A DNA stretch of 54,382 nt from Octopus bimaculoides (taxonomy: Eukaryota), in assembly GCF_001194135.2 (NCBI RefSeq), contig NC_069005.1:26270246-26324627 (forward strand), in the 5' to 3' direction. The translations under genes were made by a program, and so were the position numbers. The notes beneath the pieces are model-generated. The model had not been told where the DNA came from and did not search any database. It saw nothing but the letters and a program-made list of their open reading frames with translations. How positions within the stretch are numbered: the first letter of the stretch is position 1; the number at the start of each line of letters is the position of its first letter. This document shows, one piece after another, positions 1 to 54,382 of the stretch.

Positions 1-277
1 TCCAGTTGATCCGATCAACGGAACAGCCTGCTCGTGAAATTAACGTGCAAGTGGCTGAGCATTCCACAGACACGTGTACCCTTAACGCAGTTCTCGGGGA
101 TATTCAGCGTGACACAGAGTGTGACAAGGCTGGCCCCTTTGAATTACAGGCACAACAGAAACAGGAAGTAAGAGTGAGAGAAAGTTGTGGTGAAAGAGTA
201 CAGCAGGGTTCGCCACCATCCCCTGCCGGAGCCTCGTGGAGTTTTTAGGTGTTTTCGCTCAATAAACACTCACAACG
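1..277 (-). mobile_element. tRNA-derived SINE (head H1 + tail T1), truncated
   Basis: 151-277 matches the copy at 22047-22335; 1-150 matches 8999-9193 and 27515-27710. Confidence 0.85.
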
Positions 278-898
278 GATTCGGATTTGTCGTGGATAGA
301 GACAGATAGGCTGCTTGTGTCTCTGGAATTGGTCAAGTGATGTAAACACTTCTGGTAGGACCTCGACAAGGTTCGAAAATTGATTAAAGTTGTTCATTTT
401 TTCCCCATCTATGGAGAAACACGTACCTTTGTCACGCTTATATGTCTTCTACCTAGATTTATATGTAGATGCATGTATGTGCACATATACGAACTATGTT
501 TTGTTGTGGCTATTGCAGTATTGCAGTGTTGAGTGGGGGTGGAGAGAAGGGTGAAGGTGAAGTTGGAAGTGTAGAGTGATGGAGATGCGTGACGGCTGCG
601 TGGAAATGAAGCTGGTAGAAATATTGAGAGGGGAAACGAAACAAGGCAAAAATACTCATAACCCTATCCACACACCCCTACCCTATCCACCCCCCGCTTA
701 ATCCTTATCTTTTCCCCTTATTTCCCTGCCTTCGGTCTCCAAGAAGCACTCAAGACAAGCAGCCCATGTTTTAAGGGAAACAAGATGAAATAATCTTAAA
801 ATGGAACACAGATGGTGTCATTGCTGCCAAAGAACTCTAACTAGAGAAGTGGGGGTGGGGGGTGGAGGAACATAGAATGAGAAGGGGGAAACAGAAGC

Positions 899-930
<32 letters not shown>

Positions 931-3628
931 AGAGATAGAGAGAATGAGTGAAAGAGAGGGAGAGAGTGCGAAGGTGGCGGAGGAGAGATTAAATTGTTGG
1001 CTGTAAGTGCCAAATGTTTCGAGGGGTTTCTAAGAACCTCTTTGTCTCCAGGTTTTCGCTCTNNNNNNNNNNNNNNNNNNNNNNNNNNNNNNNNNNNNNN
1101 NNNNNNNNNNNNNNNNNNNNNNNNNNNNNNNNNNNNNNNNNNNNNNNNNNNNNNNNNNNNNNNNNNNNNNNNNNNNNNNNNNNNNNNNNNNNNNNNNNNN
1201 NNNNNNNNNNNNNNNNNNNNNNNNNNNNNNNNNNNNNNNNNNNNNNNNNNNNNNNNNNNNNNNNNNNNNNNNNNNNNNNNNNNNNNNNNNNNNNNNNNNN
1301 NNNNNNNNNNNNNNNNNNNNNNNNNNNNNNNNNNNNNNNNNNNNNNNNNNNNNNNNNNNNNNNNNNNNNNNNNNNNNNNNNNNNNNNNNNNNNNNNNNNN
1401 NNNNNNNNNNNNNNNNNNNNNNNNNNNNNNNNNNNNNNNNNNNNNNNNNNNNNNNNNNNNNNNNNNNNNNNNNNNNNNNNNNNNNNNNNNNNNNNNNNNN
1501 NNNNNNNNNNNNNNNNNNNNNNNNNNNNNNNNNNNNNNNNNNNNNNNNNNNNNNNNNNNNNNNNNNNNNNNNNNNNNNNNNNNNNNNNNNNNNNNNNNNN
1601 NNNNNNNNNNNNNNNNNNNNNNNNNNNNNNNNNNNNNNNNNNNNNNNNNNNNNNNNNNNNNNNNNNNNNNNNNNNNNNNNNNNNNNNNNNNNNNNNNNNN
1701 NNNNNNNNNNNNNNNNNNNNNNNNNNNNNNNNNNNNNNNNNNNNNNNNNNNNNNNNNNNNNNNNNNNNNNNNNNNNNNNNNNNNNNNNNNNNNNNNNNNN
1801 NNNNNNNNNNNNNNNNNNNNNNNNNNNNNNNNNNNNNNNNNNNNNNNNNNNNNNNNNNNNNNNNNNNNNNNNNNNNNNNNNNNNNNNNNNNNNNNNNNNN
1901 NNNNNNNNNNNNNNNNNNNNNNNGGTGGTGGTGGTGGTGGTGGTGTGGGTTGTTGTACGCGAGGAGGAATGAGATAATGAGAAGAATGAAAAGAATGAGA
2001 TTAACAACAACAACAACAGTAAGAACAATAGAGAGGCTTGAATGGAGAGAGATAAACAGGAGAGAGAGTAGGAGGTGAGACGCTAGTGATGGTGATGGTG
2101 ATGGTGATGGTGTTGGTGGTGGCACAGAGGGAAGAGAAGAGAAGAAGGGAAGCAGCAGAGACTATAACAACAGCAAAGAAAGAAAGAACAGGAAAGAACA
2201 GCGGGGGGGGGAGGAAAAGAAAGAGGAGGAGATGGTTGTGGTATTAATGGGAAGAAGGAAGAGGAGGAGGAGAAGTAAGAGGAGAAAGAGGAAGTAGATG
2301 AAACGTGAAGGAGGAGAAAGGTGAGATTAGTGACGGCAGTGGTGGTGGTGGTGGTGATGATGGTGGCTGATGGTGTTGTTGGTGGTGGAGGTTGAGGTAN
2401 NNNNNNNNNNNNNNNNNNNNNNNNNNNNNNNNNNNNNNNNNNNNNNNNNNNNNNNNNNNNNNNNNNNNNNNNNNNNNNNNNNNNNNNNNNNNNNNNNNNN
2501 NNNNNNNNNNNNNNNNNNNNNNNNNNNNNNNNNNNNNNNNNNNNNNNNNNNNNNNNNNNNNNNNNNNNNNNNNNNNNNNNNNNNNNNNNNNNNNNNNNNN
2601 NNNNNNNNNNNNNNNNNNNCAAGGGGCTGGCTTAAAGCTTTAATTTCCCTCTCTCCGCCATCTTGCACATCTCTCTCTCTCTCTCTATTTCTCTCTAGCC
2701 CCTATCTCTTCCATATGTGATGAAAATCTTAAGATTCCGTCCGTTCCGCCGCCATTACGCCTCTGATGAAATCAAGCCTCTCTAACGCTTTGCTAAGTAT
2801 ACTACGACATACCATACCATACCATTCCATGCAATGCCACGCCATACCATGCTGCAATATACTATATCACAACATACCATTTCCATTCCATGCTGTATTA
2901 TTGCAACTACATATCAGAATCCCACCACCACCACCACCACCACCTCACCTCCATCCACCCCCACGCCTTTAAGCATCGCTTCATTTATAATGGTCTTGTC
3001 TCTCATTCCTGTTTTTGCTTTGGTATATAGCTCTCGCCATTTTTCCTCTCTCTCTCTTACTGCTTGGCTTTTGTGATGAACTCAGTGCTGAAAAGATTCA
3101 GCAATGTAATTATAAAACACACTCACTTAACACGCAAGAAGAATAAAGCTAAAAAAAAAATGAATAAGAAACAATAATAATGATAATAAAATAAAATAAA
3201 TTAAAAAGTAGCTAACTCAAAAACACCATTGACATAGATTTTAAAGCAAGAATAAGGTCTGCTGACTCATTTTAGAAGATTTCTGAAAAGTGAGATGCTT
3301 TATCTTCGGCACACCGGGCTTCATATTTCTTCTGATTCATCATATCTGCTTTCACACTCATTTTCTTATTCTCTCCTTCAACCTCTCTCTCTCTCGTTCT
3401 CTCTCGTTCTCTCTCGTTCTATATCCAATCCATCATCGCGGCTCGTCTTTTCACTTCCTACCTTTACCTCCTCATTCTCTCTTTTCTCCTCCCTTATCTC
3501 GTTCATCCCTGTTCATCAATTCCCACCGTATCATCATCATCATTCATGCCTTTATCGTTTTCACTCTTTTTTTTACCGCCTTCTCCATTGCTTTTCTGCC
3601 ATCATTTCATCTTGATTTCATTCTCTCC

Positions 3629-3663
<35 letters not shown>

Positions 3664-4335
3664 TCACTCACTCACTCTCTCACTCGATTACCCACTCACT
3701 CTCTCACTCACTTCATCTTTCATAGCCTCTCTTTCCGCGTCTCCTTATCAATTCCTCCCCCTCTCTCCTCTCTCCTCTCTCTATCCTTTCTAATTTTCCT
3801 CCTCTGTTATCTTCTTCAGTCAGTTTCTCATTTTCTTTTTATCACTCACTCCTCTCACCCTCACTCGTCTTCCTCTCTCTCTTCCGGTTTCTATGTCTCC
3901 GTTATTCATCTCTGCTACTCATCTCTTATCTTTCACAACCTCTGCTTCTCATCATATTTTTTCTAACATTTTTCCTGCCATCCTCCATCTCATTAACTTT
4001 CTCTTTTTCTCCCTATTTTACTCTTACCCCTTCTCCTGTTCAGCATCTCCCTTTCTCCCTCTTTATTACATTCTCACTCCTCTTCCCGGAACCACTAACT
4101 CTCTCTTTTCCCTTTCATTCTCTGTAGTTTTTTTTCTTTTCTTTCATAGTTCAGAGCTATCGTCTGCTTTCAATCAATTCTTCTCGTTGCCATTACGTGG
4201 TATGCCAACGGCACCATCAATCTCTTACCAACAAACACATTGATAAAGGAACCGTTCATCTCTTCTGAAAGCATTACAGTGCAGAAAATCAGCACGTGAA
4301 TTCATACATACATACATGTATGCATGTATATCTAT

Positions 4336-4535
4336 TATCTTTTGTCCTTTATTTGTATCAATCATTAGATTGAGGCCATGCTGGGGCACTGCCTTGAAGA
4401 ATTTTAGTACATTTTTTTAAAGCCTGGAACTTATTTAATCGGTCGATTTTACCGAACCGTTAAGTTATGGAGATGTAAAAACCAACGCAGGTTGTCAAGT
4501 AGTGGTGGAGGACAAACAGATACAAAGACACACAC
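4336..4535 (-). mobile_element. Family B SINE 3' half, diverged
   Basis: GGCCATGCTGGGGCAC...CCGAACCG...GGTTGTCAAG...GGACAAACA. Confidence 0.75.
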
Positions 4536-4599
4536 AAGCACACACATACCTCGCCTTGTATATATACATGTGTGTGTGTGTGTGTGTGTCCTTGTTTTC

Positions 4600-6260
4600 G
4601 TATACATTCGCTGCTTTCTTCCAGGGAATCTAGTGCTCTTAGCTTAGTTTTTCCTTGGCGCTGGCCAGATTGGAGCAATCTCGAGTATAACCAGTCGAAA
4701 TTGCAAAGATAATCTGGAACTTTTAATGTGTTTTAGAGATAGTTTTAATAAAATATTTTTTTAATAAGTTACTCAAACGGTGGGTTTCACATTTTGGGTT
4801 AACTAGTGTTAGTCTTAATTTTAAATCGTTTGGTAATATAGCATTAATACATATGCTTGTGAATTCTTATGTTCGTTTTGCGAATTATTAGTAAGCCATA
4901 GAATTATTGGTAAGCCAATATTGCGAATTATTGGTAAGCCATAGAAAATACTAGATTTGCATTTGAAAATAGTTGTGTAATTATTTCTTTATCTGTCAAT
5001 CATTTTCGGTAAATGTAGTTGTAAGATTTTACATTGCTTTCCGTTGGTTGTTGCTTACAACTGTTTTTGTTGTGTATATCACCTTCAAGATTGGAGAATT
5101 CTAAATTTTTATAATATTCAGTTTTCGACCGTATGTCCACAAACGCTTTATCTATTTTGTTACTTGTCAACTCGTTGTCATTTTTTTTTTCAATTCAATT
5201 TTGTTTTTTCCATTCAGAAGTGTTGAAATTAGACTTAATTCTGTATTTATATATGACGTTTATTAAAAACCTAGTATTCTCGTTGAAGAGTTTTGTCAAA
5301 CAGCAGAAAATCGACGCCGTGTTGTCTTTCTCCTACGTCACCAACTTGAACTAGTCTACATTTAACGTGATTCAACTCACCCAGTCAATGGACTGTTAAA
5401 TGAGGACATATTAAACTGAAGTAATACACTGATCTTCTGATTCTTTTTCCTCGGACTTGGTCTGACTCTTGTCTCGTCTCATCTTGTGTCTATTTTTACA
5501 CGTATTTTTCTAGTGACCGAGTCTTGTTCTCACTACTGTTTAGAGAAATTATTCTGCTAGTAATAACTTACAACCACGATACCAATTGGAATTATTTGTT
5601 TCTCTAGCTATTTATTCGATTAGATATATCTATATCTTTATCAGATTTCTTAATCAATTCGTTGTCATTTTTTCCTTTTTCAATTCAATTCTGCTTTTCC
5701 ATCCAGAAGAACTGAAGTTTGACCTAAATATTTATACATGGCCTTATATAGAAATTTTAAATGTAGTCACAAGAACCAAATGTTTTATTTCTACCTCTCG
5801 GTGAAAAGTAATTGTTTTTGTTCCTAACAAGCGATTCATCATCGTTACTATTATATATGTGCGAGGTGCAATTTTCTACAAAACTCTGAAGTGTCGTCTT
5901 TAATTTCATTCTAAATATATCTCCAAGGGTAAATTTTAGTCCTTTTACCAGTATATCGATTTGTTGTATTGTTCCGGTCTTCTTTGATGAATTTATTACA
6001 TTTGGTTTTCTCGGCGTGTTATACTCTTCCACTGGTCAGGGTATAAAACAATGGTAACGGTAATTTCGTTGGTTGGAGCGATTAGTATTTCCAACCTTAT
6101 TAGTGTAGTTTGAAGTGTGATTTTGTTGTCGAAGATTATTAAATGTACTTACAGATCCCATGTTTCTTTCATGGATGCGATTCAAATTATTTCTTTGTAT
6201 TACTCACTGCTGGAGAAAAAATGGATGCCTTCTTGTTGATGTATTTCTAATATGTGAGTT
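4600..6260 (-). mobile_element. Decayed Penelope-like retroelement RT region (two overlapping fragments)
   Basis: Minus-strand peptides QQIDILVKGLKF (~LLSKGLKF), ELIKKSDKD (~IIKPADKG) and FYGLPIIR at 4921-4948 (~FYGLPKIHK), with many stops and frameshifts. Confidence 0.7.
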
Positions 6261-8092
6261 CAAAAATGTTTTGAAGGAAACAAAAGTGAAGATCTATGCA
6301 GAAACGACTAAACTACTCTGAAGATCAAATTATAAACGTTTCTGAACAATACAACAACAACAAAAAAAGACCAACTTTTCATTTCAAAGTAAATCGTTTT
6401 CAAAGCAGAAACAGGAACAACTCACAAAGAGATAGAAATACATGGAAAAGAGAAAATTTCACAAGCTACTATGAACATACACACACACACATACACACAC
6501 CACACACACACACGCCCACNNNNNNNNNNNNNNNNNNNNNNNNNNNNNNNNNNNNNNNNNNNNNNNNNNNNNNNNNNNNNNNNNNNNNNNNNNNNNNNNN
6601 NATATGTATGTGCATATATATGTATGTATGTGCATATATATGTATGTATGTGCATATATATGTATGTATGTATATATATATATATATATATGTATGTATA
6701 TATATGTGTATATATATGTATGTATGTGTATATATATATATATATATATACACATACAGGTGGGGGGGAGAGAAACAGATATATAGACACTCATAACCCA
6801 AACCACGCCTATATTCGTACATACAAACACACACACATACCCACACACGTACATACACACAAACCGACACATTCACGCACTCACACACTCACACATATGC
6901 AAGAAAATGCGTGCACGCACACACCCGCACACAAAGCCACACACACATACACATGCACACAAATAGTCACATTCACACACATCCTTCTTTTATTATTATT
7001 TTTCTCCGGACATTGTACTCATTACATAACCTCCAGACGTTTCACCAATGTTTCCACTTTACAATTTATTTTATGCTTTTTTTTTTTTCATTAAGTATTA
7101 TGTTTTTCGTCCGTGTTTATTTCTCCAATTCCACATTCTTCTTTCTTCCCTTCCACCTCACACACGCACCTGCCAAATCCTCACCNNNNNNNNNNNNNNN
7201 NNNNNNNNNNNNNNNNNNNNNNNNNNNNNNNNNNNNNNNNNNNNNNNNNNNNNNNNNNNNNNNNNNNNNNNNNNNNNNNNNNNNNNNNNNNNNNNNNNNN
7301 NNNNNNNNNNNNNNNNNNNNNNNNNNNNNNNNNNNNNNNNNNNNNNNNNNNNNNNNNNNNNNNNNNNNNNNNNNNNNNNNNNNNNNNNNNNNNNNNNNNN
7401 NNNNNNNNNNNNNNNNNNNNNNNNNNNNNNNNNNNNNNNNNNNNNNNNNNNNNNNNNNNNNNNNNNNNNNNNNNNNNNNNNNNNNNNNNNNNNNNNNNNN
7501 NNNNNNNNNNNNNNNNNNNNNNNNNNNNNNNNNNNNNNNNNNNNNNNNNNNNNNNNNNNNNNNNNNNNNNNNNNNNNNNNNNNNNNNNNNNNNNNNNNNN
7601 NNNNNNNNNNNNNNNNNNNNNNNNNNNNNNNNNNNNNNNNNNNNNNNNNNNNNNNNNNNNNNNNNNNNNNNNNNNNNNNNNNNNNNNNNNNNNNNNNNNN
7701 NNNNNNNNNNNNNNNNNNNNNNNNNNNNNNNNNNNNNNNNNNNNNNNNNNNNNNNNNNNNNNNNNNNNNNNNNNNNNNNNNNNNNNNNNNNNNNNNNNNN
7801 NNNNNNNNNNNNNNNNNNNNNNNNNNNNNNNNNNNNNNNNNNNNNNNNNNNNNNNNNNNNNNNNNNNNNNNNNNNNNNNNNNNNNNNNNNNNNNNNNNNN
7901 NNNNNNNNNNNNNNNNNNNNNNNNNNNNNNNNNNNNNNNNNNNNNNNNNNNNNNNNNNNNNNNNNNNNNNNNNNNNNNNNNNNNNNNNNNNNNNNNNNNN
8001 NNNNNNNNNNNNNNNNNNNNNNNNNNNNNNNNNNNNNNNNNNNNNNNNNNNNNNNNNNNNNNNNNNNNNNNNNTATATATATGTATATATGA

Positions 8093-8242
8093 GTGTTGGA
8101 GTGTTTACATCTCCGTACACCTAACAGTTCGGCAAAAAAGGATCGATAGAATAAGTACTGGGGTTCGATTCATTCGTCTAAAAATCTTTCAAGGCTGTGC
8201 CCCAGCATGGCCGCAGTCTAATGACTGAAACAGGTAAGAGAT
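8093..8242 (+). mobile_element. Family B SINE 3' end
   Basis: CCCCAGCATGGCCGCAGTCTAATGACTGAAACAGGTAAGAG. Confidence 0.8.
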
Positions 8243-8540
8243 ATTAATATAAAAATAAAAGATATCTTGCCGTGTCTTCAGTAGATATTTAATAACAGAA
8301 ACCTATATTGCGAAATTGTAGAAGCCTTATTATTTGTCGTATCATCTGTCGGCGTTTGCTATGACAGGAAAATGACATTTTGATAACGTCTCCGGTGCTA
8401 TATCTACTTGAGTTCGCTTAAACTTTCTCAAAAGTTCAACTGAACCAGTTGGAATATTGAGACAGTAATTATGCTTTGTTATTCAGCACTCTTTTCCATA
8501 CAAAGCTTCAATATTCTTTTCTAACAGTCCCTTTCAGTAA

Positions 8541-8665
8541 GGTGACGAGCTGGCAGAATCGTTAATACACCGGGCAAAATGCTTAGCGGCATTTCGTCCG
8601 TCATGAGTTCAAATTCTGAGTTCAAATTCCGTCTGAGTTTGACTTTGCGTTTTATCCTTTCATCC
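8541..8665 (+). mobile_element. Family A SINE, 3'-truncated
   Basis: GACGAGCTGGCAGAATCGTTA head, with a duplicated GAGTTCAAATTC B-box. Confidence 0.8.
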
Positions 8666-8680
8666 TGAAAAAGATAGAAC

Positions 8681-8722
<42 letters not shown>

Positions 8723-8820
8723 ATAAAAGTAGAATTCTACCTTTACAGTTTTTTTAGCTGGAAAATAATACCATTGTATTGCAATAATATTTATAATTTT
8801 AACATAAAACATCTTCAGTG

Positions 8821-8896
8821 AACCTTGCTGAAGAAGACTAACCAGATTTATGATAACAAACGTATTCTGGAAAGTCCGAAACTCGAGTACTAGGTT
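8821..8896 (+). ncRNA. Minimal type I hammerhead ribozyme motif (Penelope pLTR type)
   Basis: Stem I AACCTTG/CTAGGTT (6 of 7 pairs), CTGAAGA 8828-8834, stem II GACT/AGTC plus CCAGA/TCTGG, GAAA 8878-8881, palindromic stem III ACTCGAGT, GUA cleavage triplet ending at 8889. The 10.1-11.1 position is an A.C mismatch. Confidence 0.75.
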
Positions 8897-8998
8897 ATCC
8901 ATTCTAGGTTGTCCATTTATCCGGCATTCTTCCTAGAGGTAAGACAAAAAATTTTATCGAAAAAATAAGTACCCTTTGGACTTTTGGAGTGATACATT

Positions 8999-9193
8999 AG
9001 TACTGTATTTCAAAAGGCCAGCCTCGTCACAGCCTGTGTCAAAACTGTTAAGAGTACGCGCATGTTTGTAGAGTACCCGTAAAGGGTACACATATCTGTG
9101 GAGCGCTCAGCCACATGCACGTTAATTTCACGAGCTGGCTGTTCCGTTGATCGGATCAACTGAAACCCACATCGCCGTAACCGACGGAGGACC
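8999..9193 (+). mobile_element. SINE tail T1 (5'-truncated)
   Basis: Reverse complement of 1-150 (...TTCCGTTGATCGGATCAACTG...). Confidence 0.85.
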
Positions 9194-10114
9194 AGTTATT
9201 TTAGTAAGGAACACGTTGCTGTTGCGTGATCCGTTCTTTATTCTATTCTCATCCTTAGTAATTAGAAACTGATATTTGTATCTCTAAGAATATTTTTCGA
9301 CAGCCTTTTTTCTTTATTTTTTTCTTTACACATTCTGTGAGATATTATCTACTCACAAGTCAGCTTTTCTAGCCAATATTTTGTAAACATTTTACCGGTT
9401 ATCATTCAGGAAGTGTTATATAATTCTCGAAAGCCTATCTGATAGCGAGTTGTTCATACAATCTTTCTTCTTCTAAGCAGGGTCTCAATGGATTTAAGAA
9501 CTTGAATTCAGATTATTCTAGTTTGTAGATTGATATCCCTGGTTATGTAGTACACATTCGTTCTCTGGAGAGGAAATGATTTCCTTTGAAAGCATCAATA
9601 TAAAGATTATGGAAATAGAGATCACAAAAGTAGGCGAAATCAATTGTAGAGACGTAACACAATATCATATTAAATCCGGTCATAAACAAATTTAAAACAA
9701 AAGCTCTCTGTTTAGACGGTAGATATTCATCTAAGTTTTTATTATTACAGTTCGGGGTTAAAGTTTAGCCTTAAGTTTGCAAGGTTATAATTTATGGTTT
9801 ACGTATATGTTACGATTATGCTGTTGAAATTTAATAACTGTTTTATTTTACTTAAATTTAAACCTTTCTTCTTCAACTGATGGGGCCTGCTATTTCATAA
9901 CGTTTAAGTATTTCATTCCGAAAGTCAGTCTTTTAAAAGGCGTTCCGATAAAGTATTAGTGAAGTACTGAGTTGATGTAATCGAGTAACACCCTTCCATC
10001 AAATATGAGATCTTATTTCAGAAAAAAATATGAATCAGTGGTCGTGCTCTACTATTTCCGTAAACACGAAATCTCGTAACGTGACGTGGCTGTAAAGCGA
10101 GGCACCTCCATATT

Positions 10115-10351
10115 CTTTTATTTTATTTTTTTACTTGTTACTCAGTCATTAGGCTGCGGCAATGCCGGGGCGTCGCCTTCAAAAACTTTTAGTCTACTGA
10201 ATCGACACTCAGTAGTATTTTTTTTTTTTCTTTTTAGAGCCTAGCACTTATACTATCGATCTCCTCTACCGAACCGCTAGTTTACGAGGACGTAAACACA
10301 CCAACACCGGTTGTCAAGCAGTGATGCCGGGACAAACACAGACGCAAAGAC
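10115..10351 (-). mobile_element. Family B SINE 3' half
   Basis: Matches 30386-30590. A plus-strand head fragment of the same family follows at 10412-10445. Confidence 0.8.
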
Positions 10352-11018
10352 CCCGTCTCATATATATATATATATATATATATAATTCAAAGGTAAAAAA
10401 ACAACAAGTGTCTTAGGCAAGTGTCTTCTACTATAGCCTCAGGGGCTTANNNNNNNNNNNNNNNNNNNNNNNNNNNNNNNNNNNNNNNNNNNNNNNNNNN
10501 NNNNNNNNNNNNNNNNNNNNNNNNNNNNNNNNNNNNNNNNNNNNNNNNNNNNNNNNNNNNNNNNNNNNNNNNNNNNNNNNNNNNNNNNNNNNNNNNNNNN
10601 NNNNNNNNNNNNNNNNNNNNNNNNNNNNNNNNNNNNNNNNNNNNNNNNNNNNNNNNNNNNNNNNNNNNNNNNNNNNNNNNNNNNNNNNNNNNNNNNNNNN
10701 NNNNNNNNNNNNNNNNNNNNNNNNNNNNNNNNNNNNNNNNNNNNNNNNNNNNNNNNNNNNNNNNNNNNNNNNNNNNNNNNNNNNNNNNNNNNNNNNNNNN
10801 NNNNNNNNNNNNNNNNNNNNNNNNNNNNNNNNNNNNNNNNNNNNNNNNNNNNNNNNNNNNNNNNNNNNNNNNNNNNNNNNNNNNNNNNNNNNNNNNNNNN
10901 NNNNNNNNNNNNNNNNNNNNNNNNNNNNNNNNNNNNNNNNNNNNNNNNNNNNNNNNNNNNNNNNNNNNNNNNNNNNNNNNNNNNNNNNNNNNNNNNNNNN
11001 NNNNNNNNNNNNNNNNNN

Positions 11019-11064
<46 letters not shown>

Positions 11065-11247
11065 AATTAAAAGAATAAAAGAATAATTCCGTAAAAATAA
11101 TTGTTACGTTTCAACTACGTCATAAGAGACTTTGTAATATATAATCAGTTGAGAGCTTTCAGTGAGCCTTAAGCCGACTTTTCACCGTTTCATGAAACTT
11201 TAATAAATAAGCTGCTAAAGAAATTTGGACATCTTATTGGAATAACA

Positions 11248-12057
11248 ATGTCACTTAATCTTGTTACTCACAAGTTGTCTGCTCTATATGAAGCCGAAAA
11301 TCATCAGAAGAAAGTTAAGAATTATTTCGAATGCCATGATTTTAGAAGTGATGATCGTCTGACTTTGGTCAATTGGATGTTAGCTTGCGTCGATCGTTAC
11401 AAGGCATCTAAGGAAGTCTTTCACTTGGCTGTTTCATTATTTGATTTATTCATGTCTTGCAAAAAATTACCACGGATTTCCATAGAAAAACTGCAATGCA
11501 TCGCGACATGCTGTCTCTCGGTTTCATTCGAAATGGTATACAAAGGGAAAACGTCTGATGCGCAGGAGCTTGTGAATTTGGTGTCAAGCGTCGACCCCGA
11601 GTCGACAAAAGAACAGCTTAAAATGGTACGCAGTTTGATCTCTGAACATTTCAATATTAGGAAATTAATTATTACTCCGTATACTTTCTTTAATTACTTC
11701 CGCGTTATTCTCAAATTAAAACCGACCCACGACTTGTATTGTATAACCAATTATATATTAGAACTATCACATTATGATGACATCATTTGTGTGAGATCTC
11801 AATACAAACCGAGCCTTATAGCGACAGCTGCTATCCACACAGGACTAATAGCTTTGAAGCTTCATTACGAATGGCTTTCTGATTTATCAGTTCTAACTCC
11901 CTACACTGGAGAAGAGAAAGAGTTAATACTTCTTCATAAGCGTATGTTGGAGTTACTCAAAGCAGCTTCTAAAGAAACGAAATATAGTTCAGCGCAAGCA
12001 AGATACTATAGAGAAGAAAACAACTGTGTTGCTCAGATTGACTATTCAAACGTTTAA
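11248..12057 (+). CDS. Intronless divergent A/B-type cyclin-fold protein (269 aa; N- and C-terminal cyclin boxes)
   Basis: DRLTLVNWML ~ MRAILVDWL; YKASKEVFHLAVSLFDLFMS ~ YKLQNETLHLAVNYIDRFLS; KLQCIATCCL ~ KLQLVGTAAM; YILELS and YKPSLIATAA ~ FLGELS and YLPSVIAGAA of the second cyclin box. ACAATG start context, in-frame TAA upstream at 11170-11172, AATAAA at 12056-12061. Confidence 0.9.
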   Translation: MSLNLVTHKLSALYEAENHQKKVKNYFECHDFRSDDRLTLVNWMLACVDRYKASKEVFHLAVSLFDLFMSCKKLPRISIEKLQCIATCCLSVSFEMVYKGKTSDAQELVNLVSSVDPESTKEQLKMVRSLISEHFNIRKLIITPYTFFNYFRVILKLKPTHDLYCITNYILELSHYDDIICVRSQYKPSLIATAAIHTGLIALKLHYEWLSDLSVLTPYTGEEKELILLHKRMLELLKAASKETKYSSAQARYYREENNCVAQIDYSNV

Positions 12058-12061
12058 TAAA
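12056..12061 (+). terminator. Candidate polyadenylation signal AATAAA overlapping the cyclin stop codon
   Basis: ...GTT TAA TAA AAC: stop TAA at 12055-12057 and AATAAA at 12056-12061. Use is unverified. Confidence 0.4.
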
Positions 12062-12334
12062 ACTTTGTAAATTTTCTGACTTGTCTCCATATTGTAGAAG
12101 TATTAAACACACGGACACACACATGCACACACTAACACAATCACACTCACATAACATTATCTACATACAACAGAGATTGATTGTTGCGATTATTACGTTT
12201 GGACGAACTGTACATATTATAAAAGCACAGAAAGAGAAAAGTACATACATACATACATACATACATACATACATACATACATACATACATACATACATAC
12301 ATACATGCATGCATGCATGCATGCATGCATGCAT

Positions 12335-25404: not shown

Positions 25405-26639
25405 GTAATGATAATGATAATAGAGGTCTCATCAAAAATATAGTTTAAAATGTATAAATAAAAAATTAAAATAAACCAATCCAATCTCTGAAATGAAGGT
25501 AATAATTTGTAGAAAAAGAAAGGAAAATCTCATAAAATATAAAGAAAACATAAAATCGAAAAACATAAAATGAAAATAGAAACTACTTGCCAGAAATAAT
25601 TTAAAAGGAATTTATATAAAATATGAAAATAAAAAAAAAAGGAACCAAAAAGAATTTCGAAATTGAAACGAATGGTTGCCACAGCGGTAAAAAGTTGACG
25701 TACAATAATTCTGATTCTCATTTGGCTATAAATAAGTATATTCAATACATTATTTAGTCCACGTTAGATGAACTCATATCGAGATTTATCGATTTCCGGA
25801 AGTGAGAAATGAGAAGTGAAAATATCTGAAGGGGATGGGAAGAAGTAATAAGTGTAATGGCGATTTGAGAATAGCAAAGCAAAGAAATTTGTTTGAATGA
25901 GATTATAAATGAAATCTAACTCCATAAAATGAAATCTTAACAAATTCTATAAAAGCAGCCTCAATCGCCACCAACCGCCATCACCATCGACTTTTTATGT
26001 ATATTTTTATTTTAAAGCAGTGTAATTTCAGTCAGTCAAGTAATTTAGCTAAAATTTCATTCAACTAGTGTGGATAGCTGTTGTCGTCTGCTTGTTCCAA
26101 AGAGATTCAAAATGGCGACCAATCTACAAATGTCAAACTGGCGAAAGTTTTGCGCGAGTGAAAAGTGAACTGTATACTACGGAAAAATGAAGCGGAATAG
26201 AATATGAAACGCTATGTTCCAGTTGAAAGGAATGCTTTCAAAACTGTTTTCAAGTCTGTATGTTTTATATGCACACATATACTCGGGCACACTTAAACAT
26301 ATACATGTATTAGGATGCGCATACAAATATATATATACACACACACAGACCCAGTCGCATCTAAATTCACTTACACACTTACACAACTACAGACATAAAC
26401 ACACATATACCCATGTATGTGTACATATACATATTGCAAAAGCAACGAAAATTTTGCAAGAAAAAATATAAATAATAAATGAGTGGAAACTGAACCGGTG
26501 CGTGTGACACATATTAAGGTATTATGAGAGTATAATTCTCCCCAGGCACTACAAAATTTGCTTCAATACACGAATTCACATAAAGAATCTTGCAAGCCAG
26601 ATACAAAAACGAAGTATATATATATATATATATATTTTA

Positions 26640-26905
26640 AGCATGTAAACTAGAGTCAGGTTCTTTCCTTGGCTCGTGTTTACACGCTAATCCGGCACTC
26701 TGCTGACGAAAGCTCCCGAGTTAGATATATTTTTATCTTGCTAAATAGCTTGAAACCATGGTACAGAGTATAGACTGGTAAAAATGTTTTTATTTTTCAT
26801 TCTCTTTCGAAATTATCCCTATTTTTGTGGGATAGAGTTTTTTGCTGCTCTTTCTAGCGGGTTAGATGTCCTATTATAGGCATCTCTATATTTTAAATGA
26901 ATTAT
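26640..26905 (+). mobile_element. (TA)n-flanked Penelope pLTR-like fragment carrying a hammerhead
   Basis: About 265 nt of unique sequence bounded by (TA)n on both sides, containing the 26697-26769 ribozyme motif. Confidence 0.6.
26697..26769 (+). ncRNA. Minimal type I hammerhead ribozyme motif (best-preserved copy)
   Basis: Stem I ACTCTG/CAGAGT perfect, CTGACGA 26703-26709, stem II AAGCT/AGCTT perfect with inner AGATA/TATCT, GAAA 26752-26755, palindromic stem III ACCATGGT, GUA triplet ending at 26763. Confidence 0.88.
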
Positions 26906-26940
26906 ATATATATACATATATATATATATATAAATATATA

Positions 26941-27347
26941 GTGGACATATGTCTAGAAGACCCAAAGAGTGGCAGGTATTGCTAAATAAGTGCTAAGGAC
27001 AGACCATAGTTAAACTCTCGGTCCGATAGTGATACGAGTGAGGACTTTAATATGGGTCTTGTATTAGCAAGACCCATTTTGTCTAATATATATCTGTAGG
27101 AAGAGCCATTTTAACGATGCGTCTGCCCTAACTCTTCGAAACGCCCGTGTTAGAATGGTGGCAGCTGATGAAGGAAAATGTTCTCTATGTGGCCTGTGTG
27201 TTTTCTATACTCTGGTTATTATTATTTTTTTTGTCTACGTTTTGTTTGCAACGTCCTGTACCCAGATATGAACCTATATATACAGGTAGATGTAGGTATG
27301 CACATACTTGTACGTATATATGCATATACTCATTTATTATTTGTTTT
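26941..27347. mobile_element. Unclassified (TA)n-flanked interspersed repeat
   Basis: Bounded by (TA)n. Its terminal ~36 nt (27311-27347) recur with 1 mismatch at 18373-18410, also abutting (TA)n. Confidence 0.5.
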
Positions 27348-27514
27348 ATATATATATATATATATATATTGAGTACTAGCACAGTTTGGACTATCTGGTG
27401 TCATCCGCAGTTGGGGTGTATTTCTGGTGGATCTCCTTCAGGAATTCCGCATTGTTAGATGAGATAATACTTGATCAAGTAGCCAGAAGATGGATTTGGT
27501 ATTACTCTTAGGAA

Positions 27515-27710
27515 GATTCGGCGTGACACAGAGTGCAACATGGCTGGCACTTTGAGAAAGAGGTACTGCTCATTATTACCAGCTGAGTGGACTGGAGCAT
27601 CGTGAAATAAAGTCTTTTACTCAAGGACACAATGCACCGTCGGGAATCGAACTCACAGCCTTGCGATGATTGTGAGCTGAATGCCCCTAACCACTAAACC
27701 ATGAGCCTTC
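27515..27710 (-). mobile_element. tRNA-derived SINE (head H2 + tail T1)
   Basis: A-box TGGTTTAGTGG, B-box GAGTTCGATTCCC, then GCTCCAGTCCACTCAGCTG and T1 sequence. Confidence 0.8.
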
Positions 27711-27940
27711 ACATCTCGCTAAACATCACTATAAGAACACGCAGACACCTCAGTAACATGTTTTTATCTCAATCAGCCTGTATTAGGAATTATTTTATGA
27801 TAAGATTGTTAAACTAAAAGAGCGAAACTTAACAATTTAATATGTAATATATACACAATTACATACAGACACAAACAGCAAGAGAATACAAAAGAATATA
27901 AAAAATACTAATATACTATTATTATTATTACTACTATTAC

Positions 27941-27976
<36 letters not shown>

Positions 27977-28308
27977 CATTATTATCATCATTATTATTAT
28001 TATTATTTATTTATTTATTTTTTATTATTATTAACATCAATATATAACTCCAGACTATATTTTGAATATATGATTCGAAAATATGGAAGAAATCAAAGAA
28101 AAGAAGATTTAAAGAGAAATCGGACAAAAATTTAATGGAATCCGAAATGAAATTTAAGAAATTTAAAGAAACAATTTTAGTTAAAATAATTATCACATTT
28201 TTTTCACATACATACATACATACACAAACACGCATGCACACACACACTTTTATGCATTACAGCCGAAGGACTTGACCAAGCTGGTGCACCTTACACACAC
28301 ACACAAAC

Positions 28309-28339
<31 letters not shown>

Positions 28340-28344
28340 GAACT

Positions 28345-28460
28345 CGAAAGGACAAAAGGCAAAGTTGACCTCGGCGGAATTCGAACTCAGAACGTAAAGA
28401 CAGATGAAATACCGCTATGAATTTCGCCCGGCGTGCTAACGTTTCTGCCAGCTCACCGCC
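28345..28460 (-). mobile_element. Family A SINE 5' half
   Basis: Reverse complement of the head and B-box region of 12335-12440. Confidence 0.85.
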
Positions 28461-29105
28461 TTATGATCGAATAAATAATAAAATTATTAAGTTATAAGCA
28501 AGATCCATTTACAGTTCCAAAGGAGAATGTTTGATGATAAAGCGACTCATTACGTTCCCAGTTCAAATACTGCAGAGCCCGAGAAAATGATAACCAGTTG
28601 AGCAGTGAGGTCGATGTAATTGATTTCCCCCTCCCCTCAGAACTGTTGGACTTCTGCCAAAATTTGAAGCTATTATACATAGCTACCTGTGTATAATGGG
28701 CTCAAGTGTGACACGCAGTCGGACTGAACTCAAAAGAATGTGATTGCGAAGCTAACGTCTTAACAATACAGACTTGCAATTACATTTGTGTGTGCGCGCG
28801 CATGCGTAAGTGTATGTATGTATGTATGTATGTATGTATGTATGTATGTATGTATGTATGCCAATGTGTTTCAGTATGTATATATTAGACATACTGCTTC
28901 TCTTCTCCCACTCACTCGCTCTCCCTCACCAACCCACCTCTCCCTCTTCCTCTGTCTTTCTCCCCCTCTCTCCTTCTCTCTCTCCCTCTCTCACCCTCCG
29001 TCTCTCCCTCTCTCTTCCTCTGTCTTTCTCCCTCTCTCTTTATTATTTTTTTCTGATTTGAAAAAAACTTCACATTCTTATAAATAAATAAATTTAAGAT
29101 TAAAA

Positions 29106-29160
29106 TTCAATATTACACTGATGAGATCAATTAAGGTCGAAATAGCTATACGTGATTGGA
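29106..29160 (+). ncRNA. Minimal type I hammerhead ribozyme motif (stem I degraded)
   Basis: CTGATGA 29118-29124, stem II GATC/GGTC with AATTAA loop, GAAA 29139-29142, palindromic stem III ATAGCTAT, AUA triplet ending at 29150. Stem I pairs only with an A.C mismatch and a 2-nt bulge. Confidence 0.7.
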
Positions 29161-29673
29161 ATATGACGATAACTATTACTCTGGAATAAATACAAAATAG
29201 ATTAAGTCCCCTACAAACGAATAATGGATACAACCATCAAAGAGACGTCTGTATATGAATGTGTGAATGTGTGTATGCGCGCGCGCGTGTGCGTGCGTGT
29301 GTATGTGCATGCATGTGTTTGAGTGTGTACTTTCATGTAATTGTGTGTGTATGTGAGTGTGTGTGTGTGAGAGAGCGAGAGAGAGAGAGAGAGCGTGTTT
29401 GTATAGATATATATGTATATATTTATATATAATAAAAGGGTAAAATCAATAATGATTTTACCAGGTAATGCGGAAATAAAAACCTCCTAGGTAAATTTTA
29501 TAAAATATTTTATAATTATTTTCATAATTATAACAAGGGATCGGTTTTACGCCTCACCATGCACTGCAAGAAATAGAAGCTAAAAGCCACTATAACTACC
29601 TTAAAATCTCCGAGAACAACACACTATACTGCAGGCAAGCAAAAGAAAAATAATGAATCAACGAGGCTGGTTA

Positions 29674-29746
29674 ACTGTGTATACGATCAAATTTCAAACT
29701 TAAAGTAAAAATGAAATATTTTACTTACTGCTTTCATCAGCACAGT
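29674..29746 (-). ncRNA. Type I hammerhead ribozyme motif, minus-strand arm of inverted repeat
   Basis: Minus strand reads ACTGTG-CTGATGA-AAGC...GTTT-GAAA-TTTGATCGTATA-CACAGT. Stem I perfect; AUA triplet with N17 at 29680. Confidence 0.72.
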
Positions 29747-29846
29747 ACTCCATAAGATAAATTCATGAGTATCGCAAAATATACACAAACGATCAAGCGA
29801 CATCGTATGCATATTTTGAGATACTCGTGAATTTATCTCATGGAGT

Positions 29847-29919
29847 ACTGTGCTGATGAAAGCAGGAGGTAAAATATTTCATTTTTACTTTAAGTTTGAA
29901 ATTCGATTGTGTACACAGT
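29847..29919 (+). ncRNA. Type I hammerhead ribozyme motif, plus-strand arm of inverted repeat
   Basis: ACTGTG-CTGATGA(29853-29859)-AAGC...GTTT-GAAA(29898-29901)-TTCGATTGTGTA-CACAGT. Stem I perfect; GUA triplet ending at 29913; stem III imperfect. Confidence 0.72.
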
Positions 29920-30013
29920 TAACCAGCCTTGTTGATTCTTTATTTTTCCTTTGCTTGCCTGCAGTATAGTGTATATAAGTTTGACGCTCGGAAAGAATAA
30001 AGGAATCTTTGAC

Positions 30014-30248
30014 GCACCTTGGAAAGTCTCTTCTAGTAGAGCCTCTTTGGTAGACGGAAACTGAAAGAAGCTTGACATATATATATATGTGTGCGTGTGT
30101 GTGTATGTATGTATATGTATATATATATATATATATATATCTGTGTGTGTGTCTTTGTGTCTGTGTTTGTCCCCCACCAACACTTGACAATCGGTACTGG
30201 TGTGTTAACGTCCCCGTAAATTAGAGGTTCAGCAAAAGAGACCGATAC
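30014..30248 (+). mobile_element. Family B SINE, internal portion
   Basis: 30046-30071 is the exact reverse complement of 30634-30659. Confidence 0.85.
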
Positions 30249-30385
30249 GCGACTCGCCCGTGAGACTCAAATGGCCGGAAGTACATAACGGAGTTATGTG
30301 CCTCGGGCCATTTGAGTTATGCACTTTATAATGGTCACTTTGTGGCCGGCCATAACAAACAACATTCGAAATATACATATATATA

Positions 30386-30783
30386 TTCTCTTTTACTCTT
30401 TTACTTGTTTCAGTCATTTGACTGTGGCCATGCTGGAGCACCGCCTTTAGTCGAGCAAATCAACGCCAGGACTTATTCTTTGTAAGCCTAGTACTTATTC
30501 TATCGATCTCTTTTGCCGAACCGCTATGTTACGGGGACGTAAACACACCAGCATCGGTTGTCAAGCGATGTTGGGGGGACAGACACAAACACATACACAC
30601 ACATACATATATATATATACATATATACGACGGGCTTCTTTCAGTTTCCGTCTACCAAATCCACTCACAAGGCTTTGGTCGGCCTGAGGCTATGGTAGAA
30701 GACACTTACCCAAGGTGCCACGCAGTGGGACTGAGCCCGGAACCATGTGGTTGGTAAGCAAGCTACTTACCACACAGCCACTC
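30386..30783 (-). mobile_element. tRNA-derived SINE family B, full length, with internal microsatellite
   Basis: Head GAGTGGCTGTGTGGTAAGTAG (A-box), GGCTCAGTCCC (B-box-like), CCTTGGGTAAGTGTCTTCTAC, internal (TA)/(TG) tract, and 3' tail GACTGAAACAAGTAAAAGAGTAAAAGAG. Confidence 0.92.
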
Positions 30784-32220
30784 ATATATATATATATACC
30801 ACAAAAGCACGGACATACAAAATTGCATATATAACTATATAACTTGGGATGGTCACGAGTGCGAGGTGTTTGATCATAGAGTCAGCTCGATTAGACCGCC
30901 GTGGGAAGGGGACTAAATGCCTACACTGTGTCGTCTGCCACAAACACCTTTACGACGACGACCACCACCACCACCACCATCATCATCGTCGTCGTGTCCA
31001 TTGTCGTCTGCATCGTCGTCTGCATCGTCGTCTCCATCGTCGTCGTCGTCGTCTTTGCCATTTGCAATATATATCTTCATCTGTTATCCAAGATATTACA
31101 CGTAGCTGTCACATCTTCATCTCATCTTCAATCCATTTATTGCCCATCTCAGTCACGTCTGTTTATGCTAATTTCTTATCAACCGACATCATCTATCTAC
31201 TCTTAGTCACACTACAACAGCTTTTCGCTAAGCTTGCAAATACATGCACAAAGTACATACACACATACATACATACATACATACATACATACATACATAC
31301 ATGCAAACATACATACATACATACATACATACATGCAAACATACATACATGCATGCAAAAATACATACATACATTCATACACATGCACACACACACACAC
31401 ACACCCGTACATACATACATACNNNNNNNNNNNNNNNNNNNNNNNNNNNNNNNNNNNNNNNNNNNNNNNNNNNNNNNNNNNNNNNNNNNNNNNNNNNNNN
31501 NNNNNNNNNNNNNNNNNNNNNNNNNNNNNNNNNNNNNNNNNNNNNNNNNNNNNNNNNNNNNNNNNNNNNNNNNNNNNNNNNNNNNNNNNNNNNNNNNNNN
31601 NNNNNNNNNNNNNNNNNNNNNNNNNNNNNNNNNNNNNNNNNNNNNNNNNNNNNNNNNNNNNNNNNNNNNNNNNNNNNNNNNNNNNNNNNNNNNNNNNNNN
31701 NNNNNNNNNNNNNNNNNNNNNNNNNNNNNNNNNNNNNNNNNNNNNNNNNNNNNNNNNNNNNNNNNNNNNNNNNNNNNNNNNNNNNNNNNNNNNNNNNNNN
31801 NNNNNNNNNNNNNNNNNNNNNNNNNNNNNNNNNNNNNNNNNNNNNNNNNNNNNNNNNNNNNNNNNNNNNNNNNNNNNNNNNNNNNNNNNNNNNNNNNNNN
31901 NNNNNNNNNNNNNNNNNNNNNNNNNNNNNNNNNNNNNNNNNNNNNNNNNNNNNNNNNNNNNNNNNNNNNNNNNNNNNNNNNNNNNNNNNNNNNNNNNNNN
32001 NNNNNNNNNNNNNNNNNNNNNNNNNNNNNNNNNNNNNNNNNNNNNNNNNNNNNNNNNNNNNNNNNNNNNNNNNNNNNNNNNNNTTTCTTTCTTTCTTTCT
32101 TTTTTTCATTCTTTCTTTCTTTTTTTCATTCTTTCTTTCTTTCTGTTTGTACGTGTGCGGTTACTTCATGTCTGCCTATTCATATAAACACACCCACAAA
32201 CGCACACACGTATGTGTGTC

Positions 32221-32276
<56 letters not shown>

Positions 32277-32570
32277 CGTGTGTAATCGTGTATTCATCAA
32301 TCTATCAGCTGAATCTACACATCTCTCTCTTCTTACACAGTTTTATACTTTTTCTTTAAAATTCTTCCATACTTATTATTATACATTCTTTCAATGTTTT
32401 TCTACACATTTTTTTTTACGTTTTCTTTCGCCATTCTTCATTTTTAACATTTCAAAATCTAAACAATTCCTTCATTTTCATTTCTTTCTTTCTTTCTTTC
32501 TTTCTTTTCTGTTCTTTTTTCTTTATATGCATGTGGATATGTACATAAACGCATCGATCTGACGACACTA

Positions 32571-32612
<42 letters not shown>

Positions 32613-34023
32613 TAAAAGTATATTTATGTGCATGTCTGCATGAATATATGTATGTACGCATGTAGGTGTGTGTGTGTTTGTGTGTGTGTGTTTGTGTGTG
32701 TGTTTGTGTGTGTGTTTGTGTGTGTGTGTTTGTGTGTGTGTGTTTGTGTTTGTGTGTGTGCCTGTGTGTGTCAAAATGGCTGCATGGATGACGAGAAATC
32801 TAACAAAACTTATTGCAGTGAGCGCCAAAAGCAATTGAACATTCTCTGGCACTTCCATTGCAGCAGCACACCGCCCCCTGGAGGGATCAATATTGTCTAA
32901 AAGGATCGAAATTGTTGTGATCACCAGCCGGAAGCTGATGGTCCCGTAATGCAAGCTTCATGTAAAATGCAATATAATATAATATAATATAATATAATAT
33001 AATATAATATAATATAATATACAATGATGGCGGTTTCTTCTTGTCCGACAACCATGAAGAAGAGCGGCACGCCTTCAAGTGGCTATGCAAGCCAATTCTT
33101 AACGCTGCGGGGCCTCTCTTCCTGCTCGAGCTTAGTAAAGATGTAATCGACTTATCCCCTCTCCCAGCCCCACCTTGATGGCTTTGTGTCAAAGTTTGAA
33201 ACCAATATTTTCAGGCAAAAAAATGTTATTCTGTGCGATGTTACGTACGTCACACGTTTTGGCTCCTCTTCATGCATTTCATTCGATGGGTGAATCCTGG
33301 ATTGGCTTCACAGGATTATAGATATTTTACCGATCGAACATCGGAGACAGTTACAATAAATACGGCAGCAGAAACGTGCGTCGGACACATTGAAATCAAA
33401 TGTGCTGAATGATTGAACTGTGAAAATGAAAAATATGAAGATGTACTCAATCTCCCTATTCATTGTAATTGTCTTACACACAAGCACACACAAATATACA
33501 TACATACATACATACATACATACATACATACATANNNNNNNNNNATATATATATATATATATATGTATGAAAGTATATATGTATGTGTATATATATATAT
33601 AATATATATGTATGTATTTATATTTGTATGAATGTGTCTGTGCCTACGTGTGTGTGTCTGTATAGATATAGATATATACATACATGCAGTCATACAGACG
33701 GACGGACGGACAGATAGACATAATTTATATTTTCTAAAGAGATGAGTCACCGCTGTCAATGCAAATTTGCAATTTCTCATGAAAACTTCGATTAGTTTTT
33801 TGACACATTTCACGTGTTATCCAGCCTGTCACTTCAATGATGTACTTTAAAACCTGAAGTGTTTTGCGTTTTCTGTTGGGTTTTCTGCCAATCAGCCGCA
33901 CAATTTCTAATTCTATGCATTCCTCTTAATTCTAAGATATTTTGAATTCTTCGCAATACCTATGAACAAAGAAGAAATTAAACAAAATATTAAATATTAG
34001 TTTTGCTTTTTGTTGTCTTTTAT

Positions 34024-34200
34024 TTTTTACTCGTTTCACCTATTGGACTGCGGCCATGTTGGGGCGCCGCACTGATAGGTTCAGTCGAGCAAATCGACTC
34101 CAGTATATATGAATTTTTTTTTTAAGTCTGGTACTCTGTCGTTTTCCTTTTACTGAATCGCTAGGTTACGGGAACTTGAACACACCAACATCCGTGACAA
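34024..34200 (-). mobile_element. Family B SINE 3' half, diverged
   Basis: GGACTGCGGCCATGTTGGGGCG...AGTCGAGCAAATCGAC. Confidence 0.7.
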
Positions 34201-34622
34201 ACGCAAATACGATACACACACACACATACATACATACATACATACGTACATACATACATACATACATACATACATACATACATACATACATACGTACATA
34301 CACAATGGCGCCGTCAACATCAGTCGTGCAGGTATAGAGGACCGTTTAAAAAGTCCGTTTTGAACGCCTTCCTCTAGAAATATGCCGACTTCTCCAGCCT
34401 AAATTGGTAACTGGTTTATTTCTCCAATAATTAATAAGAGAAACACCTTTTGCTCAACAACGTAGCGTTACCTTGAACAGATTTTAAAATATACATCTAC
34501 ACCACGTGGAATCTCGCTAAACCGATTGCGCTAGCCACCATTTTATCTTCTTTTATTCTATTCAAGTTTTTTGGTTTTTTAAAAATCTTTTACGCATCTT
34601 TATTTTTTTGAATACCCTTGTG

Positions 34623-36202
34623 ATGGCTTCAAAAAGAAAGAATTCTGAGATGCAAAGCAAGGATAAGATGAAACGTAAATCAATTACTTTAGAAATGAAA
34701 TACGAATTGATTAAACAACACGAAAAATGGTGCAACTGTTAAAGATTTACCTAAACGTTTGATATGGTTCCTTTATCTGTTTGTGCCATCTTGAAGCAAA
34801 AGGAAGTTTATTTAAATAAAGTTGAAGGAAGTCACTCTCTAAGTTCAACTTCGTTACGAAGAAAAGATAATGAAAGTTTAATTTCACGCAGAGAAATGCC
34901 TTTGACAGCTTGGATTAACGATTAAAACGCCGTGCTTTAAATGGAATTGATAAGATGAATTTTCCTGTAATCTGGAAGCATAACAAAAAGAGCTTGGGTG
35001 ACAGGAACTCTATTTGAAGATTGGTTTTCTAATCACTTTGTTCCCGAAGCAGAAAATATTGTAAGGATCAAAAAATTCCTTTCAAAATTCTTTTGATAAT
35101 GGATAATGCCGCCAGTCATGCTGCAATTTTAAACCATCACCATCAAAATATTAATGTTTTTTTTTTACCTCCCAATACAACATCTTTAGGGCTGCCTTAT
35201 GAATCAAGGATCCATTTTCATCGTTTAAATCTTACTATCTTCGTTTCACCTTTGGAAGACTCATCGAAGTAACCGATAAAGAAAATGGTCCTACGATTCG
35301 AGAATTTTGGAAGAGTTTCAACATCCTTGGTGCTATAAAATTGATAAAGAAAGCATGGGATAAAATCACCGTAAAGAACATGAAAGGAATTTGGAGAAAT
35401 CTCTGTCCCAAATTAATTGAAAAATTTGAAGGATTTGATAATCTTTATGAAGGTCTTCAAAAAGAAACTGACACAATCATAAACATTGCAATGGAATTGA
35501 ATTTTGAAATTTCACCTGAAGATGTTAAAGAAGTTTTTTTATGCTGACAGTAATGATATCACATATGGAGAATTGCTAGAAATGGAAAAGTTTGAACGTA
35601 AAGAAGAAGAAGAAGAAGAAGAAGAAAATGAAGAATCGCCTGAAAGATGCTGCTCTGCAAAAACGCTAAATGCAGCATTTCTTCACATCGAAAAAGCAAT
35701 TGAAATCTTTGAGTAGCAAGATGCTGATTTTGAAAGAAGCTCAACTGTTGCTGCAAATTTAATAAGAGGTCATGCTTGTCATCATGAAATCTACCGTGAA
35801 ATGAAGAAGAAATCTGTTCAACAAACAACTTGAGATCATTTTTTAACGACGAAAACTAATGCGCACCAAACATGAAAACAAGAAGAAACTCAACAAATAG
35901 AATTGGCATACGCTCAAGAGTCCCCAGTGACGACAGACTCGATGGATACGAATAAAATTTCATGGGTTGAATTTTTTTGTTTTATGTTTTTCTGGGGTTT
36001 TTTTTTTTCATTTTGTAGTTTATGATTTAATTAAAAAATTAAACTCTTGAATATTGCTATTTTTATCTTTACCTTTTTTTTAGATTTTAGAAAGTTTAAG
36101 AATCCACTTCTTTCGTGGAAACCAATTAAAGGTGTATTCATTGTTTTCTATGGACGATAATACCTCACTATACGAATTTTTCACTTTACAAATCTAGTCA
36201 GG
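34623..36202 (+). mobile_element. pogo/Tigger (CENP-B HTH + DDE_1) transposase remnant
   Basis: KRKSITLEMKYELIKQHEK, LIMDNAASHA, FLPPNTTSL, IKKAWDKITVKNMKGIWRNLCP and an acidic tail. Multiple frameshifts. Confidence 0.85.
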
Positions 36203-36375
36203 NNNNNNNNNNNNNNNNNNNNNNNNNNNNNNNNNNNNNNNNNNNNNNNNNNNNNNNNNNNNNNNNNNNNNNNNNNNNNNNNNNNNNNNNNNNNNNNNNN
36301 NNNNNNNNNNNNNNNNNNNNNNNNNNNNNNNNNNNNNNNNNNNNNNNNNNAGATAGATAGATAGATAGATAGACA

Positions 36376-36480
36376 GGCCTGGCAGAGTCTTTGGAACGTT
36401 AGAAAATGCTTTGCGTTATTTCTTTCGGGCCTTTGTATTCTGAATTCAAATTCCGCCGAGGTTAACTCTGCTTTTCATCC
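36376..36480 (+). mobile_element. Family A SINE 5' half, diverged
   Basis: CTGGCAGAG...TTCAAATTCCGCCGAGGT...CTTTTCATCC. Confidence 0.7.
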
Positions 36481-36534
36481 TTACGTAGTGAATTGCAGTG
36501 AAAATACATATATATATATATGCACACACACACA

Positions 36535-36573
<39 letters not shown>

Positions 36574-37388
36574 CGTGCGTTCGTGCGTTCAGAGATAAAG
36601 AGAGAGGGAATTGGATAGACAGACGCAGAATGTAATGCAGACAAGGGTAACCTCAACAGCATTATAGGCCCTCCGGTTGTACAATGTCCTCGGGCCCCCG
36701 GTAAAACACAACTACAACATTGACAGATTTGCATTGGGTCCCGAGACCCGTATCCCTTCGCCCTCTGAACAAATGTCCAGTGTCCCCATGCGTTGTGACG
36801 GCACTGATACAGACATGCAGACAGTCAAGCCGACAGACTGAAGCACGGTGTGATACCGACAGACAAACAAACAGCGAGTATATTAGGTTCTCCGATATAT
36901 CATTAAATGGAGAGGAATTAAAAATCATCCAAAATAATCCGTGTAGCAGAAATCAAACAGAAAGATAATTAGTTAAACATTGAATATTTGAGATAGGAAA
37001 CCCTTCTTCTTGTCGCTCCTTCATCTCGAAAGATCGCTATTGATCTAAGCCTAACGGCTACGATGGTAATGTTTATTGGACGACGATTCGTTGTTCACAC
37101 TAAGGTTATAAGTTACTTAGTCAATTTCTATAATGTTGAAAGGTCGTTGTATAGTGTTAAAAACAAATAATATCAAACAGTCAAATGTTAAATTCTAAGA
37201 ATTGGAGGAGAAATATGAGAGAATGTCAAGTGGAGTGAGAGAGATTTCTGGACTTTTCTTTCTGTCCTAGTTTCTGTCGTATTTCTCTTATAGTTTCTCA
37301 TATTTTTTTGTCTTATTTTTGTCGAATTTCCGTTGTATATCTAACATACATTCCGTCATATTTCCGTAGTATTTCTGATATAGTTTCT

Positions 37389-37428
<40 letters not shown>

Positions 37429-38571
37429 NNNNNNNNNNNNNNNNNNNNNNNNNNNNNNNNNNNNNNNNNNNNNNNNNNNNNNNNNNNNNNNNNNNNNNNN
37501 NNNNNNNNNNNNNNNNNNNNNNNNNNNNNNNNNNNNNNNNNNNNNNNNNNNNNNNNNNNNNNNNNNNNNNNNNNNNNNNNNNNNNNNNNNNNNNNNNNNN
37601 NNNNNNNNNNNNNNNNNNNNNNNNNNNNNNNNNNNNNNNNNNNNNNNNNNNNNNNNNNNNNNNNNNNNNNNNNNNNNNNNNNNNNNNNNNNNNNNNNNNN
37701 NNNNNNNNNNNNNNNNNNNNNNNNNNNNNNNNNNNNNNNNNNNNNNNNNNNNNNNNNNNNNNNNNNNNNNNNNNNNNNNNNNNNNNNNNNNNNNNNNNNN
37801 NNNNNNNNNNNNNNNNNNNNNNNNNNNNNNNNNNNNNNNNNNNNNNNNNNNNNNNNNNNNNNNNNNNNNNNNNNNNNNNNNNNNNNNNNNNNNNNNNNNN
37901 NNNNNNNNNNNNNNNNNNNNNNNNNNNNNNNNNNNNNNNNNNNNNNNNNNNNNNNNNNNNNNNNNNNNNNNNNNNNNNNNNNNNNNNNNNNNNNNNNNNN
38001 NNNNNNNNNNNNNNNNNNNNNNNNNNNNNNNNNNNNNNNNNNNNNNNNNNNNNNNNNNNNNNNNNNNNNNNNNNNNNNNNNNNNNNNNNNNNNNNNNNNN
38101 NNNNNNNNNNNNNNNNNNNNNNNNNNNNNNNNNNNNNNNNGCGGTGGTGGTGGTGGCAGTAGTAGTGGTGGTGGCAGTGATGGTGGTGGTGATGATGATG
38201 ATGATGGTGGTGGTGATGATGATGATGATGGTGGTGGCAGTGGTACTGGTGGTGGTGGTGGTCATGGCAGTGGCGGTTAAGGTAGTGATAACGGTGTCAC
38301 GAAATGAAACGGAGACTGAGGTTTCAGACAGGGCTAATTGTTGTAGAAGACAATGAGGTGAGAGGTCTGTTGCAAGGCTGTAACGCACTCGACGAGTGTT
38401 GAAAAGATGACAGCAACAGAAATAGAAAGTTCACAAGCAACAAGAAGAGAAACGACACAACGCAGACTGAATGTGTGTAGTATTTGAAGGAGCTGCCGAT
38501 TCAATAGCTTAGTACTTCAGAAGGTTTGGTCTTAGCATTGTCCCTGATGCCATGCACATACACACATACAA

Positions 38572-38612
<41 letters not shown>

Positions 38613-38831
38613 GAAACTCACACACACACACTCGCATGCAGGTACGCACAATATTCTTCTCATCAGGGAATGCAAGTTATTCGTGTGTGTACATGCATAC
38701 ATACATACATATATGTGTGTGCGCGCCCGTGTGTGCAGGTGCGTGTGTTTGTATGTGTGTAATATATATGTGCATATTGTATACATTATATACATAATAT
38801 GTGTGTATGCATATATATTATATATAATAAA

Positions 38832-38871
<40 letters not shown>

Positions 38872-38873
38872 GT

Positions 38874-38904
<31 letters not shown>

Positions 38905-39144
38905 TCTTGTGTTTAGAGAGGGTTATTAATCCAATAACAATTTTAATAAACACACGCACTGGTTCAGTGCCACTTCTTTCTTTTACCAACTAACTATCCA
39001 ATGGTTTGTTTAATGTGTTGATTGAACAATCAATGGGTTGTTAATTTTCGTCGCTCATCAATGACATGCGCTCACTCTTCAAGTAGTGTTTTGCGTCTGT
39101 CTGAGAACTAGTCTTGTGCTAATACGTGTGCGCGCGTGTGTATG

Positions 39145-39176
<32 letters not shown>

Positions 39177-39254
39177 GAATAAAAAGTTTTGAGTGGTACA
39201 ACAATGCACTATAATACAAAAAATGGACTATATACCTGTTGTAATTTAGTTATC

Positions 39255-39304
39255 CATAATCCTATGATATTTCGGAATACAATTCCTTCTTCAGATATTC
39301 TTAG
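39255..39304 (-). ncRNA. Degenerate hammerhead-like motif
   Basis: Minus strand CTGAAGA-A-GGAAT-TGT-ATTCC-GAAA-TATCATA. Core and stem II are good, stems I and III are poor. Confidence 0.45.
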
Positions 39305-39352
39305 ATGGAGTCTCTGCTATAAACTGTTTTCCAACGGCTTTTCTTTTTTCGG

Positions 39353-39478
39353 AAGCGTCTCAGTAGTGGTCTCACGAAGCTCGTACTGGAATTCCTCATG
39401 AGAATTGCGTGAGGTCGGCTATGAGGAATTCCGGCAGGAGCTTCGTGGGACCACTACTGAGACGCTTGAGAACCCCTG
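39353..39478. mobile_element. Palindromic non-autonomous hAT/MITE fragment
   Basis: 47-bp arms 39353-39399 / 39421-39467 with 4 mismatches. TTGAGAACCCCTG at 39466-39478 is the reverse complement of the hAT-type TIR CAGGGGTTCTCAA. Confidence 0.7.
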
Positions 39479-39669
39479 CTCTGGACTATTTGCGTATGTA
39501 CCTCAGACCAGCGATTCAGTGTTTTTTGAAAATTGGAAATCTTAAATAGACGTTTTCCCTTGACGCGCTATTCTGCAGCTAATGAGCGCATTAATGAAAC
39601 ATATCCATTAAGTATTTGACATTGATAATGTTTACATTGTTAGAGTTGTTTAATTCGAATTTACTATAT

Positions 39670-39739
<70 letters not shown>

Positions 39740-40024
39740 TACATATACATATCATCCGTACACACTTGTATGTAGATGCGCTAGTGTGTACGTATGAATA
39801 TAACTGTGATAAAATTGTAATATCAATCAAATATATCAAGAAAATTGCTGAAACCGCTGCAGATGGGAATTGAATCCTGTTCAATCATTGTCAAGTGTTT
39901 AATTATAAGTTAAGGTGTGAAGATTCACATAACTGATGTTGGCCTCAAGATGAAGGACAACCCTTTGGGTTCCTGACAGAAGAAAAATAGATCATAACGT
40001 TGATATGAGGCATAATAAAACTCT

Positions 40025-40306
40025 AATATCGGTTTCAAATTTTGGAACAAGACCAGTAATGCCGGGTGAGGGAGTAAGTCGATTATATTGATCCTAATGT
40101 TCAAATGGCGGTTATTTGAACTCAGAACATAAAGACGGACGAAATATCGCTTAGCATCGGGCTAACGATTCTTTTTTATTCTAGGCAAAGGCCCGAAATT
40201 TTGGGGGAGGGAGCCAGTTGATTAGATCGACCCCAGTCCGCAACTGGTACTTAATTTATCGACCCCATAAGGATGAAAGGGGAAGTCGACCTCGGCGGAA
40301 TTTGAA
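40025..40306 (-). mobile_element. Two abutting family A SINE copies (40173-40306 and 40025-40172)
   Basis: Both match the reverse complement of family A; the 40025-40172 copy has an internal deletion. Confidence 0.75.
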
Positions 40307-40740
40307 AGAAAGGAGAGAGAAAGAAAGGAAGAGGGGAGGGGAGGGGCTAGAAAGAGAGAGGGAGAGAAAGAGGGAGAGAGAGAGAGAAAGGGGCATGGTG
40401 AGAGAGAGAAAGGGGCATGGTGAGAGAGAGAAAGAAAGGAAACGAAGAGGGAGAGAGAAAGAGAGAAATAGGGAGAGGAAAGAGAAAGAGAGAGAGGCGT
40501 GGTAGGAGAGAGAAAGAGAGGGAAAGAGGGAAGGGAAGGGGAGAGAGAAAGAGCGAAAGAAAAAGAGGAAGAGGCAGGGTGAGAGAGAGAGAGAAAGGGA
40601 GAGGATTGACTTAAGTACTGAACTAGTACTTTATTTATCGATATCGAAGCGATGTAAAACAATGTTGACCTCGGCTAGATTTGAACCCGGAACCCAGAGA
40701 TTCGGAATGAATACCGCAAAGTATTCCAACTGACATTCAC

Positions 40741-41430
40741 CACCTATTGTTATTGCTCAGAATAGCTAGATGCAATAAATTGCCTCCATGTTATTGTTAA
40801 GAGTAGCCAAGACATTATAAATAGTTTCCATGTTAATGTTAACAGTGGCTAAATGTTATTGTAGCCAAACTAAATTTAGCCAGAGCTGGATGCTATTAAC
40901 TCATTATGGTATATGGAACAGTTGTTATAAATGCTGTACATGTGATCTTCAGCACATGATAGAACAAGTGTTATAAACAGCCGCCATATTTAATTTAGCA
41001 ACAATTGAGTGGTGTAAATAATATTCAAGTTATTTGTAGCAGGCATTGGCTGTTTATGAATAGTCTTGAGGGATATTTTCAAGAGATGAGTGTTATGCAT
41101 GAACAATATGTTAGTTTTCGCAAGAGTGAGAACTTATGAATGGACCCAATGTTTTTTGTTAATGGGATCTCGGCGTATTAAATAGTCTCTCTGTTACTAA
41201 TAATCTTTTATGCTATTGTTATCAAGAGCTGGGTGTTAGAGATGGTGTCCATGTTGTTGATAAGAAGAGCTGGTTGTAAGAATTAATCTCCATGTTATTG
41301 TTAATAACAAGAGCTAGACATTATGCTTATAATCTGCGATTTATCGTTAAGAAGCACTAGATGTAATGAATATAGTTTATGCTATCTTTAACACGAGATA
41401 TATGTTACAAATAGTCTCGTTCTTATCTTT
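40741..41430. repeat. Degenerate ~42-45 bp minisatellite
   Basis: Recurrent units resembling AAGAGCTAGATGTTATAAATAGTCTCCATGTTATTGTTAAC, clearest at 41224-41380 and 40761-40845. Confidence 0.55.
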
Positions 41431-41923
41431 TATAAAATATATCTACTATAGTGTGCTGGTTATATGTAGCGGACACTGAAGTTTTCCAATAGTATTTTCA
41501 ATGGCGGCAGAGTGTTATGGCTTAAGATATCACCATAAACAGAACCTTGATGGTATAAATATTCTCTCTGTTATCTTTTGGCTATAATGAATGATTTAAG
41601 ACAAGAAAATATTTGAGATGGTTTTAGTTTACGTTTTGTACATGGCGAGACGAGAGATTAAAAGAATTTATGAATATGTCTTATGATGTTCCCTTCAATC
41701 CATACGCTCGTGTGCCCTGGGATTCCATGCACCATATCACCACCTGTACATCAACAAGCTATTGTTATCGCCTCCCACAATGACCACTTCTGTATGATAA
41801 TACCTTTCTTTCTTCCAGAACCTTCCGCACTCAATCAGCCACGTTTTGGCATATATATTCATATGTAGATGGCTGGCTGGCTGGCTGGCTGGCTGACTGG
41901 ATGGATGGATGGATGGATGGATG

Positions 41924-41998
<75 letters not shown>

Positions 41999-41999
41999 C

Positions 42000-42043
<44 letters not shown>

Positions 42044-42180
42044 TTATGTTGGTACAAACAGGAAAAATAGAACTTCAACTCTGTATGTGTGTATGTGTGT
42101 ATGTGCGTATGTGTGTGTATGTGTGTGTGTATGTGTGTGTGTATGTATGTGTATGTGTGTGTGTGTATGAGAGAGAGAGA

Positions 42181-42276
42181 GACTGTGTGGTAAGAAGCTT
42201 GCTTCGCAACCACATGATTCTGGGTTCAGTCCTACTGCATAGCACCTTGGGCAAGTGTCTTCTACTATAGCCTCGG
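42181..42276 (+). mobile_element. Family B SINE head
   Basis: CTGTGTGGTAAGAAGCTTGC...GGGTTCAGTCC...CTATAGCCTCGG. Another head-only copy lies at 48391-48430. Confidence 0.8.
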
Positions 42277-42278
42277 TG

Positions 42279-42420
42279 GTCAACTGGTACTTATTTTATC
42301 GTTCCCTAAAAGATGAAAGGCAAAGTTGATTTCAGCGGTATTTGAATTCAGAATGTAAAGACGCACGAAATACTACTAGGCATTTTGTCCAGTGTTCTAA
42401 CAGTTCTGCCAGCTTGTCGC
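42279..42420 (-). mobile_element. Family A SINE 5' two-thirds
   Basis: Reverse complement GCGACAAGCTGGCAGAAC...GAATTCAAATACC...GTACCAGTTG. Confidence 0.8.
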
Positions 42421-42489
42421 TTTCTTCTAGATGTTCATATTCAAAACACACTTCATGGCTGCGCCGAAAACATCCACCAGACTCAGACA

Positions 42490-42660
42490 TTTTCTGCACT
42501 ATGTCAACAAATAGCATTTCCCCCACTAGCATATGTATGGTCTTAGTCTTAGCTTTGAGGTGTGACGTCTTAAGTATGTTAGCGTCAGGCCTTGTATGTT
42601 TGTAGAGGACAAGTGTTGAAAAGCAAAACGCCTCTCCGAGGATTGCTGACAGACAGACTG
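42490..42660 (-). mobile_element. RTE-clade LINE reverse transcriptase fragment
   Basis: LYKHTRPDANILKTSHLKAKTKTIHMLVGEMLFVD ~ RTE VYLHTRSDGKLFNLARLKAKTK...EMLFADD. Confidence 0.65.
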
Positions 42661-42699
42661 AAAATAAATAATGTGGAAGATAGAATGTATCTTGCTTTA

Positions 42700-43750
42700 T
42701 TCTCACTGTAAGATCAAGCTGTGCAGAACTACAGACCACGAGTGCGAGAAGTTCTGTTCTTATAATGAGCAGCTTGTAAGACAACTTTAACGTTCAGAAG
42801 TCTGGTGGCTGTCCAAAAGTATTTGCTTAACAAGATGCTTAAGTCTTTTGATAGTTTATCTAACTTTCGAGAAAGTGAAAGGGACAGTGATGTGGTTGGA
42901 GAAATAAAAACATTAAAAAATAGCATCTCTTATGTAGATTGGTTATTTGAAAAGCTTAATGAAGTATCACTTCGTTATCAGGGACAATTCATGACATTGA
43001 TTGATTGTAAAATAACATTGAAAGTATTTACTGAAAAATTGGACATCTTTCAAGCAAATTTACTTTCAATGTAAATATTTGACATGCTTAGGTTGGAGGA
43101 AATCCCTTTTTCACTGAGTAAAATGGATCTTGAAACAAATTCTGGATCACTTATTATCGTTAAAAACATATGAATAAAATATTCTCTGATTTATTTTCGT
43201 TTGATGTAAACTGATGGATGACAGATCGAGTTTAGCGTAATGCTGTGTCAGATGAAAAAGAAATTAAGGAAGAATTGAACTGTGATGCAAAAATAACTCA
43301 AAATATATGTGTAGTAATGTAGCAGAGACTGACATCTGGTCATTAAAAACCCGTAAAATACTCTATCCAAGGTTATTGACCGAAATGGTCAAAATAATTG
43401 TCTGTTTTCCAACATCGTATATGGCTGGAACCGAGTTTAGTTCGGTGAATAAATTACTAAATAAAGAAACAGAATGGATGACTGCAAGGTTATGGACCGA
43501 AGAAACATTGAATTCTGTTCATTAAAAAACTGTTAAACTCTATATCCGAGGTGACTGACCGAAATGGCTAAAATAATTGTCTGTTTTCCAACCTTATATA
43601 TGGTTGAAACCGAGTTTAGTTCAGTGAATAAATTACGAGACAAAGAAATAGATTGGCTCTATGAAAAAAATGAGGACTTAAGAATGAAAATCAACGATCT
43701 TAAACATTATTTGTACAGGATCTCATTCAATAAAAGGAGGAAGTTTGAAA
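42700..43750 (+). mobile_element. hAT (Buster/ZBED-like) transposase remnant
   Basis: SEVWWLS (~HTEVRWLS) at 42794, LFEKLNEVSLRYQG, and C-terminal dimerisation-like YPRLLTEMVKIIVCFPTSYMAGTEFSSVN present twice. Confidence 0.75.
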
Positions 43751-43825
43751 GGTCTTTATTTAAATTTAACCCTCTTTTTTTGTAAGTTGGAGGGAATATG
43801 AAAATACAGTGAAGAAAAAAATGTT

Positions 43826-43946
43826 TACTCTTTTACTCTTTTACTCTTTTATTTGTTTCAGTCATTTGACGGCGGCCATGCTGGAGCACCGCCTTTAGTC
43901 GAGCAAATCGACCCCAGGACTTATTCTTTGTAAGCCTAGTACCTAT
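43826..43946 (-). mobile_element. Family B SINE 3' end, running into a gap
   Basis: Near-identical to 30386-30500, with (TACTCTTT)n tail. Confidence 0.85.
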
Positions 43947-46066
43947 NNNNNNNNNNNNNNNNNNNNNNNNNNNNNNNNNNNNNNNNNNNNNNNNNNNNNN
44001 NNNNNNNNNNNNNNNNNNNNNNNNNNNNNNNNNNNNNNNNNNNNNNNNNNNNNNNNNNNNNNNNNNNNNNNNNNNNNNNNNNNNNNNNNNNNNNNNNNNN
44101 NNNNNNNNNNNNNNNNNNNNNNNNNNNNNNNNNNNNNNNNNNNNNNNNNNNNNNNNNNNNNNNNNNNNNNNNNNNNNNNNNNNNNNNNNNNNNNNNNNNN
44201 NNNNNNNNNNNNNNNNNNNNNNNNNNNNNNNNNNNNNNNNNNNNNNNNNNNNNNNNNNNNNNNNNNNNNNNNNNNNNNNNNNNNNNNNNNNNNNNNNNNN
44301 NNNNNNNNNNNNNNNNNNNNNNNNNNNNNNNNNNNNNNNNNNNNNNNNNNNNNNNNNNNNNNNNNNNNNNNNNNNNNNNNNNNNNNNNNNNNNNNNNNNN
44401 NNNNNNNNNNNNNNNNNNNNNNNNNNNNNNNNNNNNNNNNNNNNNNNNNNNNNNNNNNNNNNNNNNNNNNNNNNNNNNNNNNNNNNNNNNNNNNNNNNNN
44501 NNNNNNNNNNNNNNNNNNNNNNNNNNNNNNNNNNNNNNNNNNNNNNNNNNNNNNNNNNNNNNNNNNNNNNNNNNNNNNNNNNNNNNNNNNNNNNNNNNNN
44601 NNNNNNNNNNNNNNNNNNNNNNNNNNNNNNNNNNNNNNNNNNNNNNNNNNNNNNNNNNNNNNNNNNNNNNNNNNNNNNNNNNNNNNNNNNNNNNNNNNNN
44701 NNNNNNNNNNNNNNNNNNNNNNNNNNNNNNNNNNNNNNNNNNNNNNNNNNNNNNNNNNNNNNNGTGTCAAATTTAGCCCGAACACCCTATAGATATATGT
44801 GTGTACGTACATGTACACACACACATACACACACAAACACACACACGTACATATATACATTCATGCATACATACATATATACATGTAATTTGTATGTATG
44901 CATATATGTATATTAATTTGATATGTGTATAATGTTAAAGATACATGTGCATCAGTGTCTGTCAGTGAATGTATTTACGTATGTATGTTTGCACGCACGT
45001 ATACATGTATGTATGTATGTATGTATGTATGTATGTATGTCGTTTGGCGTTCATTTTACACTCTTACAAGGGAGCGTCTACGTGGTGTCATGGCCTGCTA
45101 GAAATACTCGGTAAATTCGTCTCTCTGATCATACTCTACCGTCAAAAAAATGTAGACGTCGTCGTATTAGATAATGTAGTTTCTGGAAATAAAACGAAAC
45201 AAATAAAAAAAATTTTTTTTTTAAAGATGGATGGATGGCGTGATCACAGCTGGAATGCGTTTGATCATGGCTGACTCGATCAGAGCTGACCTAGAGCTAA
45301 ACAACATCAACAATCTATTTTTCTGCTATATATTGTTACCTCCTATTACTTGAAATCAATACTACTCACAGAAATTCCAATGGAGAAACGGAGAAAGGAA
45401 GAAACTGTGAATGGGAGAAACGGGGGAATGGAGATTGGAGAAATGGAGAATGGAGAATGGAGATTTCATACGCTTAGTTGTCATGGCGGTGATAATGTAC
45501 TGCAACTATGAACTGAATTCATTCCATTAAGCGCGCGTCTCCTGTCTCCATCAACGCAGCATTCGATAAACTCTCTCAGGCAGCAAACAAATTTCTTCCA
45601 ACAGAGTCTGTGTTTGAATGCTTCGGTTTTTGGCCAATTCATAGCAAACTAAACTGCAAATTGCTTCTCTCTTCATCTCTTTACCAATTCCGACCGATTC
45701 ATCGATTCCTCCATCTTGGCGAATTTTTTTTTTTTTTCATGTCTCTGTCTCCTTGCTAATTCTCGCTCGTTTTGTCGCTTCACTCTCAAAACAATATTCA
45801 GCCTTGATTGCATACTTTTATCTCGAGCTTCACTTTGATTTTATTTCTCACCTTTTGCTGTATTATTTCTAATTTTCTTGATCCTGTACTCACACTACGT
45901 TCCATTTATATACCATACTATATTGTTCTGTATACCATACTATATAAAAAAAAGTTCTCTTATTCTCCATTACTTCACTGCAATTCGTATGAGTAATATC
46001 GATTTCAAGAAATCGGTAGTAACAATATATAGCAAAAAAAACTAATTTTATTATTGCCGTTATAAT

Positions 46067-46098
<32 letters not shown>

Positions 46099-46262
46099 TT
46101 GCTGCTGTTGTTCAGCTCCAGGTCTGCTTCTGGTTGAAGATCGGTGAGGCTGATGCCGTCAATATTCCATTTAGCTTATTGCAAGTCGACACTTCCAAGG
46201 AAGACATAAGCAGCGGAAGAGATTCCAGACGACTGATGTGGGAGGTACGGTACGTTGCCGAG

Positions 46263-46510
46263 TAGGTTGGGTGTTGCACTCACGATTACAAAACCGTGGT
46301 TTCGATTCCCCGGGGCCGGACCGAGCGGTGCGTTGTGTGTTTTCCAGCAAAACACTTCGTTTCACGTTGCTCCAGTTCACACAACCGTATATGAGAAACC
46401 CTGTAACGGAATTGCTTCCAATTCAGTGGGGCTGATGCGATCTTGGTAACTTAAACGACAGGGGAACCGGGGAACTTGGCCCTATGAGCCTCGTGGCTTG
46501 AAACAATAAT
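46263..46510 (+). mobile_element. tRNA-derived SINE (H2 + T2-like), diverged
   Basis: GTTTCGATTCCC, CAAAACACTTCGTTTCACGTTGCTCCAG and a GGAACCGGGGAAC...GCCCTATGAGCC tail. Confidence 0.65.
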
Positions 46511-47149
46511 GCCTAAAGGTTGNNNNNNNNNNNNNNNNNNNNNNNNNNNNNNNNNNNNNNNNNNNNNNNNNNNNNNNNNNNNNNNNNNNNNNNNNNNNNN
46601 NNNNNNNNNNNNNNNNNNNNNNNNNNNNNNNNNNNNNNNNNNNNNNNNNNNNNNNNNNNNNNNNNNNNNNNNNNNNNNNNNNNNNNNNNNNNNNNNNNNN
46701 NNNNNNNNNNNNNNNNNNNNNNNNNNNNNNNNNNNNNNNNNNNNNNNNNNNNNNNNNNNNNNNNNNNNNNNNNNNNNNNNNNNNNNNNNNNNNNNNNNNN
46801 NNNNNNNNNNNNNNNNNNNNNNNNNNNNNNNNNNNNNNNNNNNNNNNNNNNNNNNNNNNNNNNNNNNNNNNNNNNNNNNNNNNNNNNNNNNNNNNNNNNN
46901 NNNNNNNNNNNNNNNNNNNNNNNNNNNNNNNNNNNNNNNNNNNNNNNNNNNNNNNNNNNNNNNNNNNNNNNNNNNNNNNNNNNNNNNNNNNNNNNNNNNN
47001 NNNNNNNNNNNNNNNNNNNNNNNNNNNNNNNNNNNNNNNNNNNNNNNNNNNNNNNNNNNNNNNNNTTACCCAACATTTACTTCTTCGATATACTGCTTCT
47101 AATTAATTGACACACTGTTGCAGTAACCTGTAGTAGCATGATCCACCCT

Positions 47150-48240
47150 AAGCTCTAACAATACGTACATTATCATACGAATTTTTGAAATTCTACAGAA
47201 ATTATCATCGAATGCTGCCAGAATTCTTGTGGTCAGTACAACCTTTCGATTGCCGAAATCCTGCTGGTTTTTCCTTTAGTGTTTTGTTCGAAGCAATCTG
47301 TATCTTCTTTGATTGTCCTATTCAAGATAATCGATAAGAACACTTTCAAAGCTATTCAGCTCAGGGTTATACAGCCACATTTGTCACTCTCTGAGTTACT
47401 TCCTTTTTTCTTTCAAACCCTAATTATAACAACTACCTACACATCTTCAGCTATATGTTCAAAATTCTATGTATTACGAAGAAGCTTCAATAAGACTTCT
47501 GCAGTCGCGTGCCAATTTTTTTTTTGGGGGGGGGGGGGGGGGAGTTACCATTTCTCCTATCCAATTCCAGTCAACCCAGGAACATTTCCCCCTTTTTGCG
47601 CGAGCGTTCTTGCTATTCTTCAAAAGATAATTTAGCTACAGTTACTTGCAGCTCCTCTTCTGGTTCAGAATTTATCAGAACATTTCTCCCATTAAACTCC
47701 TTTCTCATGACTATCAAAATACATTTTCCATCTTTCTTAGCTGTTTATATCAAATGTCCTTTGCTCACTATCAATACAAAACACACTCTTTTGTTCATCT
47801 GTTTACTTTACCTGAAATCTCATTTATTATTCCAGAAGCTTTACTTATTACTCTACAGCCTTCAGCATCGAGTAATTCATCCGCTTCACCGGTTTTCACT
47901 TTTAAGAATCTTCTTTTATCTTCTTCGCAATACCTTTTCATCTCACTGACGCATCTCCAATATTTAGCTTATTTCCACCAAGCTCCATCTTATTCTCTCT
48001 AACTTTCATCAATTTGTTCTTGTTCCTTTCAGGCCTCAATGATTTCCCTTGTTGTATCTGAAATCTGTTACCTTCTTTTCATTTTTCTTCTGCTCAGAAC
48101 ATCTTTGGTTACATTCTAGTTTGCGTTCTTTACCTTCTTAATTCTTCTACACGTCATTGATTTTTTACATCAGTTTCATCCGCAGTTTCATCGACTACAG
48201 ATCGAATCTGACAGTCAATTGAAAATCCATCCTTAAAATC
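47150..48240 (-). mobile_element. Decayed CR1/L2-like LINE (ORF1 end / APE start)
   Basis: IVMRKEFNGRNVLINSEPEEELQVTVAK and a VDWN motif resemble an APE endonuclease; heavily interrupted, so clade is uncertain. Confidence 0.45.
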
Positions 48241-48883
48241 TAACTTTCTTAAACTTTTGTGGGCGCGTACAACGTGTTCACCTTTCCTGATTTCTGATGA
48301 GATGGATGTGTTCTACGCTCCCGAAACATGGAGTCAAACTGTTATTTAAAAAATGATGTAACTTCTAGCAAATGCGTTGAGTATAGGCATAGGAGTGGCT
48401 GTGTGGTAAGTAGCTTGCTTACCAACCACAAGTGTGGGGGGGGGTTCTGGTTACTGCTCGGTGACCAGCAATTCGAATAACCTCACTGCTATTTCTTGAA
48501 TTCTTGAGAAACGTAAACAAACCAACAAACGTAAGACAAACACAAAGACGCACACACTTACATAGATACACACACGTAGCTATACACACACATAATATAT
48601 CTTTTATTCTTTATTCTTTACTTGTNNNNNNNNNNNNNNNNNNNNNNNNNNNNNNNNNNNNNNNNNNNNNNNNNNNNNNNNNNNNNNNNNNNNNNNNNNN
48701 NNNNNNNNNNNNNNNNNNNNNNNNNNNNNNNNNNNNNNNNNNNNNNNNNNNNNNNNNNNNNNNNNNNNNNNNNNNNNNNNNNNNNNNNNNNNNNNNNNNN
48801 NNNNNNNNNNNNNNNNNNNNNNNNNNNNNNNNNNNNNNNNNNNNNNNNNNNNNNNNNNNNNNNNNNNNNNCTAGAAGTGAAAA

Positions 48884-48971
<88 letters not shown>

Positions 48972-49536
48972 ACAAATAGCGGTTTCCTATTGAGCAAAAT
49001 AATATATTCCAGAGGTCAATATCCAGTGTGATATCCTTTTCTCTCTGTGATGTCATTTATATGCTAATATTATCACACGCATTTTGCGTGCTTGCGTGTG
49101 ATTGCGCCTATTGAAGATGGCGACTACTAGCTGGATGAAAGAGTTGACTATGCCATTGACTTAAAACTTCTGAACGTCAAAAGGAACATATGTGACTGCG
49201 ACTGTATTTATATAAACATTGTACGGCACGACAATGGTGCTGTACATTAACAACGAGCTTTCACTCCATAACCTATATGTGACAGAAGCTCGTCTGCGAT
49301 GCTTTGTTGTTGGAGCGAAATGGAAAGATTTTCTAGACTCTAATTATAAAAAAAAAATTTTTTTAAAGACATATTTATTTTTATCTGATGCGGATACCAT
49401 GGCCATCCGAAAAAGTTTGGAAATAGTGAAATACTTGGAACAAGAAGCAATGAAATTTAGCAGCATCGTGTCCCTGATAATGTCTTTATGCAATTCCTTC
49501 CCAAAGGAAACTGATAATTGCTTAAAGGTTTATTGT

Positions 49537-50191
49537 TACTCTTTTACTTGTTTCAGTCATTTGACTGCGGCCATGCTGGAGCACCGGCTTTAGTCGAGCA
49601 AATCGACCACAGGACTTATTCTTTGTAAGCCTAGTACTTATTCTATCGGTCCTCTTTTGCCGAACCGCCAGATTACGGGGACTTAAACACACCAGCATCG
49701 GTTGTCAAGAGATGGTGGGGGGACAAACACAGACACACAAACACAGACACACAAACACACACACACACACACNNNNNNNNNNNNNNNNNNNNNNNNNNNN
49801 NNNNNNNNNNNNNNNNNNNNNNNNNNNNNNNNNNNNNNNNNNNNNNNNNNNNNNNNNNNNNNNNNNNNNNNNNNNNNNNNNNNNNNNNNNNNNNNNNNNN
49901 NNNNNNNNNNNNNNNNNNNNNNNNNNNNNNNNNNNNNNNNNNNNNNNNNNNNNNNNNNNNNNNNNNNNNNNNNNNNNNNNNNNNNNNNNNNNNNNNNNNN
50001 NNNNNNNNNNNNNNNNNNNNNNNNNNNNNNNNNNNNNNNNNNNNNNNNNNNNNNNNNNNNNNNNNNNNNNNNNNNNNNNNNNNNNNNNNNNNNNNNNNNN
50101 NNNNNNNNNNNNNNNNNNNNNNNNNNNGTAGTGGGACTGAACCCGGAATCACATGGTTGCACGTTAAGCTTGTTAACCAGGCAGCCATGCC
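49537..50191 (-). mobile_element. Family B SINE spanning an assembly gap
   Basis: Tail at 49537-49740 and head at 50128-50191, with the gap starting in the internal (CA)n. Confidence 0.85.
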
Positions 50192-50299
50192 TGCGTCAAA
50201 GGCGTTAGTATCTCGGGTGATTTAATATAAAAATGAAATTCTACAAAAAAAAAAAAGTAAAGAAATTTAATAGTTCTGCAAGTATTTATGGAATTGGTA

Positions 50300-50870
50300 T
50301 TGAGTAAAGTAAAATGATTTCCGTGAAACTTCATAATGTAAAATTGTGTTTAAAATGCAGTCAGATAACCGGTGCAATATCTCACAGTCTCTGGATGGGT
50401 TTGAATGAAACAACTGTTATCTAAAACGATTTGATGGATCATTCACCGAAATTTTGGGAAAATTTGATGTATTAATGGAAATTGATAAAAGAATGGATGT
50501 GGTGACTGTTATTGCTGGTGAATATAAGAAGAAAAAAATATGATGGTGTATTTGGTATGGACGTGATGAATGTGGGTAGTTCAGCATTAATTCATGAAAG
50601 TGAAACTCCAGCACATTTCAGAGATTAAGAGGTTTTAAGGTTAACATTTTTGTCAAAGGAAATATCAGGCCGTTATTTTGAGGCAAGACCATTACCAATA
50701 CACATTAAACCATTAGTCATAGCAAAACTGAGGAAACTAATTAATGATATAGTAGAAGACTACTTTTCATCTTCTCAAGGTTTTTGAGTTCATTCAACCA
50801 CCAACTTGAAGTATGCAATTAATGAAAAGTTTCTTTGAAAAGAATGGTGTTACCAGGTCACTTCTCTGAC
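50300..50870 (+). mobile_element. Gypsy LTR retrotransposon pol remnant
   Basis: FEARPLPIHIKPLVIAKLRKLIND at 50677 (~FFKARPVPFALKEKVEAELDRL), protease-like sequence upstream and integrase-like MKSFFEKNGV downstream. Confidence 0.6.
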
Positions 50871-51022
50871 GATGTTCACCAATCTTAAGGGAAAAAAAAA
50901 AATGTTATCTCAGCTTTTATGCGTTGCGTTACAGGAGTTTAATAACTATCATACAAATTTTGCAAGACTCATGAACAGAACAAAGGTTTCGATTTATTTT
51001 TAAATTTTAGTTAATGCTGAAT

Positions 51023-51083
51023 GAAACCGCGATCCTATGACCGCGAGTCCGCTGCTCTAACCACTGGGCCATTGCGCCTCCAC
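51023..51083 (-). mobile_element. SINE head H1 only
   Basis: Reverse complement GTGGAGGCGCAATGGCCCAGTGGTTAGAGCAGCGGACTCGCGG..., matching the 22335 end. Confidence 0.8.
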
Positions 51084-51616
51084 ATTCATATATCACATTT
51101 ATTAAGTAACAGGAGACCGCTTTTTGTTTTTCTTTCTTTCTTTTTGAAGTGATAGTAATTCAATGCTTTATTTTCGTTTGGAAGAGATGGTAACTGTAGA
51201 AGCACTCGGTTGCATACTTTTTTTTCAGCTTTTACCAGACTGTTTCACTCGCATGTAATTACCTATTATTATGTTCTGCTCGTATCTTATTTGCCTGTCA
51301 GAATATACATTCCTCTAGGAACATGTGACATTTCCTCTACTTTCAATGTCCGACCTTGACATCAGATTGCAGCCGACAATTTCTTGCTGGTTATCCACCA
51401 TCTTAGATTGTCAACTCGTTCGTCATCGAGTTGTTTCATATCTGTTCTCTCATCAGACATCATGACCAAAAAGGCCACTGTGTTATGTGGAAAAAAAAAA
51501 ACTATGTTTCAATCAGGAAGAAAGTATTACCGAATGCAATCCGTCGAACGAAAGATTCACATTGACAAAACTTCATTTAAAAAATCCACTATCGTATGTT
51601 TAAACATATTGATACA

Positions 51617-51684
<68 letters not shown>

Positions 51685-52291
51685 AAATTCAAGTTTGCTT
51701 TCATCTTTCTGAAACAAGTAAAAGATACTTTACAATATCCGTATTCGCTTAGTCCCGTAGCCTGAAGTCGTTGTAACGCGAAGGATGACTGTGTGTCTCA
51801 TTATCGCCATGTTTATCAAAATAGTAAGTTTATAAAATTGCTGATGTCACTGAGGTATTGATAACAACTTCTTAGACAGACGAATTTGCAACACAATGCA
51901 CTGTCGTCTGCTCTTCATTACATCGATGCCTTTGAGTCACGTACGCACTTTCTTTCATGATGCGGCTCTGGCAATTTCTTTCGGTCGGTTGCGGGGATTT
52001 TTCCCTACGTAATTTATTGCCTAACTTGATAAATTTGTACAAAAAAGATCAAGTTTTGTTAACTTTATCGAATTTCATGGGACCTTAGTCGATACGTGCG
52101 TAGTTGTGATCAGCTCTTTTCAGCCAACTGCAATGACTGTTTTTAATGCCTCTTTGCATTTCAAAATTGATCATCAGTCGTCTTCAAATTGATAAAAGAC
52201 GTAGTTTTCAACAGCTTTTAATCGGAGTTAGATATTATCTACTTAACAGATCCAATGCCGCACGAAATTAAAAATTCTCACAAATATATAA

Positions 52292-52327
<36 letters not shown>

Positions 52328-53041
52328 TCCATCATGACAAAACAAATAAAATCTGTTTTATGGACTCTGTCTCATACTGTCATTTTAATTATTCTCGTGA
52401 ATAACGAATGTCTCATGCAGACAATTATTCTCACGAGCTGTCTTAATTCGATATTTTTAGTTTTGCTCATATGCAATGTCTCAAGGTTTTTGGATTTTTT
52501 TTTAATTCTTTTCTTTTAAGCTCATAAACATTCTTTGTAAATATGAGCAGTGTTTTTATATTTAAGTGTTCTTTAGCTCAAACGTATCATGTCGCTTATT
52601 AACTTCTGTTTTCATTCAATGTTGACTTTTATAATCTCTCATATGTCTTGATCTGTCGCGATCGACATATTTAAAGAAATGGAAAAAAGAATTGTGAATA
52701 TTTTTCGTTATCATCTTAGTGTTTTCTTTGTTTATTTTGGGGGGAGTTTTTTTTCCTGTTTACAACTTATTCTACGTCATCAATGCGCATTTTTATAATC
52801 GTTCAACCGACTCTTGACACGTGTCGGCTGTGCAACAGTAAATGATTCGGTTAACGTGCAGTTTACTATGGTAAAAAAAAGGTGAAAGTAAATTGTCCTA
52901 AAAACAATGAAAGTAAATTGCAATACAAACCTAAAGTGATGACACTGATTGATATCCCATAATTTCATGTAAACAACGTATGTGGCATAACCAGTGTATG
53001 AAACGTACAGATATTACAACATGAAAACTGTGCATTGATTT

Positions 53042-53170
53042 TATCTTTTATCTTTTACTTGTTTCAGTTATTAGACTGCGGCCATGCTGGGGCACCCCTT
53101 TGGAGAGTTTTCTTTTAGTCTAATGTATCCACCCCAGTACTTTTTAAAGCTTTGTACTTATTCTATCGGT
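53042..53170 (-). mobile_element. Family B SINE 3' end
   Basis: CTTTTACTTGTTTCAGTTATTAGACTGCGGCCATGCTGGGGCAC. Confidence 0.75.
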
Positions 53171-53424
53171 CGTAGGTTGTGTGTATGCGTATAGGATGCG
53201 CTAGGATGGAAAAAAAACCCACGTGACCTGAACTGATCAATAGAGACCTAAATACTCTCACCTAGAAGCCAGTTCAAGTTTTCTGTAAATTCTCTTCACT
53301 CTGAATACGAATATGTGATATGGATGTGTTTTTCGTCCACGAAACTTCAAGTGACGCCGAGTCAAATGGTCATTCAGTATCCATAACCCCATCTAAACAT
53401 ATTGGGTGCTGCATTATTTCGTTT

Positions 53425-53512
<88 letters not shown>

Positions 53513-53744
53513 GGGGGAGAGAAAAGGAGGAAGAGAGAGAGTGAGAAATAGGGATTACCCATCCGAAACCTGGTTTTGCTCGGTGTGTCTACCAAATATG
53601 TCGGCAGGTTTTCGCTTTATGCACGGTCAACCGACCGAACGAAACTGCATTGAGCTGTGGTAATTCTTGTTTAACTTACATAAATTATATATATTACACA
53701 TACACACACATATACTTAGAAAGAGAGAGGGGACAGGGAGGGAG

Positions 53745-53955
53745 AGTGAGAGAGAGACTGAGAGAGAGAGAGACAGAGAGAGACAGAGAGACATAGAGAG
53801 ACATAGAGAGACAGAGAGAGACAGAGAGACATAGAGAGAGACACACACACACACACACAGACAGAGAGAGAGAGAGACACAGACGGAGAGACACAGAGAG
53901 AGAGAGACAGAGAGGGAGAGAGACACAGAGAGACACAGAGACATAGAGAGAGACA

Positions 53956-53999
<44 letters not shown>

Positions 54000-54225
54000 C
54001 ACACACACAGAGACAGAGAGACAGAGAGAGACAAAGAGAGAGAGACACAGAGGGAGAGACAGAGAGAGAGAGAGACAGAGAGGGAGAGAGACAGAGAGAG
54101 AGAGACAGAGAGAGAGAGACAGAGAGAGAGAGACACAGAGAGAGACACAGAAAGAGACACACAGAGAAAGACAGAGAGAGAGACAGAGATACAGAGAGAG
54201 AGATAGAGAGACAGACAGACAAACA
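53745..54225. repeat. Compound (GA)n / GACAGAGA microsatellite
   Basis: Directly visible; source of the SLSLSV-type ORFs. Confidence 0.95.
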
Positions 54226-54382
54226 GACGGAGATAGGTCCCCCTGTCATAATGCTTTGTCAGTACGTTTCTCTCTCTTCCTCGCTTTTCCTTTCTTCTCT
54301 CACTCACCTCTGATCCCTCTCTCACTCATGCTTCACTCACCTCTTTCTTTTTCCTCTATTCAGTGTCTCTCACCTCCCCCCC

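What the first reader, a model, noticed from the sequence alone, without database searches (positions are those of the whole stretch)
11248..12057. Intact 'pseudo-cyclin': fold residues kept, CDK-binding Lys/Glu pair lost
Seen: an uninterrupted 269-codon ORF amid decayed TEs. It keeps the structural Arg-Asp pair (R37/D66, equivalent to cyclin A2 R211/D240) and Leu40/Trp43 of the MRAIL patch. The invariant Lys of ASKxEE (cyclin A2 K266) aligns to Glu95, and the helix-5 Glu (E295) aligns to Val127 or Arg128 depending on register. Established: K266 and E295 are key CDK-contact residues. Inference: this protein may not activate CDK1/2. If Arg128 is the true equivalent, the K-to-E and E-to-R changes form a reciprocal charge swap. 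It could be a scaffold, a substrate-sequestering decoy or a partner of an atypical kinase.
Basis: partly seen in the sequence, partly recalled or inferred. Interest (0 to 1): 0.8.

Follow-up and report, generated by a model that had tools for sequence, protein, structure and literature searches.

The report
Octopod short cyclin lacking CDK-contact residues
This is a real, selectively maintained octopus gene for a stripped-down cyclin: it keeps the cyclin fold but has lost the residues all ordinary cyclins use to grip their kinase, so it probably no longer works as a normal cell-cycle kinase activator.

Summary
The 269-codon ORF at 11248-12057(+) is real. It encodes Cyclin_N plus Cyclin_C and nothing else. 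AlphaFold2 models it with high confidence (pLDDT 95.7), and its best structural match is cyclin A2 (TM 0.83-0.88). The window is Octopus bimaculoides, record CM046625.1.

Intact orthologs lie at a syntenic locus in O. vulgaris, in O. sinensis, and in a third species known only from read assemblies. Pairwise dN/dS is 0.26-0.28, so this is not a pseudogene. The gene belongs to a small family of about 260-aa proteins with a single coding exon. The family has three paralog groups found in octopods (Octopus, Argonauta) and a fourth of unknown taxon. Canonical A/B cyclins are far more distant (E about 1e-10).

The fold residues R37/D66 and L40/W43 are confirmed. E295 of cyclin A2 aligns to R128 in four alignment methods. 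No alignment places a Lys at the K266 position, but the register is unstable: it gives S93, a 2-residue gap, or M96. E95 appears only in an ungapped-helix reading, so the "charge swap" is not established. Position 137, the F304 equivalent, is Ile. All 8 family members lack the Lys and Glu, while 82 of 82 related canonical cyclins have them.

The most likely reading is a cyclin-fold protein that does not bind a CDK in the canonical way, comparable to the cyclin domain of cyclin F. CDK binding and expression remain untested.

The parts
11248..12057 (+). Complete single-exon CDS (269 aa plus TAA stop) of the short cyclin, paralog A of the family
   Evidence: ORF listing. The identical protein is called on GCA_001194135.2 CM046625.1. 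Orthologs are intact. dN/dS is 0.26-0.28.
11278..11625 (+). First cyclin fold (Pfam Cyclin_N, residues 11-126), preceded by an N-terminal helix (residues 3-19)
   Evidence: Pfam. AlphaFold2 helices 3-19, 34-50, 55-69, 79-98, 103-115 and 121-135.
11674..12039 (+). Second cyclin fold (Pfam Cyclin_C, residues 143-264)
   Evidence: Pfam, AlphaFold2 model, Foldseek match to cyclin A2.
11356..11358 (+). Arg37 codon, equivalent to cyclin A2 R211. It pairs with Asp66 (11443-11445, equivalent to D240) as the structural salt bridge.
   Evidence: Both residues are invariant in all 8 family members and in 79-80 of 82 canonical cyclins.
11524..11535 (+). Codons S93-F94-E95-M96, the C-terminal part of helix alpha3 where canonical cyclins have (A/S)K(F/Y)EE. 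There is no Lys in any register.
   Evidence: phmmer gives K266 = S93. MAFFT and hmmsearch give a 2-residue gap. hhalign gives M96. K is present in 82/82 canonical cyclins and 0/8 family members.
11629..11631 (+). Arg128 codon, equivalent to cyclin A2 E295
   Evidence: Four alignment methods agree. Canonical cyclins have E in 82/82; the family has R/H/R/Y/L/Y/Y/F.
11656..11658 (+). Ile137 codon, equivalent to cyclin A2 F304 (the third CDK-interface residue)
   Evidence: Canonical cyclins have F in 66/82; the family has I/I/I/G/H/F/F/Y. Its role in CDK binding is taken from PMC12356897.
11091..11148 (+). Conserved upstream block containing a CRE-like ACGTCA (11117-11122) and TATATAA (11138-11144). 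Putative core promoter (inferred).
   Evidence: Three-species alignment, motif positions, background rate of the half-site.
12056..12061 (+). AATAAA overlapping the stop codon. Putative polyadenylation signal (inferred). A second ATTAAA lies at 12102-12107.
   Evidence: Sequence. The AATAAA is conserved in O. vulgaris and reads ATTAAA in the third species.

Best explanation
The ORF is a functional gene for a 'cyclin-box-only' protein. It has an N-terminal helix plus two cyclin folds. It has no N-terminal regulatory region, no D-box or KEN degron, and no other domain.

It belongs to a small family descended from an A/B-type cyclin. Three paralog groups (A, B, C) are documented in octopods, and a fourth (D) comes from unidentified organisms. 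Every member with genomic DNA in hand has a single uninterrupted coding exon, which fits, but does not prove, an origin from a 5'-truncated retrocopy followed by duplication.

The fold-stabilising residues are kept. The canonical CDK-gripping surface has been dismantled: the Lys of the KxEE motif, both Glu of that motif, E295, L299 and F304 are all changed. Across paralogs this surface is the least conserved part of the protein.

The Lys/Glu pair normally hydrogen-bonds backbone atoms of the loop just before the CDK's PSTAIRE helix. The protein therefore most likely does not bind or activate a CDK in the canonical way.

I infer that it acts through its remaining conserved surfaces as a CDK-independent adaptor or competitor for short-motif ligands, in the manner of the cyclin domain of cyclin F. 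These surfaces include a remodelled but family-conserved hydrophobic patch (W43, L40, L82 and Q83 kept; M210 to D/N; E220 to an invariant Ala).

Shown here: the gene, the fold, selection, the family, and the residue losses. Inferred: loss of CDK binding, the docking or decoy role, and the retrocopy origin.
For: - ORF and domains. All 9 aligned members have only Cyclin_N and Cyclin_C.
- Structure: AlphaFold2 pLDDT 95.7, pTM 0.93. The best PDB fold matches are cyclin A2 chains, TM 0.83-0.88.
- Relationship to known cyclins: the family profile scores cyclin A2 at 2e-22, B1 at 1e-15, D3 at 5e-13 and E1 at 1e-9.
- Selection: dN/dS is 0.26-0.28 and dS is 0.17-0.37. The locus is collinear with O. vulgaris over about 7.5 kb of the window (4855-12335).
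- Family: five clusters at E <= 1e-40, then a drop to 1e-10. Members are named from O. bimaculoides, O. vulgaris, O. sinensis and Argonauta hians.
- Gene structure: single-exon or continuous ORFs at every locus with genomic DNA.
- Residue losses: K and E are present in 82/82 canonical cyclins and 0/8 family members. The F304, E268, E269 and L299 columns are also changed.
- Conservation among paralogs (mean BLOSUM score) drops to 1.10 at the alpha3 C-terminus, against 2.93 in canonical cyclins, and to 0.35 in the alpha3-alpha4 loop, against 1.95. Most other helices, especially in the second fold, are more conserved than in canonical cyclins.
- No full D-box or KEN motif.
[quoted passage not shown] The Lys-Glu pair bonds backbone atoms before the PSTAIRE helix and is conserved from cyclins B, E, D3, T1 and viral cyclin to Pho80 and cyclin Y (PMC3590450).
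Against: - No direct test of CDK binding was possible. There was no multimer prediction and no biochemistry.
- The N-terminal helix that touches the CDK in A/B cyclins is retained with invariant residues (L10, E17, Q20, K21).
- Hydrophobic residues remain on the alpha3 and alpha5 faces (F94, M96, V97, L124, L130).
- Within paralog A the former CDK face is still constrained (omega 0.26-0.58). That face may therefore bind something, possibly still a kinase.
- The hydrophobic patch has lost E220 and M210, so binding of classical RxL motifs is doubtful.
- Expression is not shown. The read-assembly contigs cannot be assigned to RNA or DNA.
Confidence: 0.5

Rival explanations
1. It is an atypical but still kinase-activating cyclin. 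It binds a canonical or divergent octopus CDK through the retained N-terminal helix and hydrophobic alpha3/alpha5 contacts. A rebuilt polar pair (for example E95/R128) would replace K266/E295.
For: - The overall fold is closest to CDK2-bound cyclin A2.
- The N-terminal helix is conserved.
- The former CDK face is under omega < 1 within paralog A.
- Positions 95 and 128 change together in character across paralogs: acid/base in A, D/Y in B, I/L and T/F in C.
Against: - The K/E contacts are made to CDK backbone atoms (PMC3590450), so side-chain changes in a partner kinase cannot easily compensate.
- E268, E269, L299 and F304 are also lost.
- The face is the most variable region between paralogs.
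- R128 is not conserved even among orthologs; it is His in P0002.
- The E95 = K266 register is not given by any aligner.
Confidence: 0.3
2. It is a young processed pseudogene or neutral retrocopy that happens to remain open.
For: It is intronless, lacks the N-terminal half of a normal cyclin, sits in repeat-rich DNA, and has lost residues that are otherwise invariant.
Against: - The ORF is intact in at least four species at a syntenic locus.
- dN/dS is 0.26-0.28 with dS up to 0.37, p from 8e-6 to 2e-10.
- Paralogs are retained in Argonauta and Octopus.
- AlphaFold2 is highly confident in the fold.
- The chance of an open frame of this length is about 6e-5 per window.
Confidence: 0.03
3. It is an ordinary B-type mitotic cyclin, as the database name 'cyclin-B2-1-like' implies.
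For: RefSeq and ENA records give this name. Pfam cyclin domains are present.
Against: - There is no N-terminal region, D-box or KEN motif.
- K266, E295 and F304 are absent.
- Identity to any canonical cyclin is only about 29% or less.
- Cyclin A2 scores better than B1.
Confidence: 0.02
4. It is a captured viral or transposon-borne cyclin.
For: It is a short, intronless cyclin like viral cyclins. A mariner-type transposase ORF lies 1.5 kb from the clade-D copy.
Against: - Viral cyclin models match worse (TM <= 0.69) than cellular cyclin A2.
- No relative was found in 2.9 million viral contigs.
- The locus is stably syntenic between Octopus species.
- There is only one copy in the window.
Confidence: 0.03

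Closest known systems
Cyclin A2 and A/B-type cyclins (Pfam Cyclin_N PF00134 plus Cyclin_C PF02984)
   Same: - It has the two cyclin folds plus the N-terminal helix.
- It gives the best sequence match (5e-11 for the single protein, 2e-22 for the family profile) and the best structural match (TM 0.83-0.88).
- The R211/D240 salt bridge is kept, as are W217, L214, L253 and Q254.
   Different: - It has no N-terminal regulatory half or degrons.
- It has a single coding exon.
- K266, E268, E269, E295, L299 and F304 are all replaced.
- In the hydrophobic patch, M210 is D/N and E220 is Ala.
- Identity is only about 23-29%.
Cyclin F (CCNF/FBXO1), cyclin domain
   Same: It is a cyclin-fold protein lacking the conserved K266/E295/F304 CDK-interface residues. 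It is reported not to bind CDKs and to use the cyclin domain as a docking module for short motifs (PMC12356897).
   Different: - The octopus protein has no F-box or any other domain, so it cannot itself recruit SCF.
- It is about 270 aa long; cyclin F is several-fold longer (from my own knowledge).
- Homology to cyclin F specifically was not tested, because no cyclin F sequence was available in the tools.
- The acidic RxL-contact residue E220 is lost here.
Viral cyclins (gammaherpesvirus and giant-virus cyclins)
   Same: They are short proteins consisting of little more than the cyclin box, encoded without introns.
   Different: - By my own knowledge and PMC3590450, viral cyclin retains the Lys/Glu pair and activates CDK6.
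- Structural similarity is lower (TM <= 0.69).
- There is no viral-contig relative.

Membership tests
Cyclin superfamily (Pfam Cyclin_N + Cyclin_C) | Both Pfam domains score above their gathering thresholds | tested here: met
   Cyclin_N scores 45.9 bits against a cutoff of 23. Cyclin_C scores 35.2 bits against 22. All 9 family members match both domains.
Cyclin superfamily (Pfam Cyclin_N + Cyclin_C) | Double five-helix cyclin fold | tested here: met
   AlphaFold2 pLDDT 95.7 and pTM 0.93. Foldseek TM 0.83-0.88 to cyclin A2.
Cyclin superfamily (Pfam Cyclin_N + Cyclin_C) | Buried Arg-Asp salt bridge (cyclin A2 R211/D240) | tested here: met
   R37 and D66 are invariant in the family and present in 79/82 and 80/82 canonical cyclins.
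CDK-activating cyclins (A, B, D, E, T, Y, Pho80 and others) | Conserved Lys (cyclin A2 K266) in alpha3 | tested here: not met
   No Lys lies in residues 82-98. The aligned residue is S93, a gap or M96 depending on the method. K is present in 82/82 canonical cyclins and 0/8 family members.
CDK-activating cyclins (A, B, D, E, T, Y, Pho80 and others) | Conserved Glu (cyclin A2 E295) in alpha5 | tested here: not met
   R128 aligns there in four methods. E is present in 82/82 canonical cyclins and 0/8 family members.
CDK-activating cyclins (A, B, D, E, T, Y, Pho80 and others) | Aromatic residue at the cyclin A2 F304 position | tested here: not met
   The window protein has I137. The family has I/I/I/G/H/F/F/Y, against F in 66/82 canonical cyclins.
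CDK-activating cyclins (A, B, D, E, T, Y, Pho80 and others) | Physical binding and activation of a CDK | not testable with these tools
   This needs a multimer prediction with octopus CDKs or biochemistry.
Mitotic A/B-type cyclins (the database name is 'cyclin-B2-1-like') | N-terminal region carrying a destruction box (RxxLxxxxN) or KEN box | tested here: not met
   The protein starts 36 residues before the MRAIL-equivalent helix. It has no full D-box and no KEN motif.
Mitotic A/B-type cyclins (the database name is 'cyclin-B2-1-like') | MRAIL hydrophobic patch with an acidic RxL contact (M210, I213, L214, W217, E220, L253, Q254) | tested here: inconclusive
   L40, W43, L82 and Q83 are kept. 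M210 is D36, I213 is T39, and E220 is A46, which is invariant in the family. Ligand binding was not tested.
Cyclin F-like (CDK-independent substrate receptor) | F-box linking the cyclin domain to SCF | tested here: not met
   Pfam finds no domain other than the two cyclin domains.
Cyclin F-like (CDK-independent substrate receptor) | Absence of the K266/E295/F304 interface residues | tested here: met
   The cyclin F property itself is taken from PMC12356897.

The most novel reading that the evidence does not exclude
On this reading, octopods evolved and diversified their own family of free-standing cyclin boxes with three paralog groups, possibly more. These proteins have given up CDK activation altogether. 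They act as stand-alone docking or decoy proteins, or as partners of a non-CDK protein, through a remodelled hydrophobic patch and a rapidly diversifying former CDK face. That would be a CDK-independent 'orphan cyclin' system not described in any animal lineage.
Probability: 0.35. Interest if true: 0.6.

Novelty: new variant of a known kind. Interest (0 to 1): 0.4.

Why it matters
Cyclins are defined by their ability to activate CDKs. Well-studied exceptions such as cyclin F are few, and they have been informative about what the cyclin fold can do on its own.

This case is a lineage-restricted family that is selectively maintained and has duplicated. It consists of minimal cyclin boxes in which every hallmark CDK contact is gone. 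It offers a natural experiment on CDK-independent use of the cyclin fold, and a compact 269-aa protein that is easy to express and test.

It also corrects database annotation. 'cyclin-B2-1-like' is misleading, and the O. vulgaris model is truncated to 174 aa although the full ORF is intact.

The interest is moderate. Divergent lineage-specific cyclins are common, and nothing here yet shows an unusual function.

Tried and rejected
- A word-indexed database search with the family alignment timed out. The exhaustive representative search served instead.
- Literature searches for the run accessions, protein accessions, gene names, and octopus/cephalopod cyclin or retrogene terms found nothing about this gene.
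- I tried to use the read-assembly contigs L001/L002 and L007-L010 as evidence of transcription. They have no poly(A) tails and are collinear with genomic DNA, so they cannot be told apart from genomic unitigs.
- I tried to identify the taxon of clade D (P0006/P0170). It has no named relatives and shares no repeats with the Octopus loci. It remains unknown.
- Viral origin: the viral fold library and the viral contig scan were both negative.
- The bootstrap value for family monophyly in the neighbour-joining tree is unreliable because of rooting, so I do not use it. Family coherence rests on the gap in E-values.
- A residue-level structural superposition on 1FIN was not possible, because model coordinates are not exposed. 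The E95-versus-S93-versus-M96 register is therefore unresolved.
- Region-specific dN/dS has too few substitutions to show a significant difference between the former CDK face and the rest of the protein.

Full report
**Observation**

The window has an ATG-initiated ORF at 11248..12057 on the + strand, encoding 269 aa. It is the only long non-repetitive open frame in the 54 kb. The rest of the window is microsatellites, low-complexity sequence, SINE-like repeats and 20 assembly gaps amounting to 16.4% N. With the window's base composition, about 6e-5 open stretches of this length (294 codons stop to stop) are expected by chance. The identical protein is called on Octopus bimaculoides assembly GCA_001194135.2, record CM046625.1 (35.5 Mb), at about 26.28 Mb.

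**What it encodes**

Pfam finds Cyclin_N (residues 11-126, 5.7e-12, 45.9 bits against a cutoff of 23) and Cyclin_C (residues 143-264, 1.4e-8, 35.2 bits against 22), and no other domain. The best solved relatives by sequence are cyclin A2 chains (5e-11), then cyclin B1 (6e-6), D1 (1e-5) and E1 (8e-4).

An AlphaFold2 model built on a 90-sequence alignment is very confident, with mean pLDDT 95.7 and pTM 0.93. It shows an N-terminal helix (3-19) followed by two five-helix cyclin folds. Foldseek against the PDB returns cyclin A2 from CDK2 complexes as the top hits, with TM 0.83-0.88 and rmsd 2.2-2.9 Å. Viral cyclins match worse, with TM at most 0.69. A scan of 2.9 million viral contigs found no relative.

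The protein has no full D-box and no KEN box. It begins only 36 residues before the MRAIL-equivalent helix, so the N-terminal regulatory half of a normal A/B cyclin is absent.

**It is a gene, not a pseudogene**

- O. vulgaris carries an intact 269-codon ORF (L003 9716-10525). The deposited annotation starts at an internal Met and gives only 174 aa.
- O. sinensis has a 269-aa RefSeq model, XP_029651267.
- A third species, unnamed and known only from read assemblies, has a 271-aa ortholog at 80% identity.
- Nei-Gojobori estimates give dS = 0.17-0.37, dN = 0.05-0.10 and dN/dS = 0.26-0.28. The deficit of nonsynonymous changes is significant, with Fisher p from 8e-6 to 2e-10.
- The O. vulgaris and O. 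bimaculoides loci are collinear over about 7.5 kb of the window (4855-12335), interrupted only by repeats. The gene is therefore vertically inherited at a stable position.

**A small family**

An exhaustive HMMER scan of 1.84 billion representative proteins found five full-length clusters at E <= 1e-40 and one fragment at 2e-17. The next hits are canonical cyclins at about 1e-10 and no more than about 29-31% identity. The family members are as follows:

| Group | Members | Length | Identity to the window protein |
|---|---|---|---|
| A | This gene and its orthologs | 269-271 aa | 80-100% |
| B | O. bimaculoides XP_014784986 | 257 aa | 44% |
| C | O. sinensis and O. vulgaris (265 aa); Argonauta hians (268 aa) | 265-268 aa | about 42-47% |
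| D | Read assemblies and one ENA contig, taxon unknown | 265 aa | about 35% |

A and B coexist in O. bimaculoides on different chromosomes. A and C coexist in O. vulgaris and O. sinensis. These are therefore paralogs, and the presence of C in Argonauta dates the duplication to before the Argonauta-Octopus split.

All loci with genomic DNA have a single uninterrupted coding exon. All nine aligned members have only the two cyclin domains. The family profile scores cyclin A2 at 2e-22, B1 at 1e-15, D3 at 5e-13 and E1 at 1e-9, so the family derives from the A/B-type branch. An origin as a 5'-truncated retrocopy followed by duplication would explain the intronless, N-terminally short architecture, but that is inference.

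R37 = R211, D66 = D240, L40 = L214 and W43 = W217 are confirmed by the phmmer alignment to cyclin A2. In 82 related canonical cyclins these columns are R 79/82, D 80/82, L 70/82 and W 80/82. R37, D66 and W43 are invariant in the family, while position 40 varies conservatively (L/V/I).

E295 aligns to R128 in four independent methods: phmmer, profile hmmsearch, MAFFT and hhalign. That column is Glu in 82/82 canonical cyclins and R/H/R/Y/L/Y/Y/F in the family.

The K266 column is Lys in 82/82 canonical cyclins and in none of the eight family members. Its exact equivalent here depends on the register:

- phmmer gives S93, with F94 = F267 and E95 = E268.
- MAFFT and hmmsearch treat 'SK' as deleted.
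- hhalign gives M96.

AlphaFold2 does predict 79-98 as one continuous helix, so the E95 reading is geometrically reasonable. I could not verify it because model coordinates are not exposed.

Whichever register is right, there is no Lys between residues 82 and 98. The 'reciprocal charge swap' is therefore not established. R128 is also not conserved: it is His in the 80%-identical ortholog. The pair at positions 95/128 does change in character together across paralogs (E/R, D/R, D/H, D/Y, I/L, T/F, S/Y). That is a weak hint that the two side chains are neighbours.

| Cyclin A2 position | Canonical cyclins | Family |
|---|---|---|
| F304 | F in 66/82 | I137 in the window protein; I/I/I/G/H/F/F/Y across the family |
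| E268 | E in 73/82 | E/D/D/D/I/S/S/T |
| E269 | E in 72/82 | M/K/M/T/Q/E/E/Q |
| L299 | L in 73/82 | S/S/Y/L/I/N/N/M |
| R241 | R in 74/82 | L/I/M |

Conservation among paralogs, measured as mean BLOSUM62 pair score, is lowest exactly on this face. The alpha3 C-terminus scores 1.10, against 2.93 in canonical cyclins. The alpha3-alpha4 loop scores 0.35 against 1.95, and alpha5 scores 1.23 against 1.75. Most other helices, especially those of the second cyclin fold, are more conserved in the family than in the much more diverse canonical set.

Within paralog A this region still has omega < 1 (0.26-0.58, against 0.17-0.24 for the second fold), but the substitution counts are small.

The hydrophobic patch is remodelled in a way that is conserved across the family. 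W43, L40, L82 and Q83 are kept. M210 becomes D/N, E220 becomes an invariant Ala, and R250 is mostly Ile.

**What established knowledge says about these residues**

PMC3590450 states that the Lys266-Glu295 pair makes key hydrogen bonds to backbone atoms of the loop just before the PSTAIRE helix. It also states that the pair is conserved in the complexes of cyclins B, E1, T1, D3, viral cyclin and Pho80, and in cyclin Y.

PMC12356897 uses a triple alanine substitution at K266/E295/F304 to prevent human cyclins from binding Cdk1. [quoted passage not shown]

Because the contacts are to backbone atoms, a partner kinase cannot easily compensate by side-chain changes. A swapped acid/base pair would present the wrong polarity.

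**Best explanation (confidence about 0.5)**

The gene encodes a functional, selectively maintained, free-standing cyclin box that no longer engages a CDK in the canonical way. It most likely acts through its conserved non-CDK surfaces as an adaptor or competitor for short-motif ligands, comparable to the cyclin domain of cyclin F but without an F-box.

- Shown: the gene, the fold, purifying selection, family membership, and loss of the CDK-contact residues.
- Inferred: loss of CDK binding, a docking or decoy role, and the retrocopy origin.

**Rival explanations**

- Main rival (about 0.3): it still binds some kinase, using the retained N-terminal helix and hydrophobic contacts.
- Pseudogene, ordinary B-type cyclin, or viral/TE origin: each is poorly supported (0.03 or less). 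The evidence against them is the dN/dS values, intact orthologs and synteny, the absence of degrons and of the K/E/F residues, and the negative viral searches.

**Comparison and novelty**

By Pfam and by fold the protein is a member of the cyclin superfamily. It fails the tested defining features of CDK-activating cyclins (Lys, Glu, aromatic F304) and of mitotic cyclins (D-box or KEN region). It shares with cyclin F the absence of the interface residues but not the F-box.

Databases call these proteins 'cyclin-B2-1-like' or 'uncharacterized', and I found no paper that discusses them. I rate it a new variant of a known kind. It is moderately interesting (0.4), because divergent lineage-specific cyclins are not rare and neither function nor expression has been shown.

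**Limits**

- There is no expression evidence. The read-assembly contigs have no poly(A) tails and cannot be assigned to RNA or DNA.
- The taxon of clade D is unknown.
- No named cyclin B3, O, F or J sequences were available for a phylogeny.
- No residue-level structural alignment and no complex prediction could be made.

Noticed in passing
window 11117-11122 and 11138-11144; L004 about -100, L005 about -48, L007/L011 about -180 to -212 relative to the ATG: CRE-like half-sites (ACGTCA/TGACGT) lie within 260 nt upstream of the start codon in paralog groups A, B, C (O. sinensis) and D. Group D has two sites, conserved between its two members. Group A also has TATATAA 21 nt downstream of the site. 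The background rate of the hexamer in most of these loci is about 0.02-0.1 per 260 nt. This may be a shared promoter element. Its function is unknown.
   Followed up: partly
about 30-40 nt upstream of the ATG in L001 (paralog A, third species), L004 (B), L005 and L006 (C): A 5'-UTR motif, (C)TAAACAAGC...AAGTTTCG(T), is shared between paralogs that are only about 44% identical as proteins. Noncoding sequence has therefore been retained across old duplicates.
   Followed up: no
L003 9716-10525 (O. vulgaris OX597838.1): The deposited O. vulgaris protein CAI9740729 is 174 aa, starting at an internal Met, but the full 269-codon ORF is intact. This looks like an annotation truncation.
   Followed up: yes
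L005 3001-8035 (O. sinensis CM016862.1): The RefSeq model for paralog C (XP_029634932) takes its last 21 residues from an exon about 4 kb downstream. A continuous ORF homologous to the other paralogs' C-termini runs on to about 3801. This is either alternative 3' splicing or a model artefact.
   Followed up: partly
window 12335-12582, 16747-17100; also 30386-30783, 49541-49763, 15663-15881, 10115-10380, 34013-34268: There are two families of short interspersed repeats, each present several times in the window and in the O. vulgaris locus. One copy lies directly downstream of the gene, after a (CATA)n/(CATG)n microsatellite.
   Followed up: no
L011 8089-8526 (-), ENA ERZ21867824 ctg119165l: A mariner-type Transposase_1 ORF lies 1.5 kb upstream of the clade-D family member. 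That member sits on a 226-kb contig filed as a metagenome assembly. The host organism is unidentified and shares no repeats with the Octopus loci.
   Followed up: partly
window 11191-11202: A three-codon upstream ORF (ATG AAA CTT TAA) lies in the putative 5' UTR. It is conserved in O. vulgaris but not in the third species, which has GTG instead.
   Followed up: no
P0010 (603 aa, ENA): One distant hit carries two tandem complete cyclin-box units in a single protein. It is unrelated to the octopod family.
   Followed up: no

What the first reader, a model, noticed from the sequence alone, without database searches (positions are those of the whole stretch)
29621..29972. 352-nt palindrome carrying two hammerhead ribozymes of opposite polarity
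Seen: two 162-nt arms (11 mismatches, no indels) around a 28-nt spacer that adds a further 5-bp stem. Each arm holds a complete type I hammerhead core with a perfect 6-bp stem I, one on + (29847-29919) and one on - (29674-29746), placed symmetrically. Established: Penelope-like elements carry hammerheads in their pLTRs and can have inverted pLTRs; viroid-like RNAs use ribozymes in both polarities. Inference: any transcript through the locus, in either direction, contains one sense ribozyme plus its own antisense copy. It must either fold the ribozyme or form a ~160-bp rod that silences it. This could be an inverted-pLTR by-product or a non-autonomous ambisense retrozyme-like unit.
Basis: partly seen in the sequence, partly recalled or inferred. 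Interest (0 to 1): 0.9.

Follow-up and report, generated by a model that had tools for sequence, protein, structure and literature searches.

The report
Inverted hammerhead retroelement relic in octopus
The 352-base palindrome with a hammerhead-ribozyme motif on each strand is real, but it is most likely an old, decaying pair of truncated Penelope-type retroelement ends inserted head to head, an arrangement already known, and not a new ambisense ribozyme unit.

Summary
Arms 29621-29785 and 29808-29972 are 93% complementary. Each carries a complete type I hammerhead core with a perfect 6-bp stem I, on + at 29847-29919 and on - at 29674-29746.

The motif is not chance. A third, related hammerhead lies at 26697-26769, giving 3 motifs against 0.08 expected. 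That third one matches Rfam Hammerhead_1 end to end at 22.2 bits, below the threshold of 34.

The exciting reading is not supported.
- The palindrome's own hammerheads match no Rfam hammerhead model. They have A10.1-U11.1 instead of G-C, and a weak helix III.
- The rod fold (-247 kcal/mol) beats the ribozyme fold by about 90 kcal/mol.
- The sense ribozyme is always in the 3' arm, so it is made after its antisense copy.
- Each strand has only one cleavage site, so no unit can be excised or circularised.
- The arms differ at 12 sites in a neutral pattern: 9 transitions, 5 at CpG, and no sparing of the ribozyme.

The arms lie 5' ends together and 3' ends outward. Penelope-like elements make exactly this arrangement, and their enzyme primes reverse transcription on both target strands.

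Whether the palindrome recurs across the genome could not be tested with these tools.

The parts
29621..29785 (-). Left arm. It is a 5'-truncated copy of the hammerhead-bearing element, sense on the minus strand. Its 3' end is at 29621 (outer) and its 5' end is towards the centre.
   Evidence: Inverted repeat I1; arm alignment; orientation follows from the hammerhead polarity.
29674..29746 (-). Type I hammerhead motif on the minus strand: ACUGUG-CUGAUGA-helix II (38 nt)-GAAA-UUUGAUCGUA-UA|CACAGU. The predicted cut lies between the complements of 29680 and 29679.
   Evidence: Motif scan; pattern search; the fold shows stems I and II.
29786..29807 (.). Central spacer, CAAACGATCAAGCGACATCGTA. It is partly symmetric once 2-nt indels are allowed, so the true loop is only a few bases.
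   Evidence: a central 5-bp stem appears in the folds.
29808..29972 (+). Right arm. It is the same 5'-truncated copy, sense on the plus strand, with its 3' end at 29972 (outer).
29847..29919 (+). Type I hammerhead motif on the plus strand. The predicted cut is after A29913.
   Evidence: no Rfam hammerhead hit.
26697..26769 (+). Third, related hammerhead (HHR3). It shares ACUSUG-CUGAYGA-AAGC...GYUU-GAAA with the palindrome copies. Stem I carries a compensatory G-C to C-G change. Helix III is the palindromic CCAUGG.
   Evidence: Rfam Hammerhead_1, full length 1-45/45, 22.2 bits, E=0.0012; alignment; the homodimer fold forms an extended helix III.
26637..26902 (+). A unit of about 266 nt carrying HHR3. 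It is bounded on both sides by (TA)n-type microsatellite (26617-26636 and about 26903-26945).
   Evidence: Sequence; the boundaries are inferred from the microsatellite flanks only.

Best explanation
The palindrome is a dead-on-arrival insertion made by Penelope-like element (PLE) machinery. Two cDNA copies of the same 3'-terminal ~165-185 nt of a hammerhead-bearing RNA were laid down in opposite orientation and joined at their truncated 5' ends. The template was either a PLE pLTR/3' region or a PLE-dependent non-LTR retrozyme.

The likely route is target-primed reverse transcription from both strands of the cleaved target. A fold-back or strand-switch during the same event is also possible. 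Either route puts the defined 3' ends outside and the 5' truncation points together at the centre.

Since then the two arms have drifted apart neutrally, by 7% and largely through CpG decay.

The hammerhead is inherited cargo. In any transcript crossing the locus the antisense arm is made first, the ~165-bp hairpin zips up and the ribozyme is sequestered. With only one sense copy per strand, no unit can be excised or circularised.

Shown here: the anatomy, the orientation, the neutral divergence, the energetics and the relatedness to a Hammerhead_1-type motif nearby. Inferred: the PLE machinery, the dual-strand priming and the lack of present function.
For: (1) Geometry. The sense strands run outward from the centre, so the 3' ends are outside and the 5' ends meet. 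Both arms stop at the same outer nucleotide and the flanks beyond are unrelated. Symmetry runs almost to the centre.

(2) Literature on architecture. [quoted passage not shown]

(3) Literature on mechanism. [quoted passage not shown] It starts reverse transcription at defined internal sites and inserts into AT-rich DNA (PMC11167929).

(4) Literature on precedent. Pairs of hammerheads about 100-700 bp apart on opposite strands were already noted in Schistosoma mansoni (PMC4209133).

(5) Hammerhead type. Helix I is 6 bp, helix II closes with 4 bp, and helix III is short and near-palindromic. This is the metazoan type I architecture of retrozymes and PLEs.

(6) The related HHR3. It aligns to Rfam Hammerhead_1 over the whole model. 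It lies in a ~266-nt unit inside a (TA)n microsatellite, a preferred PLE target.

(7) Neutral decay. There are 12 differences in 165 nt: 9 transitions and 3 transversions. Five are at CpG sites, and no CpG is shared by the two arms. Five of the 12 fall in the 73-nt ribozyme, against 5.3 expected.

(8) Energetics. The rod folds at -247 and -246 kcal/mol. Forcing the hammerhead fold costs 88-92 kcal/mol. Even an arm on its own rarely adopts it (P about 1e-8 to 1e-6).
Against: No PLE reading frame (RT or GIY-YIG) was found near the locus. Stop-free segments of at least 70 aa within about 3 kb gave no such Pfam hit, so the link to PLEs rests on ribozyme type, architecture and literature.

No other copy of the arm was available. 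I therefore could not show that 29621 and 29972 coincide with the family's canonical 3' end.

The immediate flanks of the palindrome are not (TA)n, and no target-site duplication is visible.

All four arm differences at predicted paired positions keep pairing through wobble. That is weakly suggestive of structural constraint, roughly 1 in 16 by chance.

Dual-strand priming has been shown in vitro for one lizard PLE only.
Confidence: 0.68

Rival explanations
1. A DNA-level inverted duplication. A single solo hammerhead element (a retrozyme monomer or truncated PLE end) was already there. A replication fork-stalling or template-switch event, or hairpin-capped break repair, later copied about 165 nt of it in reverse. 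The retroelement enzyme played no part.
For: The very short central loop and near-perfect original symmetry are also typical of fold-back repair products. No target-site duplication is seen. No PLE reading frame is nearby.
Against: A repair event has no reason to stop at an element boundary, yet both arms end at the same nucleotide with unrelated flanks on both sides. If one arm were the original element, it would be expected to continue past the duplicated segment into the rest of the element on one side. The head-to-head orientation with 3' ends outward is the one PLEs produce.
Confidence: 0.15
2. A functional or mobile ambisense unit. The palindrome itself would be a recurrent, transcribed element. 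It could be a switchable ribozyme, a hairpin-RNA source of small RNAs or an RNA-editing substrate, or a retrozyme-like replicon using ribozymes in both polarities.
For: Both cores and both 6-bp stems I are intact, and the four differences at paired positions are wobble-compatible. A ~165-bp hairpin RNA is predicted for both strands. In viroids of the Avsunviroidae, plus- and minus-strand hammerhead sequences also pair with each other (my own knowledge).
Against: Each strand has one cleavage site, so no monomer can be released or circularised. There is no tandem repeat and no second copy in 54 kb. Divergence is neutral with CpG decay, and the ribozyme is not spared. An intact core is expected by chance with P about 0.37 (my calculation). 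Rfam hammerhead models do not report the motif. The 10.1-11.1 pair is A-U. The ribozyme fold is disfavoured by about 90 kcal/mol.
Confidence: 0.06
3. Two independent insertions of the same element family that happened to land head to head.
For: PLE-type elements prefer to insert next to existing copies, and AT-rich sites are reused.
Against: Independent insertions would have independent 5' truncation points. Here the two copies are truncated within a few bases of each other, and the symmetry runs to the centre.
Confidence: 0.05
4. An assembly artefact, in which an inverted join was created by the assembler.
For: The window is a gap-rich draft with 20 runs of N totalling 8.9 kb. PLE structures are known to trouble short-read assemblies.
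Against: The arms differ at 12 sites in a biological pattern. The locus is 4.3 kb from the N-run on its left (ends 25320) and 1.45 kb from the one on its right (starts 31423).
Confidence: 0.02

Closest known systems
Inverted 5'-truncated copies and inverted pLTRs of Penelope-like elements (Evgen'ev and Arkhipova 2005; Craig et al. 2021, PMC8557442)
   Same: Two 5'-truncated copies lie head to head with their 3' ends outward. A hammerhead motif sits near the 3' end. A related unit lies in a (TA)n microsatellite in the same neighbourhood.
   Different: Both copies here are truncated to about 165 nt. No full-length element, RT/GIY-YIG frame or 30-40-bp 'tail' is present. The link to a specific octopus PLE family was not shown.
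Dual hammerheads on opposite strands about 100-700 bp apart in Schistosoma mansoni (Cervera and de la Pena 2014, PMC4209133)
   Same: Two PLE-associated type I hammerheads of opposite polarity lie close together; here there are 100 nt between the motifs.
   Different: That paper mentions such pairs in one sentence, without anatomy. Its motifs are minimal hammerheads without helix III. Here helix III is present, and helix II carries a long extra hairpin.
Metazoan non-LTR retrozymes (Cervera and de la Pena 2020, PMC7229834; Li et al. 2026 preprint, 10.64898/2026.07.22.740005)
   Same: Both have a type I hammerhead with 6-bp helix I, 4-bp helix II closure and a short palindromic helix III. Both are AT-rich, with a unit size in the 170-400 nt range. 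Dispersed monomers are common, and the elements derive from PLE pLTRs.
   Different: Retrozymes are direct tandem repeats, so two same-strand ribozymes release a monomer that circularises. Here the copies are inverted and nothing can be released.
Rfam Hammerhead_1 (RF00163)
   Same: The core nucleotides and helix order are the same. The neighbouring HHR3 aligns over the full model, including the loop 2 AAUAG.
   Different: HHR3 scores 22.2 bits, below the gathering score of 34. The palindrome copies are not reported at all. Both families have A10.1-U11.1 and an insertion of about 24-28 nt in loop 2.
Ambisense hammerheads of Avsunviroidae viroids and some satellite RNAs (my own knowledge)
   Same: An RNA of one polarity carries its own ribozyme plus the complement of the other strand's ribozyme. 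The two pair, which suppresses cleavage in the monomer.
   Different: Those are circular, RNA-replicated genomes in which the two ribozymes are distinct sequences. Here there is one DNA-encoded copy and its exact reverse complement, with no route to a circle.

Membership tests
Hammerhead ribozyme, type I | Conserved core C3 U4 G5 A6 N7 G8 A9 / G12 A13 A14 / A15.1-U16.1 / H17, with the open end at helix I | tested here: met
   All core positions are present in both arms and in HHR3.
Hammerhead ribozyme, type I | Three helices around the core | tested here: inconclusive
   Helices I and II are predicted for the isolated 73-mers. Helix III is 4 bp with a U-U mismatch, and the active fold is rare even in arm-only RNA.
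Hammerhead ribozyme, type I | G10.1-C11.1 pair closing helix II | tested here: not met
   The pair is A-U in all three motifs. Cervera and de la Pena list G10.1-C11.1 as highly conserved.
Hammerhead ribozyme, type I | Score at or above the Rfam gathering threshold for a hammerhead model | tested here: not met
   There is no hit at gathering thresholds. The palindrome copies give no hammerhead hit at E<=10. HHR3 scores 22.2 bits against 34.
Hammerhead ribozyme, type I | Self-cleavage at the H17 site | not testable with these tools
   This needs in vitro transcription of single arms and of dimeric constructs.
Penelope-like element (pLTR or 3' end) | Physical or sequence link to an RT plus GIY-YIG reading frame | tested here: not met
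   No RT or GIY-YIG Pfam hit was found in stop-free segments near the locus. Of the TE-like segments tested elsewhere in the window, only a DDE_1 relic was recognised. This was not a full six-frame scan, and no octopus PLE consensus was available.
Penelope-like element (pLTR or 3' end) | 5'-truncated copies in tandem or inverted (head-to-head) arrangement with a hammerhead near the 3' end | tested here: met
   The orientation and symmetry fit. The feature is as described in PMC8557442.
Penelope-like element (pLTR or 3' end) | Insertion into AT-rich or (TA)n targets | tested here: inconclusive
   The HHR3 unit is flanked by (TA)n on both sides. The palindrome's immediate flanks are not (TA)n.
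Non-LTR retrozyme | At least two direct tandem units, each with a same-strand hammerhead | tested here: not met
   There is one sense motif per strand at the palindrome, HHR3 is solitary, and no tandem array exists.
Non-LTR retrozyme | Expression as small circular RNA | not testable with these tools
   This needs RNA-seq with RNase R treatment or northern blots.
Foldback element or MITE | Multiple genomic copies with the same terminal inverted repeats and target-site duplications | tested here: inconclusive
   No target-site duplication is visible and there is no other copy in 54 kb. The genome itself could not be searched.

The most novel reading that the evidence does not exclude
The palindrome could be one member of a recurrent octopus family of hammerhead-bearing hairpins. 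Their read-through transcripts would form ~165-bp double-stranded RNA that feeds small-RNA or A-to-I editing pathways. Transcripts starting at the centre would release free, cleavable ribozymes. That would make it a structure-gated ambisense ribozyme unit. Nothing here excludes this, because genome-wide copy number and expression could not be examined.
Probability: 0.05. Interest if true: 0.75.

Novelty: new member of a known kind. Interest (0 to 1): 0.22.

Why it matters
Taken at face value, it is a clean, datable example of the head-to-head insertion products of Penelope-like elements. Both copies are cut down to the ribozyme-bearing 3' end. That fits the recent in vitro finding that a PLE enzyme primes reverse transcription on both target strands.

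It also documents an octopus variant of the metazoan type I hammerhead, shared by two diverged families: A10.1-U11.1 and a long hairpin inserted in loop 2. Standard Rfam thresholds miss this variant, so hammerhead counts in cephalopod genomes are probably underestimates.

It does not open a new question about ribozyme biology unless the palindrome turns out to be recurrent and expressed.

Tried and rejected
(1) Other copies in the window. BLASTN with word size 7 and mismatch-tolerant pattern searches found none beyond the two arms and HHR3.

(2) Other copies found through proteins. Translations of the arm reading frames found no candidate. Ten window ORFs are absent from the protein collection, so this genome is represented only by its annotated genes.

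(3) The orthologous site in Octopus vulgaris. The cyclin-B2-like gene gave locus L002, but the 10-kb flank limit only reaches the equivalent of window position ~12.3 kb.

(4) Sampling related genomes through a LINE fragment. Loci L003 and L004 (ENA ERZ26692694) share no DNA similarity with the window and hold no hammerheads.

(5) Pattern scans of public collections. Metagenome contigs (two scans), bacterial and archaeal genomes, and viral contigs gave 0 matches.

(6) Homology beyond the palindrome. The flanks are not related to each other or to the HHR3 unit. Only TTTATTTTTC, at the same offset after the ribozyme, is shared, and that is not significant.

(7) A covariance model from the three motifs. 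I abandoned this because the MAFFT alignment puts the helix II partners in different columns.

(8) A six-frame Pfam scan by DNA reference.

(9) The miRNA-family hits. I rejected these as generic long-hairpin matches; all are far below their gathering scores.

Full report
**Where the window comes from.** An intronless cyclin-like ORF at 11248-12057 is encoded, identically, on chromosome CM046625.1 of NCBI assembly GCA_001194135.2. From memory, that assembly is Octopus bimaculoides. The closest named homologue is 'cyclin-B2-1-like [Octopus vulgaris]' at 90% identity. Window position 1 corresponds to record position 26,270,246, so the palindrome is at 26,299,866-26,300,217. The window is AT-rich and full of microsatellites. 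It holds 20 runs of N, 8.9 kb in all.

**Checking the observation.** The inverted repeat is real. The arms are 29621-29785 and 29808-29972: 165 nt, 93% complementary, 22 nt apart. With two 2-nt indels the symmetry continues nearly to the centre.

Each arm carries ACUGUG-CUGAUGA-(38 nt)-GAAA-(10 nt)-UA|CACAGU. That is a complete type I hammerhead core with a perfect 6-bp stem I, at 29847-29919 (+) and 29674-29746 (-). The predicted cuts are after 29913 (+) and after the complement of 29680 (-).

My descriptor finds three motifs in the window against 0.08 expected from shuffles. A family-specific pattern finds three against 0.00 expected.

**A third hammerhead.** The third motif is at 26697-26769 (+), 3 kb upstream. 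It shares ACUSUG-CUGAYGA-AAGC...GYUU-GAAA with the palindrome copies. It differs by a compensatory change in stem I (G-C to C-G), a different distal helix II, and the classic palindromic helix III, CCAUGG.

Searched on its own, it aligns to Rfam Hammerhead_1 over the full model, including the loop 2 AAUAG. The score is 22.2 bits (E = 0.0012), below the gathering score of 34 because of a 28-nt insertion in loop 2. Its homodimer is predicted to form the extended intermolecular helix III of dimeric metazoan hammerheads. It sits in a unit of about 266 nt bounded on both sides by (TA)n microsatellite. So hammerhead-bearing retroelement debris of the metazoan type I kind is present in this genome, and the palindrome's motifs are diverged relatives of it.

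**How good the palindrome's ribozymes are.**
- They have every core nucleotide, but the 10.1-11.1 pair is A-U. Cervera and de la Pena list G10.1-C11.1 as highly conserved.
- Helix III is 4 bp with a U-U mismatch.
- No Rfam hammerhead model reports them, even at E<=10 in an 85-nt search. The miRNA-family hits are generic long-hairpin matches far below threshold.
- The isolated 73-mers fold with helices I and II as required.
- In a 176-nt arm-only RNA, conformations compatible with the hammerhead make up only about 1e-8 to 1e-6 of the ensemble.
- In the full palindrome both strands fold into a rod of -247 and -246 kcal/mol. Forcing the ribozyme fold costs 88-92 kcal/mol.

**Geometry and its consequences.** The sense strands of the two copies run outward from the centre. 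This has two consequences.

First, in a transcript crossing the locus in either direction, the sense ribozyme lies in the 3' arm. Its antisense partner is already made when the ribozyme emerges. I infer that the hairpin zips up from the loop and sequesters the ribozyme during transcription.

Second, each strand has exactly one cleavage site. No unit can be excised, and the self-cleavage-plus-ligation route to circular RNA used by retrozymes and viroid-like RNAs is closed. There is no tandem direct repeat and no other copy of the arm in the window.

**Evolution of the arms.** The arms differ at 12 of 165 positions: 9 transitions and 3 transversions. Five differences are at CpG sites, and none of the five CpGs present in either arm is shared by both. 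That is the signature of DNA-level decay after duplication.

Five of the 12 differences fall in the 73-nt ribozyme, against 5.3 expected, so the ribozyme has not been spared. That none hits the 13 core positions is unremarkable; I calculate P of about 0.37. The four differences at predicted paired positions all keep pairing through wobble. This is a weak hint of constraint, roughly 1 in 16 by chance, and I record it as evidence against my reading.

Orthologous non-coding DNA of the O. vulgaris assembly is 88-92% identical to the window. The 7% divergence between the arms therefore puts the event on the same timescale as the split of these two octopus lineages. The structure is old.

**What made it.** The arrangement has three features: 5' ends together, 3' ends outside, and both arms stopping at the same nucleotide with unrelated flanks beyond. 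This is the one described for Penelope-like elements. [quoted passage not shown] It starts reverse transcription at defined internal sites of its RNA (PMC11167929). Two cDNAs primed from the two strands of one target, both started at the same site on the template and joined after about 165-185 nt, would give exactly this palindrome.

Hammerhead pairs about 100-700 bp apart on opposite strands were already noted in Schistosoma (PMC4209133). Animal retrozymes are now argued to be non-autonomous derivatives of PLE pLTRs, with many dispersed monomers (10.64898/2026.07.22.740005).

I therefore read the palindrome as a dead-on-arrival PLE-type double insertion. The template was either a PLE end or a retrozyme RNA.

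**What I could not show.**
- No RT or GIY-YIG frame was found near the locus. The PLE link rests on ribozyme type, architecture and literature.
The searchable DNA collections hold no cephalopod genome and gave 0 matches.
- The protein route failed.
- The O. vulgaris locus I could fetch stops about 17 kb short of the orthologous site.
- Other loci fetched through a LINE fragment belong to an unrelated organism.

**Verdict.** The structure is best explained as a known by-product of Penelope-type integration that has been decaying neutrally. The ambisense retrozyme-like reading fails on anatomy: there is one cut per strand, no tandem repeat, a sequestered ribozyme and no selection. It can only be rescued by showing that the intact palindrome is recurrent and expressed.

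Two points are of modest interest. One is the octopus variant of the type I hammerhead (A10.1-U11.1 and a long loop 2 hairpin), which standard Rfam thresholds miss. The other is the neat fit to the dual-strand priming seen in vitro.

Noticed in passing
window 26637-26902 (hammerhead at 26697-26769, +): A solitary unit of about 266 nt with a canonical-looking type I hammerhead. It matches Rfam Hammerhead_1 over the full model at 22.2 bits, below threshold. It has a palindromic CCAUGG helix III and a 28-nt insertion in loop 2, and it is embedded in a (TA)n microsatellite. It is probably a retrozyme or PLE-end monomer.
   Followed up: partly
window 11248-12057 (+): An intronless 269-aa ORF with Cyclin_N and Cyclin_C domains, annotated as a gene in the source assembly. 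An O. vulgaris counterpart (174 aa, 'cyclin-B2-1-like') is 90% identical, and a Logan transcript-like contig encodes an 80% identical protein. It may be a retrogene or a single-exon cyclin.
   Followed up: partly
window 30386-30783 (+); also 30046-30247 (-), 49541-49763, 15623-15881, 10115-10384, 34013-34301: A SINE-like repeat of about 400 nt occurs in many copies in the window and in the O. vulgaris locus L002, at 80-90% identity. Two copies lie in inverted orientation just to the right of the palindrome (repeat I2).
   Followed up: partly
window 35033-35544 (+): A relic of a pogo/Tigger-type DDE transposase (Pfam DDE_1, E = 5e-8 and 9e-6), split over two frames.
   Followed up: partly
window 22861-23178 (+) and 24445-24714 (+): Two fragments look like non-LTR reverse transcriptase, for example ...IFQGDSLSPLLF.... 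Pfam gave no hit. The second fragment finds 107 homologues at up to 75% identity in ENA and JGI 'metagenome' assemblies. Some of these are on contigs of 0.5-1.9 Mb, which must be eukaryotic DNA inside those assemblies.
   Followed up: partly
window 23391-23783 (-): A 131-aa cysteine-rich ORF (...CRFCKAFKFPNETNGMCCSGGKV...) that recalls the N-terminal region of Helitron-type proteins. It has no Pfam hit and is not in the protein collection.
   Followed up: no
window, 20 runs of N (e.g. 1063-1923, 7186-8073, 13167-14152, 31423-32083): 8.9 kb of the 54.4-kb window is assembly gap, mostly next to microsatellites. Distances in the window, and any repeat counts, are therefore approximate.
   Followed up: yes
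window 29920-29972 versus 29847-29863: In arm-only RNA the 3' terminal ~20 nt of the arm (GCUUGCCUGCAGUAUAGUGU) is predicted to pair with the 5' half of the hammerhead (ACUGUGCUG...AAAGC), which competes with the ribozyme fold. This may be chance, or a built-in alternative structure of the element's 3' end.
   Followed up: no
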